64,000 nucleotides of DNA from Thermoanaerobaculia bacterium (lineage in GTDB: Bacteria; Acidobacteriota; Thermoanaerobaculia; Multivoradales; JAHEKO01). A program made the translations under genes and the position numbers. Shown here in pieces: positions 1 to 64,000 of the stretch; within the stretch, counting starts at the first letter, position 1; each line of letters begins with the position of its first letter. Under the pieces are notes generated by a model. That model was not told the DNA's origin and did not search any database. It was given only the letters and a program-made list of their open reading frames with translations. Where the stretch lies: positions 1,896 to 65,895 of the forward strand of contig CALZKB010000045.1 of NCBI GenBank assembly GCA_945787575.1, given 5' to 3'.

Positions 1-214
1 GCGCGAACCGACGTCGACAGCATCGCAGCGCCGCGCGGGGCGCAGTTCGAGGGTGAACTCTGAGGGTGTGCTCATCGGGGACTCTCGTGCTACGCGCGAA
101 GCGGGCGAAGTCTACAACATGAGTTACGAGTCCCCATAGTGTGGGGTTCGTCTGCCTCTCCTACGCCCTCAGAGCCGCTCTGATTCCGTCGAAGTCGCCC
201 GCACGGCCGATGTT

Positions 215-1377
215 ATGCTCGCCGCCGTCATGCGGCGCGAGGCCATAGCGGTTCCGGTGGGCAAGGTGGTGGTCGGAGGAGGCGCCCCGATCGTCGTCCA
301 GTCGATGTCGAACACCGACACCGCCGACGTCGAGGCGACGGTCCGTCAGACTCTCGAGCTGGCGGAGGCCGGCTCCGAGCTCGTGCGGCTCACCGTCAAC
401 GTGCCGGAAGCGGCGCGGGCGGTGCCCGAGATCAAGCAGCGGGTCCTCGATGCCGGTTGCGAGGTGCCGATCATCGGCGACTTTCATTACAACGGTCACC
501 GGCTGCTCGCCGACTTCCCCGACTGTGCCAAGGCACTCGACAACCGGTCCGGATCGGCGTCAACGCCGGCTCGCTCGATCAGGAGCTGGTGATGGCCAAG
601 ATGCAGGAGAACACAGACCGCGATCTCGGGCGGACGTCCGAGGAGATCATGAACGAGTGCATGATCCTCTCGGCACTCGAGTCGACCGATCTCGCCAAGG
701 AGACCGGCCTCGGAGAAGACAAGATCATCATCTCTTGCAAGGTCTCGCGCCCGGCCGATCTGATCGCCACCTACCGGGTGCTCGCCGAGAAAACGTCGCA
801 GCCGCTCCATCTCGGGCTGACCGAAGCGGGGATGGGGATCAAGGGCCTGGTGTGGTCGGCTTCGGCGATGGGCGTCCTGCTCGAGGAAGGGATCGGCGAC
901 ACCATCCGGATCTCGCTCACCCCGCGGCCCGGCGGCGACCGGCGAGAGGAGGTCTACGCCTGTATCGAGTTACTGCAGTCATTGGGACTACGAGCCTTCA
1001 TGCCGAGCATCACGGCCTGCCCTGGTTGCGGAAGAACGACCAGCACGACATTTCAGGAGCTGGCCGAGAGAATCGAGGCGTATGTTCGCGAGCAGATGCC
1101 GGTCTGGAAGAAGAGGTACGAGGGGGTCGAGACGATGACCGTGGCAGTCATGGGTTGCGTCGTCAACGGCCCCGGTGAGTCGAAGGCCGCCAACATCGGG
1201 ATCAGCCTGCCCGGAACCGGCGAGGAGCCGCTCTGCCCGGTGTTCATCGACGGCAAGCAGTTCACCTCTCTGAAAGGGAGCTACGACGAGCTCGCGGCCG
1301 GATTTCGGTCCATCATCGACGATTACATCGCCACCAAGTACGCCGCCAGAGAGGCCGGCGAGCTCACTCCCGCCTGA
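215..1377 (+). pseudogene. ispG: 4-hydroxy-3-methylbut-2-enyl diphosphate synthase (IspG/GcpE), disrupted. N-terminal part in frame 215..592, remainder in frame 457..1377.
   Basis: N-terminal frame shows [15 protein letters not shown] and [23 protein letters not shown]. Second frame shows [22 protein letters not shown] and the C-terminal CPGCGRT cluster. The ~30 residues that normally lie between ALDK and [10 protein letters not shown] (RINPGN region) are absent and the frame shifts by one. Confidence 0.7.
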
Positions 1378-1387
1378 GAGGCTTCAC

Positions 1388-1891
1388 ATGAGCGTAACTT
1401 CCGAGGCCTACCGCGACGCCTTGCGGCATTTCCCTTCCGGGGTGACGATCGTCACCATCAAGGCCGGCGAGCATCAGCACGGACTCACGGTCTCGGCCTT
1501 CGCGTCGGTGTCACCCGATCCACCACTGATCTGCGTGATGATCGACCATCGCCACAGTGCCTATGACCTGCTCGAGACCGAAGGAGCGGTCTTCGCCGTG
1601 AACATCCTCGCCGAAGGACAGGAAGAGCTCTCCAACCGCTTCGCCTGGGTCAAGACCGAAGATCGCTTTGCCGAAGGCAGCTGGACGACCGCGGCGACCG
1701 GAGCTCCGGTCCTCGAGGACGCCCTCGCCTGGCTCGACTGCACGATCTACACCCGCCACCGCGCGGGTACTCACACGATCTACGTCGGCGAAGTGCAGGC
1801 CGCCCAGAGTCCCCACCCCGACGATCAGCCGCTGGTCTACTGGAACCGCGGCTATCGTCGGCTGGTGGAAGGCGCGCCACCGGACGGCTAG
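1388..1891 (+). CDS. flavin reductase family protein (HpaC-like, FMN-binding)
   Basis: 167 aa. Motif HGLTVSAFASVSPDPPLICV is typical of the flavin reductase domain. Begins 11 nt after ispG. Confidence 0.7.
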   Translation: MSVTSEAYRDALRHFPSGVTIVTIKAGEHQHGLTVSAFASVSPDPPLICVMIDHRHSAYDLLETEGAVFAVNILAEGQEELSNRFAWVKTEDRFAEGSWTTAATGAPVLEDALAWLDCTIYTRHRAGTHTIYVGEVQAAQSPHPDDQPLVYWNRGYRRLVEGAPPDG

Positions 1892-1919
1892 CAGCCCGTG
1901 GCTGCGACGATCACGCCGA

Positions 1920-3167
1920 TCAGGGTCCCGCGGCGACCTCTCCCTCTTGCCACGCCGCCGCCGCCGCTACGCCGGCATCGGCGTCGACCCAGCGCAGACC
2001 GACGAAGCCGACCACGAAGGCGGCCGTAGCGGCCAGCACCGCGATTCGCTGCGAGCCGCTCCACGCCGAGACGGCGCCGAAGAGCACCGGGCCGAGCGCG
2101 TAGGCGGCGCGCAGCGAGAGTCCCCAGAAGCCGAAGAACTCACCACTCTTCGAGGGTGGCGAGAACATCGCGATCACCCCTCGCGAAGTCGCCTGCAGCG
2201 AGCCGATGCCGACGCCGGCGAGGAGTCCGATGACGAGAAACTGGAGCTTGGTCTGGCAGGCGGCCGAAGCGAGGCCGACGACGATCCAGTTGCCGAGCGA
2301 AAGCTGGAGCGCTCGCCGGGAGCCCACACGGTCTTGGAGCCACCCGAAGAGCACCGCGCCGGCCGCCGAGGTCAGCTGCAGGATGAGAAACAGCGCGACC
2401 AGTTCGTTAGCGGTGAATCCGAGAGTAGTGCGGGCGAAGATGCCGCTGAAGGCGATCGCGATCGTGAATCCGAGCGAGTAGACGAAGAAGACGACGAGAA
2501 ACCGTGCGAGCTGCCGAAAGTGAGAAATCGAGTGGCCGGTCGTGATCACCCGCTCGACCCCTTGTCTCGCATAGCTTCGAAAGCCCTTCCAGGCGGTTCG
2601 CGGGGCACGCTCGCGGAGCCAGATGAAGGTCGGAAGGGCGGCGATGAGGAAAAAGGCCGCGGTCGCCGGCCAGATCAGCCGTACCCGGTCGGCGTGACCC
2701 GCGTCGAGGCCGGCGCTCATCAATGGTCGCACGAGGAGCAGCGACGCGAGTCCTCCGAAATAGCCGAGCCCCCAGCCGAAGCCGGAGATTCGTCCCACCG
2801 TCTCGGGGGTCGAGATCTCGGGCAGGAACGCCGCGATCAGGTTCTCGCCGAGGGCGAAGGCGACGTTGGAGACGACGAAGAGCGCCATGGCGAGTGCCAC
2901 GCGACCGGGCAGCACGAAGTAGAGGGCGGCCGTCGCCGCCACGCAGAGCGCGTAGGTTGCTCCGAGAAGAGGCTTCTTGCGGCCGGCATCGTCGGCCGCG
3001 GCGCCGACGAGCGGCGCCACGAGCAGCTGAGCACCGGGAACGATCGCCGAGGTGAAGTAGACGCTGAACGCCACCGTGACGATGACGGTCGTGTAGCTCG
3101 AGTTCGCGAAGTCGAACATCGCCCAGGCGAGAATCTCGCGCCGCCGCACGCGCTCTCCTGGAGGCAT
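1920..3167 (-). CDS. MFS transporter
   Basis: 415 aa, about 12 hydrophobic helices, Gly/Ala-rich TM segments, charged cytoplasmic loop motifs. Confidence 0.6.
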   Translation of the reverse strand: MPPGERVRRREILAWAMFDFANSSYTTVIVTVAFSVYFTSAIVPGAQLLVAPLVGAAADDAGRKKPLLGATYALCVAATAALYFVLPGRVALAMALFVVSNVAFALGENLIAAFLPEISTPETVGRISGFGWGLGYFGGLASLLLVRPLMSAGLDAGHADRVRLIWPATAAFFLIAALPTFIWLRERAPRTAWKGFRSYARQGVERVITTGHSISHFRQLARFLVVFFVYSLGFTIAIAFSGIFARTTLGFTANELVALFLILQLTSAAGAVLFGWLQDRVGSRRALQLSLGNWIVVGLASAACQTKLQFLVIGLLAGVGIGSLQATSRGVIAMFSPPSKSGEFFGFWGLSLRAAYALGPVLFGAVSAWSGSQRIAVLAATAAFVVGFVGLRWVDADAGVAAAAAWQEGEVAAGP

Positions 3168-3221
3168 GGAGGCAGTGTACAGGAGTAGAATCCCGCGCCG
3201 ACGAGGAGGCTACGCCCGGCG

Positions 3222-4373
3222 ATGGACGAATCAAGCTCGCAGCGCACGACTTGGAGGCAGGCGCTTTTCCTGGTCACCGTCTCGGTCGTGCTCGTGCTGT
3301 TTCTGGCGGAGAGCGCCCTGCGATGGCACTACTGGCGCAAGGGGATCGGCCGGGGCGACGTCCGGGAGATTCTCCTTCGCTCGCAACGCGCCGGTCAGGA
3401 GGAGCTGGGGGGTGGCTCCGGCCTCTTTGGTGTCCTCGAGCCGAGTGAGGTCACCGACTTGGTCTACCAGCTGAAACCACACCTCGGATCGACGTTCCTG
3501 GGCGCCAGGCTCGAGACCAATCGGTTCGGACTGAGAGGACCCGAGATCGACGAGAAGAAGCCACCGGGCACGGTACGGGTGGTGGGGATCGGCGACTCCC
3601 ACATGTTCGGCTGGGCGATGGAGCAGGGGGACGAGTACCTGCGCCTGCTCGAGCGCGAGCTCAACGTTCACGCCGTCCCGGGTACGACCTTCGAAGTGCT
3701 CAATTTCGGGACGCCGGGCTACAACACCGTCATGGAGGTGGCGACGTTCGAGCATCGCGCCCTCGGCTTCGAACCGGATGTCGTGATCGTCCACTGGGTC
3801 GGTAACGACTTCGACCCCCCTCACTTCCTCGAAGAGCCGCGAGGATTCGAGCCGTCTCGGTGGTACCTGCTGGAGACCGTCGCCGGTCTCTTCGGTGACG
3901 TGGAGGACGAATTCGACGTCGGAGACGGCAGTGAGCCGGAGCCGAAGGAGACTCTCTCCGCCTCCCGTCGGCGCTATCGGCACCTGGCGGGGGCCGGAGC
4001 CGTCGGCACCGCCATGCGGCGGCTCGCTCTGCTCGCGAGCGAGCGGGATCTGCCGGTGCTCTTCATGATCTTCGGCGAGAGCTCGGGACCGCGCCGTCGG
4101 GCCCGTGATGCCGCGCTCGAGGCCGGCTTCTGGTTCTTCAACCCTTCGCCCTACTTCCTTCGGGCGCTGGATCGGCTCGGTGTCGAGCCCAGCAGGAAGG
4201 CCGTCCAGCGCACTTTCAGCCGCAGCGATCAGCATCCCACGAGGGCGGGCCACCAGGTTTACGCCGAAGCGCTTCGTTGCGAACTGGGGCACCTCGATCT
4301 CGGCGGTCTCGAGCGCACCGTAGTCGACGGGTGCCTCGAACTTCTGAGCCGCAGTGGAGGCGGTCCTCGATAG
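3222..4373 (+). CDS. SGNH/GDSL-family hydrolase with N-terminal TM anchor
   Basis: N-terminal TM helix; block VRVVGIGDSHMFGW (GDSx motif); later GTPGYNT block. Confidence 0.55.
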   Translation: MDESSSQRTTWRQALFLVTVSVVLVLFLAESALRWHYWRKGIGRGDVREILLRSQRAGQEELGGGSGLFGVLEPSEVTDLVYQLKPHLGSTFLGARLETNRFGLRGPEIDEKKPPGTVRVVGIGDSHMFGWAMEQGDEYLRLLERELNVHAVPGTTFEVLNFGTPGYNTVMEVATFEHRALGFEPDVVIVHWVGNDFDPPHFLEEPRGFEPSRWYLLETVAGLFGDVEDEFDVGDGSEPEPKETLSASRRRYRHLAGAGAVGTAMRRLALLASERDLPVLFMIFGESSGPRRRARDAALEAGFWFFNPSPYFLRALDRLGVEPSRKAVQRTFSRSDQHPTRAGHQVYAEALRCELGHLDLGGLERTVVDGCLELLSRSGGGPR

Positions 4374-4397
4374 CGACCGCTCTGCCTCGGAACTTTC

Positions 4398-4434
4398 CGG
4401 GCACTCGGCTCCGGGCACTCGGCTCCGGGCACCA
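4398..4434. repeat. 14-bp tandem repeat ccgggcactcggct x2.6
   Basis: Directly visible: ccgggcactcggct ccgggcactcggct ccgggcacc, in the intergenic region between the SGNH gene and the VWA gene. Confidence 0.8.
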
Positions 4435-4498
4435 GAACGGGTGCAGGCTCCGGGAGGGAATGTCCGTATACTGGAGTCCGTTGCTTAGGATCCCCGTG

Positions 4499-7477
4499 AT
4501 GGCGATCGCTGACCGCAAATTTCCGACCCGGCTCGCCCTCTCGCTGCTGTGGTGGCTGTCCATTGCTGGCCAGGGGGCCGCTTCGGCCCAGCCGCAGGGG
4601 GATTCCCAGGATGCCCCCGCGGAGCTCCCGATCGCCATCGCCGTGCCGCGCGAGAGGATCGACGGAGTGGAAGTGCTGACCGATGGGCGACCGCTCGATT
4701 ACCGAGTCCTCGAGCCCGTTCCCTGGCAGGTCGCTCTCTACTTCGACCAATTGCTCTCCGACCCGGTCGCGCTGCGCAATGCCGCGATCCTGCTCGGCGA
4801 GCGCGCGGAGAGACTCACCTCCCTCGGTCCGGTCGAGATCCTCCTGGGCGGGCAGACGGTGAGGGCATCGCTGCCCCCCTCGAAGGACGCCGACGTCGTC
4901 TCGGAAGCGCTCGCCTGGCTCCGCTTGCGCGAGTCCAGCGTGGACGCTCAGACGACCATTCGACGGCGCTTCGTCGAGACGATGGAAGGGGAGGCGACGA
5001 CCGAGGAGCTCGAACAGTCGATCGCGGAGAGCCTCCGGCTCGAGACTGAAGCGCTTCGAGTCCAACGTGAAGGTCTGCTCCTGTGGGCGACGGGCGAGCG
5101 CCGGCCGGGCCCGCGGCTGCTGGTGCTCGCGGGATCGGGCCACGACGCCGATGCGGCCGCCTTCTACCGGTCGTGGCTCGCCCAAGCCGGGCGGACGGGG
5201 GTCGAAGTGCCCGACGTCGAGATTCGACCCACCCTGTCGGAGGTGGGGAAGTCCCTCGCGGTCACCGGCTGGACCGTCGTCGCCTTCGCTCCTGAGAGCG
5301 ACGTCGATGCGCTGCTGGTCGGACCGGAGCAGGAGGCGGCGCCTGAGCAGGTCGAGACCCCGGATGGTCGAGTGGTGCAACGATCAGTGATCGGGTTCGA
5401 TCCTCGCAAGGTGCTGCGACGAAAGGCGGGCGGCGAAGGAGCGGACGCTTCGCCTCCATTGCGCCTCGATCCCGGCAGCGGGCTCACGGCTCTCGCAGGC
5501 GCGACGGCCGGGGCGGTCGTCTCCGATCCCGCGGTGCTCGACGGGAGGCTCGAGGAGATGAAGTGGCGCTCGCTTCTCGCCGTGCGGACGCCGACGCTGG
5601 CCGAGCCCCTTCCGATCGAGGTGAGGGCCCGCGGCCTCGCGGAGGCGGTCGCGGCCCCGCGGTGGATCGGCTACGGCGCTCCCGCTGCCCTCAGCGCGGC
5701 CCGTGCCCGTTACCTCGCCTCGTCCGGAGAGACGGCGGATGGCGATCTAGAGGTGGCGGCGCTGGTGACGGCGGGTCCGCCGCAACGCCTCGCAGTGGAG
5801 CTCTCGAGCGCCGGCGGCGATTCCGAGCTCCGCCCGCCGCTGCGCTTGACCGTCGCGCGCGCGGGCGACGAGGGTACGACGATCGTCGTGCAGCGCGTCC
5901 TCGATGGCGAAGATCTGGTCGACGGTCGTGTCGATCTTGAACTCGCCGGCGACGCCGGGGGCGATCCCGCGGAGACGCCGGTCATCGTCGTCGTCGATGA
6001 GCTCGCCGGTAATCGTTGGGGCGGGACGTTCGCGGGGTTTACCGCCGTCGCCGCGGACTCGAGCAGCCTCGACGGCTCGACTCTCCTCGACCTCCCCGAG
6101 TCAGCGGCCGTGCGGCTGCTCACCCCGCAGGAGACCCTGCTCGTCGGTCGAGTCCGCTTCGCGGCGGTCCTCTCGGACGCGAGAGTCGCTCAGGTCGACT
6201 TCCTGCTCGACGGATCGCCGGAGGCCGTCCGTCGAACCCCGCCCTACGAGGCGAACCTCGACCTTGGCGAACTGCCCCGGGCCCGGCGCGTCGAGGTGGT
6301 GGCCCGCGACAGCCGTGGCGAGGAGATCGGCCGCGACTCCGTCCGCATCAACTCCGGCAACAGCGAACTGTCGATCGCCCTTCGGGCGCCGGACGCCGAC
6401 GAGACCGGTAGCGGGGGCGTCCGAGCCGACGAGGAGCTGTGGGTGGAAGCCGTCATCGACCGGCCGCAGACCTCCGGCATCGCTCGAGTCGAGTTCTTCT
6501 GGATCGACCGCCCGATCGGAACGCTCTTCGCTCCACCGTACCGGCAGCGGGTCGACCTCCGCGTCAACAGCGGCCGCGGCTTCGTGCGCGCCGTGGTCAC
6601 GCTGAGCGACGGCTCGTCCGCCGAAGATGTCCTCTTCGTCAACAGCGCCGGCTCGGGCGACCGCCTCCAGGTGACGCTCGTCGAGCTGTTGGCGGTCGTC
6701 ACCGGTCCCGACGGCCGGCCGGTCGCCGACCTCCTTGAGGACGTCTTCGAGGTTCGCGAGGAAGGTGAGCCGCAGTCGATCACCGTCTTCAACAGCGCCG
6801 ATGACATGCCTCTTACGGTCGGACTCGCCGTCGACTCATCGGCGTCGATGTTCATCAAGTTGCCGAAGGTACAGCTTGCAGCCATGGACTTTCTGCGTAG
6901 CCTCGTGACCGAGCGTGACCGGGGATTCGTCATCGGGTTCGGGCGGGAGCCGAACCTGCTGGCGTCCGTCACCAGCGACGTGGCGCGCCTCGTTCGAGGG
7001 GTCGAGACGATGCGGCCGGAAGGGTTCACCTCGATCTGGAAGGGCATCGTCTATTCGCTCGTCCAGCTCCAGGGGACGCCGGGCAAGAAAGCTCTGGTCG
7101 TGTACAGCGACGGCGCCGACGAGGATCCTGAATTCTCGTACCGGATCGCGCGGCGGTTCGCGCGAGTGGTCGGAGTTCCGATCTACGTGATCTTGTCGAA
7201 CAACGAGATCGTCCGCACCGAGGGGCGTGGTCTCAACGTCCGAGGTTTCCTGAAACGTCTCGACGACCTCGTGAGCGACGTCGGCGGTCGCGTCTACTTC
7301 ACCCGTGTCGGCGAGGACCTGGAGAACATCTACGCCGAGATCGCAGAGGAGCTCCGCAGCCAGTACGTGCTCGGCTATTACGGTGAACAGGACGCCGAGG
7401 AGGGCTGGCGCAAGATCGAGGTCGACGTCTCGATTCCGGGGCTGAAGGTGAGGGCGGCCCGCGGACGATACCCTTGA
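4499..7477 (+). CDS. large secreted protein with C-terminal von Willebrand factor A domain (Acidobacteria-type VWFA-related family)
   Basis: ATG at 4499 with AGGA 8 nt upstream. Signal-like N-terminus MAIADRKFPTRLALSLLWWLSIAGQGAASAQ. C-terminus has the VWA block LTVGLAVDSSASM...VVYSDGADE and the tail ELRSQYVLGYY, shared with the paralog at 35072..36235. Confidence 0.65.
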   Translation: MAIADRKFPTRLALSLLWWLSIAGQGAASAQPQGDSQDAPAELPIAIAVPRERIDGVEVLTDGRPLDYRVLEPVPWQVALYFDQLLSDPVALRNAAILLGERAERLTSLGPVEILLGGQTVRASLPPSKDADVVSEALAWLRLRESSVDAQTTIRRRFVETMEGEATTEELEQSIAESLRLETEALRVQREGLLLWATGERRPGPRLLVLAGSGHDADAAAFYRSWLAQAGRTGVEVPDVEIRPTLSEVGKSLAVTGWTVVAFAPESDVDALLVGPEQEAAPEQVETPDGRVVQRSVIGFDPRKVLRRKAGGEGADASPPLRLDPGSGLTALAGATAGAVVSDPAVLDGRLEEMKWRSLLAVRTPTLAEPLPIEVRARGLAEAVAAPRWIGYGAPAALSAARARYLASSGETADGDLEVAALVTAGPPQRLAVELSSAGGDSELRPPLRLTVARAGDEGTTIVVQRVLDGEDLVDGRVDLELAGDAGGDPAETPVIVVVDELAGNRWGGTFAGFTAVAADSSSLDGSTLLDLPESAAVRLLTPQETLLVGRVRFAAVLSDARVAQVDFLLDGSPEAVRRTPPYEANLDLGELPRARRVEVVARDSRGEEIGRDSVRINSGNSELSIALRAPDADETGSGGVRADEELWVEAVIDRPQTSGIARVEFFWIDRPIGTLFAPPYRQRVDLRVNSGRGFVRAVVTLSDGSSAEDVLFVNSAGSGDRLQVTLVELLAVVTGPDGRPVADLLEDVFEVREEGEPQSITVFNSADDMPLTVGLAVDSSASMFIKLPKVQLAAMDFLRSLVTERDRGFVIGFGREPNLLASVTSDVARLVRGVETMRPEGFTSIWKGIVYSLVQLQGTPGKKALVVYSDGADEDPEFSYRIARRFARVVGVPIYVILSNNEIVRTEGRGLNVRGFLKRLDDLVSDVGGRVYFTRVGEDLENIYAEIAEELRSQYVLGYYGEQDAEEGWRKIEVDVSIPGLKVRAARGRYP

Positions 7478-8187
7478 GGCGATCGGGGCCGCCGCCTGCC
7501 GCAGAGATCGAGGTGAGGAGCGTGAGAAGGAAAGCCGATCGCAAGATCCGACTCCCGTCTGGCGAGTCCGCTCTGATCGTCGGAGTCGTGCTCCTCCTGG
7601 CCGCCCCACCCGTCGCGGCCGGCGGCAAGGAGGAGGGGCTGGCGAGGATGGCCGGTATCTGGCAGCTCGACACGCGGGCGAGCGATGATCCGCGCCGGAC
7701 GCTCGACGAGGCGCGCCGCGATGCCGAAGCGCGCAACAGTGCCAAAGGTCGGACCGGGCGCCGGCGGCCGGAGGATGCGCCTCGAGATCGAGAGGGCGCG
7801 ATGGTCCTCGACGATCTTCGAGAACGGACGAAACGGTGGCTCGATGGTGGACAAGTGCTCACCGTGGACGTCGACGGCCACGTCGTGACGATCACGGATT
7901 GGCGTGATCGCCAGCGTTCGCTTCAGGTCGACGGCAAGAGGGTTCCCGTGGAGATCGATGGCGCACCGGCGGTGGCGGAAGCCTCCTGGCGGAGCAGCGA
8001 CCGGCTCGTCGTCAAGACGACGGGAGGGCCTGGTGGCAAGTCGGTCGAGATCTACGAGCTCGGCAATCGCGGGCAGACGCTATTCCTAACGGTGGAGCTC
8101 GAAATCAAGGGCTGGGGGCAGCCGTTCGCCTTCGACCGCGTGTACCACCGTGTCGAGAGTGGCGGACCGAGCGTCGAGCCGCGGTAG
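7474..8187 (+). CDS. hypothetical secreted protein
   Basis: ATGA overlap with the upstream VWA gene. Hydrophobic signal segment LIVGVVLLLAAPPVAAGG. An alternative GTG start lies at 7522. No family recognised. Confidence 0.45.
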   Translation: MRRSGPPPAAEIEVRSVRRKADRKIRLPSGESALIVGVVLLLAAPPVAAGGKEEGLARMAGIWQLDTRASDDPRRTLDEARRDAEARNSAKGRTGRRRPEDAPRDREGAMVLDDLRERTKRWLDGGQVLTVDVDGHVVTITDWRDRQRSLQVDGKRVPVEIDGAPAVAEASWRSSDRLVVKTTGGPGGKSVEIYELGNRGQTLFLTVELEIKGWGQPFAFDRVYHRVESGGPSVEPR

Positions 8188-8196
8188 ACTCCCGGC

Positions 8197-8574
8197 ATGC
8201 ATCGCGGTGCCATTCTCCTGAGTCTGGCCGTCGGTGCGGTGGTCGCCGCAGCCATTGCGGCCGGGTGTTCCGGCTCTCCGTCGAGCCCGCAAGCGACCGA
8301 GTCCGCGGAGAGCACCGCCGCGATTGCCTGCACGTCATTGAGTGAGCTCGCTTGCATCGACTCGCCCGAGTGCACGCTGTCGCTGGTCGAGGGCGGAAGG
8401 TACACCTGCGGCGAGCCGGTGAGTGAATGCGAGATCGGTTTCATTCAGCATAACGCCAGTGCCGAACGGTGCGCCGAGGGCTGCACCTTCGTTCCGGCAA
8501 AATGCTACTGCGCGCCGGACGTGACCTGCATCTGCGGCGGAGGCCCTCCCGCGCAATGCGTCGCGGCCGGCTGA
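8197..8574 (+). CDS. small cysteine-rich lipoprotein (14 Cys in ~100-aa mature part)
   Basis: Signal peptide with lipobox-like IAAGCSG, then ACTSLSELACIDSPECTL...CGEPVSECEIG...CAEGCTFVPAKCYCAPDVTCICGGG. Confidence 0.5.
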   Translation: MHRGAILLSLAVGAVVAAAIAAGCSGSPSSPQATESAESTAAIACTSLSELACIDSPECTLSLVEGGRYTCGEPVSECEIGFIQHNASAERCAEGCTFVPAKCYCAPDVTCICGGGPPAQCVAAG

Positions 8575-8594
8575 GGTCCCTCCAGGAGGCAGCC

Positions 8595-8861
8595 ATGTGC
8601 CGCAATATCAGGACGCTGTACAACTTCGAGCCGGCGGCCACGAGCGACGAAGTGAACGCCGCAGCCCTGCAGTTCGTTCGCAAGATCAGCGGATTCACCA
8701 AGCCGTCCAAGGTCAACGAGGCCGCCTTCGACAACGCGGTCTCGGGAGTGGCGGCGGTCGCTGCCGAGCTGCTCGAAACGTTGGTCACGGCCGCGCCGCC
8801 GAAGAACCGAGAGGTCGAGGCCGCCAAGGCGAGGGCTCGAGCGACCAGCCGCTTCGGATAA
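8595..8861 (+). CDS. DUF2277 family small protein
   Basis: MCRNIRTLYNFEPAATSDEVNAAALQFVRKISGFTKPSKVNEAAF matches the DUF2277 N-terminus as I recall it. GGAGG RBS 6 nt upstream of the ATG. Confidence 0.6.
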   Translation: MCRNIRTLYNFEPAATSDEVNAAALQFVRKISGFTKPSKVNEAAFDNAVSGVAAVAAELLETLVTAAPPKNREVEAAKARARATSRFG

Positions 8862-8890
8862 CGGGGCCTGTCGGTGTGAGCTCGGGCCCG

Positions 8891-10159
8891 CTATGCCGAC
8901 TCGGCGAGAAGCTCCTGTATCAACCCCTCGAGCTCCGCTACGAGATCGTCGTAGTGCCTGCCGGTGCCCGGTCCGCTGAACCCTGAGTGAATGCGGCGGA
9001 CCTTCCCGTCGCGGCCGATGAAGATGCTCGTCGGGAAGGCGATCACTGCGGTGAGGTCGGGGAGGGTGCTGGCGGCCTGTCGCTTGTCGCTGGTGCCCGC
9101 CAGCAGGAGCGGAAACTCGACGCCGTGGCGCTCGGCGAACTTGCCGACGTAACGCCGGTCTCGTTCCCGGTCTCCGCTGTACTCGTAGGCCAGTCCGACG
9201 ATCTCGAGTCCTCGGTCCCGGTAATCGCGGTACCACTGGGCCAGCAGAGGCGCCTTGTCGTTGCAGTTCGGGCACCAACTACCGAAGATGTTGACGAGCA
9301 CCACTTTGCCGTCGAAGCGCGGGTCGGCGCTCGACAGGGTCTGGCTGGCGAGGTCGTCGAACTCGAAGTGGAAGCGGCCCTCGTCGTTGGTCAGACCGGC
9401 GAGACTCCAGGCGTCGGGGAGGATCGCTTCCCCATCGGTTACCCGCTCGGCGGTCCAGGTCGCGTGGTAGGAGTCCCGAGACCAGAAATCTCCCCGCAGC
9501 GAGCCGTCCTCTTCCACCCTGGCCCGGAAGAGAAAAGCGTGCGCGCCGTCGAAGGTCGACAGCCGGAGCAGGCCCCCCCCATAGTTGCCTTCGAGGAAGC
9601 GGTAGTCGCCGGTCGGCGTGAGAAAGGTCCCCGAAACGCGCGAGCCGTCCTGGCGGAACTCGCCGCGAGCGGCCTCGCTACCGGAATCGTCGAGGAACTC
9701 CACTCGCCAGACGCCGCTCACGTCGCTCAACGCTGCTCCCGGGCGCTCTTCAGCCACCGTTCGGAACCTTTCGCCGGCGCCCTTTTCGGCGGTGAAGTCG
9801 AGCTGGGAGACTCCTCCCGCCGCGGCCGTCTTGATCCACCGTCCCGACATGCGGCCTTCGCCGGCGATCCGTGCCTCGATTCGCGAGTCATACCAGTCGA
9901 ACGCGACGGTCACCAAGTCCCCGTCGACGGTCACCCCGCTCGTGGCCGCGCGCTCCTCGCCGTTGACGATGACGGCCGACCAATCCTCGCCCTCGCCGGC
10001 GATGTCGAGGCCGAACGGCAGCTCACCCCCAGGGGATAGGAGGACGGCTCGCCACGACCCTTCGAGGTCGGGCCCCGTGACGACTCCGCTCTCCGGTGGA
10101 CCGGAGCAGGAGAGAAGGAAAGAGAGGCAGCAGGCCGCGGCGATGCGTTCGGTTCCCAT
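8891..10159 (-). CDS. TlpA-like thiol-disulfide oxidoreductase (thioredoxin fold) with N-terminal lipoprotein domain
   Basis: CxxC motif in NIFGSWCPNCNDKAP. Likely start is MGTERIAAACCLSFLLSCSG (cat at 10157..10159). Confidence 0.65.
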   Translation of the reverse strand: MGTERIAAACCLSFLLSCSGPPESGVVTGPDLEGSWRAVLLSPGGELPFGLDIAGEGEDWSAVIVNGEERAATSGVTVDGDLVTVAFDWYDSRIEARIAGEGRMSGRWIKTAAAGGVSQLDFTAEKGAGERFRTVAEERPGAALSDVSGVWRVEFLDDSGSEAARGEFRQDGSRVSGTFLTPTGDYRFLEGNYGGGLLRLSTFDGAHAFLFRARVEEDGSLRGDFWSRDSYHATWTAERVTDGEAILPDAWSLAGLTNDEGRFHFEFDDLASQTLSSADPRFDGKVVLVNIFGSWCPNCNDKAPLLAQWYRDYRDRGLEIVGLAYEYSGDRERDRRYVGKFAERHGVEFPLLLAGTSDKRQAASTLPDLTAVIAFPTSIFIGRDGKVRRIHSGFSGPGTGRHYDDLVAELEGLIQELLAESA

Positions 10160-10223
10160 CGGGTGATTGTACCGAGGCTCGGGTGTCGGGTTAGGATGCC
10201 GTTGGCAGACCGCCGCGCGCCCC

Positions 10224-10778
10224 ATGTCCATTCTCGAGAAACTCTTCGCCGCGCCCGCCCAAGTCTCGTCCGGGACGTCCGCCGATACCGAATCCGTGCG
10301 GAAGATAGTCTCTCGTCTCGAGAAGCTCGACCCCGAGAGGGCACGCCACGTCGCGGCCTTCGCTTACATCCTCGGTCGCGTCGCCCACGCCGACCTCGAT
10401 ATCTCGGAAGAAGAGTCCCGTTCGATGGAACGGCTGGTGGCCGATCATGGCGGTCTTCCCGAAGACCAGGCGCTGTTGGTCGTCGAGATCGCGAAGAGCC
10501 AGAACCGGCTTTTCGGGGGTACCGAGAACTTCCTCGTGACGAGGGAGTTCCGCGATATCGCGGATGATCAACAGAAGCTGGCTCTTCTCGAGTGCCTCTT
10601 CGCGGTCGCGGCGGCCGATGACTCGATCTCGACGGCGGAAGAAGAACAGGTGCGGCAGGTGGCGAACGAGCTGGGCCTCGCCCATCGCGACTACATCGAG
10701 GTGCGCTCTCGATATTCGGCGCAGCGAGAGGTCATGAGGGGCTTCTTCCGGGACGGCCCGTCGAGCGGTGAGGAGTGA
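10224..10778 (+). CDS. TerB-like (tellurite-resistance / DjlA N-terminal-like) protein
   Basis: 184 aa, all-alpha, acidic. Pattern LGRVAHADLDISEEE...LFAVAAADDSISTAEEE is typical of TerB-family proteins. Confidence 0.45.
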   Translation: MSILEKLFAAPAQVSSGTSADTESVRKIVSRLEKLDPERARHVAAFAYILGRVAHADLDISEEESRSMERLVADHGGLPEDQALLVVEIAKSQNRLFGGTENFLVTREFRDIADDQQKLALLECLFAVAAADDSISTAEEEQVRQVANELGLAHRDYIEVRSRYSAQREVMRGFFRDGPSSGEE

Positions 10779-12168
10779 GTTGAGAGAGCTCGGTCGCGAA
10801 AAGTCGACCCCCAAACGTAGCTTGCGGCTGCTCGTCCTCGTCGCAGTGGCTGCGGCGGCCCTGGTGTCTCTGCGGACCGGCGGCAGGCCGGAGGTGGAGC
10901 TCCAGGCTGATCTGCCGGGCATCGGTCCTCGCACGATGGTGACGGCGGTGGCTCGAGAGCCTCGCCGCGGCTTGACCAGGCTCGAGGTCGAGCTTGTCCA
11001 AGACGGCTCGTCGAAGATGCTCGAGCGACGGGAATACGTCCCACGCCCTGCCTGGAAGCTGTGGGGGCCGCGCACCAGCGAGACCACCCTGGAGATTCCC
11101 GTCGGGACGAGCGTCACCGAAGGGCTCGAGCGGGGGGTAGCGACGGTTCGAGTGTCGGCCTGGCGCGCCGGAACCTGGCTGCGACCGCCCGAAGCGGAGG
11201 TGCGCGAGATCGAGCTTCCCGTTCGCCTGAAGCCACCGAGCCTGAGTGTCCTCTCGAGTCAGCACTATCCGACTCAGGGTGGAGCCGAAGCCGTGGTCTA
11301 CCGGCTCGGCGAAGGGGTGACCCGCCACGGAGTCTCGGCCGGCGACGCCTTCTTTCCGGGCTTCGCCCTGCCCGGAGGCCAGCCGGGCGAGTCGTTCGCG
11401 TTGTTTGCGGTTCCGTACGATCTGCCGGCCGACGCTCGGGTCCGGCTGGTGGCGGTCGACGACGTGGGGAATCGGACCGAGCGGACCTTCGTCGATCGCC
11501 TACGGCCGCGCATTCCCACCCACGACGTCATCGACGTCTCCGACGAGTTCATCGAGCGAATCGCCCCCGAGATCGAGTCCCGGACCCCGTCGCTCGCCGC
11601 CACCGGCTCCTTGGTCGATCGCTATTTGGCGATCAACCGGGAGCTGCGGGCCGAGAATCGGCGCGAGATCGCCGAACTGGCCCAGGGGAGCATCGAGAGT
11701 TTCGTCTGGCGCGGCGTCTTCATGCCGATGCCCAACGCACAGGTGATGGCGCGCTTCGGTGACCGGCGGACCTACCGCTACGAAGGGCGCGAGGTGGACC
11801 GCCAGGATCACCTCGGATTCGACCTGGCCTCGGTCCAGCGTGCCGAGGTGCCGGCGGGTAACGGTGGGGTTGTCGTGGCGGCGCGCTTTCTCGGAATCTA
11901 CGGCAACGCCGTGATCCTGGACCATGGATACGGCTTGATGAGCCTCTATGGGCACCTCTCGACTATCGAGGTCGCGGAAGGCGAGTCGGTGATTCGCGGG
12001 CAGACGATCGGCCGCACCGGTGCCACCGGTCTCGCCGGTGGCGATCACCTCCACTTCGGGATCTTCCTCCACGGCATCGCGATCGATCCGGTCGAATGGC
12101 TCGATCTGGGCTGGATCGAGAACCGGGTCGCAGCCAAGCTCGGACACACCCTCGAGGCCGGTCCTTGA
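10768..12168 (+). CDS. M23 family metallopeptidase (LytM-like)
   Basis: C-terminal DHGYGLMSLYGHL and GDHLHFGI motifs (HxH zinc site). GTG at 10768 overlaps the TerB end; an alternative TTG at 10780 sits behind AGGAG. Confidence 0.7.
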   Translation: MRSELRELGREKSTPKRSLRLLVLVAVAAAALVSLRTGGRPEVELQADLPGIGPRTMVTAVAREPRRGLTRLEVELVQDGSSKMLERREYVPRPAWKLWGPRTSETTLEIPVGTSVTEGLERGVATVRVSAWRAGTWLRPPEAEVREIELPVRLKPPSLSVLSSQHYPTQGGAEAVVYRLGEGVTRHGVSAGDAFFPGFALPGGQPGESFALFAVPYDLPADARVRLVAVDDVGNRTERTFVDRLRPRIPTHDVIDVSDEFIERIAPEIESRTPSLAATGSLVDRYLAINRELRAENRREIAELAQGSIESFVWRGVFMPMPNAQVMARFGDRRTYRYEGREVDRQDHLGFDLASVQRAEVPAGNGGVVVAARFLGIYGNAVILDHGYGLMSLYGHLSTIEVAEGESVIRGQTIGRTGATGLAGGDHLHFGIFLHGIAIDPVEWLDLGWIENRVAAKLGHTLEAGP

Positions 12169-14063
12169 GGACCCTGCCGTTCTTCTGGCGCTACGGCCGC
12201 CGCTACAGCGGCTGGGGCCTCGTCGCCCTCGTCTCGGTCGTGACCTACGCCCTGGCCTCGGGAGCGATGGTGGCCCTCGTGGAACCGATCTTCGGCGAGG
12301 TCCTGATGACCGATCAACGCCCCGCCGCGCTCGACGGGACGACGCCTTCGTCGATCGAAGCCTCGATGGACCCCGCAGCGAGCGCCTCCAGGGCGGAGGG
12401 GGACGGGTTTCTCGCCCGCATCAAGGCGCTCTTCGATCTTCGCTCGGTTCTTCAGGACGGCTATCGAAGCCTGAAGGGGCGGCTCGGCATCAACGAGTCC
12501 AACGTCGTCTACCTGGTGCCGTTGTTGATGGTGATGGTGCTCTTGCTGCGCAGCCTGGCGAGCTTTCTGTCCGGCTACTCGTTTCAGCACATCGGCCTCG
12601 GGGCGACTACCGACATGCGCAATGACCTGTTCCGTCGGGTAGTCGATCAGTCGACGCGTTTCCACGAGACGCACAAGTCGGGCGAGATCGTGAGTCGTGT
12701 CGTCAACGACGTCACGGTGATGCAGAATGCGGTCACGAGCCGTCTCCTCGATCTCTTCCAGCAGACGCCGACGCTGATCGTCCTCGTCGTCGTTCTGCTC
12801 AACATCCACTTCAAGCTGGCGGTCATCTGTCTGGTCGCGACACCGATCTTCATCTACCCCATCGCGCGTTTCGGCAAGGGGATGTGGAAGACGAGCCACC
12901 GCAGCCAAGAGCGGATGGCTGACCTCACGCAGCTTCTATCGGAGGCGACGCGCGGCCATCGGGTGGTGAAGGCGTTCGGCATGGAGGATTTCGAACACCG
13001 ACGTTTCCAGGAATCGACGCAGCGTCATCTGCGAGTCAAGCTGCGCTCCCAGATCCTCACCTACGTTTCCGGCCCGGTGGTCGAGTCGTTGGCAGCCGTC
13101 GGTGCGGCGGCGTTTCTCATCTACGCCGGCAAGGCGGTGCGCGCGGAACAGCTGACCGCTTCGGTGCTCGTGTCCTTCTTGACCGCATTGATGATGCTGT
13201 ACGACCCGATTCGCAAGCTCAACAAGGTCAATCTCATCCTGCAAGAGGCGCGGGCGGCGGCGCAACGTGTCGCCGGGATCCTTAGCGTGCCGAACGAGAT
13301 CCGGGACCGTGAGGGAGCCCAGACGATCGACGGCTTCCGAACCTCCGTGCAGTTTGATCGCGTCTCCTTCAGCTACGGCGATGCCGAGGTGCTCAAAGAG
13401 GTCACTCTGGAGATTCCCCGTGGTGAAGTGGTGGCGGTGGTCGGCCCGTCCGGCGCCGGCAAGTCGACCTTGATCAATCTGCTGCCGCGCTTCTACGATC
13501 CGGAGGCTGGACGTCTGACCATCGACGGGCTCGACACTCGCGACGCGACGCTCGAGAGCCTCCGACAGCAGATCGGGATCGTCACCCAGGAGACGGTGCT
13601 CTTCGATGACACCGTCCGCAACAACATCGCCTACGGACGGTCGGACCTGTCACTCGAGAACGTGCGCGAGGCCGCCGCCGCCGCTTACGCCGACGAGTTC
13701 ATCATGGAGCTGCCGGCCGGCTACGACACGAGAATCGGCGAGGCGGGCTCGAAGCTGTCGGGCGGCCAGCGGCAACGCCTGGCGATCGCCCGAGCGCTGC
13801 TGAAGAACGCGCCGATTCTGATTCTCGACGAAGCGACCTCGCATCTCGACAGCGAATCGGAGGCTCTCGTCCAGAAGGCGCTCTACAATCTGATGCGTGG
13901 CCGCACCGCGCTCGTCATCGCTCATCGATTGTCGACGGTCAAGTCGGCGGATCGGATCGTGGTGATGGAGGGCGGCCGGATCACCCAAGTGGGTACCCAC
14001 GCAGACCTGCTGAGCCGGGGCGGCACCTACAAACGGCTCTACGACCTCCAATTCCAGGCCTGA
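12165..14063 (+). CDS. ABC transporter permease/ATP-binding protein (MsbA-like exporter)
   Basis: Six-TM N-terminal domain, then Walker A GPSGAGKST, signature LSGGQRQR and Walker B ILILDEATS. TTG start overlaps the M23 stop; start uncertain. Confidence 0.8.
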   Translation: MRTLPFFWRYGRRYSGWGLVALVSVVTYALASGAMVALVEPIFGEVLMTDQRPAALDGTTPSSIEASMDPAASASRAEGDGFLARIKALFDLRSVLQDGYRSLKGRLGINESNVVYLVPLLMVMVLLLRSLASFLSGYSFQHIGLGATTDMRNDLFRRVVDQSTRFHETHKSGEIVSRVVNDVTVMQNAVTSRLLDLFQQTPTLIVLVVVLLNIHFKLAVICLVATPIFIYPIARFGKGMWKTSHRSQERMADLTQLLSEATRGHRVVKAFGMEDFEHRRFQESTQRHLRVKLRSQILTYVSGPVVESLAAVGAAAFLIYAGKAVRAEQLTASVLVSFLTALMMLYDPIRKLNKVNLILQEARAAAQRVAGILSVPNEIRDREGAQTIDGFRTSVQFDRVSFSYGDAEVLKEVTLEIPRGEVVAVVGPSGAGKSTLINLLPRFYDPEAGRLTIDGLDTRDATLESLRQQIGIVTQETVLFDDTVRNNIAYGRSDLSLENVREAAAAAYADEFIMELPAGYDTRIGEAGSKLSGGQRQRLAIARALLKNAPILILDEATSHLDSESEALVQKALYNLMRGRTALVIAHRLSTVKSADRIVVMEGGRITQVGTHADLLSRGGTYKRLYDLQFQA

Positions 14064-14385
14064 AAGTCCTCGACAGAGCTGTAACGAAACGACGGGTGGT
14101 GCGCCTGCAACACCGAGAGGCGTCCGACCTTGCTCGGGTCTTGTGGGCGACCGCTGGACGAGAGCAGCATCGGCCTCACGGGCTGGGAAGCAGTTGCGGT
14201 GCGTGACCGCACGTTACTCCCGCGGGGTTCTTCGGGCCACTCTCCCCAAGGAGTGCCGAGACGGCTTTCCGGCCCTTCTTCTACTTCGCCGATCTCGTCG
14301 GCCGGCGCAGACGCCACGGCTGTTGCGCCGACACCCTGTGGCCGGACCCTTATCGACACCGACCGGGGGCACAGGTTCCCGGGCG

Positions 14386-14877
14386 TCAGTTTTTCAGCCG
14401 ATCGTAGATGAAGAAAGTGTGCCCGAGGCGATTCGCCGCGTCGACCTTGCCCGGCTCTCTTGACGCGATCGTCCAGGCGCTGGGATCCCACTCGGGGAAC
14501 TTCACATCGCCGTCGACCTCGTCGTGAATCTCGGTCCAGTAGATTCGATCGGCGGTCGGCAGCGCACGCGCGTAGAGGGTCGCGCCGCCCGCCACGAATG
14601 CCTCGTCGTCGCCCGCGGCGCGGGCAAGGTCGAGAGCGCGATCGAGCGAGCGGGCGACGGCGACGCCGTCCGGCAGCTCGGGACGGGAACGCGACACGAC
14701 GACCATCCGTCGCCCCGGCAACGGTCGGGCGATCGACATCCACGTCCTGCGGCCGACGATCAGATGATGTCCCATCGTCAGTCTCTTGAACCGCGCGAGA
14801 TCGGCAGGTAGGTGCCAGGGGAGCTCGTTGCCCCGACCGATGACCCCGTTCGACGAGACGGCGACGATCAGCGACAC
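14386..14877 (-). CDS. folA: dihydrofolate reductase
   Basis: MSLIVAVSSNGVIGRGNELPWHLPADLARFKRLTMGHHLIVGRRTW is a canonical DHFR N-terminus. Sits 2 nt downstream of thyA. Confidence 0.9.
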   Translation of the reverse strand: MSLIVAVSSNGVIGRGNELPWHLPADLARFKRLTMGHHLIVGRRTWMSIARPLPGRRMVVVSRSRPELPDGVAVARSLDRALDLARAAGDDEAFVAGGATLYARALPTADRIYWTEIHDEVDGDVKFPEWDPSAWTIASREPGKVDAANRLGHTFFIYDRLKN

Positions 14878-14879
14878 CC

Positions 14880-15674
14880 TCAGACCGACACCTCGGCCTT
14901 GATGTGAGGGTGGGGGTCGTATCCCTCGAGCACGAAATGCTCGTAGCGGAAGTCGAAGATCGATCGGACTGTCGGTTCGATCGTCATCTTGGGCAGCGCG
15001 CGAGTTTTGCGCGAGAGCTGTTCGTGCGCCTGATCGAGATGATTCCGATACAGGTGGGCATCACCGAGGGTGTGTACGAAATCTGCCGGTTCGAGATCGC
15101 AGACCTGCGCGACCATCAGGGTCAGAAGCGCATACGAGGCGATGTTGAAGGGAACGCCCAGAAACACGTCGGCGCTTCGCTGATAGAGCTGGCAAGAGAG
15201 GCGGCCGTCGGCTACGTAGAACTGGAAGAGAGTGTGGCAAGGCGGAAGCGCCATGCCGTCGAGCTCGGCTACGTTCCAGGCGCTGACGATGTGGCGCCTC
15301 GAATCCGGATCGGTCCGGATCTGCTCGATCAGGTGAGTGATCTGATCGTGGGAGCGGCCGTTCGGTCCCGGCCACGATCGCCACTGATGGCCGTAGATCG
15401 GGCCGAGATCGCCATTCTCGTCAGCCCACTCATCCCAGATATGGACCTTGTGCTCACGGAGGTAGGCGATGTTCGTGTCGCCGGTGAGGAACCAGAGGAG
15501 CTCGTAGATGATCGACCGGAGGTGGAGCTTCTTGGTGGTGAGCAGGGGAAAGCCGGCGCCGAGATCGAAGCGCAACTGGTGCCCGAAGACGGAGAGGGTC
15601 CCGGTGCCGGTGCGGTCCTCCTTGACCGTGCCGCGGTCGAGGATGTGCCGCAAGAGGTCGAGATAGGCTCTCAC
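14880..15674 (-). CDS. thyA: thymidylate synthase (ThyA type)
   Basis: [23 protein letters not shown] and [24 protein letters not shown] are near-identical to E. coli ThyA blocks. Confidence 0.95.
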
Positions 15675-15877
15675 GGTCGGCCGTCTCCACTCATCGACGA
15701 CGACCCTACCACCGGTTCCCGAGTCCGTGAGGCGCGTCGGTGGCGCCCGCCGGGTCGTCGTTGAAATCGCACCAGTTTGCTCCCCTTTCGCGCCGCTCAG
15801 TAGACTCTCTCGACCCGACGCCTTCGTGGGGGGCTCCTCGCGAAGCTCGGACCATTACGATCAACGGGAGAATTGCG

Positions 15878-16195
15878 ATGTCATACGTAATTGGAGAAGC
15901 CTGCCTCGGGGAGCGGTACGCGGATTGCGTCGAGGTCTGTCCAGTCGATTGCATCTATCCGGGCGAGTACAAGGGTGAGGAGTTCATGGTCATCGACCCC
16001 GACCTCTGCATCGACTGCTCGCTGTGCAAGCCTGCCTGTCCGATCGACGCGATCTTCGAGACCGAAGAGGAGGCTCCGGACTGGGCGGAGGTCAACGCCG
16101 AGCTCGCGCCTCAATGGGCCGACAACGAGCCGGTCGAAGTGCGGCCGCGGGACGATCCACCTCGCAAGCCCCACAACAAGATCGTCAATCCCTAG
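15878..16195 (+). CDS. 7Fe ferredoxin (3Fe-4S + 4Fe-4S, FdxA-like)
   Basis: MSYVIGEACLGERYADCVEVCPVDCI...CIDCSLCKPACP, two Cys clusters. GGAGAA RBS. Confidence 0.8.
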   Translation: MSYVIGEACLGERYADCVEVCPVDCIYPGEYKGEEFMVIDPDLCIDCSLCKPACPIDAIFETEEEAPDWAEVNAELAPQWADNEPVEVRPRDDPPRKPHNKIVNP

Positions 16196-16244
16196 TGTCG
16201 GGGGAGAGCTCCGAGGCGGATCGACTCGAACCGAGAACAATTGG

Positions 16245-16281
16245 CCGTCGGCGCGCCTGCGCCGGCGGTTCTTTTCTTTCC
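16245..16281 (+). terminator. rho-independent terminator after ferredoxin
   Basis: 10-bp GC stem ccgtcggcgc/gcgccggcgg (one G-U pair), loop gcct, followed by ttcttttctttcc. Confidence 0.6.
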
Positions 16282-16293
16282 GGGAGAACAAGA

Positions 16294-16781
16294 TGAGCGA
16301 CGAGCCGAACAGCGAGAAGCAGAGCAGCGCGATCGAGGTCTACTCGGCCGAGCAGGACGCCGTGGTGAGCGTGGAGCGTGACGAGCGGCTCGACGAGGAG
16401 TGGCGCCAGGCTCTCAGCGACGAGGAGTACCACGTGCTCCGCAAGAAGGGGACCGAACGAGCGTTCACCGGTCGCTACTGGGACAACAAAGAGCCGGGTC
16501 TCTATCGCTGCGCCGGCTGCGGCACCGACCTCTTCCGATCGGAATCCAAGTTCGACTCCGGCACCGGCTGGCCGAGCTTCTACGAGACGATCTCCCACGA
16601 GAACGTCGAGACCGAGGAGGACAGGAGCCTCTTCATGCGCCGTACCGAAGTCGTCTGCAAGCGCTGCAAAGGTCATCTCGGCCACGTCTTCCCGGACGGA
16701 CCTCAGCCGACCGGCCAGCGCTATTGCATGAACGGCACGGCACTGAGGTTCGCCGCGGACTCGGCCTCCGCCGACGAGTGA
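16294..16781 (+). CDS. msrB: peptide-methionine (R)-S-oxide reductase
   Basis: CAGCGTDLF...GWPSF...CKRCKGHLGHVFPDGPQPTGQRYCMNG is the MsrB zinc and catalytic Cys pattern. Confidence 0.9.
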
Positions 16782-16789
16782 CGGCCCGA

Positions 16790-17383
16790 TCAGCCGGTGC
16801 CGACGGGCACCCGCAGCTCGGTCGTAATCCAGCGCATCACCAGCCCAGTGACGTCCCCTTCGGTCTCGAATGAGATGGTGAACTGATCGACCTTGTCCTC
16901 CTCGGGAAGGGTCGTCGGTACGACCTCGACATCGATGACGTTGTTCTCCGCGAAGTAGGCGTTCTCGAATTCGCCGGTCTCGGGATTGCGAGCAAAGAGC
17001 CCGTTGAGGCCGAGCTTCGAATTGAAGTGCAGCGTCCAGCTTTCGGGTCCAGGCGTGGAGAACAGCGAGTAGGTGCCGGCCGGAAGGGTCTTGCCGCCGA
17101 CCGTGATGTCGCCGGTGGCGGTGATCTGGCTCGCCTCGTTGGCGCCGGTGCGCCACACCTTGCCGTAGGGGACGAGCGCTCCGTCCTCCTCGTTGCCGAA
17201 GATCACCTCTCGGCCCCTCTCGTAGGGGCGGCTGTAGCTGATGCTGACGTAGGTGTCTCCGATGTGGGTGCGAGCGAGCCCAGTCGGACTTGGGCGGCGG
17301 GAAGGATGGAGGTCTTGGGCGAGGGTCGGCGCCGCGAGGGCGAGGCAGACAACGAACAAGACGGACAGTCGATACGGGGTCAT
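16790..17383 (-). CDS. DUF2911 domain-containing secreted protein
   Basis: Start MTPYRLSVLFVVCLALAAPTLAQ with AGGAGGAG RBS. Body matches my memory of DUF2911 (VWRTGANEAS...). Confidence 0.45.
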   Translation of the reverse strand: MTPYRLSVLFVVCLALAAPTLAQDLHPSRRPSPTGLARTHIGDTYVSISYSRPYERGREVIFGNEEDGALVPYGKVWRTGANEASQITATGDITVGGKTLPAGTYSLFSTPGPESWTLHFNSKLGLNGLFARNPETGEFENAYFAENNVIDVEVVPTTLPEEDKVDQFTISFETEGDVTGLVMRWITTELRVPVGTG

Positions 17384-17452
17384 GGGAGCTCCTCCTGGTT
17401 TAGATTGGCTCCGCATCCTAACCGATACCGCGAGCGGCTATGATGGACCGGC

Positions 17453-18190
17453 ATGAGTCGACGGAAGATCGCGGTCGTTACCGGCGCGAGTGCCGGCATC
17501 GGGGCGGCCACGGCCCGAGCGCTGTACGCCGCCGGTTTCGAGGTCGTCATCGGCGCCCGACGCCTGGATCGGCTGCGTGATCTGGCGGCGGAGATCGACG
17601 CCACGGCCTGCGAGCTCGACGTCACCGAAGACGAGAGCGTCGCGCGGTTCGCGGCCGCCTTCGAGCGGGTCGACCTGCTGGTCAACAACGCGGGGTTCAG
17701 TCTCGGTCTCGCGCCTGTTGTCGAGAGCGACCCCGCGGAATGGGCCGCCATGCACGACACCAACGTGGTCGGCGTCGTGCGGCTGATTCGCGCGCTCCTG
17801 CCGAGGCTGCTCGAATCCGGCGACGGGCATGTGATCAACGTCGGGTCGATCGCCGGCTTCGAGGTCTACCCCGGTGGTGGCGGCTACGCGGGGTCGAAAC
17901 ACGCCCTCCGGGCGCTGACCAGGACGCTTCGGCTGGAGCTGCTGGGGCAACCGGTGAGAGTGACCGAGGTCTGCCCGGGGATGACGGAGACGGAGTTCTC
18001 GCTGGTGCGCTTCGCCGGTGACGAGGCGCGAGCCGCGGCCGTATACGGGGGGATGACGCCGCTGGCGGCGGACGATGTCGCGGAGTGCATTTCGTGGGCT
18101 GCGACTCGGCCTCCTCACGTCAACATCGACGAGATCGTCGTCCGGCCGAGGGACCAGGCCGCGGCCCACGCCGTACATCGAGACGGCTGA
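17453..18190 (+). CDS. SDR family NAD(P)-dependent oxidoreductase (YdfG-like)
   Basis: TGASAGIG glycine motif, NNAG, catalytic YAGSK. Confidence 0.85.
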   Translation: MSRRKIAVVTGASAGIGAATARALYAAGFEVVIGARRLDRLRDLAAEIDATACELDVTEDESVARFAAAFERVDLLVNNAGFSLGLAPVVESDPAEWAAMHDTNVVGVVRLIRALLPRLLESGDGHVINVGSIAGFEVYPGGGGYAGSKHALRALTRTLRLELLGQPVRVTEVCPGMTETEFSLVRFAGDEARAAAVYGGMTPLAADDVAECISWAATRPPHVNIDEIVVRPRDQAAAHAVHRDG

Positions 18191-18234
18191 GCCCGGTTCC
18201 GATTCGACGCACTGATGGGTCCAAAGAAGTGGGG

Positions 18235-21200
18235 ATGCCGATGGGGGTATTTCGAGCGAGGCGTTTTAGGGTGGCGGGCACTGTCGTTCTCGTCGCGGTC
18301 TGCCTCGGTGGCGGCGGCAGCCCTTCCGAAGCGCTGGCCGCCGGCGGTAACGGTCCGCTGCAGCGAGGAGAGGCGGTCGTGAGCCGATCCGCGGAGTGGG
18401 CCGAGGTCGATCGGCTGATCGAGGAGCAAAAGAACCAGGCGGCCGTCTCCGCCGTCCGGGAGATTCGATCGCGGGCGATCGCTGCCGAGGACGCGAAGAA
18501 CTGGACTCTCGCTCTCGTCCGAGAGGCCCAGCTGACGGCGGCTCTCGGCGGGGTCGAGAGCGCGGTGCGGTTGCTAGCCGGCGAGCCGTGGCCCGAGGAT
18601 CCGCGCGCAAGGATCGCTCTCGAGTTGCTCTACGCCCATTCACTGACGCGTTATCTCGACTACTACGGATGGGAGATCGGCCAGCGCGAGCGAATCGGTC
18701 CGCGCGACCAGGTCGATCTCGGTCAGTGGACCCGCGAACAGGTGATTCGAGCCGTGGAGGAAGCGTTCTTGGCGCTGTGGGCCGACCGTGAGGCCTGGGA
18801 CATCGAGCCGCTGGCCGAGCTGTCGGCCTACGTCGATCCCAACGACTACCCGGCGCGCATCCGCGGGACGTTGCGCGACGCGCTGACTCATCTGTGGGTC
18901 GACGTCCTGGGGAACACCGCCTACTGGTCCCCCGCCGAGTCGAACGCCGTCTATCGGCTCGACTTCGCCGCTCTCGCCGGCGGCGAGCAGTCAGGTCCGG
19001 GCGTGGCGGATCACCCGCTCGCCCGGCTCTCGGCGCTGTTGGCCGATCTCGAACGTTGGCACGCCGAAGCTGGGCGATCCGAAGCGGCCTTCGATGCTCT
19101 GCTGACCCGGATCGACAGACTCCGACCGCACGTAGGAGGCGACGACGATCGCCGGACTCTCGAAGAGCAGCTGAGCGGCGCGCTCGCCGAGTTGGGAGAG
19201 AGCTTCGAGTGGTGGTCGGTGGGCCAGGAGCTGCTCGCGCAGATCGTCAGGGCCGCCGACGAGCCGAGCAGCCTGCTCGAGGCTCGGGACCTCGCTCGGC
19301 AGGGGCTCGAGGCCCATCCGGAGAGCATCGGAGGTCGCCGTTGCGCTCATCTCGTGGCGTCTCTCGAAACTCCGACTTTCTCTTTGGAGGCGATGCGCTC
19401 GGATGGAGCCGACCGTCGCTCGATCGCGGTCCGACACAAGAACCTCGAGCGCCTGCACTTCCGCGCCTACCGCCTCGATCTCGAGAGGGCGCTGACGACA
19501 GGTCAGGACTACAACCTGTTGCCGAGCCACCGGGCGGTCGAGAAGTTGCTCGCCGGGGACGAGCCCGACTTCGTATGGGCGGTCGAGCTCCCAGAGACGC
19601 CCGATCTCCGCGAGCATCGAACCTTCGTCACGCCTGAGTCCGGGGAAACGGGGCTGTACGTCGTGGCGGCGTCGGCGCGTCCCGGCTTTCGAGCCAAGGG
19701 TAATCGCGTGCAGGCGATTCACTGGGTGAAGACCGGCCTGGTGCTCCTCGCCAGCGCGCAGGGTCAAGAGCTGCAGGCGGAGGTGCTTTCTGGCGCGAGC
19801 GGCGATCCGGTCTCCGGCGCCACGCTGGAGCTCTGGCAGCTCGACTATCGGGCCGGCCACCGTCGCATCGGCTCGGCGACGACCGCGGCAGACGGGACGG
19901 CGCGTCTCGATTCGACCGGGGAGCGCAGAGTCGATGCGCTCGCGATCGCGCGGCTCGCCGGCGACGTCACCTTCGAGCGGGTCTCCTTCGGACCGGGCGG
20001 CGGAAGACCGGAGCGTGAGTACGATCAGGCTCTCGTCTACACCGACCGCAGCGTCTACCGCCCCGGCCAGGAGATTCTCTGGAAGCTCGTCGCCTACCGG
20101 CGCTCGGCGGCGAAGCAGGCTCTGGAGGTGCGCCCTGGCGCCGCGGCAACAGTCGAGCTTCTCGATGCCAACTACGAGGTCGTCGACTCGGTCGAGGTCG
20201 AGACCAACGGTTTCGGGAGCGCCTCGGGCCGCTTCTCGATTCCGCTCGGACGGCTCCTTGGCTCCTGGCAGTTGCGCACCTCTGTGGGTGGCCAGGCGCA
20301 GGTACAGGTCGAGGAGTACAAACGGCCGACCTTCGAGGTGACCCTCGACGAGCCCGCCGAGAGCCAGCGGCTCAACCGGCCGGCGCAGATCGAGGGCGAG
20401 GCTCGCTACTACTTCGGCTTGCCGATCATCGATGCCCAGGTCCGCTGGCGGGCTACCCGCGAGCCTCGATATCCACCATGGTGGGGTTGGCTCCGGCGCA
20501 CGCCCCAAAGGGGGGCGGAGGTGGTGGCTGCGGGAGAGACGCGCCTCGATGCCGCTGGCCGGTTCGCTTTCGCCTTCACGCCGCAGGCGGACGAACGGGA
20601 AGCTGCCGACGGCGTTGCCTATCGCTACACGGTGGACGCCGAAGTGACCGATTCCGGGGGCGAGACCCGCTCCGCCAGTCGCGCCTTCACGCTCGGATTC
20701 GTCGCCGTGCGGGCGACACTCGAGGCGCAACGGGCGTTTTTCACCCCTGACGTAGCTCCCAGCTACGAGATTCGGCGGACCGACCTCGACGGGGTGGGGC
20801 GTGCGGGTGCGGCAAGATGGACGGTCGTCGCTCTCGAGCTTCCGGCGGAAGTCGCGCTGCCTGCCGACGAGCCGCTCCCGACGCCGGACGACGAGGAGAC
20901 GTTCGCCACGCCGGGCGACCTCCAACGGCCTCGTTGGGCGACGGACTACCGGGTCGCTGAGCGGCTTCGGAGCTGGCGCGACGGTGCCGAGGTCGCCAAC
21001 GGTCGGCTCGAGCACGGCGAGAATGGCGAGGCTCGGCTCGAGCTGCCCGCCCTGCCGTCGGGAGCGTATCGCCTCCGCTACGAGACCGAGGACTCCTTCG
21101 GTGCACTATTCGAGACCCAAGACGAGTTGATCGTGGCCGGCGGCACGCCACTCCCACTCCCGGCCTTTCTGGCGGTCGAGCGTTCGAGGGTACCGGTCGG

Positions 21201-24200
21201 CGCGGTGGCCAGGATCCTCGTGCACTCGGCGCTGCCCGAGCAGTCGTTGACCCTCGAGGTAACCCGCCCCGGTCGCCCGAGGGAGCTTCGCCGTTTCGAG
21301 GCCGGCTCCGCGCCGATCGTTGTCGACCTGCCGATCGAAGAGCTCGATCGCGGGGGGGTGCACCTGCTTCTGCGCGGCCTGCGCGACTACCAGCTGATGA
21401 CTCTCGCAGGGGGGATCGTGGTGCCGCCGCCGGAGCGCGATCTCGACGTCCGATTCACGACGTTTCGCGACCTTCTCCGCCCGGGTGCCCACGAAAGCTG
21501 GAGGATCACCCTCGCCGGCAGCGAGGGTGACGAGCTGGCGGCCGGGGCGGCCGAAGTCCTGACCTACATGTACGATCGTAGCCTCGATCTCTTCGCGCCG
21601 CATCAGCCGCCGAGGCCGGAGGGTTTCAGGCCCCACTCCCCGGTGCCCGCGCCCTGGCGCTCGAGTCTGGGGCGGTCCAATCCCGTCCTGCAGCGCGAGC
21701 AGAAGTGGCACGAGGTACCGCCCTATCCGCGGCTACAGAGCGATCAGATCCGGTTCTTCGACAGCTACGGCATCGGCGGGCCGGGGCATCGGAGGCTGAT
21801 GCAGCGGGGCGGACCGCAGATGATGGAGGCCCCCTCCTCGGCGTCGGTCGAGATGGCGGTCGAAGCCACCTCGGACGCGGGTGCGGTGCCGGTCGCCGAG
21901 CAGGTGATGAAGAACGGCGAGGACGGTCCCGGCTCTTGGCCTCCGGAAGGGGCTGGTGACAGGGCCCTGCGGACAGATTTCTCGGAGACCGCCTTTTGGG
22001 AACCTCATCTGGTGACCGATGGCGACGGCGAGGTCGCCTTCGAGTTCGACGTTCCCGATTCGGTGACCGAGTGGAATGTCTGGGTCCACGCGCTGACCCG
22101 GGAATTGCGCTACGGCTCGCTCGAGCAGCGGGTTCGCACAGCCAAGGATCTACTCGTGCGACCCTATCTTCCTCGTTTCCTCCGTGAAGGCGATCGCGCC
22201 GAGCTCAAGATCGTCGTGCAGAACGCGGGTGAGAAACCACTCTCCGGTGAGCTCGAGCTCGACCTCCTCGATCCGGCTACCGGCGTGAGTATGGCGAGTG
22301 ATTTCGGCCTGGCGAACACGGCCCGAAAGGGCCTCCCCTTCGCGGTCGGGCCCGGCGAGAGCGAGGCGTTGACCGTGGCGCTCCAGGCTCCGCGCCGGGT
22401 CGGCTCGGTGGCCGTCCGGGTCATGGGTGAGGCCGGTGACTGGAGCGACGGCGAGCTGCGGCCGCTCCCGCTGCTACCCGGGCGCTATCACCTGAGCCAG
22501 TCGCGCTTCGCGGCGCTCGACGATGCCGTTCGCCGGGTGCTCGTGTTCGAGGATCTCGGTGCTGATGACGACCCCTCCCGGATCGACGAGCAGCTCGTCG
22601 TCACGCTCGATGCCCAGCTCTTCGACACCGTCCTCGCCGCGCTCCCTTACCTCGTCGACTATCCCTACGAGTGCACCGAACAGATCCTCAACCGCTTCCT
22701 GTCGACCGGCATCGTGAGCTCGGTGTTCGAGGATCACCCCGCCGTCGCCGGGATGGCCGCGCAGCTCGCCCAACGCGAGACGGAGCTTGAGCCGTGGAGC
22801 CAAGACGACCCGAACCGCTCGATGGCACTGGTCGAAACACCGTGGTTGCATGACGCGGCCGGCGGAGAGACGTCCACCGAACGGCTCATCAGGGTGCTCG
22901 ATCCAGGGGTCGCGCGAGCGGAGCGGGACACGGCGCTCGCCAGCCTGCGACAGGCCCAGACCAGTCTCGGCGGCTTCCCGTGGTGGCCGGGAGGGCCGCC
23001 GTCTCCACACATGACGCTCTACATTCTGAGCGGCCTCTCCCGCGCTCTCGAGTTCGGGATCGAGATCCCGCGTGACCTCGTAGTGCCCGCATGGCGCTAC
23101 CTGCGGCAGCACTACCTGGCGGAGCTGGTTGCGGAGATGGAGCGCGAGGAAGGGCGCCACGAGCTGTTGACCATGCTCAATTTCGTGCTCTCGAGCTATC
23201 CCGACGAGTCGTGGACTCCGATCGACGAATCTTGGACGGGTGGCGTCTTCACCAAAGAGGATCGCCTTCGGATGCTCGAACATTCCTTCCAACACTGGCG
23301 TGAGCACTCTCCGCTGCTCAAGGGCTACCTGGCGCTCACCTTGAAGCGTGCCGGCCGCGACGCCGACGCGCGCCTCGTCTTCGACAGCGTCATGGACTCG
23401 GCCAAGACGAGCGAGGATCTGGGCACCTACTGGGCTCCCGAGGAGCGCGCCTGGCTCTGGTATAACGACACGATCGAGACTCACGCATTGGCGCTTCGGG
23501 TTCTCGGAGAGATCGACCCCGACGATCCGAGCCGGCAAGGGCTCGTCCACTGGCTGATGCTCAACAAGAAGCTCAGTCACTGGAAGTCGACGCGGGCGAC
23601 CGCCGAGGTCCTCTACTCGCTCGTTCACTACCTCGCTGGCGAGGGCGAGCTCGGGCAACGGGAAGAGGCGACGGTCGAGCTCGGCGGTGAGACCCGCCGG
23701 TTCGTCTTCGAGCCCGGGGACTTCGCCGGGCGCGAGCGCCAGATCGTCCTGCCGGGCACGGAGCTGAGCGCGAGACACGCGACGATCACGGTCGCGAAGG
23801 AGACGCCCGGCCTGCTCTTCGCCTCGGCGACCTGGCACTTCTCGACGGAGCAGCTCCCGACCGAGTCGCGCAGTGACTTCTTCGGAGTGGAACGGCGCTA
23901 CTACCGTCGACTCCAGACGGCTGGAGAATGGGTGCTCGAGCCGCTGGTCGACGGAACGGTGCTCACGCCGGGCGATCAGGTCGAGGTCCAGCTGTCCCTG
24001 CGCACCCGCCACGCGGCGGAGTACGTGCACTTGCGCGATCCTCGCGCCGCCGGCTTCGAGCCCGAGAGCCTGATCTCGGGCTACAACTGGGACCTGGGCA
24101 TCGGCTGGTACGAACAGGTGCGCGACAGCGGCACCGATTTCTTCTTCGAGTGGCTGCCGGTCGGGGAGTACACGTTCAAGTATCGGCTGCGAGCGAATCT

Positions 24201-24306
24201 CGGCGGCACCTTCAAGGCGGGCCCGGCGACAGTGCAGTCGATGTACGCCCCGGAGTTCACGGCCTACTCTTCGGGCGCCACTCTGACGATCGGCGCGACC
24301 CCGTGA
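18235..24306 (+). CDS. alpha-2-macroglobulin family protein (bacterial A2M-like, ~2020 aa)
   Basis: Signal / lipoprotein-like N-terminus (VVLVAVCLGGGGS). Mid-C-terminal block LPYLVDYPYECTEQILNRF contains a CxEQ thioester motif. Size and beta-rich repeats fit the MG-domain architecture. Confidence 0.6.
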   Translation: MPMGVFRARRFRVAGTVVLVAVCLGGGGSPSEALAAGGNGPLQRGEAVVSRSAEWAEVDRLIEEQKNQAAVSAVREIRSRAIAAEDAKNWTLALVREAQLTAALGGVESAVRLLAGEPWPEDPRARIALELLYAHSLTRYLDYYGWEIGQRERIGPRDQVDLGQWTREQVIRAVEEAFLALWADREAWDIEPLAELSAYVDPNDYPARIRGTLRDALTHLWVDVLGNTAYWSPAESNAVYRLDFAALAGGEQSGPGVADHPLARLSALLADLERWHAEAGRSEAAFDALLTRIDRLRPHVGGDDDRRTLEEQLSGALAELGESFEWWSVGQELLAQIVRAADEPSSLLEARDLARQGLEAHPESIGGRRCAHLVASLETPTFSLEAMRSDGADRRSIAVRHKNLERLHFRAYRLDLERALTTGQDYNLLPSHRAVEKLLAGDEPDFVWAVELPETPDLREHRTFVTPESGETGLYVVAASARPGFRAKGNRVQAIHWVKTGLVLLASAQGQELQAEVLSGASGDPVSGATLELWQLDYRAGHRRIGSATTAADGTARLDSTGERRVDALAIARLAGDVTFERVSFGPGGGRPEREYDQALVYTDRSVYRPGQEILWKLVAYRRSAAKQALEVRPGAAATVELLDANYEVVDSVEVETNGFGSASGRFSIPLGRLLGSWQLRTSVGGQAQVQVEEYKRPTFEVTLDEPAESQRLNRPAQIEGEARYYFGLPIIDAQVRWRATREPRYPPWWGWLRRTPQRGAEVVAAGETRLDAAGRFAFAFTPQADEREAADGVAYRYTVDAEVTDSGGETRSASRAFTLGFVAVRATLEAQRAFFTPDVAPSYEIRRTDLDGVGRAGAARWTVVALELPAEVALPADEPLPTPDDEETFATPGDLQRPRWATDYRVAERLRSWRDGAEVANGRLEHGENGEARLELPALPSGAYRLRYETEDSFGALFETQDELIVAGGTPLPLPAFLAVERSRVPVGAVARILVHSALPEQSLTLEVTRPGRPRELRRFEAGSAPIVVDLPIEELDRGGVHLLLRGLRDYQLMTLAGGIVVPPPERDLDVRFTTFRDLLRPGAHESWRITLAGSEGDELAAGAAEVLTYMYDRSLDLFAPHQPPRPEGFRPHSPVPAPWRSSLGRSNPVLQREQKWHEVPPYPRLQSDQIRFFDSYGIGGPGHRRLMQRGGPQMMEAPSSASVEMAVEATSDAGAVPVAEQVMKNGEDGPGSWPPEGAGDRALRTDFSETAFWEPHLVTDGDGEVAFEFDVPDSVTEWNVWVHALTRELRYGSLEQRVRTAKDLLVRPYLPRFLREGDRAELKIVVQNAGEKPLSGELELDLLDPATGVSMASDFGLANTARKGLPFAVGPGESEALTVALQAPRRVGSVAVRVMGEAGDWSDGELRPLPLLPGRYHLSQSRFAALDDAVRRVLVFEDLGADDDPSRIDEQLVVTLDAQLFDTVLAALPYLVDYPYECTEQILNRFLSTGIVSSVFEDHPAVAGMAAQLAQRETELEPWSQDDPNRSMALVETPWLHDAAGGETSTERLIRVLDPGVARAERDTALASLRQAQTSLGGFPWWPGGPPSPHMTLYILSGLSRALEFGIEIPRDLVVPAWRYLRQHYLAELVAEMEREEGRHELLTMLNFVLSSYPDESWTPIDESWTGGVFTKEDRLRMLEHSFQHWREHSPLLKGYLALTLKRAGRDADARLVFDSVMDSAKTSEDLGTYWAPEERAWLWYNDTIETHALALRVLGEIDPDDPSRQGLVHWLMLNKKLSHWKSTRATAEVLYSLVHYLAGEGELGQREEATVELGGETRRFVFEPGDFAGRERQIVLPGTELSARHATITVAKETPGLLFASATWHFSTEQLPTESRSDFFGVERRYYRRLQTAGEWVLEPLVDGTVLTPGDQVEVQLSLRTRHAAEYVHLRDPRAAGFEPESLISGYNWDLGIGWYEQVRDSGTDFFFEWLPVGEYTFKYRLRANLGGTFKAGPATVQSMYAPEFTAYSSGATLTIGATP

Positions 24307-24357
24307 CGCCCTCGCGCTGCTCTACCGATCGTCGACATCTCTGGCAGCGGTAGGACC

Positions 24358-24381
24358 TCCCCCGGTCCCCCGGTCCCCCGG
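24358..24381. repeat. tandem 8-mer tcccccgg x3
   Basis: Directly visible in the low-complexity spacer between the A2M gene and the RHH-like gene. Confidence 0.7.
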
Positions 24382-24434
24382 CTACCGGGAAGGTGTGGTC
24401 TCCGAGAGCCCACTTGATTCTATTTTGGTACTCA

Positions 24435-24455
24435 GGTACCATGGTACTACCATGG
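24435..24455. promoter_or_regulatory. candidate operator: perfect 12-bp palindrome GTACCATGGTAC nested in a 17-bp near-palindrome CCATGGTACTACCATGG overlapping the start codon at 24452
   Basis: Read directly from the sequence. Lies in a locally AT-richer stretch immediately 5' of the RHH-like gene. Confidence 0.45.
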
Positions 24456-24721
24456 CACGGAAACCCGATGGCGAACGGTACCTCGTCGAACGCGTTCAGA
24501 CCGGCGTCCGGATCGAGAAGAGAATCCTCAAGGTCTTGAAGGCCCTCGCCGAGTATCTGGAGATGACGCTCGGCGATCTGCTCGAAGGGGTGGTCCTTCA
24601 CGCCTTCGAGGGCAAAGCCCCCTTCGGAAAAGAGACCCTGGCCAAGATCGAGCAGCTCAAGTCGGTTTACGGGCTCGAGCTCGACGCCGAAGCGAGCCAT
24701 CGCCTCGAGGAGGAGGGATGA
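24452..24721 (+). CDS. small ribbon-helix-helix-like DNA-binding protein (putative antitoxin / autorepressor)
   Basis: 89 aa. Predicted beta strand TGVRIEKRI, then helices LKVLKALAEYLEMT - LG - DLLEGVVLHAF (RHH pattern), acidic C-terminal tail. ATGA overlap with the downstream gene. Confidence 0.45.
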   Translation: MARKPDGERYLVERVQTGVRIEKRILKVLKALAEYLEMTLGDLLEGVVLHAFEGKAPFGKETLAKIEQLKSVYGLELDAEASHRLEEEG

Positions 24722-25092
24722 CCGATCGAGAGTTGCTGGCCGCGTTCGAGAGTGGCCGGATCGAACCCGGGGCGTTCTGTCATGCCGAGCACGTGCGGAC
24801 CGCTTGGCTCTGCTTGCAACGCGAGGAGCCGGCGGCGGCACTCGGTCGATACGTCGACTCGATCCGACGGCGAGCCCCCGTGCGCTACCACGAGACGATC
24901 ACCTGGGCGTACGTCCTCCTCATTCGGGAGCGGATGGAGCCCGGGGGGGAGTGGGGAGCGTTCGCGCGCCGCAACCCCGATCTGATGGACTGGCAACAGC
25001 CGCTGCTGCATCGCTACTACTCGCCGGAGCTGCTCGCCTCGCAACGGGCTCGCGAGCGTTTCGTCTGGCCCGATCGCGGCGCCGAGTCCTGA
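24718..25092 (+). CDS. hypothetical 124-aa protein co-transcribed with the RHH-like gene (possible toxin partner)
   Basis: 4-nt overlap with the upstream gene. No family recognised. Contains RRRAPVRYH (weak Rx4-6H-like motif). Followed by a strong terminator. Confidence 0.4.
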   Translation: MTDRELLAAFESGRIEPGAFCHAEHVRTAWLCLQREEPAAALGRYVDSIRRRAPVRYHETITWAYVLLIRERMEPGGEWGAFARRNPDLMDWQQPLLHRYYSPELLASQRARERFVWPDRGAES

Positions 25093-25118
25093 CGACGCCG
25101 CTCCCGGGAAAAAGAAAA

Positions 25119-25156
25119 CCCCGGCTGTCTCCAGCCGGGGTCTTCATGGTTTGTCT
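25119..25156 (+). terminator. rho-independent terminator
   Basis: Perfect 9-bp stem ccccggctg/cagccgggg, loop tctc, then tcttcatggtttgtct. A-tract on the 5' side. Confidence 0.65.
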
Positions 25157-25529
25157 CGGTGGCGAGGGGTTCCCGTTAGGGGCTCTCCAGAGTAGCCACG
25201 GAGGCGTTGGAGGTTCCCACTAAGGGGTCGCCACCTCCACTAAACCTGGTTTACGTAACTCCACAGGATCACCTCCTCTCTGGGCGTACCCCTTGATGGC
25301 GAGCCCCACCTCGCCCAGTCTCGCGGACCGCCCGGATCCGTCGAGAGCTGCCACATTGTCGGGAACGTGGATTCTTCGCATGGGGCGTATGTTGAAAGAT
25401 TGCGGGACGGCTTGTCAATCCGCTCGGAGCACCGGTTTTCCTCTTGTTCGACGCCAGTTAGCTGGACACGGTAGTCGTTTGGCGATCGAGGTGCCTTAAG
25501 ATCCGAGTTCAATGGAGGAGGAAGCAACG

Positions 25530-26320
25530 ATGAGAGGGAGTCTCGAGTTCGGGATCGCTTCGCTTGCGATGATGATGCTGTGCGCGCCGATCGGCGCGCA
25601 GGAGGAGACGGTCGCGTCGATCGCGACCGTCAAGGTGACCGAGGGAATTTACATGCTCCAGGGGGAGGGGGGCAACATCGGCCTGGCGGTAGGACCGGAT
25701 GCGACCTTCCTGATCGACGATCAGTACGCGCCGGTGACCGAGGCGATTCTCGAGGCGGTCGCCGAGGTGACCGATCGATCGATCGATTTCGTTCTCAACA
25801 CCCACTGGCACGGAGATCACACGGGGAGATCGCGAGGCCGGCGCTGACCTTTCGTGATTCGCTGACCTTTCACCTCAACGGTCAGACGATCCGTGCCTTG
25901 CACCTCGACCCGAACGCGCATACCGATGGGGACGCGCTCGTCTTCTTCGAGCAAGCGGACGTCGTGCACATGGGCGACACCTTCTTCAGCGGCATGTACC
26001 CGTTCATCGACGTCGGTGGCGGAGGCACCCTTGCCGGGATGATCCGGATCGCCGACAAGGTCCTCGCTCGAATCGGCGAGGACACCAAGATCATCCCCGG
26101 TCACGGTCCGCTGTCGATCCGAGCGGAACTGGCGGCTTCCCGCGAGATGATGCAGGGTCTCCACGACGCGATGAGCGCCCTCGTGGACGAGGGCAAGAGT
26201 CGCGACGAGGCGATCGCCGCCCAGCCGACGGCACCGTGGGACGAGAAATGGGCGGGCTTTCTGCCGCCTGACGTGATCGCTGGAATCGTCTACGACAGCG
26301 TGCTGGCCGAGCGAGAGTGA
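25530..26320 (+). pseudogene. MBL-fold metallo-hydrolase (B3-like), disrupted by internal deletion/frameshift
   Basis: Frame 1 (from the ATG at 25530 behind GGAGGAGGAAG) gives signal peptide plus ...FVLNTHWHGDHTG and then stops. Frame 2 continues PALTFRDSLTFHLNGQTIRALHL...HTDGD...IPGHGPL. About 40 residues expected between HTGG and ALTF are missing. Confidence 0.6.
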
Positions 26321-26327
26321 GGGTGGC

Positions 26328-27323
26328 GTGAAGGTCGCGTCGCGCGGACGCTGGCAGCTCGATCTGGCTGCCGTCGAGGCGGCACGTCGGATCGTCGCTT
26401 CGCGCCTACCGCCTACGCCGTTGCGTTCGTACCCGCTGCTCGACGCAGTCGTCGGCCACGACATCTCGATTCTCGTCAAGCACGAGAACCACCAACCGAC
26501 CAACGCCTTCAAGGTGCGCAACGGGCTCGTCGCGCTCGCCCGGCTCGCTCCCGAGGAGTGCGCGCGCGGCGTCGTAACGGCGTCCCGCGGCAACCACGGG
26601 CAGGGTCTCGCCTGGGCAGCCCAGGATGCGGGGGTACCGGTCGTCGTCTGCGTGCCGCACGGCAACAACCCCGAGAAGAACGCGGCGATGGAAGCGTTCG
26701 GAGCCGAGCTGATCATCGAGGGTCAGACCTACGACGATGCCGCTCGGATCGCCGAGCGTGTGGCCGCCGAACGCGGTTCGACCTTCATCCACTCGACGAA
26801 CGATCTCGGGGTATTGGCGGGTGCCGGAACGATTGCGCTGGAGGTGATCGAAGAGGCTCCTGACGTCGATGCCTTCGTGCTCGCGGTGGGAGGCGGGTCG
26901 CAGGCGGTCGGGGCCATGACGGTGGTCGGCGAGCTCGCTCCGAGAGTGGAGATCTTCGGCGTTCAGGCGGCCGCCGCGCCGACGATCCATGACTCGTGGC
27001 ACGCCGGCGCCAGAGTGCTTCGCCCGGTCGAAGATACGCTGGCCGACGGGCTGGCGACGGGGGACGTCTACGAGGCCACCTTCGATGCGCTTTGCGACGG
27101 CCTCGCCGGCTTCGTCACGGTGACCGAGTCCGAGATCGCGGACTCGATCCGGCTGTTGCTGGAGACGACCCACAACCTCGTCGAGGGTGGCGGAGCCAGC
27201 GGTTTGGCCGGTCTGCGACGGCTCGCGAAGCAGCTCGCCGGTCGCAAGGTCGTGGTCTATTTGACCGGCGGCAACATCGACCAGGTCGGCCTGCGCACGG
27301 TGCTCGGCAGCTCGGCGGCCTAG
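26328..27323 (+). CDS. PLP-dependent threonine/serine dehydratase family enzyme
   Basis: NHQPTNAFKVRNGL (PLP lysine), ASRGNHGQGLAWAA, GGGS glycine loop. Confidence 0.75.
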   Translation: MKVASRGRWQLDLAAVEAARRIVASRLPPTPLRSYPLLDAVVGHDISILVKHENHQPTNAFKVRNGLVALARLAPEECARGVVTASRGNHGQGLAWAAQDAGVPVVVCVPHGNNPEKNAAMEAFGAELIIEGQTYDDAARIAERVAAERGSTFIHSTNDLGVLAGAGTIALEVIEEAPDVDAFVLAVGGGSQAVGAMTVVGELAPRVEIFGVQAAAAPTIHDSWHAGARVLRPVEDTLADGLATGDVYEATFDALCDGLAGFVTVTESEIADSIRLLLETTHNLVEGGGASGLAGLRRLAKQLAGRKVVVYLTGGNIDQVGLRTVLGSSAA

Positions 27324-27333
27324 CCGGGGAGGT

Positions 27334-30300
27334 TCAGGCTCTTTCGGTCACCATGTCGGGCTCCGAGGTGCCCGAACGGGTCCTTGCTCGGAGGCGGGAG
27401 AGCCTCTCCCGCACGTCTTCGAGAATCGAATACAGGGCGGGAACCAGCACGAGGACAATTCCGGTGGCGAACAGCACGCCGAAGGCGAGCGAGATCGCCA
27501 TCGGCACGAGGAACTGGGCCTGTAGACTGCGCTCCAGCAGCAGCGGAGTGAGGCTGGCAAAGGTAGTCAGCGAGGTCAGCAGGATGGGCCGGAAGCGGGC
27601 GCCGCCGCCGCGGCGGATCGCTTCACGATGGGGTGTACCCTGGGCGACGTCGCGATTGATGAAGTCGACGAGCACGAGGCTGTCGTTGATCACCACGCCG
27701 GTCAGTGCGACGATCCCGAACACCGACATGATGGCGAGGTCGTGGCCCATCAGCAGGTGGCCCCAGACGGCGCCGATGATGCCGAACGGAATCGCCGACA
27801 TGACGATCAGGGGCTGCACGTAGGAGCGGAACGGGATGGCCAGCAGGCCGTAGATCACGAAGAGAGCGACGACGAAGCCGGTCGCCAAGCCCTGAAGGGT
27901 CTCGCGTTGCTGCTCCTGCTCGCCTTCGAAGGAGTACCGTATCCCCGGATGCTCGATGAGCAAGAGGGGTAGGGCGGTCTGTTCGAGGTCGGCGAGGATA
28001 GTGTTGGGATTGCCGGCCGCGAGATCGACGTCCGCCGTCACGTTGACGACTCGGCGCCGATCCGTGCGCTCGATGGTTGCCGGCCCTCGGGACATGCTGG
28101 TCACGGCTGCTATGCCTATCGGTATTTCGAGCGCTCCGGCACCGCGTACCCTCAATCCCTCGAGATCCGCCAGCGACTCCCGGTCCGTCTTCGGATAGCG
28201 GACCATCACCTTGACCTCGTCGCGGCCGCGCTGCAGCCGCTGAACCTCCTCCCCGTAGAAGGCCTGCCTCACCTGACGCGCAACGGCGATCTGCGACAGG
28301 CCCGCCGCCTCGCCCTCCGGCGTTACCCGCAGGTCGAGCTCCCGCTTGCCGGCGCGGAAGGAATCGGAGATCTCGCGGACACCCGGATAAGCGCGCAGCG
28401 CCTCCTTGAGCTGCTCGGCTGCCGCGCGGAGGCGACCAACGTCGGGACCGGAGAGCTCGACATGGATCGGATCTCCGCTCGAGAACAGGGAAGAGGTGAA
28501 GGACGTCTCGACGGCGTCGGGGATCGTTCCGGCCTTCTCGCGCCAGCGGTCGGCGATCTCGATGCTGGTGACGGAGCGTTCCTCGGCGCCCATTAGCTCG
28601 ATGTTCACTTCGCCGAGATGCGCCGCCGAGAAATCGGCCGCGACGTCCCCGAAGCGCTGATTCTCCGCCTGACGAAAGGGCTGCGCGCCTACCGTGGCCA
28701 GGGTGTGCCGGAAGACCTCGCCGTGCTCGCCTTCGAGCTCCTGTTCGAGCTCGAGCGCGGCGCTCTCCAGTTGCCGGATCGCCAGATCGGTGACTTCCGC
28801 CGGCGTGCCTTGGGGCATGGTCAGACTCACCGCCACGTTGTCGGCCTCGACCGGCGGCATGAAGTGGAACTCGATCCAACCGGCGCCGACGATCGCCGTA
28901 GTGATCAACAAGAGTCCCACGCCGGTGGCCACGGTCGCATAGCGCCACTTGATGACGCGATCGAGAAACGGTTGATAGCGCGTGGCGATGAAGGTGATGA
29001 GTCCTTCGCTGACCCGTCGCTGCACCCGGCGCCAGAAAGGCGGGTGCAGCGGGTCCTCCCGCCGCTTCACGTGCGACAGGTGCGCCGGCAGGATCAGGAG
29101 ACTCTCGATCAAGGAGAAGATCAAGGTGGCGATCACCACCAGCGGGATGACCCGCATGAATTTGCCGATGATCCCGGTCACGCCGAGGATCGGGGCGAAC
29201 GCGGCGATCGTCGTCAGCACCGCGAAGACGACCGGTTTGAGCACCTCGGAAGTGCCGGCGATGGACGCCTCGACGGCGTGCTTGCCGCGTTGGAAATGAG
29301 AGTAGACGTTCTCGCCCACGACGATGGCGTCATCGACGACGATGCCGAGCACGACGATGAAGGCGAAGAGCGAGATCATGTTGATCGACACGTCGAGCGA
29401 CGGCATGAGGGCGAAACCACCGAGGAAGGAGATCGGTATCCCCAGGGCCACCCACACCGCGAGACTCAGTCGCAAGAAGAGCGCCAGGACGACGAACACG
29501 AGCACGAAACCGAAGAAGCCGTTCTTCATCAGGAGCCTGAGCCGCGCCTGCAGGATCGCGGTCTCGTCCTGGTAGGTCGCGACCTCGATCCCGTTCGGCA
29601 GAGTCGGTGCGATCTCTGCGAGGTGAGTTTTCGTCGCCGCGACGACATCGGTCGCACTTTGGGCTCCGGTCCGGAAGATCTTGAGGATCACCTCCGGCTT
29701 GCCGTTGAAACGTGACCAGAGGTCGGTATCGGCGAAAGCGTTGGTGCGCAGAGGGATGCGCTCGAACTCGGCGCCGCGATAGGCCTGTCCTTCGCCGCGC
29801 AAGAGGATCTCGCCGCTACGGCTGTCGATACGCCCTCCCGGGAGGTCGACGGAAGAACGACGCACGGCGTCCGCGACCTCGTCGAAGGTCAGGGCGTAGC
29901 GCCGAAGGTTCTCTTCGGAGACTTCGATCGAGATCTCGTAGGGTCGGGTCGAGACCAGCTCGATCTGCGAGATCTCGGGCAGCGCCGCCAGATCCTCGCG
30001 CAGCCGGTCCCCGAGCACTTTCAGGGTCCGCTCCTCGGCGTCGCCGTAGACAGCGACCTCGATGACCTGACGGGTCATCACCAGCTCTTCGATCACCGGC
30101 TCCTCGGCTTCCTCAGGAAAGGTGTCGATGGCGTCTACCCGACTTTTGATGTCGTTGAGCAGCCTCGCGACGTCGTAGTCGTCGTCCACCTCCACGACCA
30201 CCAGTCCGACGTTCTCATTGGCCGTCGAGCGCAGCTTCTTGACGCCATCGAGGCCCTGGAGGCGTTCCTCGATGCGAATGACGACGCCCTCCTCGACCTC

Positions 30301-30474
30301 TTCCGGAGCCGCCCCGGGGTAGAGCACCGACACCGAGACTAGGTCACTCGAGAACTCGGGAAACACCTCCTTCTTGATGGTAAAGAGCCTCGTCGCGCCG
30401 ACGACTACGATGAGCCCCATCAGGAGATTGGCGGCGACGCCGTTGCGGACGAACCACCGCACGATCGAGGTCAC
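27334..30474 (-). CDS. RND efflux transporter permease subunit (AcrB / HAE1-like)
   Basis: 1046 aa, 12-TM plus large periplasmic loops. N-terminus MTSIVRWFVRNGVAANLLMGLIVVVG is typical. Confidence 0.9.
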   Translation of the reverse strand: MTSIVRWFVRNGVAANLLMGLIVVVGATRLFTIKKEVFPEFSSDLVSVSVLYPGAAPEEVEEGVVIRIEERLQGLDGVKKLRSTANENVGLVVVEVDDDYDVARLLNDIKSRVDAIDTFPEEAEEPVIEELVMTRQVIEVAVYGDAEERTLKVLGDRLREDLAALPEISQIELVSTRPYEISIEVSEENLRRYALTFDEVADAVRRSSVDLPGGRIDSRSGEILLRGEGQAYRGAEFERIPLRTNAFADTDLWSRFNGKPEVILKIFRTGAQSATDVVAATKTHLAEIAPTLPNGIEVATYQDETAILQARLRLLMKNGFFGFVLVFVVLALFLRLSLAVWVALGIPISFLGGFALMPSLDVSINMISLFAFIVVLGIVVDDAIVVGENVYSHFQRGKHAVEASIAGTSEVLKPVVFAVLTTIAAFAPILGVTGIIGKFMRVIPLVVIATLIFSLIESLLILPAHLSHVKRREDPLHPPFWRRVQRRVSEGLITFIATRYQPFLDRVIKWRYATVATGVGLLLITTAIVGAGWIEFHFMPPVEADNVAVSLTMPQGTPAEVTDLAIRQLESAALELEQELEGEHGEVFRHTLATVGAQPFRQAENQRFGDVAADFSAAHLGEVNIELMGAEERSVTSIEIADRWREKAGTIPDAVETSFTSSLFSSGDPIHVELSGPDVGRLRAAAEQLKEALRAYPGVREISDSFRAGKRELDLRVTPEGEAAGLSQIAVARQVRQAFYGEEVQRLQRGRDEVKVMVRYPKTDRESLADLEGLRVRGAGALEIPIGIAAVTSMSRGPATIERTDRRRVVNVTADVDLAAGNPNTILADLEQTALPLLLIEHPGIRYSFEGEQEQQRETLQGLATGFVVALFVIYGLLAIPFRSYVQPLIVMSAIPFGIIGAVWGHLLMGHDLAIMSVFGIVALTGVVINDSLVLVDFINRDVAQGTPHREAIRRGGGARFRPILLTSLTTFASLTPLLLERSLQAQFLVPMAISLAFGVLFATGIVLVLVPALYSILEDVRERLSRLRARTRSGTSEPDMVTERA

Positions 30475-31646
30475 AGCCTCACCTCGCGGTCGGCGAGGTC
30501 TACGGTGACCGCCAGAGTGCGGACCTGCATCCCTTCGACGGGAGCTTCGATGGGCGACACGCAGACCAGCTCTCCGGCTTCGAGGCCGTCGGCGATCAGC
30601 GCTTGCTCGTCTTGCAGACGAAGCAGCTCGACGGGGCGGAAGCGCAGCCGGTTATCGGCGTCGACGACGAGAACGCGGTCGCCGTCGCGCAGCGCCGAGC
30701 GGGGGAGCACGGCCACCCCCTCCACCGCACGACCGGTGATTGCGGCCTCGAGGAAGGTCCCCATCGGTAGCGGCAGAGACTGCTGGGCTCCGGAGCTCAT
30801 TCGGTCTTCGATGCGGGTGTAGAGGGTCATCATTCGGGTCCGGGGGTCGACCTCGCTGCTGACGCGAACCACCCTTCCATGCCAGGCATGCTCACTGCCG
30901 GCCAGCACACCTCGGAACTCGACCCTCGGCCCCGGTCGGGGGTTCGCCCAGTCGATTTCGAGGAAGGCGAGATCGGTTTGGGAGACGGGCAGCTTCACCT
31001 CCGCGTAGGTAGTCGAGAAGATCTCGGCGACCGGGGAGCCCGGTGTGACGAACTGCCCGAGATCAACGATCTTGCGTCGCAACTGTCCGTCAAACGGAGC
31101 GAGAATCGTCGTTCGGGAGAGGTTGAGACGCGCCATCTCGAGGTTGGCCTCGGCGGCCTCGAGACCGGCCTCCGCCTCAGCCAGCTGAGGCGCCCGCGCC
31201 GCCAGCGGCGCGGCCTCACCGAGCCCGAGATCTTCCCATTCGCGACGTGCCAGCTCGGCTTCTGCCCGTTCTCGATCGAGTCGGACGCGCGCCTGGGCGA
31301 CGCTGGCCTCGGCTTGGGCGACGTTGAGCTCGTAATCGCGGCGCTCGATCGTCAGCAGCACGTCGCCTCGCCGGAACGACGCGCCCTCGGCAAAGCTCAC
31401 GCCAGTCGCGGCTATTCGACCGGCGACTTGCGCGGACAAGGTTGTCTCGATGGCCGGGGAGGCACTGCCATTGCCGCGGACGATCAACGGCATGTTCCGA
31501 AGCTCCACGGTCTGAACCCGAACCTGCGGCGCCGGAACAGCGCCGTCACGCCGCTCCACCGGCTCGCGGCCGGCGAGAATGAGCGCCGCGACCAGCAAGG
31601 CGCCGGCGACGATCCCGACTGGCAAGAGGGCTTTCTTCATCTTCAT
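30471..31646 (-). CDS. RND efflux periplasmic adaptor (membrane fusion protein)
   Basis: Start MKMKKALLPVGIVAGALLVAALILAG (cat at 31644..31646). Coiled-coil and beta-barrel MFP pattern. 4-nt overlaps with both flanking genes. Confidence 0.8.
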   Translation of the reverse strand: MKMKKALLPVGIVAGALLVAALILAGREPVERRDGAVPAPQVRVQTVELRNMPLIVRGNGSASPAIETTLSAQVAGRIAATGVSFAEGASFRRGDVLLTIERRDYELNVAQAEASVAQARVRLDRERAEAELARREWEDLGLGEAAPLAARAPQLAEAEAGLEAAEANLEMARLNLSRTTILAPFDGQLRRKIVDLGQFVTPGSPVAEIFSTTYAEVKLPVSQTDLAFLEIDWANPRPGPRVEFRGVLAGSEHAWHGRVVRVSSEVDPRTRMMTLYTRIEDRMSSGAQQSLPLPMGTFLEAAITGRAVEGVAVLPRSALRDGDRVLVVDADNRLRFRPVELLRLQDEQALIADGLEAGELVCVSPIEAPVEGMQVRTLAVTVDLADREVRL

Positions 31647-33094
31647 GGACTCTTCCTGGCGTCGTCCGCCGGGAGCTCGGCGTCGCGGTCGTGATCGCCG
31701 CCGAGGGCCAGGTGGAGATCGACGCGCGCTTCGAGCTGTTGTCGTTGGGCTGCCAGCAGCTGGCTCTGACTCAGAGTCGCCTGCCTTTGCGACTCGAGAA
31801 CGGTTAGGTAGTCGGAGAGGCCCGAGCGGTAGCGCCGCTGCGCCAACTCTCGGGCCGCCAGCGCCTCGGCGCTCGATGAGGCGAGAGCCTTCAGCCGGTC
31901 TGCGAGGAAACGCTCGGCCGCGAGGGCGCTCTCGACTTCGCCGAAGGCGGTCAGCGCCGCCGCGAGGTAGGCGGCGGCGGCTTCCTCTCGGCGTGCTTGG
32001 GCCGCATCGACTGCCGCGCGCAGTCGACCGCCCTGAAAGACTGGCTGCAGGAGGCCGGCGGCGAGGCTCCACACCGAGAAGTCGTCGTCCAGGAGATCTT
32101 CGAGCTCGACGCTCGAGCGCCCGACCGAGCCGCTGAGACGAAGCCGGGGGTAGAGGGCAGCTTTCGCGGCGCGCGCGTCCAGTCCAGCGGCAGCCAAACG
32201 GCGCTCGGCGGCGACGAGATCGGGGCGTTGGGTCACCAGCTCGGCCGGCTGGCTACCGGTGATCGGCGGCGGTGCCGCGGGCAGTTTGGCGTCGTCGGGC
32301 AGTGAGTTGCCGCTCGGATAGCGGACCACCAGCAGCTCGAGGCGACGCCCGGCGCGGTCGGCGTCTTGGCGTCGAGCCGAGAGTTGAGCCACGGCGCCCG
32401 CTTCACTTGCTTTGGCGAGTCGCAGGTCGAGGGCGGTGCGCAACCCGAGTCGGTAGCGGTTCTCGATCTGTTCGCGAGTGCGACTTCGATTGTCGAGCGT
32501 CTCCTCGGCGAGCAGGACTTGCTGGCGCGCTTCGAGCCAGCCGAACCAACCCTTGGCGATTTGGCCGATGAGCGACAACCTGAGCGCGTCGAGATCGGCG
32601 GCGACGGCATCGCCGCGGGCTCGAGCGGCCGCGCTGCCGGCGCCGAGACGTCCCCAGAGATCGACCTCCCACGCAGCGGCGAGAGTCAGTCCGAGGGTGG
32701 TCGAGGTGTTCGAAAGCACCTCGCCCTCGGCTCCGGGAATGGGCAGTCCGATGAAGTTCTGCCGTCGTCGGGCGCCGTCGGCAGATGCGTCGGCTTGCGG
32801 TCGGGACTCGGCACCGGCGATGCGAGCCGCCGCGATCGCGGCCGCCAACCGTGCCCTCGCGGCCTCGAGTGTCGGACTCAGTCCGAGAGCTTCCTCGATC
32901 AACGCGTCGAGCTTTGGATCCTCGAAGCGACGCCACCAGGCGATCGGGTCGCTCGCCACCGCTGCCTCCATCGCGACGGCGGTCCATTGGCTCGGCAGCT
33001 CGAAGGGAGGTTCGGGCGGCGCGCTCGGTGCCGTGGCGCAGGCCGCGCCCAAGAGGACAGGGAGGAGAGCCGCGAACTTGTGGACGCGGTTCAA
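31643..33094 (-). CDS. RND efflux outer membrane factor (TolC/NodT family lipoprotein)
   Basis: Lipoprotein signal LLGAACATAPS, two alpha-barrel repeats, family block WWRRFEDPKLDALIEEAL. Confidence 0.8.
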   Translation of the reverse strand: MNRVHKFAALLPVLLGAACATAPSAPPEPPFELPSQWTAVAMEAAVASDPIAWWRRFEDPKLDALIEEALGLSPTLEAARARLAAAIAAARIAGAESRPQADASADGARRRQNFIGLPIPGAEGEVLSNTSTTLGLTLAAAWEVDLWGRLGAGSAAARARGDAVAADLDALRLSLIGQIAKGWFGWLEARQQVLLAEETLDNRSRTREQIENRYRLGLRTALDLRLAKASEAGAVAQLSARRQDADRAGRRLELLVVRYPSGNSLPDDAKLPAAPPPITGSQPAELVTQRPDLVAAERRLAAAGLDARAAKAALYPRLRLSGSVGRSSVELEDLLDDDFSVWSLAAGLLQPVFQGGRLRAAVDAAQARREEAAAAYLAAALTAFGEVESALAAERFLADRLKALASSSAEALAARELAQRRYRSGLSDYLTVLESQRQATLSQSQLLAAQRQQLEARVDLHLALGGDHDRDAELPADDARKSP

Positions 33095-33738
33095 GACGCG
33101 TCCCCTGGAGCTCGTGCACCGTGGCGGAAGCCCTCCGCGACGAACCGCACCAGCTCTCGCTCGAGGTGGTCGGCGTCGCTCGGATCGCAGGCGCCGTCCG
33201 AGTAGGCCTGGGCGATGTTACCTAGACCGACGGTGAAGCTCGTGGCGCCGACCATGAAGTGGAAGCGCCAGTAGATCTGCCGTGGGGCCAAGCCGGGAAG
33301 GAAGCGCTCGAGGGCGACCACGAAGCGCTCGATCAACGGCCCGAAGAGATCGAGCAACACGGGCCGGAGCTCGGCGCCCGCTTGCGAGAACACGTTGCCG
33401 AGGAGCCGGGCGAGGCTGGTCCGATCTTCTTCGTTGCGCACCATCGCCAACGCCGGCTCGACGAAGGCGGCCACGACGTCCTCGAGGGTGGCGTCGACGC
33501 GGGTCTCGCACAGATCCAGTCGGCGGAGTCGCTCGGCGTTGAGCGGCCCGACCCGCCGTTCGAGCACCGCCTTGATCAGTTCCAGCTTGGAGCCGAAGTG
33601 GTAGTTGACGGCGGCGACGTTGGCTCCGGCGGACTCGGTGATGGCGCGAACGGAGGCGCTGGCAAAGCCGTGCTCGGCGAAGAGGCTCTCCGCCGCATCG
33701 AGCAGGCCGTCGCGAGTCGTGGAGTCGGAGCGGGTCAC
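33091..33738 (-). CDS. TetR/AcrR family transcriptional regulator
   Basis: N-terminal HTH DGLLDAAESLFAEHGFASASVRAITESAGANVAAVNYHFGSK. GTG start. Heads the efflux operon. Confidence 0.85.
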   Translation of the reverse strand: MTRSDSTTRDGLLDAAESLFAEHGFASASVRAITESAGANVAAVNYHFGSKLELIKAVLERRVGPLNAERLRRLDLCETRVDATLEDVVAAFVEPALAMVRNEEDRTSLARLLGNVFSQAGAELRPVLLDLFGPLIERFVVALERFLPGLAPRQIYWRFHFMVGATSFTVGLGNIAQAYSDGACDPSDADHLERELVRFVAEGFRHGARAPGDAS

Positions 33739-33760
33739 GATTCAAACATACGTTTCAATC
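33739..33760. promoter_or_regulatory. candidate TetR operator: 22-bp imperfect palindrome GATTCAAAC-ATAC-GTTTCAATC abutting the tetR start codon
   Basis: Inverted repeat with one mismatch, in an AT-rich leader directly upstream of the GTG start. Confidence 0.45.
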
Positions 33761-33962
33761 AAGTGTTTGTTTTACTCTTGCTCCGGAGCTCGTGTCAAGG
33801 GGATCTGCTTGGGCATGCCTCGCGGCGGGCCGCGCGCGGCCCGGGGGGCCCGGATGGTGCGCCGGATCCGTCTTTGCCGTCACCGGGCTGGTCGACGTCG
33901 CGGCCACGTCGGTTCATTGCCGCTTGCTTCGGGACACGGCCGTGGTTAGCCTAACGACCCTG

Positions 33963-35072
33963 ATGACCGGCTTGACAGAGCGCGCCCTTCGAGCTTCAGT
34001 CGCCACGCTGATGCTCTCGCTGATCCACGCCGGGGGCCTCCATGCCCAGGGTGACGAACTCGACGCCACGATCAGGTCGGAGTATCCGCGGATCCTCACC
34101 TCCTGGGCGGTTGGGGACGACGAGGGCGCCATCGAGAGCTTGGCGGCCCTCGAGACGGGTCTCGTCCGGCCGAAGAAGGTCGATCGCGACATCGAAGCCA
34201 TGTGGCGATCGAAGCTCGCCGTGATCCGCGACACGATCAGTCGCGGTGGCACCGAGGTCCTGGTTCCGATCATGCTCTTGCACCACGATGCGAGTCGCTA
34301 CTACGCGAGTCGCGGAGCGGTGCGGTTGGCACGGCACTCGGGGATGATGAGCGCGGAGCTCGCCGAGTACTACGCCGAGAGCTCGGCGACCCCGGGCTCC
34401 GGACGCCTCGCCGCGGACCTTCTCGCCAGTCTCGCCGGTCACTTACAGCAGGGACTCGTCGTGCGCCAGTCGGCAAAACTCTACTACCGCGCCCTGCGGA
34501 TCGACGGTGCCAACCTCGCGGCGCACATGGGTCTGGCGTCGATGTTCGAGCGGCGGGGGGAGCTTGCGCCGGCGCTCGAACACTACGAGAAGGCGGCGCG
34601 GTTGGCGCCGGGCCGGCCCGAGCCGCTGCTGAGACACGCCATGGTCGCGGCCCGGCTGGACGACATCGGGATCGCCATGGAAGATCTCGACCGGGTCCTC
34701 ACGATGGAGGCGCCCGACTGGATGCGGCGGGTGGCGCTGCAGGAGAAGGCCAAATGCTCCTCGGGCGAGGCCGCCGCCGAGGTCGCGCGAGCCGCGCTCG
34801 AAGAGTATCCGGACAGCTCCCGACAGGCGATCCAGAGGGCGTACCTTCTCGAGAGGCAGAGGCGCCCCGGGGAGGCTCTCGCGGTGCTCAACGGGATCGC
34901 CGAAAGCGCGGAACAGGAGTCCGAGCGCTACTTCTACACCCGCTGGCCGGACACGGCGCTCGAGGAGTCGAGGGCACGTCTGCGCCGAGATGCCAGGGAA
35001 CACAGTGAAGTGCTCGAGACGGCGGTGGCCGCTGCACTAGCGGTAGGCGCCGTAGAAGCCAAGGGTGGCTGA
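33963..35072 (+). CDS. tetratricopeptide-repeat protein (secreted)
   Basis: Signal-like MTGLTERALRASVATLMLSLIHAGGLHAQG. Repeated AxxYY/ALxxxP helices (LYYRALRIDGANLAAHMGLASMFERRGELAPALEHYEKAARLAP). The ORF is open from 33792; start uncertain. Confidence 0.5.
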   Translation: MTGLTERALRASVATLMLSLIHAGGLHAQGDELDATIRSEYPRILTSWAVGDDEGAIESLAALETGLVRPKKVDRDIEAMWRSKLAVIRDTISRGGTEVLVPIMLLHHDASRYYASRGAVRLARHSGMMSAELAEYYAESSATPGSGRLAADLLASLAGHLQQGLVVRQSAKLYYRALRIDGANLAAHMGLASMFERRGELAPALEHYEKAARLAPGRPEPLLRHAMVAARLDDIGIAMEDLDRVLTMEAPDWMRRVALQEKAKCSSGEAAAEVARAALEEYPDSSRQAIQRAYLLERQRRPGEALAVLNGIAESAEQESERYFYTRWPDTALEESRARLRRDAREHSEVLETAVAAALAVGAVEAKGG

Positions 35073-36235
35073 TGCGCAAGCTTGCGTTAGCGGGTCTGGC
35101 GCTGGCCGCCTCGGCCGCGTTCGGTGAGGACGCAATCTGGTTTCTCGCCCCGGATGCTGGGGGCGCCGTCTTCGGGCCGATAAGAATTTCGGCGCACGTC
35201 GAGAGCGAGAGCACGGTTCTCGCCGTCGAGTTCTTCGTCGATGGTCTCGGCATCGGGGTCGTGACCGCACCCCCGTGGGCGATTGTCTCCGACGTCGGCT
35301 ATGGGAACCGTGAGCACACCCTGAGGGTCGTGGCGCGCCTCGAAGGGGGCAAGAGAATCGAGGCGAGCCGGGTCACCGGGATCTTCTCGGTGGACGACTC
35401 GCTGGAGATCGAGCTTCGCCAGCTTTACGTCAACGTGACGGCCGAGGGCGAGCGAGTGAGGGATCTCGAGCGCGACGACTTTCGCATTCTCGACGGCGGC
35501 GTTCGGCAGGCGATCGTCACCTTCGAAAAGGAGAACGTACCGATGACCGCCGCGCTCCTGGTCGACTGCAGCGCCAGCATGGAGGGCGCCCCGCTCGACG
35601 CCGCGTTGAGCGGCGTGAGGCGGTTTCTCGATCAAATGAGCGAGCTCGACGAGGCAAAGCTCATCCTGTTCTCGGATCGAATCCTCGGCTCGACGCCGTT
35701 CACTCGCGACCGTGCCGTGCTGGAGGCGGCGCTCTCTTCGGTGGAGGTGACCGGCGGGACGGCGATCAACGACTATCTGTTCGCCGCCTTGAAGATGCTC
35801 GATGGTCGCCAGGGCCGCCGGGTGGTCGTGCTCTTCACCGACGGTGCGGATGTCCACAGCTTGCTCGATATGGACGATGTGGCGTGGAAGGCCCAACGCA
35901 GCCAGGCGGTCATGTACTGGATCTACCTGCGCCACTCGGGCGAGAGCGGACCTCCGGCGTTCAACTCGGCGTGGCGAGGCTTCGAGGAGAATCAGGAGGA
36001 GTCTAGGCTCCTCCGCCGAGCGGTCAACGAGAGTGGCGGCCATATCGCTGAGCTCGACGACTCCGACGAGCTCGAGGGAGCCTTCGCGGAGATCATCGAG
36101 GAGCTCCGCAATCAGTACGTGCTGGGGTACTACCCGTCGGGATCGCGCCGCGACGGCAGCTGGCGGGAAGTCGACGTCCGGGTCCGGCGAGCCGGGGCCC
36201 GGGTGCGGACCCGGCAGGGCTACATCGACGACTGA
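35072..36235 (+). CDS. VWA domain protein (Acidobacteria-type VWFA-related family), paralog of 4499..7477
   Basis: MTAALLVDCSASM...VVLFTDGADV VWA/MIDAS block. C-terminal ELRNQYVLGYYPS...VRVRRAGARVRTRQGY parallels the tail of the first paralog. Confidence 0.7.
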   Translation: MRKLALAGLALAASAAFGEDAIWFLAPDAGGAVFGPIRISAHVESESTVLAVEFFVDGLGIGVVTAPPWAIVSDVGYGNREHTLRVVARLEGGKRIEASRVTGIFSVDDSLEIELRQLYVNVTAEGERVRDLERDDFRILDGGVRQAIVTFEKENVPMTAALLVDCSASMEGAPLDAALSGVRRFLDQMSELDEAKLILFSDRILGSTPFTRDRAVLEAALSSVEVTGGTAINDYLFAALKMLDGRQGRRVVVLFTDGADVHSLLDMDDVAWKAQRSQAVMYWIYLRHSGESGPPAFNSAWRGFEENQEESRLLRRAVNESGGHIAELDDSDELEGAFAEIIEELRNQYVLGYYPSGSRRDGSWREVDVRVRRAGARVRTRQGYIDD

Positions 36236-36341
36236 CCGACTTCACCATCGAACGCCCGGTGCTCGCCTCGTTGGGGGAGTCATACGTGCCGGGCTCTCGC
36301 TACCCTAAAGGGGTGAGCGATGGAAATGCGCTACCTTCGTC

Positions 36342-36854
36342 ATGGTGACCCCCGACTTCGAGCGGACCCTGAGAACCCTCCACCCGGAGGCTTACTCCTG
36401 GACGCTGGTCTGCTGTCGTGGAGATCGCGACGCCGCGGAGGACGTCCTTCAGGAGACCTACCTGAGAGTGATCGACGGCCGGCTCCGATTCAATGGCCAT
36501 TCGAGCTTCAAGACCTGGTTCTTCGCCGTCGTGCGGCGAGCTTCGCGCGACCGGTCGCGCAAGCAAGCCGTGCGGAGAGCTCTACTGGGTCGCTGGAGCT
36601 CGCCGGCCGAGCCTCGGGAGCCGGAGGCCGAGGCCCGCATCGAGCGGAACGAGCGCAGCCGCGCGATTCGGGAGCTGTTGCAGCGCCTGAGCGCCCGCCA
36701 AAGACAGGTTCTCGAGCTGGTCTTCTTTCACGACCTGAGCCTGCGGGAAGCGGCGTCGGTGATGGACGTGACGCTCGGTACCGCCGGCCGTCACTACGAC
36801 CGAGGCAAGCGCCTGCTCCTGGAGCATCTGAGGGAGGCCGGTCTTGAGCTCTGA
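36342..36854 (+). CDS. ECF-subfamily RNA polymerase sigma-70 factor
   Basis: Region 2 AEDVLQETYLRV...FKTWFFAVVRR and region 4 LSARQRQVLELVFFHDLSLREAASVMDVTLGTA. Confidence 0.85.
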   Translation: MVTPDFERTLRTLHPEAYSWTLVCCRGDRDAAEDVLQETYLRVIDGRLRFNGHSSFKTWFFAVVRRASRDRSRKQAVRRALLGRWSSPAEPREPEAEARIERNERSRAIRELLQRLSARQRQVLELVFFHDLSLREAASVMDVTLGTAGRHYDRGKRLLLEHLREAGLEL

Positions 36855-37188
36855 TCGCGACTCCCGGCTCGGAGCCCTCTTCCAGGCGGCCCACGCGGAC
36901 GTTCGGACGCCGAGCTTCGACCGAATCCTCTCCAGGCGCCACCACCGCCGCCGTCTGCCTGCCAGGCTGCTGGCGGCCGCCGCAGTCACCCTCGTCGCGG
37001 TCCTGGCGGTGCCGCTCGCCAGACACCAACGCGAACGTAGAGCGTTTGAGTTTGCGAAGGAGGTCGCCGCTTGGAAAGCGCCCTCCGACGTGTTGCTCGA
37101 ACTACCTGAGTCACAGAGCCTGCTCAGCGACGTCGGCGGCGAGTCGATCCTCGACGCCGCCGAGCAGATGGTTCGATGGAGGAATTGA
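36844..37188 (+). CDS. putative anti-sigma factor (single TM)
   Basis: TTG start overlapping the sigma-factor stop by 11 nt. Central TM helix LLAAAAVTLVAVLAV. This position is typical for anti-sigma factors. Confidence 0.45.
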   Translation: MSSDRDSRLGALFQAAHADVRTPSFDRILSRRHHRRRLPARLLAAAAVTLVAVLAVPLARHQRERRAFEFAKEVAAWKAPSDVLLELPESQSLLSDVGGESILDAAEQMVRWRN

Positions 37189-37195
37189 AAGAGCG

Positions 37196-37669
37196 ATGAG
37201 CGACAGACCGAGACACCCGAAGACCGCGGCCGACAGCCGCCGGCGGCAGAGATGGGCCGCGGCCCTGCTCGCGCTGAGTTGCATGCTGGTCTCGCCGCCG
37301 GCGATCGCCGCGGCGAAACAGAAAGAATATCCATTCCGAGGCGCCCTTTACGAAGCGGAGCTGGTGATGACTCATCAGGAGAAGATCGGGCTGTCCAAGG
37401 GGCAGCGTGACGAGATCGTCCTCGCGCTCCAGCGAATGCAGTCCGGCGTCATCCCGCCACAGCTCGAGCTCGCCGCCTCGGGGGAGCGCCTGCTGAAAAT
37501 GTTGGAGCCCCGCCGAGTCGATCTCGACGCGGCGTTGGACGAAGCGGCGGAGGCGATGCGGCTCGAGAACCTCGTGAAACTCGAGCACATCCGGCTTCTC
37601 GTCGAGATCAAGAACCTGCTCACGGCCGAACAGCAGAGCCAGCTCGACCGCATTCGCGAAGGAGAATGA
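37196..37669 (+). CDS. periplasmic Spy/CpxP-like (LTXXQ motif) stress protein
   Basis: Signal peptide AAALLALSCMLVSPPAIAAA. Helical body with C-terminal LTAEQQSQL (LTXXQ). Confidence 0.55.
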   Translation: MSDRPRHPKTAADSRRRQRWAAALLALSCMLVSPPAIAAAKQKEYPFRGALYEAELVMTHQEKIGLSKGQRDEIVLALQRMQSGVIPPQLELAASGERLLKMLEPRRVDLDAALDEAAEAMRLENLVKLEHIRLLVEIKNLLTAEQQSQLDRIREGE

Positions 37670-37815
37670 AGCCCCCGCGGAGCTGGGCTCCGCCGCGGGC
37701 GATCTACCTCCCGGCGACTTGCTCGTCGCGCACGCCTGCGGCCTCTGGGACCCGGCCGCACTTCGAAGCCATGCACTTCATGGAGGTGGTGCCCAGCGGC
37801 ATCGGCGACGGCTGA

Positions 37816-38805
37816 TCAAAGCTCGAGCTCGCGCCCTTCGTGGGCGACGGTAAAGCCGCGCGACTCGAGTTGGCGCCGTTCGGCGCTGCCGGCAACGAGA
37901 GCGGGGTTGGAGTGGTTGAGGTGGATGAAGACCGCCTCCAACGCGCCGCTCGCCACCCGCTCCTGCAACAGGTCCATCGTCGTTCCGATCAGAGGATGGC
38001 CGATCTCTTCGACGCTGCGACCGGGGAGCTCGCGGGCGGAGAAGAAGGAGCCGTCGAGCAGGGCGACGTCAATGCCGTCGAGACGGTCGAGAAGACTCGG
38101 CTCCCAGGTCGACCACTTGTCGGTGTCGGGCACGAACAGGAGCTTGCGCCGCGGTCCCGCGATGACGTACGCCACCGTGTCCGAGAGCTCGTCTCGGTGG
38201 GGGACGGGGAATGCGGTCACCGTGACGCCGTCTCCGAGATCGACCGATTCGTCGGGGACGACGGTGTTCAGTTCGATGTTGCCGAGATCCACGAGCTGCG
38301 ACCAAGGGCCGTGGTTGGCGAGGAAATCGCCCATCCGGGCGGTCGCCCACACCGGCAGCCTGCGCGTGTGGACCGCTTCGAAGCCGAGGAACGCAAGACC
38401 GGTGTAGTGGCCGATGTGGGCGTGAGTAAGGAAGATCCCGTCGACCGGCGAGCGATCGACCCTGTCGTCAGGCAGACTCCGGACGTCGCGCAGAAGGTCG
38501 AGCTGCTCCCGCACGTCCGGTGTGACGTCGATCAGGAAGACGCGTCGGCTTGCCGGAAGCACGATCGCGAGGCTGGCAACGAGCCGCCGTGGCGTGACCC
38601 CTTCCCGCGCATCGCGGCAAGCTCGGTGCTCGCAAGCGGCATGCGGGAAGCCGCCGTCCTGCGCCGTGCCGACGATCCGGACGAACGGGTCTCGCGTCGC
38701 TTCGGCCGTTGCCGGCGACTCGCCGGGTGCGCAGCCTGCGAAGACGAGCAGCGCGCCGAGCCCCAGGGCTCGCAGCTCCGCCGCTCTAGCGCAACCAGTC
38801 GGCAT
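37816..38805 (-). CDS. PqqB-like MBL-fold protein with lipoprotein-type signal
   Basis: GTAQDGGFPHAACEHRAC..., IFLTHAHIGHYTGL and C-terminal IHLNHSNPAL...GFTVAHEGREL parallel PqqB blocks. N-terminus MPTGCARAAELRALGLGALLVFAGCAPG. Confidence 0.55.
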   Translation of the reverse strand: MPTGCARAAELRALGLGALLVFAGCAPGESPATAEATRDPFVRIVGTAQDGGFPHAACEHRACRDAREGVTPRRLVASLAIVLPASRRVFLIDVTPDVREQLDLLRDVRSLPDDRVDRSPVDGIFLTHAHIGHYTGLAFLGFEAVHTRRLPVWATARMGDFLANHGPWSQLVDLGNIELNTVVPDESVDLGDGVTVTAFPVPHRDELSDTVAYVIAGPRRKLLFVPDTDKWSTWEPSLLDRLDGIDVALLDGSFFSARELPGRSVEEIGHPLIGTTMDLLQERVASGALEAVFIHLNHSNPALVAGSAERRQLESRGFTVAHEGRELEL

Positions 38806-39616
38806 AGAGCTCCGAGCGCCGGTCGCGCCAGAAGAGCCGGCGCGCCGTCGACCCTGCGGCGAGATCGAGATCACAGTCCGCCAAGACCAGATCGTCGGAC
38901 CCCGAAGCGCCGCGGGCGAGAATGCGGCCCTCCGGATCGGAGACGAACGACTCTCCGGAGAAGTCGAGCTCTTCCTCGCGACCGACCCGGTTGCACAGCG
39001 CCGCGAAGTACCCGTTCTGAAAGGCCGCGGTTCGGACCTCCGCCTCGTACATCCCTTCAGGCCACTCGGCGGTCGTGCCCGCCTGCGGGATGACCACCAT
39101 CTCGGCGCCGGCGACGCCGAGGGCGCGCATGTACTCCGGATAGTGGCGGTCGTAGCAGATCGCCACGCCGATTCGCCCGACCGACGTCTCGTAGACCGGC
39201 GCACCACGATCGCCCCGATCGTAGTAGTCCTGCTCGTAGAAATGCTCGTACTGAGTGATGTGCACCATCCGGGTTACGCCGAGCAAGCTCCCATCGGAGT
39301 CGAACACCGGCGAGCTGTCGAAGGTGCGGCCGTCGGCGGCCCGCTCATAGAGGTTGAAGACGGTCACCAGGTGGTGCACGCGGGCAGCGGCGGCGATGCG
39401 CTCCGTCACCGGACCCGGGATCGCCTCGGCGAGGTTCGCGGCCGCCTCGTCGCCCGGCTGCTGGGGGAAGAAACGGTCGAGCACGACCTCGGGAAAGGCG
39501 ACGAGGCGAGCGCCACCGTCGGCCGCTCGCCCCATCGCGTCGAGCGCCCGTTCGAGGGTCTCCTCACGATCGCCGCTCGCGTGGATCTGGGCGAGCGCGA
39601 TCCGCAACGATCTCAC
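38786..39616 (-). CDS. carbon-nitrogen hydrolase family protein (nitrilase / N-carbamoylputrescine amidase-like)
   Basis: RIALAQI, LVAFPE and catalytic Cys block RIGVAICYDRHYPE. Confidence 0.75.
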   Translation of the reverse strand: MRSLRIALAQIHASGDREETLERALDAMGRAADGGARLVAFPEVVLDRFFPQQPGDEAAANLAEAIPGPVTERIAAAARVHHLVTVFNLYERAADGRTFDSSPVFDSDGSLLGVTRMVHITQYEHFYEQDYYDRGDRGAPVYETSVGRIGVAICYDRHYPEYMRALGVAGAEMVVIPQAGTTAEWPEGMYEAEVRTAAFQNGYFAALCNRVGREEELDFSGESFVSDPEGRILARGASGSDDLVLADCDLDLAAGSTARRLFWRDRRSELYADWLR

Positions 39617-39915
39617 TCGGCTTCCTCGGACTCCGGCACGGCCGCATCCGCGGTGAGCAGCTCGCGGGCCGCTTGCGCATAATCGGCGGGGACGAGGAAT
39701 CGCGCCGCCATGCCGCCGCGAACGAACGGGCCGCCCATCACTCCGGTCGGGAGCTGTCCGATGGCGTTCTGGCCCAGGATGTCGAAGGGAATCTTGGAGG
39801 CCCGAAGCACGGACTCGATCACCGGCAAGACGTCGGGGTCGGCGGTCGCGTACACCACCTCGAAGTCACGATCGTCATGGAACTCTTCGGTCGGGTCATC
39901 GGTTTCGTCGCTCAT
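39613..39915 (-). CDS. DUF2007-like small protein
   Basis: 100 aa. The VVYATADPDVLPVIESVLRASKIPF pattern resembles DUF2007 (putative signal-transducing) proteins. 4-nt overlap with the C-N hydrolase gene. Confidence 0.35.
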   Translation of the reverse strand: MSDETDDPTEEFHDDRDFEVVYATADPDVLPVIESVLRASKIPFDILGQNAIGQLPTGVMGGPFVRGGMAARFLVPADYAQAARELLTADAAVPESEEAE

Positions 39916-39996
39916 GACGAGAGGCTATCTCACCCTGGGTGCGAGCGCCCCGCTAGGGGCCTCTGTTGGGCGGCAACGACAGGCTAGAGTAGTCCG

Positions 39997-40521
39997 ATGG
40001 CCTCGTCGCTCCTTCGTTATCTCGTCGTCGGCGTCGCGGTCATCGCTCTCGGCATTACCGGTTGGAGCTGGTGGCACAGCGACGCGCGGCGGATCGGACG
40101 CGAGCTCGATCGGCTCATGGCACAGGTCGACAAGAGCCCGGGCGAGAACCCGTTGACCGGCGCCCTGGCGGCGCAGGAGGCGGCCGGCCAGTTTGCTCAA
40201 TCGTTTCACTTCCGCGCCCGCCAATTCGACTTCGAGACCCGGGATCGACAGTCGCTGATCAGGGCCATCGCGCTCTATCGCAACCGCTCGGAGCGCATTG
40301 CGACTCAGGTGCTCGACGAGCAGCTGGACATCGACGCCGCTGCCGGTCGGGCGACAATGGTGCTGACCGCCCGGTTTCAAGGCGGCTGGCAGGCCCTCAC
40401 CGAGGACGGCTACCGATTCCAGCTCGACTGGGTGGAGGAGGAGGGTGGGTGGCGGATCGCCTACGCGGATCTCCTCGAGGTCGTTCAGCCGGTCGCCGAA
40501 CGCTTCCTCGAGGGGCAGTAG
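39997..40521 (+). CDS. hypothetical membrane-anchored protein
   Basis: N-terminal TM helix LLRYLVVGVAVIALGITGWSWW; no family recognised. Confidence 0.4.
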   Translation: MASSLLRYLVVGVAVIALGITGWSWWHSDARRIGRELDRLMAQVDKSPGENPLTGALAAQEAAGQFAQSFHFRARQFDFETRDRQSLIRAIALYRNRSERIATQVLDEQLDIDAAAGRATMVLTARFQGGWQALTEDGYRFQLDWVEEEGGWRIAYADLLEVVQPVAERFLEGQ

Positions 40522-40551
40522 GACGCACCCTCTGCCGCCGTCGACGGGACG

Positions 40552-42738
40552 CTACGGCACGGTCGTGCTCCAGGCCGAGGTATCGCCGGACTCGAAACCG
40601 TCCGCGAAGATCTCGGCCGGTAGGCTCAGGTCGGCGCGCCAGGCGCCGCGGCCGTAAGTAGCGGCGGTCAGCGTGTTGTTGACGGCGTCGAGCGCCAGAT
40701 CGCCGACGTTCACGTTGGGCAGATCGGATCCGTCACGATCCCAGGTCGCGCCGTCGTCGTCCGACCAGTAGACGCCGGAGCCGCTGCCCACATAGAGCGA
40801 AGGCGGGAGGTTGCGCCATTCGACGGCCAGTGCGCGAGCCGCGGTGCTCGTCGGGTAGCTGCCGGTGACGTCCTCCCAGCTCAGCCCCCGGTCTTGCGTT
40901 CTCAGCAGGCGCGGACCGGAGGTGTTGAAGTACGCCACGTAGGCGGTCGCGGAGTCGTCGGGATCGATCGCGATATCGCTGACCGAGCCGGCCGGCAGAC
41001 CGCTCGACCGATCGAACCAGGTCGTGCCGTCGGTCGTGGCCCACACCTTGCCGCCGTCGGTGCCGGCGTAGATGCTGTCGGGCTCGCCCTCGGCGACGGC
41101 GATCGCGTTGACGTTGTCTCCCAGCGCCAAGCTGATCGCCGTCCAGTTCGCGGCGCCGTCGGCGTTCTCGGTGCGCCAGATGCGATTCGTTCCGCCCAGC
41201 AGGGTGCGCGAGTCGTTCGGGTCCATCACCAGGGGTGCGATGAAGTTCGCCGGGTCGCCTCCCCACGGCCCGGTGATATTGGTCGTCGTCGGACCTACCA
41301 GCCGGAAGACGGTGAGGTAGACGTAGGTCGTGTAGCGAGTGTTGGGATCGATGAAGTCGTAGGCCAGGTAGCCGCCATCGCCCGCCGCGATCTGGGTCCA
41401 CTCGTCCATGCCGGTGTCGCGCCCGGCGGTGCCGTTGTCCTGGGTGCCGGTCATCATCTTGGCGCTGTCCGTCGGGTGCAGGGCCAAGGCGTAGTTCTGG
41501 GTCAGGTTGAGACTGTTGTTGGTGTTGACCCAACTCGCCCCGCCGTCGGCGCTTGTCCAAACGCCGCCGTCGTTGCCGAGCCACAGACGGCCATCCGCGC
41601 CGAAGGACAGCGTGTGCATGTCCGGGTGCGGGTTGCCGGTGCCGTTGGTGCAGCCCGTCGGGCAGGTGACGTCGGACCAGGAGGCCCCGCCGTCGGTCGT
41701 CTTGATCACCCCGGCCTCGGCGTAGGTCGGGAAGACGCCGCCGGCGTAGACCGTCTCCGGGTCGGTCGGATCGACGGCCACGAAAGTGTCGTACCACGCC
41801 TGAGGTGCCGCGAAGTTGGGCGTCGCCGTGAGCTCGCTCCAGCTGGCGCCCGAGTTGGTCGTCCGGTAGAGGCCGAGGATGTTGCCGCCGCTGACGAAGG
41901 CGGCATAGAGGGTGGCGGCCGAGGAGGGCGCCATGGTCAGGACGATGCGCGTGAAGCCGGAGGCCGGTAGGCCGCTCGTCGACTGTGTGAAGCTCGTTCC
42001 ACCGTCGGTCGACTTGAAGATGCCGCCGCCGTGCTGAGCGATGTAGACGACGGTACCCGAAGGGTCGACTGCCAGGTCGGAGGCCCGCCCGGCCAGGCGC
42101 AGGCTCCAGCTCGATCCACCGTCGGTGGTCCTGGCGTAGCCCGCGGCACCGGTCATGTGGACCCTGTCCGAGTCGGTCGGGTCGACGACGATCTTGCTGC
42201 AGGTGGTGCCGACCTCGGCCGCGGTCGCCACCCTCAGCCAGCTCGCGCCTCCGTCGTCGGAACGGAACATGCCGTCGCCGGTGCTGAGTGTCGTGTACTC
42301 GCCCGTCCCCGCGTAGACGGTGTCGGGTGCGCTCGGATCGAGGGCGACGCAGCCGTGGTTGAGACTCGGCAGATCGTCGCTGATCGGGGTCCAGAAACCG
42401 CCACCGTCGGTCGTCCTCCAGATTCCTCCCGATGCGGAAGCGATGAAGACCGTGTCGGGATCGAGCGGGTGCGGCGCGATCGAGACCACCCGCCCGCTCG
42501 CATCATCGGTTCCGCTCCAGAACTCGTCCTCGATCGGGCGGGGGCCGAGCTCGACCCAGTTCATGGCGCTCCCGCCGCGAGATAGCTCCGCTTCGGTCCA
42601 CCCGGGGACCGGCTCGCCGGTGATCCGCTCGTAACCCGGCGGCGGCGGGCCGAAGCGCAGCTGATGGCGCGGACGGATGGGGTCCGGCCCGAGGAAGAGC
42701 ATCCAGACGGCGAAACCGGCGGCGACGAGATTCTGCAT
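40552..42738 (-). CDS. secreted BNR/Asp-box repeat beta-propeller protein (glycosidase / Ycf48-like)
   Basis: At least 10 SxDGGxTW-type repeats (TTDGGGFW, SDDGGASW, TTDGGSSW, STDGGTSF, TTDGGASW, SADGGASW and others). Signal peptide from MQNLVAAGFAVWMLFLG. Confidence 0.65.
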   Translation of the reverse strand: MQNLVAAGFAVWMLFLGPDPIRPRHQLRFGPPPPGYERITGEPVPGWTEAELSRGGSAMNWVELGPRPIEDEFWSGTDDASGRVVSIAPHPLDPDTVFIASASGGIWRTTDGGGFWTPISDDLPSLNHGCVALDPSAPDTVYAGTGEYTTLSTGDGMFRSDDGGASWLRVATAAEVGTTCSKIVVDPTDSDRVHMTGAAGYARTTDGGSSWSLRLAGRASDLAVDPSGTVVYIAQHGGGIFKSTDGGTSFTQSTSGLPASGFTRIVLTMAPSSAATLYAAFVSGGNILGLYRTTNSGASWSELTATPNFAAPQAWYDTFVAVDPTDPETVYAGGVFPTYAEAGVIKTTDGGASWSDVTCPTGCTNGTGNPHPDMHTLSFGADGRLWLGNDGGVWTSADGGASWVNTNNSLNLTQNYALALHPTDSAKMMTGTQDNGTAGRDTGMDEWTQIAAGDGGYLAYDFIDPNTRYTTYVYLTVFRLVGPTTTNITGPWGGDPANFIAPLVMDPNDSRTLLGGTNRIWRTENADGAANWTAISLALGDNVNAIAVAEGEPDSIYAGTDGGKVWATTDGTTWFDRSSGLPAGSVSDIAIDPDDSATAYVAYFNTSGPRLLRTQDRGLSWEDVTGSYPTSTAARALAVEWRNLPPSLYVGSGSGVYWSDDDGATWDRDGSDLPNVNVGDLALDAVNNTLTAATYGRGAWRADLSLPAEIFADGFESGDTSAWSTTVP

Positions 42739-42900
42739 ATCGGGCTCCTTGGAAGGAAGCGGTGGAAGATCGCGGCGTACGCTACCACCTGCGCCGTCGC
42801 GGGCTCGTGACACCGGGTGGGCAACGCGGCCGACCCCGTCCCAGGGAGCTCGCGATCGCTGGATTCAGACGGTCGCCGGTCGGGTGTTCTCCGGCCGGCC

Positions 42901-43818
42901 TCAGAGGCTCTTGATGTAGATGCTCCCGCCGGAGGTCCGCAAGTAGATCTGCGGGCCTCCGCCGTTTAGCTCCGCCTGGAGCTGGTGGCTCTTGATGTCG
43001 CCCTGGAGGGTGACGGGGAAGTCCACCCGGACGCGGCCACCGGAGGTCTTGGCGTCGAGGTTGGCAGAGATCGACGGGTCGATGGCGAGCTCGACTCGTC
43101 CGCCCGAGGTGGTGAGGCGGCAGTCGGATCGTGGCTGCGTGGCGATACGAGCGCTGACGTTGCCGCCCGAAGTCGACGCCTCGATCGAGCCGTAGACCTC
43201 GTAGACGTTGACGTTGCCACCGGAGGTCTTGGCGATCACCGAGCCGCCCGAGCGGTCGATGTGGATGTCGCCGCCCGACGTCTTGGCCGTGACCGACCCG
43301 TCGACGCGGCCGATCTCGAGATCGCCACCGGAGGTGCGGCAGTCGACTCGGCCGCCGACGTCGGAGAGGCGGACGTCGCCGCCCGAGGTCCGGCAGTCGA
43401 CGTCGCCGTCGAGAGAGGCGACCGTGATCGCGCCGCCGGAGGTCTCCAGATCGACGGTGAAGGCTGCCGGGATCTCGACGTCGAAGTGGACGCGAAAGCG
43501 GTTCGCCGAGCTCCAGCGCCAGCTCCAGCCGTCGGGCCGGTCGCCGGTGACCCGAATGACGCCGTCATCCTGTTCGAAGGCGAGGACGAAGTCGTCGTCG
43601 TCACCGGATCGCGCTTCACGCTCGACCGTGATGCGGACCTCGTCGTCCGCGCCCGGGCGGACGTCGATACTGCCGATGTCGGTATCGATCTCGAGCCGGC
43701 CGTCGCCACGCACCGAGAAGGTGCGTTCGACGACGTCGGCGGCGACGAGCGAAGGCGCCAGCAGAGCGAGAGAGGAGGCGAGGGCTACGAGTAGGTTGCG
43801 GGCATGGCGTCTGCACAT
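42901..43818 (-). CDS. DUF4097-type beta-strand repeat protein (putative adhesin)
   Basis: Signal peptide plus about 9 tandem TSGG(D/N)(I/V) repeats (CRTSGGDVRL, AKTSGGDIHI, AKTSGGNVNV and others). Confidence 0.55.
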   Translation of the reverse strand: MCRRHARNLLVALASSLALLAPSLVAADVVERTFSVRGDGRLEIDTDIGSIDVRPGADDEVRITVEREARSGDDDDFVLAFEQDDGVIRVTGDRPDGWSWRWSSANRFRVHFDVEIPAAFTVDLETSGGAITVASLDGDVDCRTSGGDVRLSDVGGRVDCRTSGGDLEIGRVDGSVTAKTSGGDIHIDRSGGSVIAKTSGGNVNVYEVYGSIEASTSGGNVSARIATQPRSDCRLTTSGGRVELAIDPSISANLDAKTSGGRVRVDFPVTLQGDIKSHQLQAELNGGGPQIYLRTSGGSIYIKSL

Positions 43819-43969
43819 GGTGTTCTCCTCGGTTCTGTCATTCAAGCGTTACTACGCGGTTGGACCCCTGCGGGTTCCGCGCTTCGACCAGGGCGCCTTC
43901 CGCGGGTGGATCCGCGAGGGCAGCCGGCGCGCGACGGACCTCGATCACCCTCGATTGACGGAGCTCTGG

Positions 43970-45592
43970 CTAGTCGACGACACCTTTCGGCGACCACGCT
44001 TCGGCCGCGCCCGTGAACGACTCGAGCTCGCGATCCCAGCGTGAGTGATCCCAACCTAGCTCCTCCTCGAAGTAGCGTCTCAACGTCGGCGCGATGACCA
44101 GGGCGGCCTCGGGCTCCCACATTCCGAGCCGGGCGCGTCGCAAGAGGAGATCCTCGAGCCGCAGGACGGCACCGTGCGTCAAGTGGCAACGCACCTCCGC
44201 GGCGCAGAGGTCGCCACCGTCGACGAGCGGCTCGAGCTCGCGCGCGCCTCGGGCCAGATGTGGTGCCCACAGAGCGTCGCGCCGCAGCCGTCGCGCCATC
44301 CCGCTCGCGACGTCGGGAACGAGACCGTGGAGGGTCGCGAGCCGGTCGGCGAGATCGAGCGGCGCGTAGCCGACCAGCGGTGTGCCTTTGGTGTAGCAGC
44401 TGAAGGCGGCTTCGGCGCGCTCATCGGGCAGGTTGCGGAGGACCTCGTCGACGACTTCTTCCGCGGTCGGCCTCCAGGTCGTCAGCTTGCCTCCCGCCAC
44501 CGACACCATCCCCTCTTCTTCCCAGATGTCTTCCTCGCGACTGGCGTCCGACGGGTTGTCGGTGTGGCTGTCGAGGATCGGCCGAAGGCCGGCAAAGACG
44601 CCGACCACGTCGTCGGTTGTCAGGGCGTTGTCGGGGAAGTGGGTCGCCATGGCGCGCAGCAGGTAGTCGACCTCTGCACGCGTGGCGCGCGGATCACTGC
44701 GCGGACCGTCGTGGTAGATGTCGGTCGTGCCGACGAGGACCCCCTCCGCATGGGGGATCAGGAAGATCGGCCGGGCGTCGTCCGGGGATGGCACCATGGC
44801 GGCGGCGCGCACCGGAAGACGAGCGCTCGACAGCACGATGTGGACTCCGCGCGACGGCCGGACCCGCGGATCCCCCAACCGGCACTGCTGGCGCAGGTCG
44901 TCGACCCAAACGCCCGCCGCGTTGACGACGACCCGGGCTCGGATCTCTCGCGAGCCCCCCGCTTCGAGGTCGTCGACGACCACGCCGTCGATCCGTCCGT
45001 CGACGTTGCGGGTCAGGTCCCGTACCGCAGTGCGGGTCAACATGAAGCCGCCATAGGCATAGCCGGTGGCGGCAACCGCCAGCGTCAAACGGGCGTCGTC
45101 GGTTCGGGCGTCGGCGTACGAAAAGGCCTGCTCGATCTCGTCGGTCGCCATGCCGGGGACCAGCCGTTCGAGATCCTCGGTCTCGAGGTGCCGGTGCCGA
45201 TTGCGCTTGCGAGTGAGGCGGTCGTACATCCACAGCCCCAAGTCGACTTGCCAGCTCGGCATCTTGTCACCGCGGTTGGAGGGGTAGACGAAGCGGAGGG
45301 GCTCGACCAGGGTAGGGTTGAGCACCGCCATCCGATCGCGCTCGCGCGCCGCCATCGCGGTGATCCGGAAGTGCATCTGCTTGAGGTATCGAAGTCCGCC
45401 GTGGACGAGCTTCGAGGAACGCGAAGAGGTGCCCGAAGCGATGTCTTGCCGCTCTACGAGCAGGGTGGACAACCCTCGTTGAGAAGCGTCGAAGAAGACG
45501 CCGCAACCGGTGATGCCACCGCCTATAACGATGACGTCGAAGGTCTCGTCGAGGGCGGCCAGGCTGCGTCGCCGCCAGTGAGGATCGAACAT
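43970..45592 (-). CDS. glpD: FAD-dependent glycerol-3-phosphate dehydrogenase
   Basis: FDVIVIGGGITGCGVFFDASQRGLSTLLVERQDIASGTSSRSSKLVHGGLRYL is the canonical GlpD N-terminus. Confidence 0.85.
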   Translation of the reverse strand: MFDPHWRRRSLAALDETFDVIVIGGGITGCGVFFDASQRGLSTLLVERQDIASGTSSRSSKLVHGGLRYLKQMHFRITAMAARERDRMAVLNPTLVEPLRFVYPSNRGDKMPSWQVDLGLWMYDRLTRKRNRHRHLETEDLERLVPGMATDEIEQAFSYADARTDDARLTLAVAATGYAYGGFMLTRTAVRDLTRNVDGRIDGVVVDDLEAGGSREIRARVVVNAAGVWVDDLRQQCRLGDPRVRPSRGVHIVLSSARLPVRAAAMVPSPDDARPIFLIPHAEGVLVGTTDIYHDGPRSDPRATRAEVDYLLRAMATHFPDNALTTDDVVGVFAGLRPILDSHTDNPSDASREEDIWEEEGMVSVAGGKLTTWRPTAEEVVDEVLRNLPDERAEAAFSCYTKGTPLVGYAPLDLADRLATLHGLVPDVASGMARRLRRDALWAPHLARGARELEPLVDGGDLCAAEVRCHLTHGAVLRLEDLLLRRARLGMWEPEAALVIAPTLRRYFEEELGWDHSRWDRELESFTGAAEAWSPKGVVD

Positions 45593-45662
45593 CGGTCTAC
45601 TCTACAAGCTAGGCTCGGGCGTGCTGTCAGGAGTCGCCGTTCGGCGACCCTCGGGACGAGGC

Positions 45663-47021
45663 TCAGTCGAGATATCCGAGCGCCTCGAGCATTCGCCGTT
45701 GCTCGTCGTCGAGCTCGACGGTTCCCTCTCCGCTTCCAGCTTCGATGTGAGCGGCTGCCGCCGCCAGCGATCTGGCGCGCTCGCTCCCCTCGACGTAGAG
45801 GTTGACGCCGTCGAGCCCGGTCGCCGCCTCGCCGACGAACCAGCTCTCGGTGCCGTCTTCTTCACGGTAGAAAACCGCCTTCCAGTCGCCGCCGTGGACC
45901 GCCGCGCCGACGATTCTCGGGTTGTCGGGATAGTGACGGCGCTCGATCATCCGGAGCCGGCGCGCCGGAGCTCCTCGACCGGCCATCACCGGCACCAGAG
46001 AAACACCGGGCAGATCGGCGGGCGCGTCGAGCCCGAAGAGCTCGACCAACGTTGGCATCAGGTCGATCGTCACGACTGCGGCGGTAACCCTCCGGCACGC
46101 TGTTTGGGACGGCATCCGGATCATCAACGGGACCTTGATCACCGGTTCGAGGAGTCGTCCGTGGCCGAAGAAGGCACTGTCCCCGAGCGACTGGCCGTGA
46201 TCGCCGACGATGACGATCAGTGTCTCGGCCGAGGCGTTGCGCTCGGCGAGGCTCGCGAGCAGTCTTCCGAGATGCTCGTCGAGGTAGGCGATCTCGGCGT
46301 CGTAGAGATCCTCGACGTGCGCCAGGTCCGCGGAGTCGAGCCGAGCCCACCCCTCCGGCTTGTTGAGGATGACGAGATCCTCGGCCCTCATCCGATTCGG
46401 CAGGGGACCGGTGTAGCCGCGATCGAACCGCTCTCGAACGGCCTCGCTCGGCGAGTACGGCTCGTGGGTATCGTAATAGTGGACCCAGAGCGCGAACGGC
46501 TCGTCGCCGTGCTCGTCCAGCCAGTCGATCGCTACCGCGGTCGTCACCTGAGCCGGAACCTGGTACTGCCGTTCGCGGGCCGGAAACTGAATCTCCTCGA
46601 AACCCAGTCCCGTTAAGTAGGGCTCGGCGAGCACTCCCGCGGAGACGACCGCCGCCGTGGCGAGACCGCGTTGCTCGGCCAGGAGGTCGAAGATCGTCGT
46701 CAGGTCGGTCGTCGGCTCGACGCCGTTGAGACGGATCCCGTGACGAATCGGGCGCAGTCCCGTAAAGATCGAGACGTGGGACGGCAAAGTGGTCGGCACG
46801 CTGCAGGTCGCGTCGTCGAAGACGAAGGCCGTGCCCGCGAACTCGTCGAGCCGCGGCGAGACCGGTCGCCCGTAGCCGTAGGTCCCGAGATGGTCGGCGC
46901 GGAGGGTGTCGAGGGTGATCACCAACAGGTTGGTCGGAGGAGCCCCGTCGAAGAGGGTTACCGGCCGACCGCAGCCCCCGGCCATGACCAGAACGGCTGC
47001 GAAGACTAGCCTGAGGACCAT
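45663..47021 (-). CDS. sulfatase-like hydrolase/transferase (alkaline phosphatase superfamily), secreted
   Basis: LLVITLDTLRADHLGTYGY...RLDEFAGTAFVFDDATCSVPTTLPSH matches the sulfatase N-terminal metal-site and nucleophile region. Confidence 0.65.
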   Translation of the reverse strand: MVLRLVFAAVLVMAGGCGRPVTLFDGAPPTNLLVITLDTLRADHLGTYGYGRPVSPRLDEFAGTAFVFDDATCSVPTTLPSHVSIFTGLRPIRHGIRLNGVEPTTDLTTIFDLLAEQRGLATAAVVSAGVLAEPYLTGLGFEEIQFPARERQYQVPAQVTTAVAIDWLDEHGDEPFALWVHYYDTHEPYSPSEAVRERFDRGYTGPLPNRMRAEDLVILNKPEGWARLDSADLAHVEDLYDAEIAYLDEHLGRLLASLAERNASAETLIVIVGDHGQSLGDSAFFGHGRLLEPVIKVPLMIRMPSQTACRRVTAAVVTIDLMPTLVELFGLDAPADLPGVSLVPVMAGRGAPARRLRMIERRHYPDNPRIVGAAVHGGDWKAVFYREEDGTESWFVGEAATGLDGVNLYVEGSERARSLAAAAAHIEAGSGEGTVELDDEQRRMLEALGYLD

Positions 47022-47132
47022 CGGTCGATCCTACCTGTCTCACTCGTTCCCCCACGCCTGCAGCGCTCGTCCTCGCATCCGGCCCGATTGGGGATGGGAT
47101 CGCGGCTACCAGCCTGCTAGGCTGCCGCAGCG

Positions 47133-48322
47133 ATGACGGATGTCGACGACCTCCGAGCTGCGATCGAAGGCAGCAGTCCGGCGCTCTGGACGTCGCTGTC
47201 ACCGCTCGGCCGCGAAGTGGCCTTCCCCGCGGGTATTCCGTTTCAGGCGGCACAAGCGAGGGGTGCGTTCATCAACGGCACTATCGGCCAGATCACCGAC
47301 GGCCGGGGGCAGGCGTTGATGCTGCCTGCCGTGGCAGCCTCACTGGCGCTCCCTCTCGAGGCGGTCAACCAAGCGGTCCTCTATTCACCGATTGAAGGAC
47401 GACCGGAAGTCCGAGAAGCGTGGAGAAGGTGGCAGCGGCGGGAGATCGAAGAGGCTCTCCCGTCGACCCTTCCGTTGGTGACCGTCGGCCTCACCCACGG
47501 ACTTTCGCTAGCGGCCGATCTGTTCGGCGAGCCGGGCCGAGCGATCGCCGTGCCGATCCCCTTTTGGGGCAACTACCGTCAGACCTTCGCTTTGCGCACG
47601 GGCTCGAAGATCGTCTCCGCCGCCGCCTACAAGAACCACGAGTTCAACCCGAGCGCCATCCCGGAGGCGCTCGCCGAGGAGCCGCCGGGGGAACCGGCCG
47701 TGGCGATTCTCAACGCACCCTCCAATCCTGGTGGATACATGCCGACCTCCGTCGAGCGGTCGCGGTTGATCTCGGCTCTCGTCGCCGAGGCGGGGCGTCG
47801 GCCGCTGGTGGTGCTCTGCGACGACGCCTACTCAGGACTCGTCTACGAGCCGGATGTACCGACTCGATCGCTCTTTTGGGATTTGATCGATGTCCATCCG
47901 CAGCTCGTTCCGATCAAGATCGACGGCGGAAGCAAGGAGTTCTCGCTCTTCGGCGGTCGGGTCGGTTTTTTGACCTTCCCGTTCGAGCCCGACAGCTCGG
48001 TGGCGGCGGCGTTGGAGAGCAAGATCAAGTGCCTGGTCCGGGCCGGAGTCGGGTCGCCGGTGGCAACCAGCCAGGTGCTGCTTCAGCAGGCTCTCAGCTG
48101 ATCCGCCCGCTGCCGTTCAACGCCGGTTGCTTCGCGCTGCTCGAGCTGCCGGACGGGCTCGATCCGGAGGTCGTGCGCCGGCACCTCCTCGCCAAGCACG
48201 ACACCGGGTTGATCGCGATTCTGCCGCGCTACCTGAGGATCGCGTTCTGCTCGGTGCGAGCCGAAGATCTTGCCGACCTGGTCGCTTGCCTGGTCCGCGG
48301 CGTGGAGGAGCTCGCTGGCTAG
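47133..48322 (+). pseudogene. class I/II PLP-dependent aminotransferase, disrupted by internal deletion/frameshift near 48100
   Basis: Frame A (47133..48101) carries NAPSNPGG and the PLP-lysine block GSKEFSLFGGRVGF, and ends ...ATSQVLLQQALS. Frame B continues RPLPFNAGCFALLELPDG...AFCSVRAEDL. About 33 residues normally between these blocks are absent. Confidence 0.55.
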
Positions 48323-48332
48323 CGCTCTCGGC

Positions 48333-48749
48333 ATGCTGCTCGGTTATCTGTGGGCCTTGCCGAACTCGATCCTCGGCCTGGCAGTGGCGGTCGGGAGCCT
48401 CTTCGGAGGGCGGTGGCAGCTGCGCGAGGGCGCCCTCGAGGCGAGCGGGCCGTGGCTCGAGCATCTGCTGATCCGGCGCAATCGTGCCGGGTTCGGCATC
48501 GAGGCGATCACCTTCGGCCACGTCGTCATCGGCCGCGACCTCGATTGCCTCGACCGCTGCCGAGCCCACGAACAGGTCCACGTCCGGCAGTACGCGCGCT
48601 GGGGGCCGTTCTTTCTGCCCGTCTACCTTCTCTCGAGCGCCTGGCAGGCGCTTCGCGGTCGCGATCCGTATCGAGACAATCGCTTCGAGCGGGAGGCTTT
48701 TGCGCTGGCGCCGCTCGAGCAGGCGTCCCGGCATGGTGAGGCACCATGA
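48333..48749 (+). CDS. small membrane protein with HExxH motif
   Basis: MLLGYLWALPNSILGLAVAVGSLF TM segment, then CRAHEQVHVRQYARWGPFFLPVYLL. TTG at 48270 is an alternative start. Confidence 0.4.
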   Translation: MLLGYLWALPNSILGLAVAVGSLFGGRWQLREGALEASGPWLEHLLIRRNRAGFGIEAITFGHVVIGRDLDCLDRCRAHEQVHVRQYARWGPFFLPVYLLSSAWQALRGRDPYRDNRFEREAFALAPLEQASRHGEAP

Positions 48750-49213
48750 ACGGTCGATGGTTCGGCAGGTTGCTCAGCTGGTATCCGCCGTATTGGGCGA
48801 CGGGGATTCGAGTCCGGATGGCGGCGGACTACTCGCGAACCGACGTGTGGCTGACCTTGCGCTTCTACAACCGCAACTACTTCGGGACTCACTTCGGTGG
48901 CAACCTCTACATGATGATCGACCCGATCTACACCCTGATGCTGGTCAACCGCCTGGGTGGCGGCTACCTGGTCTGGGATCAGGCCGCCACCATCCACTTC
49001 TTGAAGCCCGGTCGCGGCACCGTGTCGGCCGTATTCGAGGTCGGAGAGGATCGGCTGGCCGAGGTGCGGGCGGCCACAGCAGGCGGCGAGAAGTACACGC
49101 CGACCTGGCCGGTGGCGATCGTCGGCGAGGACGGCGAGGCCGTGGCGCGGGCGGAGAAGACCCTCTACGTACGCCGCAAGCGTGAGCCGAGCCTCGTGCC
49201 GAAGAACGAGTAG
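48746..49213 (+). CDS. DUF4442-like hotdog-fold (thioesterase-like) protein
   Basis: 155 aa. HFGGNLYMMIDP resembles hotdog-thioesterase HGG blocks. 4-nt overlap with the upstream gene. Confidence 0.35.
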   Translation: MNGRWFGRLLSWYPPYWATGIRVRMAADYSRTDVWLTLRFYNRNYFGTHFGGNLYMMIDPIYTLMLVNRLGGGYLVWDQAATIHFLKPGRGTVSAVFEVGEDRLAEVRAATAGGEKYTPTWPVAIVGEDGEAVARAEKTLYVRRKREPSLVPKNE

Positions 49214-49223
49214 ACTCCCACCG

Positions 49224-50213
49224 ATGACGAACGAGAGAGTCGCGTTCGGTTGGCGACGGCCCGCAGTCGCGATCGGTCTCGCCCTGCTCGCGGCGTGCGC
49301 CGGACAAGACCGCCCTGGTCCCGTTCCCGCTCCCGCCGTCGCCCCCGTCCGAGGCCGAGAGATCCCCGGCTACAGCGGGCTCGCCAAGATCGACGGCAAC
49401 CGCTTTCTCGTGGTTCACGACACCAAGAGCCAAAACGAGGGCTCACGGCTCGGCATCCTCGAGATCGGTGAAGGGGCGCGGGCGACGTACACGCCGCTCG
49501 CGGTCGGGACATGGCCCGAGCCGTGGGGAAGGTCCAACGACATGGAGGGGGTGTGCGCGATGCCGGGACGGCCGGGCGAGTTTCTGGCGGTCGAGGCGAG
49601 CTTCTGGCGGGGTCGTCCCCGCCGGCTGCTCCACTTCGAAATCGGCGCCCGATCGGCGACGGTTCCGTTCGCCGTCGAGCTGCCTCCGGCCGGACCGGAC
49701 GACGAGAGCGATGGCGCCGTCTACTACGAAGGGATTGCGTGCGCGGCCGCCGGTGACGGCCGTACGCTCGTCATCCTCGGCCAGTACGGTGGAGACGGAC
49801 CGGCGCGGCTCAGGTGGGGGTCGTATCGTGACGGAGAGCTGCGCTTCGACGACGTGGGGCGCGAGGGGCTGGCGGTTGCGGTGCCGGGTGAGTGGTGGGG
49901 CCGTCCACGGGCTATCGGCGATCTCCACCTCGACGGCGGGCTGCTGTGGGCGGCGGCCAGCGAGGATCCAGGCGACCAAGGGCCCTTCCGCTCGCTGATC
50001 TACGAGCTGGCGCGAGTGGAGCCGACCGAGTCGGTTCCCGTCCGCCTCCTCCGCGAACCCCGCGTCGCCTGGACGGTCGACGGCTTCAAGATCGAGGCGC
50101 TGGCTGCTCCTGCCGATCTCACCCCGGGCAGCCCGCTCAGTTTCGGGACCGAGGACGAGGCCTATGGCGGAGTGTGGCGTCCCCTGGGCCCGGTTCCGGA
50201 GGTCGACGATTAG
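49224..50213 (+). CDS. hypothetical lipoprotein
   Basis: Signal with lipobox LALLAACAG. No family recognised. Confidence 0.45.
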   Translation: MTNERVAFGWRRPAVAIGLALLAACAGQDRPGPVPAPAVAPVRGREIPGYSGLAKIDGNRFLVVHDTKSQNEGSRLGILEIGEGARATYTPLAVGTWPEPWGRSNDMEGVCAMPGRPGEFLAVEASFWRGRPRRLLHFEIGARSATVPFAVELPPAGPDDESDGAVYYEGIACAAAGDGRTLVILGQYGGDGPARLRWGSYRDGELRFDDVGREGLAVAVPGEWWGRPRAIGDLHLDGGLLWAAASEDPGDQGPFRSLIYELARVEPTESVPVRLLREPRVAWTVDGFKIEALAAPADLTPGSPLSFGTEDEAYGGVWRPLGPVPEVDD

Positions 50214-50255
50214 GCCCGCTGGCGCCGATGAGCACCTGGCAGCCAGCTTCGTCCA

Positions 50256-51047
50256 TCAGAAGAGCCCCTTGAGATACCCGCCTTCGACGGCGATCGACTG
50301 ACCTGTCAAGTACGACGCCGCCGGAGAGCAGAGGAAGGCGATCACCTCACCGATCTCCTCGGGCTCGGCGAGTCGTCCTATCGCGGTGTCCGCGGCCGGC
50401 GCCTCCAAAATCGACTCGAAGCTCTCGCCGGTCTGTTCGGACCGCATCTCGGCGAGCTCGATCTGGCGATCGGTGCGGGTGTAGCCGGGCAGCACGGCGT
50501 TGACGGTGACACCATTGCTGGCCACCTCGAGCGCCAGAGTCTTGAGATAGCCGAGTACCGCCGGCCGAAGAGCGTTGGACAGGGCGAGGCCGGCGATCGG
50601 CTGGCGTGCCGAAACCGAGTTGATGACGACGACCCGTCCCCAACCGCGCCGGATCATCCCCGGTAGCACGAGCCGGCACAATCGCGGTACGAAGAGCAGC
50701 GCCAAGGGGAACGCGGCTTGCCAGTCGCCGTCGTCGAGCTCGAGCGCCGGCTTGACGACCGGCCCTCCGCCGTTGGGAACGAGGATGTCGATCGGTCCAA
50801 AGCCGTCCTCGACTTCGTTGACGAGCTCTTCGAGCTCCTCGAGCTGGCGGACGTCGGCCGGTACGGCGACCACCTCGACCCCGGCGGCGCCGAGCCGCGC
50901 TCGAGCGGCTTCCAGCTTGGAGCCGCCGCGACTCGAGAGCGCGATACGCGCCCCGCGCGCGGCGAGCGCTTCGGCGGCGGCAAAGCCCAGTCCCGCGCTC
51001 GAGCCGGTGATGAGCGCGACCCGGTCGCTGAGGTCCAGTTCCGTCAT
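50256..51047 (-). CDS. SDR family oxidoreductase
   Basis: TGSSAGLG, NGGG, S...AGLALSNALR (YxxxK variant). Confidence 0.7.
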   Translation of the reverse strand: MTELDLSDRVALITGSSAGLGFAAAEALAARGARIALSSRGGSKLEAARARLGAAGVEVVAVPADVRQLEELEELVNEVEDGFGPIDILVPNGGGPVVKPALELDDGDWQAAFPLALLFVPRLCRLVLPGMIRRGWGRVVVINSVSARQPIAGLALSNALRPAVLGYLKTLALEVASNGVTVNAVLPGYTRTDRQIELAEMRSEQTGESFESILEAPAADTAIGRLAEPEEIGEVIAFLCSPAASYLTGQSIAVEGGYLKGLF

Positions 51048-51937
51048 TCCTCGATCCTCCGTCCTTCGTCGTCGTATCGGTAGACCCCTCGACCGCTCTT
51101 ACGTCCGAAGCGTCCGGCTTTCACGTACTCCTTCATCAAAGCTGTCGGCCGGTAGGTCTCACCCAGCTGTGCGTGCAGGAACTCGAGAATTGACAACCGG
51201 ACGTCGAGGCCGACGAGATCGGCCATCTCGAAGGGTCCCATCGGATGGTTGAGGCCCAGCCTCAGCGCCTTGTCGATATCCTCGGCGCTGGCTACGCCAT
51301 TCTCGAGCATGCGGAACGCCTCGTTGCCGATCAGGGCGTTGATCCGACTGGTGACGAAGCCGGGAGATTCGCTCACCGTCACGGTTTCCTTGCCCATCCG
51401 CGCGCCCACCGCCCGAAGCGAGGAGAGAGTCGCCTCCGAAGTCTCGGGTCCCCGCACGAGCTCGATCAGACGCATGATGTGAACCGGATTGAAGAAATGC
51501 ATCCCGGCGAAGCGCTCCGCGCGACCGGTTGCCGTCGCCATCTCCGAGATCGACAGAGCCGAGGTGTTGGAGGTGAGGATCGCGGGCTCCGGACACGCCT
51601 CGACGACTTGCTCGAAGGTCGAGATCTTGAGTTCCATCGACTCCGGTACGGCCTCGATCACGAGATCGCACTCCCCGACGGAAGTCGCCAGGTCGGTGGC
51701 GACGCTCAGCAGAGACAGCGCCTCTTCCGCGTCCGCGGCATCGACTTTGCCTTTGGCCACCCCCTTCTCGAGATTGGCACGGATGCGGTCCAAAGCGCGG
51801 TCGAGGGCGGGTTCGGAGATGTCGAAGAGACGGGTTCGGTATCCGGCCAGGGCAGAGACGTGGGCGATTCCGAGGCCCATCGTGCCGGCTCCGAGGACCG
51901 CGATCTCCTGGATCGTGTCGGTCGAGGCGTCAGTCAT
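51044..51937 (-). CDS. 3-hydroxyacyl-CoA / 3-hydroxybutyryl-CoA dehydrogenase
   Basis: IAVLGAGTMGLGIAHV Rossmann motif, FFNPVHIMRLIELV, C-terminal dimerisation helices. AAGGA RBS before the ATG at 51937. Confidence 0.85.
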   Translation of the reverse strand: MTDASTDTIQEIAVLGAGTMGLGIAHVSALAGYRTRLFDISEPALDRALDRIRANLEKGVAKGKVDAADAEEALSLLSVATDLATSVGECDLVIEAVPESMELKISTFEQVVEACPEPAILTSNTSALSISEMATATGRAERFAGMHFFNPVHIMRLIELVRGPETSEATLSSLRAVGARMGKETVTVSESPGFVTSRINALIGNEAFRMLENGVASAEDIDKALRLGLNHPMGPFEMADLVGLDVRLSILEFLHAQLGETYRPTALMKEYVKAGRFGRKSGRGVYRYDDEGRRIEE

Positions 51938-52249
51938 CGGTCGTGTCCTTGGGTCGGTTCGATCTCGCCGGACTCCGCGCGGCTCTCGAGAGGCGCCACG
52001 GCGCCCGGCGCACCTTCGAACGGCGCGATCCGGCCGGCGACCGGTCCGAGTCGTTCGCTCGCGTCGAACTCTAGCAGCCGCCGCGTCGACGGCGGGTTGC
52101 CGAAGGCGCGCCCGGACTCGAGATTCTATGGCCGTTGGCCTCTCGATCTGAAAACACCTTGCCTGTGCACCCTTGGCTTGCATTCCCTCAACAATTCCTT
52201 GAGAATCGCGGCGATTGTCGGACAGCTACCACCGAACCGGAGGTGTGGG

Positions 52250-52813
52250 ATGAAAAGATGGACCCTAGGACTGCTCGTACTGACCTTGTGCGCCGCCCCA
52301 GCGACGGCAAGCTCGCTCGGCGTCTTCGCGTCGACCTACTCGCCGGACGCGACGGGTGAGGGCGAGGGCTTCGGCTTTGACCTCCGGCTGGGCTCGGGTC
52401 CGGTGGAGTTCGAGCTGCGGATGACGATCTACGAAGAGCTCGAGACCACCGCGACGGTGGTGCCGCTGTCGATCGAGGCGGTGCCGATCGACTTCGGCGT
52501 CAACTACCGTTTCGGCGGCGGGCGACGAGCCCACCCGTACATCGGCGGTGGTGCGAGCTACGTGGTCCTCGACTACGACGTCGACATCACGATTCTCAAC
52601 CCCCAACGGACGACCGACATCGATCCCGAGTGGGGCTACTACGGGCAGATCGGCGTCGACTTCGACCTCAACGACCAGTCGCACGTATTCGTCCAGGCGA
52701 TCTACCGCACCTTCGAGGCCGAGGCCGAAGAAGACGATCTCGGCCTCGAGATCGACCGGGGGCTCAACATGAAGGGCGGGGCCTTCAACCTGGGTTTCGC
52801 CTTCACCTGGTAA
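52250..52813 (+). CDS. small outer-membrane beta-barrel protein (OmpW/OmpA-like porin family)
   Basis: GGAGG RBS. Signal peptide LLVLTLCAAPATASS. Alternating amphipathic strands. C-terminal aromatic FNLGFAFTW. Confidence 0.6.
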   Translation: MKRWTLGLLVLTLCAAPATASSLGVFASTYSPDATGEGEGFGFDLRLGSGPVEFELRMTIYEELETTATVVPLSIEAVPIDFGVNYRFGGGRRAHPYIGGGASYVVLDYDVDITILNPQRTTDIDPEWGYYGQIGVDFDLNDQSHVFVQAIYRTFEAEAEEDDLGLEIDRGLNMKGGAFNLGFAFTW

Positions 52814-52890
52814 AGGGAGTGCGGGGCGGGCTCCAGGCGCCGTCCGGATCGAGGACCGCTGCGAGTTCCCCTCGGGCGGTCTTTGCCGTC

Positions 52891-53841
52891 TCAGAGAGGA
52901 AGCCAGCGGCTGCGCAGAAGGAGTCCGATTCGAGCCATCGCGCCGAGCTGCGGCGGCGATTCGAGCGCTTTTGCTCCCAGCCGCTCGAGCTGCCGGAGGT
53001 GGCGGCGAGAGGCGAGCACGACGTAGGTGAGTGCGCGCCGCCAGGGACGGGGCAGCAGCGAGAGCTCGGCCTCGGCGAGGATCGGAGCGAGGCGCCGGCA
53101 CTCCCGCGCGATCGCCGCGGCGACCTCGCCCTCGTCGGCCTCCCGGCCGCTCTCCCAGGCGTCGGGCAGCTCGGAGATCGCCAAGCCGGCGTGGTGCCGG
53201 CGGCGATCGTCGCCGAGCGAGAGGAGCGAGCGGACTCTCAACAGAGCGCCGGACAGCGGGCAGAGCTCGGCGGTACGATCGGGAACGAGCGCGACGACGA
53301 GAGCTCGGCCGAGGGCTTCGGCTCGGGCCGCCGCGTCCTCGACGGAGCGGACCCGAGGACGCATCGCGCGGTTGCGGGAGCAGGCCGCGATCTCGTCGAG
53401 GGCGTCCCGCGACCAAGAGCGGTCGGCCTCGGTCAGCGACATCAGAACGAAGATCGGCTGGCCCGGAGGGCTGCCGTCGAGCGCCGACTCGAGCTCGAAG
53501 CACCAGCGGTTGATAAGGGAGAGTTTCTCGCCTTCGAGACCCGACTGGCGGGCGAAATCGAACAGGGTCCGCGCATGAGCCGCGAGCGCTTGGCCTCGCT
53601 GCCGCTCCGGCCGCGGGAGCAAGACGAGCGCCGGCGCCAGATCGCCGAGAAGATGGCGAGCGATCTCGCCGCAGGTGCGCTCGGCTCGTCGCGGGTCGGG
53701 ATCGTCGAGAGGTTCTCGAAGCTCGTCCTCGAGTCGAGAGTGGCCGCTTTGCGCCAAAGCGTCGGCCCGCCACGCGGCATCGCTCGGCGGTTCGCCGCGA
53801 GCGCGCTCGACCGGTTGGGGGCCTGGTCGGAGATCGAACAT
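52891..53841 (-). CDS. hypothetical protein, possibly degenerate squalene/phytoene-synthase-like fold
   Basis: All-alpha. Block GALLRVRSLLSLGDDRRRH loosely resembles the LQLTNILRDVGED block of that family. Low confidence. Confidence 0.3.
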   Translation of the reverse strand: MFDLRPGPQPVERARGEPPSDAAWRADALAQSGHSRLEDELREPLDDPDPRRAERTCGEIARHLLGDLAPALVLLPRPERQRGQALAAHARTLFDFARQSGLEGEKLSLINRWCFELESALDGSPPGQPIFVLMSLTEADRSWSRDALDEIAACSRNRAMRPRVRSVEDAAARAEALGRALVVALVPDRTAELCPLSGALLRVRSLLSLGDDRRRHHAGLAISELPDAWESGREADEGEVAAAIARECRRLAPILAEAELSLLPRPWRRALTYVVLASRRHLRQLERLGAKALESPPQLGAMARIGLLLRSRWLPL

Positions 53842-53951
53842 TGGGGCACGAGATTAACAGTCTCTACAGCGCCGGCGCGCGGGCTTCTGTTAGCATCGAC
53901 CCTTCGTGGCTTACTCAGCGTAAGCCGTTGATTCAAAATGGATTAGCCTAG

Positions 53952-54971
53952 ATGGCCCACGCCAAGTCCCTGCGCCGACGAGTCCTCAGAGAGGCCTTCG
54001 AGGAGAACTATCAGACGATGCACGGCATCGCCGCGCCGTCGGTGCATCGCCGCCGACGAATGCGTCGGCTGTCGCGCGCCACGGTGACCGTGGCGGCCGT
54101 CGCGGCGATCTTCGGTGCGACCTACGTCCTGGCGAGCAGGCAATTCAGCTGGACTCCCGAGCTGGCGGATGCGAAGACCGTCCTCCTCGTGCCACCGCCG
54201 GCACAACGGCCGGGTCGGGCGGCCGAGCCCGCGGTCACCGATGCGTCTGGCGGCCCCATGGCCAGGGAAGTGCTCCCGTTCTCGGTCCGGCGAGTCGTGA
54301 TCGATCCGGGTCACGGCGGGATGCACCGAGGTACGGCCAGCGCTCTGGGCCTTCAAGAAAAGGCGGTCACCCTCGATATCGCTCAGCGGCTCGCCGCACT
54401 GCTGGAGGCGAGCGGCTTCGATGCGATCCTCACGCGATCAACCGACGATGCGCTATCGCTCGAGGCGCGCGGCGAGCTTGCCAACGCGGTGGAGGCCGAC
54501 ATCTTTCTGTCGATCCACATCAACTGGTTCAGTGAGCCTACGGTCCGCGCCGTAGAGACGTTCTACCTCGGGCCGACCCAAGACAAGGAACTACAACGGC
54601 TGGCGGCGCGCGAGAACCTCGACTCCGAGATGGCGCTCGGCGAGTTTCGGCATGCGCTCGAGCGGGTCTACGCCGGGGTCCGCCGGTCCGAGTCGCGCGA
54701 ACTGGCTCAAGTGGTCCAGCGCGAGCTCCTCAAGTCCCTGAAGACCATCAACCCGTGGGTCGAGGACCGGGGGGTCAAGTCCGCGCCGTTCGGGGTTCTC
54801 ATCTCGACTCAGATGCCTGCGATCCTCGCCGAGATCGGGTGTCTTTCCAACAGCGAAGAGGCCCAGCTCCTCGACCGGGCAGACTATCGCCAGTACCTCG
54901 CCGAGGCTTTGCTCGAAGGGGTTCGCAGCTACGCTTTGAATCTCAATCCGAACCTGAATCTAGGGAGCTGA
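53952..54971 (+). CDS. N-acetylmuramoyl-L-alanine amidase (Amidase_3, AmiC-like)
   Basis: VVIDPGHGG, FLSIHINW, ILAEIGCLSNSEE are canonical amidase_3 blocks. N-terminal TM. Confidence 0.8.
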   Translation: MAHAKSLRRRVLREAFEENYQTMHGIAAPSVHRRRRMRRLSRATVTVAAVAAIFGATYVLASRQFSWTPELADAKTVLLVPPPAQRPGRAAEPAVTDASGGPMAREVLPFSVRRVVIDPGHGGMHRGTASALGLQEKAVTLDIAQRLAALLEASGFDAILTRSTDDALSLEARGELANAVEADIFLSIHINWFSEPTVRAVETFYLGPTQDKELQRLAARENLDSEMALGEFRHALERVYAGVRRSESRELAQVVQRELLKSLKTINPWVEDRGVKSAPFGVLISTQMPAILAEIGCLSNSEEAQLLDRADYRQYLAEALLEGVRSYALNLNPNLNLGS

Positions 54972-54980
54972 AACCAGAAG

Positions 54981-58030
<3,050 letters not shown>

Positions 58031-58134
58031 GCGGGGACGGTCGGCTTCGCCGGCAACGACGAAGGGGTCGGGCCGATTCGAATTACGAAACTTCCGATGG
58101 TCGGGCGCGTAAGAAGCGGCTGGAGGAGAAGGTC

Positions 58135-58728
58135 ATGCGACAGCTCTTCATAGCGCTCGTGATGTGCCTGACCCTGCCGAGTCTCTCGGCGGCCGCGGAC
58201 GAGCGGATTCTCGAGGGGACGGCGGTTCTGGGGTCCGACGATCGAGTGGTGATCGATTTCCCGGTGGGCGAGCTCGTCGTCGAAGGGGTGTCGGGCGACA
58301 GGTTTCAGATCGAGGTCGAAGTGCGCTGCAAGGGTGACCGGGACCGATGTCGCGAACGCCTCGATGACGTCGAGATCGACATCTCCGAGCGCCGCGGCAC
58401 GTTCTACATCGAGATCGCACCCCACTCGAAGTGGCGCTCTTGGAACTCCGTCGAAGTCGAGGCGCTCGTGCGACACCCCGCGCGCAACCCCTTGGAGATC
58501 GACATGGGCGTGGGAGAGGTCGAGATCGAAGATGTCGCCGCCGACCTCGAGGTCGACCTCGGAGTGGGAGAAGTGAGCGCCAATCTGCCGCTCGAGGCGA
58601 TCCGGTCGGTCTATCTCGACGCCGGCATCGGCGAGACCGAGCTGCTGGCCCCTGATGGATGGATCCAGGGCGATCGCTCGTTTCTCATCGGCAGCGAGAG
58701 CCACTGGTCCGACGGCCGATCTCGGTAG
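58135..58728 (+). CDS. hypothetical secreted beta-rich protein
   Basis: Signal peptide LVMCLTLPSLSAAADE. Repeated (I/V)D(M/L)GVGEV(E/S) strands. Confidence 0.45.
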   Translation: MRQLFIALVMCLTLPSLSAAADERILEGTAVLGSDDRVVIDFPVGELVVEGVSGDRFQIEVEVRCKGDRDRCRERLDDVEIDISERRGTFYIEIAPHSKWRSWNSVEVEALVRHPARNPLEIDMGVGEVEIEDVAADLEVDLGVGEVSANLPLEAIRSVYLDAGIGETELLAPDGWIQGDRSFLIGSESHWSDGRSR

Positions 58729-58827
58729 CGCCGGCACCTGTGGCCGGCGTTCTCCTCTGGCCCGCCCGGGGGCAGCTGCAGTCTCGCAGCTCAGGTCCCC
58801 GGCTACAGAGCAGGTGCTGCTTCGCGG

Positions 58828-61800
58828 TTAGCGGCCCGGTTGCGAGGTGACGACACGAGTCAGCCACTCGTCGCGGTAAGCGTGCGCCCAAGGCTCGTCA
58901 GGGAACGCCTCGCCGTAGCGCGTCATCGACCGGAAGGGTAGCGGCTCGACGGCTTCCGCGGCGAAGGTGTTGCGGTCGGCGTCCTTGTCCCAGCCGTGGC
59001 TCTCGAGGAACAGGGTGCGTCGCCAGCCGGCCGGCGGAGGCGCCACGTGCGAAGCGTCGAAGAGCAGTCGCAGCTCGTCGCCCGCCGCCATGATGACCGA
59101 GCGGTCGTCGCTCGCGGCGAGCAGCTCGCGGACGTCGCCGAAGCGAGTGTAGCGGCCGGGAAACGGTAGCCAGGGCGACTCGGTGCGAACCACTCCGTAG
59201 TCGAAAGCGTGGGGTGCGTTGGGGGCTTGCCGCACGACCGTCGAGAAGCCGCGGTAGCCAAGGTCGGCGACTGAAGGGGCTAGCCGCGCGGCGACCAGGG
59301 GCTCGCCGTCGGCCGGGTGGAGCGACCAGGCGATGCGATCCCAGGAGAGCCACTGCCTCGCGGCGATCCGGAGGCGCCGGGCGCCCTGGGGTAACCGTGG
59401 AGTGTCGACCACCATCGTCTTGGTCTTGCCGGCCGGATGCCCGATCGCGGGCAGCAGTGTCTGCCACGAGCCGTCGACCTCGACCTCGAGCGACGGAAAG
59501 CCGCCGGTCAGGTCGTCGCGTTGAGCCACCGCCAGGTTGAGGCTCGCGTCGGCGGGGAAGATCCACCCCTCGAGTAGCAGCCGGATCGGCGCGCCCGGGG
59601 CGGTCCCCAAGTCTATCGTGAACACCCAGGGGTCGGCGGCGACCCCCTGATAGGGGCTCTTGCGCCAGCCGTCGGCGTAGACCTCGTCGCGTCGGCGCAC
59701 GATCTCGGTGACCTCGCGGCCGGCCGCATCCCAGGCGGCGGCGACCGGGCGCACATCGGCGGTGCCGAGGACTCGATCCGGTCCCCGCTCGCCGGGCGCC
59801 ACCTTGAGGCTGCTCGCCACCTCGACCTCGGCGGGATGGTCGACGACCCAGAGCCGGGTGTAGTCGAAGAAGGCGGCCTCCCAGAGCTCCTCGGTGATCC
59901 TCAGATCCCAGGCGCCGTCCGTCGGCTCGATTTCCCCGATCTTGACCAGCTCCTCGGGGTCGGCGGGTGCATAGAAGTCGGGCGCCAGCGGCAGTCCGGC
60001 CGGCGCGTTCCAGAGCAGGTCGGTGACGAAGCGCACCTCGCCGCCGGCGAGTACGTAGAGAAACGGGCAGCTCCCCTTCAACAGCTGCTCCTCGACGATC
60101 CGCTGGTCGAGCTGGGGATCGAGTCGGTTCTGCGGCACGCCGTTGGTCCACACGACTCGCAGCAGGTCGGCGCGAGCGACGTCGCCGAGCCCGAAGTGAA
60201 CGGCGTCGCCCGCAACCTCGCGGAACTGGAAGGCCGCGCCCGAGCGCACCTCGACGACCGCACCGACGCCGAGCACGTTGTTCTTGCTATTGCCCTTGGT
60301 CAGTCCTTGTAGGCGAACGGTGAGCCAGTGATTCGCGTTGCCGCCCTCGTTGGTCATCAGCCAGAGCCCCGAGGTCGACTGCGCCACGAGGTCGAGATCG
60401 CCGTCGCCGTCGAAGTCCGCGGGAACGATCGCGGTCGCTTCGGAGGGTCCCGCCTCGAGCGGGAGGAAACGGAATCCGTCGCTGCGCTGAGCGGCGACTG
60501 CCAGTCCTCCCGCACCGGCAAAAGCCAGATCGAGACGACCGTCGTTGTCTGCGTCGAAGGCGGCGACGTCGGCAAGCCGCGCCGAGGTCTCGAAGGTGGA
60601 GGCCGGCGCCCACGGTTCGAAGCGGCCGCGTCGATTGTGAAAGACGCGCGCGCCGGAACCGACGGCGATCAGCTCGCTGAAGCCGTCGTTGTCCATGTCG
60701 GCGGTGGTCAGGGCGCTGATCTCGACTCCGTCTCCGAGCCCCGCCGTCGCGGTGAGGTCCAGGAAACGCCCTTGGCGCAGGTTATCGAGCAGCCGGAGCT
60801 CGCCAGGCCCGGCGATCGCGAGGTCGAGGTCACCGTCCCGATCGAAATCGCTCACCGCGGTCGCGGTGAAGGTGCCCTCGAGCTCGGGGAGCGCTTCGGC
60901 GCCGCGCGCCTGGAGTGGACCTTGGAGGTTGTTGACCAGCAGCTCGAGCCCCTCACCAGCGACGACGACGTCGAGATCTCCCTCGATGTCGAAATCGAAG
61001 ACCGCTGCGGCGAGTCCCGAGATGCCCTCGAGACCCAGTTCGACGGTCGCGTCGGTCAGGCTTCCGTCGCCGGCGCCGCGCCAGAATCGGGCACTCCCGG
61101 CGCCGATCCCGAGGAGGTCGAGCGCCCCGTCGTTATCGAGATCGGTCGCCAGTAGCCGCGACACTCCTCCAGCCGGCAAGCGATGAGCCACTTCGAGAGC
61201 TCCTCCGGAGAGTCGGATCTCGAGCTCGGGTGCCTCGCCGGCCCCGACGCGGGCGACGTCCTGCTTCTGATCGCCGTCGAAATCGCCGACGGCGAGCGCG
61301 TCGCCTACCCAGCAGAGTACGGCGATCCGGCTTCCGGAAAACCGCACGGTTGCCGGCTCGCCGAAGCTGTCGGCCGGTGGCTCGTCGCGGAACCGTCGCA
61401 CCGGAGTTCCCTGAATCCCGGTGGAGAGCTCGCGCAAGCTCTCGCGATACATCGGGGTGATCTTGAGGACGTTCTCGAGCCGTTGGGCCGGTAACCGGGC
61501 CGCCGCCAAGTCGTCGCCTTCGAGCGCCTCGATCACCGTCTCCCACTGGCGGTCAGAGCCCGGCGGAGCTTGCCACAGGAGCTCGCCGATCCGCAGGAAG
61601 GCCCTGGACGCGGTCGCGCGATCGCCACTCTCGAGAGCGTTGCGGCCCTGCTGGAGCAGGACGACGAGGTTCTCCGGGCGAAGCTCCACGAGCCTCGCCA
61701 AGACGCCATCGACGAGCGCCTGGTCTGGATCGCGGATGACCGTCGTCAGATGCCGGTAGAGGGCGTACTGGCTCTCGACGTCGGCGGGAGAGGCGGCGGC

Positions 61801-62157
61801 GGCGGCCTGGTAGACCGCGAGCGCCTCGTCGCTCTCACCGCTCCACTGCAGCAGATCGGCACGGATCGCGAGCAGCGCGCCGTCACCGGGGGCGAGTTCG
61901 AGAGCCCGTCCGATGGCGGCGAACCCCTCCTCGAACTTTTGCTGGCGCAGCGCCGCGACGGCGAGGTTGGCGTGGCCGAGAGGGTCGTCCGGCTTGAGCT
62001 CGATCAGCTCCGCGAAGAGCTCCTCGGCCTTGGCTGGCTGCTCGTTCTCGAGCTCGGCAAAGCCGCGGTTGCGCAGCTCCAGAACGCTCGGAGGCGACGG
62101 GGCGGCGTGGAGACAGGCGACGACGAGGAGACTGGCGAGAGAGGCGGTTCTTTTCAC
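58828..62157 (-). CDS. large secreted TPR + FG-GAP repeat + ASPIC/UnbV-type protein (CRTAC1-like)
   Basis: N-terminal TPR helices, about 6 FG-GAP/VCBS repeats (DFDGDQKQD, DLDNDGALDL, DFDRDGDLDLAIAG, DMDNDGFSELIAVG, DADNDGRLDLAFAG, DFDGDGDLDL), and a C-terminal ASPIC-like region. A GTG at 62157 gives the signal peptide VKRTASLASLLVVACLHAAP; the ORF is open to 62217. Confidence 0.6.
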   Translation of the reverse strand: MKRTASLASLLVVACLHAAPSPPSVLELRNRGFAELENEQPAKAEELFAELIELKPDDPLGHANLAVAALRQQKFEEGFAAIGRALELAPGDGALLAIRADLLQWSGESDEALAVYQAAAAASPADVESQYALYRHLTTVIRDPDQALVDGVLARLVELRPENLVVLLQQGRNALESGDRATASRAFLRIGELLWQAPPGSDRQWETVIEALEGDDLAAARLPAQRLENVLKITPMYRESLRELSTGIQGTPVRRFRDEPPADSFGEPATVRFSGSRIAVLCWVGDALAVGDFDGDQKQDVARVGAGEAPELEIRLSGGALEVAHRLPAGGVSRLLATDLDNDGALDLLGIGAGSARFWRGAGDGSLTDATVELGLEGISGLAAAVFDFDIEGDLDVVVAGEGLELLVNNLQGPLQARGAEALPELEGTFTATAVSDFDRDGDLDLAIAGPGELRLLDNLRQGRFLDLTATAGLGDGVEISALTTADMDNDGFSELIAVGSGARVFHNRRGRFEPWAPASTFETSARLADVAAFDADNDGRLDLAFAGAGGLAVAAQRSDGFRFLPLEAGPSEATAIVPADFDGDGDLDLVAQSTSGLWLMTNEGGNANHWLTVRLQGLTKGNSKNNVLGVGAVVEVRSGAAFQFREVAGDAVHFGLGDVARADLLRVVWTNGVPQNRLDPQLDQRIVEEQLLKGSCPFLYVLAGGEVRFVTDLLWNAPAGLPLAPDFYAPADPEELVKIGEIEPTDGAWDLRITEELWEAAFFDYTRLWVVDHPAEVEVASSLKVAPGERGPDRVLGTADVRPVAAAWDAAGREVTEIVRRRDEVYADGWRKSPYQGVAADPWVFTIDLGTAPGAPIRLLLEGWIFPADASLNLAVAQRDDLTGGFPSLEVEVDGSWQTLLPAIGHPAGKTKTMVVDTPRLPQGARRLRIAARQWLSWDRIAWSLHPADGEPLVAARLAPSVADLGYRGFSTVVRQAPNAPHAFDYGVVRTESPWLPFPGRYTRFGDVRELLAASDDRSVIMAAGDELRLLFDASHVAPPPAGWRRTLFLESHGWDKDADRNTFAAEAVEPLPFRSMTRYGEAFPDEPWAHAYRDEWLTRVVTSQPGR

Positions 62158-62223
62158 GCCGCGTAGTCTAACTCTCGGAGCGGGCCGAGCGTAGCAAGTG
62201 GCGAGATGGACCCGCAATTCGGG

Positions 62224-62520
62224 TCAGTTCTTGCTCTTCTTGCCGCCCTGCAGCACTCGCAGCAAGAGCAACAGAAGAAACGCGCCGAGGGTGGCGATGA
62301 CGAAGCTGCGAATATCGAAGCCGGACAGGCCGCCGAAGCCCAGGTAGGTCGCGAGAAACCCTCCGAGCAGAGCTCCGACCACCCCGATGCCGATGGTGAC
62401 GACGCAGCCGCCCGGATCTTTGCCGGGCAACAGAAACTTGGCGACGGCACCGGCCAGCAGCCCCATGACGATCCACGAGCCGAGGCCCATCAGACGCACC
62501 ATCTCGAGTATCGAGTCCAT
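62224..62520 (-). CDS. GlsB/YeaQ/YmgE family stress-response membrane protein
   Basis: 98 aa, three Gly-rich TM helices (WIVMGLLAGAVAKFLLPG...). Confidence 0.7.
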   Translation of the reverse strand: MDSILEMVRLMGLGSWIVMGLLAGAVAKFLLPGKDPGGCVVTIGIGVVGALLGGFLATYLGFGGLSGFDIRSFVIATLGAFLLLLLLRVLQGGKKSKN

Positions 62521-62585
62521 CGGTTCGCTCCTCCCGCGGCGCCGGCGATCGGCCGCCGGCCAGGCGGAGCATAGAATGTCCGCCC

Positions 62586-64000
62586 ATGCCCGCCAAGCGC
62601 CAACGTCTCTACTTGATCGACGGCTACTCGAACATCTTCCGCGCCTTCTACGCGATCCGTAACCTGTCGAACTCGAAAGGGGAGCCGACGAACGCCGTTT
62701 ACGGCTTCATCAACATGTTGCGCAAGCTACTCAAGGACGAGGAGCCGGCATTGATCGGAGTCGCCCTCGACGTCTCCGGCGACACCGTGCGCAAGGACCA
62801 GTACGCCGACTACAAGGCCAACCGCAAACCGATGCCCGAGGAGCTCCGACCGCAGATCCCGTGGGTCCGCGAAGCGCTCGAGGCGTACCGTATCCCGATC
62901 CTCGAGCTGGCGAAGTACGAGGCCGACGACGTGCTGGGGACCCTCGCCAAGAAGGCGTCGGCGGCCGGCTACGAGGTCTACCTGGTCAGCGCCGACAAGG
63001 ACCTCATGCAACTGGTCGACGAGCATGTCTCGCTCATGCACACCGGCCGCGAGAAGGTCTACGATCCGACGCTCGTCGCCGAGGACTTCGGGGCGCCGCC
63101 CGAGCGAGTGGCCGACGTGCTGGCTTTGATGGGAGACAGCTCCGACAACGTACCCGGGGTGCCCGGTATCGGCGCGAAGGGCGCCCAGCAGCTGATCGGG
63201 GAGTTTGGCAGCCTCGAGAATCTGCTCGACCGCGCCGAGGAGGTCCAGCGCAAGAGCTATCGCGAGGGGCTCCTCGAGCACCGGGAAAAGGCCGAGCTCT
63301 CGAAGCAGTTGGTGACCATCCACACCGATCTCGACATCGACTTCGATCCCGACGACTTGCGCCACGAGCCGCCGGATACCGAGGCCCTGGCCGAGCTCTT
63401 CGGCAGACTCGAGTTCACCTCGCTGCTCGAGGAGCTCGGCGGCGCGGCCGGTTCCAGCGTCGAGACCGTGGCTGCGGCGCGCGAGCTCGAGACCGTCGAC
63501 GAGTGGTGCGACTGGGCTTCGAGCGCCCCTTCGAGCCTGGTGCTCGGCGCCGTCGGCGACAATCCGGCGCTCGGTCTCGCCGCGGGCGGAATCGAGGGCG
63601 AGACGCTCTTTGCCGACTTCCGCTCGGAGGGGCTGCGTAACGCGGTGACGGCGAGCCTCGGCGAGTGGCTGGCCGATGTCGAGCGGACGATTGTCGGCCA
63701 TGACATCAAGGAAGTTCTACGCTTGGCCGGCCGCGACGTCGAGGTCGCCGCCACCCTCGACGACACGATGCTGCGCTCCTACGTGCTGCGGCCCGCGCTG
63801 CGCGGACACGGCCTTGCGGAGGTCGCGCTCGACCGCCTGCAGTACAAGGCGGTGAGCGCCAAGGAGGCGGGCTGGGAGAAGCGCGCGGAGCCGACCCCCG
63901 GCTCCGAGGGGCTCCTGGTCTACGCCGCCGAGCGAGTCGAGCTGCCGCGCCGCTATCTAGAGGTCCTGGACGGCGAGATCGACGGCCCGTTGGAGAAGCT
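62586..64000 (+). CDS. polA: DNA polymerase I, N-terminal 5'-3' exonuclease and start of 3'-5' exo region (partial, continues past window end)
   Basis: RLYLIDGYSNIFRAFYA, VALDVSGDTVRKDQYADYKANR, LMGDSSDNVPGVPGIGAKGA. Confidence 0.9.
   Translation, partial: MPAKRQRLYLIDGYSNIFRAFYAIRNLSNSKGEPTNAVYGFINMLRKLLKDEEPALIGVALDVSGDTVRKDQYADYKANRKPMPEELRPQIPWVREALEAYRIPILELAKYEADDVLGTLAKKASAAGYEVYLVSADKDLMQLVDEHVSLMHTGREKVYDPTLVAEDFGAPPERVADVLALMGDSSDNVPGVPGIGAKGAQQLIGEFGSLENLLDRAEEVQRKSYREGLLEHREKAELSKQLVTIHTDLDIDFDPDDLRHEPPDTEALAELFGRLEFTSLLEELGGAAGSSVETVAAARELETVDEWCDWASSAPSSLVLGAVGDNPALGLAAGGIEGETLFADFRSEGLRNAVTASLGEWLADVERTIVGHDIKEVLRLAGRDVEVAATLDDTMLRSYVLRPALRGHGLAEVALDRLQYKAVSAKEAGWEKRAEPTPGSEGLLVYAAERVELPRRYLEVLDGEIDGPLEK

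Follow-up and report, generated by a model that had tools for sequence, protein, structure and literature searches.

Do two small overlapping genes, the first for a protein of DNA-binding type and the second for a protein of no recognizable family, make an addiction module when a palindrome stands in front of them? This question is raised by genes A and B in a stretch of 64,000 nucleotides that we analyzed at its full length (the window). The initial annotation had described the pair as a candidate addiction or regulatory module. The regulatory part of that description stood, given a conserved operator, and the addiction part did not, as the partners of A vary and A also occurs without B. The A-B locus is probably an autoregulated repressor-plus-cargo operon rather than an addiction module. 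Systems of this kind, with an autoregulated small repressor and its cargo, are familiar; for the A family, its operator and the B family, no description turned up in the libraries and literature that we searched.

The two small open reading frames were found as first described, with proteins of 89 and 124 amino acids on the plus strand and a 4-nt ATGA overlap that joins the end of A to the start of B (Table 1). The perfect 12-bp palindrome GTACCATGGTAC at the front of the pair was also confirmed (24436-24447), and it turned out to be two of three tandem 8-bp boxes, whose GTAC cores (24428-31, 24436-39 and 24444-47) follow each other at a spacing of exactly 8 bp. The start codon of A, which had been placed inside this palindrome, lies outside it: the ATG of the palindrome (24441) does not share the reading frame of the 89-aa protein, and A starts at the ATG at 24452, within the next CCATGG, 4 nt past the palindrome and the last GTAC core.

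Table 1. Features of the A-B locus, with positions counted from the first nucleotide of the window.
Feature	Position	Strand	Description
Putative -35, TTGATT	24414-24419	+	Placed by geometry: TTG at a set spacing to the final GTAC core in the 61-locus consensus
Operator, three tandem 8-bp boxes TGGTACTC / AGGTACCA / TGGTACTA	24426-24449	.	Comparative evidence
Putative -10, TACCAT (family consensus TACATT)	24437-24442	+	Inside boxes 2 and 3
Gene A	24452-24721	+	89 aa, MARKPDG...; predicted ribbon-helix-helix-like autorepressor
Gene B	24718-25092	+	124 aa, predicted all-helical; commonest cargo of the A operator
14-bp GC-rich hairpin	25114-25145	.	22 nt after the B stop; T-run on the minus strand

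The pattern GGTAC-N3-GGTAC-N3-GGTAC occurs at one site in the 64 kb, compared to 0.02 sites expected by chance. Across 85 loci we searched the 110 nt that precede the conserved A core, using 5304 windows from the same loci as controls. Two or more exact GTAC cores at 8-bp spacing were present in 47/85 of the regions upstream of A as compared to 3/5304 controls, and three or more boxes, with one mismatch allowed in the non-seed cores, were found at 62/85 loci as compared to 4/5304 controls. The box consensus derived from 61 distinct loci reads ttgGTACc.TGGTACatTGGTACca, with a single-box consensus of TGGTACCA / TGGTACAT, and the number of boxes per A operator is three (range 2-5). The array occurs once per 8-kb locus, at the A operon, boxes are confined to A or to genes adjoining it, and no conserved neighbor other than A was found to be common to all box-bearing loci. 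The array recurs upstream of A homologues in at least eight phyla, being found together with A in Acidobacteriota, Myxococcota, Proteobacteria, Chloroflexota, Gemmatimonadota and Verrucomicrobiota, and also in Actinomycetota and Bacillota. Recognizable boxes are absent from about a quarter of the A loci (L004, L007, L012, L025, L057 and others).

In the family consensus a TTG lies 17 nt upstream of TACATT, and the boxes fill the spacer, the -10 element and the start site. This geometry was used to place the putative -35 and -10 hexamers of the A-B promoter, which a simple sigma-70 consensus scan did not call. The first in-frame ATG falls within -10 to +6 nt of the last box core in 33/61 loci (+4 in the window), and this position, abutting the last box, suggests that the mRNA of A is leaderless or nearly so. 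The palindromic operator that had been proposed at the first gene is therefore borne out, in the form of a conserved box array that overlaps a putative promoter and abuts the start codon.

The protein encoded by gene A belongs to a very large family. Clustered at 90% identity, its relatives number at least 8000, and a scan with one genome for each species confirmed relatives in at least 557 GTDB species, among the matches listed in Acidobacteriota, Myxococcota, Alpha-, Beta- and Gammaproteobacteria, Chloroflexota, Gemmatimonadota and Verrucomicrobiota; matches in a plasmid collection extend the family to Actinomycetota (Nonomuraea, 71% identical) and Bacillota (Bacillus cereus group, 50%). Identity across phyla is 65-90%. 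The best 120 of the at least 8000 relatives are 68-100% identical to A and none of them carries a Pfam domain, while the source records call them "hypothetical protein" throughout, save for an automatic "CopG" or "XRE" label here and there. A gave nothing significant in Pfam, NCBIfam, PADLOC or PHROGs, its profile produced only chance-level matches when compared by sequence to solved structures, and a literature search found no description of the A family or its operator. B is equally missing from the four libraries, in line with the earlier description of the system as uncatalogued.

An alignment of 30 members of the A family contains 32 invariant residues. The segment VQTGVRxEK is invariant and shows the alternating polar and hydrophobic pattern of a DNA-reading beta-ribbon; no conserved sensing cysteine was found in the same alignment. 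In the AF2 monomer model (pLDDT 71.7) residues 12-18 are extended and are followed by helices at 19-35, 40-53 and 60-72. None of the Pfam ribbon-helix-helix models reaches threshold on A; RHH_4 (PF13467) matches 30/30 members in register below its gathering cut-off (best E 0.0011), with residues 13-47 of A set against profile positions 9-43. Together with the strand-like segment and two helices of the model, these sub-threshold matches make a ribbon-helix-helix-like first protein, as initially suggested, the most likely assignment, with evidence that is consistent rather than decisive. A is most likely a dimeric DNA binder of ribbon-helix-helix type, to which a further C-terminal helix and a conserved tail are added. 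An XRE-type helix-turn-helix reading, based on a sub-threshold match to HTH_26 that covers only profile positions 40-59, was rejected, since the match takes in only the last two helices and leaves no room for helices 1-3 or the recognition helix.

A is the proposed binder of the GTAC boxes, and would act by repression rather than activation. What lies behind this regulator varies. B adjoins A in 47/85 loci, and it directly follows A in about 33. In about 20 loci a DoxX/MauE-like membrane protein (~120 aa) comes after A, 10 of them in the order A-C-B; in about seven an SRPBCC / Polyketide_cyc2 protein does so, in four an MFS transporter and in one a glyoxalase, and in several loci A has no downstream partner. 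The boxes also accompany uncoupled arrangements. At locus L088, where A is convergent, they run into the ATG of B; at L089 the two genes diverge around a 60-bp box-bearing spacer; where the order is B then A (L059 and L064) the boxes precede B; and at L071 a convergent SRPBCC gene has a second array in front of it. B is in turn found directly after a MarR regulator, overlapping it by 4 nt, on a Streptomyces plasmid, and without any A after an rRNA operon and in a Bacteroidota plasmid. Judging from these arrangements, A appears to behave as a regulator and B as one of several targets.

This organization resembles the operons of MarR, ArsR and PadR regulators, in which a repressor is combined with variable cargo (DoxX, SRPBCC, glyoxalase/VOC, MFS pumps) and behind which, in the MarR case, B itself is found. 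In Bacillus subtilis, MhqR and CatR-CatDE are small repressors with operons of detoxification cargo. A differs from these regulators in its fold, in its much smaller size and in having no conserved sensing cysteine.

B represents a family of 5120 clusters at 50% identity, with H22, H25, Y57, H58, T60, T62 and R72 conserved, three of them histidines. Its predicted structure is all-helical (pLDDT 92.6). No solved structural relative of the model was found, the B profile gave only chance-level matches to solved structures by sequence, searches of Pfam, NCBIfam, PADLOC and PHROGs with B returned nothing significant, and a Pfam scan of 96 diverse relatives retrieved no family common to more than one member. 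The view that the second protein falls in no known toxin family was thus upheld, with no toxin match by sequence or by fold. The string RRRAPVRYH, which had been taken as a weak Rx4-6H hint, did not survive comparison, as it is not conserved in either 39 or 96 relatives of B: a 9-residue insertion parts the RR from the YH in 37/39 relatives, and the B of the window lacks this loop, which is present in nearly all relatives, so that the R-x5-H spacing is peculiar to the window copy and results from a 9-residue deletion. HEPN and Doc/Fic toxins resemble B in that it is small and all-helical with conserved histidines. The HEPN reading was rejected because, with H58 conserved, an arginine 5-7 residues before it is not; the Doc/Fic reading was rejected for lack of a Fic motif.

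B also occurs in fusion proteins, with DoxX_2 domains, with a haem-oxygenase-like redox domain or with ankyrin repeats, and it is probably tied in function to DoxX-like membrane proteins. The DoxX-B fusions and a cargo set like that of MarR/ArsR-type operons suggest a redox- or metal-linked role. Our tentative proposal, on the unlikely side and guessed from fusions and neighbors only, is that B is a cytoplasmic protein with such a role (metal, haem or redox) at the membrane, as part of the response to stress or of detoxification. The fusions link a family of more than 5000 unannotated clusters to DoxX membrane proteins, whose biochemistry is poorly understood.

B could instead be a signal-sensing co-regulator (for example of metal, haem or redox state) that binds A and alters its affinity for the boxes, so that the two proteins form a switch. 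Of the partners of A, B is the commonest, and the two are usually coupled in translation; the three conserved histidines of B would suit a sensor site, A has an invariant C-terminal region, and the identities of A and B across loci are correlated (r = 0.61), which shared phylogeny explains equally well. We nevertheless consider this switch unlikely: A stands without B in 38/85 loci, with other cargo or none, and has the same C-terminal tail there, while the DoxX-like and haem-oxygenase-like fusions of B and its MarR setting point to an effector role that is independent of A.

In a toxin-antitoxin system of type II, as the initial annotation had it, B would be a new toxin, and A an antitoxin that neutralizes it through the C-terminal tail and autorepresses the operon. 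Ribbon-helix-helix antitoxins such as RelB, ParD, CcdA and FitA are tied to one partner, and their C-terminal extension varies with that partner. A resembles them in its predicted N-terminal ribbon-helix-helix and its C-terminal extension, in standing ahead of an overlapping small gene and in its proposed autorepression through a palindromic operator; it differs in not being bound to one partner gene and in keeping its extension constant across partners. Indeed, the tail YGLDLDAxASHRLxE is the same, and equally conserved, whether the partner is B, a DoxX-like, an SRPBCC or an MFS protein or there is none, and it is therefore not a B-specific neutralizing domain. The small DNA binder ahead of a small protein with a 4-nt overlap, the palindromic operator, the recurrence of the pair in 47/85 loci and the partner swapping known for antitoxins all fit a toxin-antitoxin system. 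The conservation of the two proteins does not: among 45 distinct loci with both genes (990 locus pairs), the identity of A exceeded that of B in 989/990 pairs, with medians of 71.8% and 48.0%, respectively. Pairing is not strict, as B also lies divergent or convergent to A under an operator of its own, behind the MarR regulator, or alone; the other partners of A are transporters, glyoxalase and membrane proteins rather than toxins; no toxin family was matched in Pfam, NCBIfam, PADLOC or PHROGs and the Rx4-6H string is not conserved; and the position is syntenic and chromosomal, with both genes almost absent from plasmids (see below). An addiction function is thus very improbable, and overlapping genes for a small DNA binder and a small unknown protein are insufficient to call a toxin-antitoxin system.

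It is hardly credible that the GTAC boxes are sites of another factor or mere promoter elements and A a non-DNA-binding small adaptor or chaperone, for although no ribbon-helix-helix model exceeds its threshold on A and the box sequence partly doubles as a -10 hexamer, the boxes travel with A in at least eight phyla and only at A or adjoining genes, no other conserved neighbor is common to all these loci, the VQTGVRxEK pattern is that of a DNA-reading beta-ribbon, and three 8-bp palindromic repeats far exceed the needs of a promoter.

Among known repressors, the phage- and plasmid-encoded autorepressors of the Arc, Mnt, CopG and omega type resemble A in size class, in the strand-helix-helix layout, in being encoded by the first gene of a small operon and in binding cooperatively to repeated short sites over their own promoter, as is proposed for A. 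The chromosomal, syntenic A is unlike them in its location and carries some 40 additional C-terminal residues of high conservation.

A closer parallel is offered by MetJ, the methionine repressor of E. coli (PF01340; PDB 1CMA, 1MJ2). MetJ, a small repressor of ribbon-helix-helix type, occupies tandem arrays of 2-5 palindromic 8-bp boxes (AGACGTCT) over promoters, with one dimer per box; it governs methionine biosynthesis genes and takes S-adenosylmethionine for its co-repressor. The operators of A are likewise tandem arrays of 8-bp palindromes, placed similarly with respect to the putative promoter. A BLASTP comparison of A to E. coli MetJ, whose query sequence was checked against 1CMA, gave 13/44 identical residues with E 0.003 as a single comparison, and set the strand, helix A and helix B in register; the likeness is clearest between LLEGVVLHAFEGKAP and LLCEAFLHAFTGQPL. 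Alignment of the two families by hhalign was weak (probability 38%, E 3.4e-4, 28 columns over helix B), profile scans gave no PF01340 match in A, and no methionine genes adjoin A in the 85 loci. The box sequence of MetJ differs from the TGGTACCA of A, A lacks the N-terminal arm of MetJ and has a different, invariant C-terminal tail, and A is distributed over many phyla whereas MetJ is confined to Gammaproteobacteria. MetJ may therefore serve, by analogy, as the closest working model for A rather than as its family, the similarity being weak and best taken as a lead.

In the autoregulated operon that we propose, A dimers would bind cooperatively, side by side, to the three 8-bp boxes, which would cover the promoter of A itself from the spacer through the -10 element to the transcription start, and occupancy of the boxes would shut off the leaderless or near-leaderless A-B transcript. 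The operator logic would be as in MetJ and its tandem 8-bp met boxes. A signal would free A from the boxes and switch on the cargo, namely B at this locus and DoxX-like, SRPBCC, MFS or glyoxalase proteins in other genomes; the signal could be a ligand, or a stress perceived by way of the invariant C-terminal part.

A wider reading seems plausible, though short of probable. A would represent an unrecognized, pan-bacterial family of MetJ-like repressors that uses a near-unchanged TGGTACCA tandem-box code over a leaderless promoter, from Bacillota and Actinomycetota to Acidobacteriota, for the induction of a recurring stress and detoxification set (B, DoxX-like, SRPBCC, MFS, glyoxalase); B would be a histidine-ligated metal or haem protein of new fold that works with DoxX-type membrane proteins. 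If this is true, A belongs to a regulator family that ranks among the larger ones not yet in the catalogues, and its operator can be read from genome sequence, which would allow target prediction in thousands of genomes without experimental work.

The surroundings of the locus largely followed what was previously described. The (TCCCCCGG)x3 repeat upstream was confirmed at 24358-24381; the giant A2M gene is a 2073-aa open reading frame (18085-24306) with an orthologue that carries MG2, A2M and bMG10 domains; the broken MBL gene downstream is split over two frames and falls ~39 residues short of an intact 303-aa orthologue; and the pocket of lower GC content amounts to a modest dip (0.59 at 24400-24699, as compared to 0.65-0.70 around it). 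The proposed mobility of the system was not supported. The order A2M-A-B-MBL-PALP-AcrB is the same in a diverged relative (a JGI contig of 1.57 Mb), to which the identities are 60% for A2M, 56-59% for MBL, 69% for PALP, 74% for AcrB, 62% for B and 87.5% for A. Since B in the same gene order is 62% identical, much as its flanks are (56-74%), it has diverged in place. In a collection of 72,556 plasmid records A was found in three and B in two, and one of the three A matches is a chromosome-sized record of 11.85 Mb that is listed as a plasmid.

B is followed by ~420 nt without a credible open reading frame, in agreement with the non-coding region noted initially. The stretch after B is more conserved than any neighboring protein. 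Rfam gave no match on the whole window at gathering thresholds, nor on 25080-25560 at E <= 1, and a metagenome scan with a 25-mer from this region found no further contig. The stretch looks like a minus-strand structured RNA of ~275 nt (25380-25108). The strong terminator assigned to the end of the pair is real as a hairpin; its T-run lies on the minus strand. The hairpin would at best be a bidirectional terminator, and more likely ends a minus-strand transcript. Between the window and locus L001, its stem contains three compensatory pairs.

Downstream of the proposed cargo gene B, the minus strand carries a candidate structured non-coding RNA of ~275 nt, located within positions 25108-25418; its minus-strand sequence elements are listed in the table. 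Across this region the DNA is 84% identical to that of L001, a relative's locus with the same gene order, rising to ~93% in the core (25160-25340), whereas the flanking proteins are just 56-74% identical between the two. The predicted fold has a z-score of −4.4, and comparison of the window with L001, the sole two distinct copies, revealed 10 compensatory base-pair changes, 5 of them in one helix; several G-U pairs are also consistent with the minus strand. The region had no match in Rfam, and a metagenome scan retrieved no further copies.

Features mapped around genes A and B
Feature	Position	Strand or frame	Remarks
(TCCCCCGG)x3	24358-24381		between A2M stop and A promoter; CGGTAG / CTACCG on either side
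Terminator hairpin, 14 bp, then U-run	25145-25114	minus	
CAACAT	25394-25389	minus	18 nt from conserved TTGACA
TTGACA	25418-25413	minus	conserved; 18 nt from CAACAT
MBL part 1	25569-25826	frame 3	aligns to residues 9-98 of L001 orthologue
MBL part 2	25826-26311	frame 2	aligns to residues 138-299 of L001 orthologue

The initial annotation had described the downstream metallo-beta-lactamase-fold (MBL) gene as broken, and this was borne out: the gene (25531-26320) is disrupted, and the alignment of the intact 303-aa L001 orthologue is split between two frames, indicating a frameshift and the absence of ~39 residues. The window's MBL gene could be either a pseudogene or an assembly error. The triple repeat reported to border A on its upstream side was likewise confirmed; since the syntenic L001 lacks it, it is a local feature whose role is not evident.

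An Rx4-6H-like string had also been noted in B. The string is present (R-x5-H), but it was created in the window's copy by deletion of a 9-residue loop (consensus FAAAxGKPx) at 24868-24880, residues R52-P54. This loop is found in 37 of 39 close relatives of B, and its glycine is nearly invariant among 96 diverse relatives.

Three A homologues from Thermoanaerobaculia (L007, L012 and L025) have neither upstream GTAC boxes, the tandem 8-bp operator boxes, nor a coupled partner gene. In place of the boxes, they share CGGATAGATT(G/C)GCGGGATGAAGGC immediately before the A start, and may represent a sub-lineage with an altered operator.

B homologues also occur in other settings. On plasmid pS1D4-14.1 of Streptomyces sp. 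S1D4-14 (L091, positions 1989-2881), a B-family gene overlaps by 4 nt the 3' end of a MarR-family regulator gene, and is here the cargo of a regulator class other than A. At L087 (positions 900-1891) a B homologue occurs with A absent; the sequence directly before it appears 5S rRNA-like by eye. The gene that follows this homologue encodes a 65-aa cysteine-rich peptide, which looks like a ribosomal natural-product precursor.
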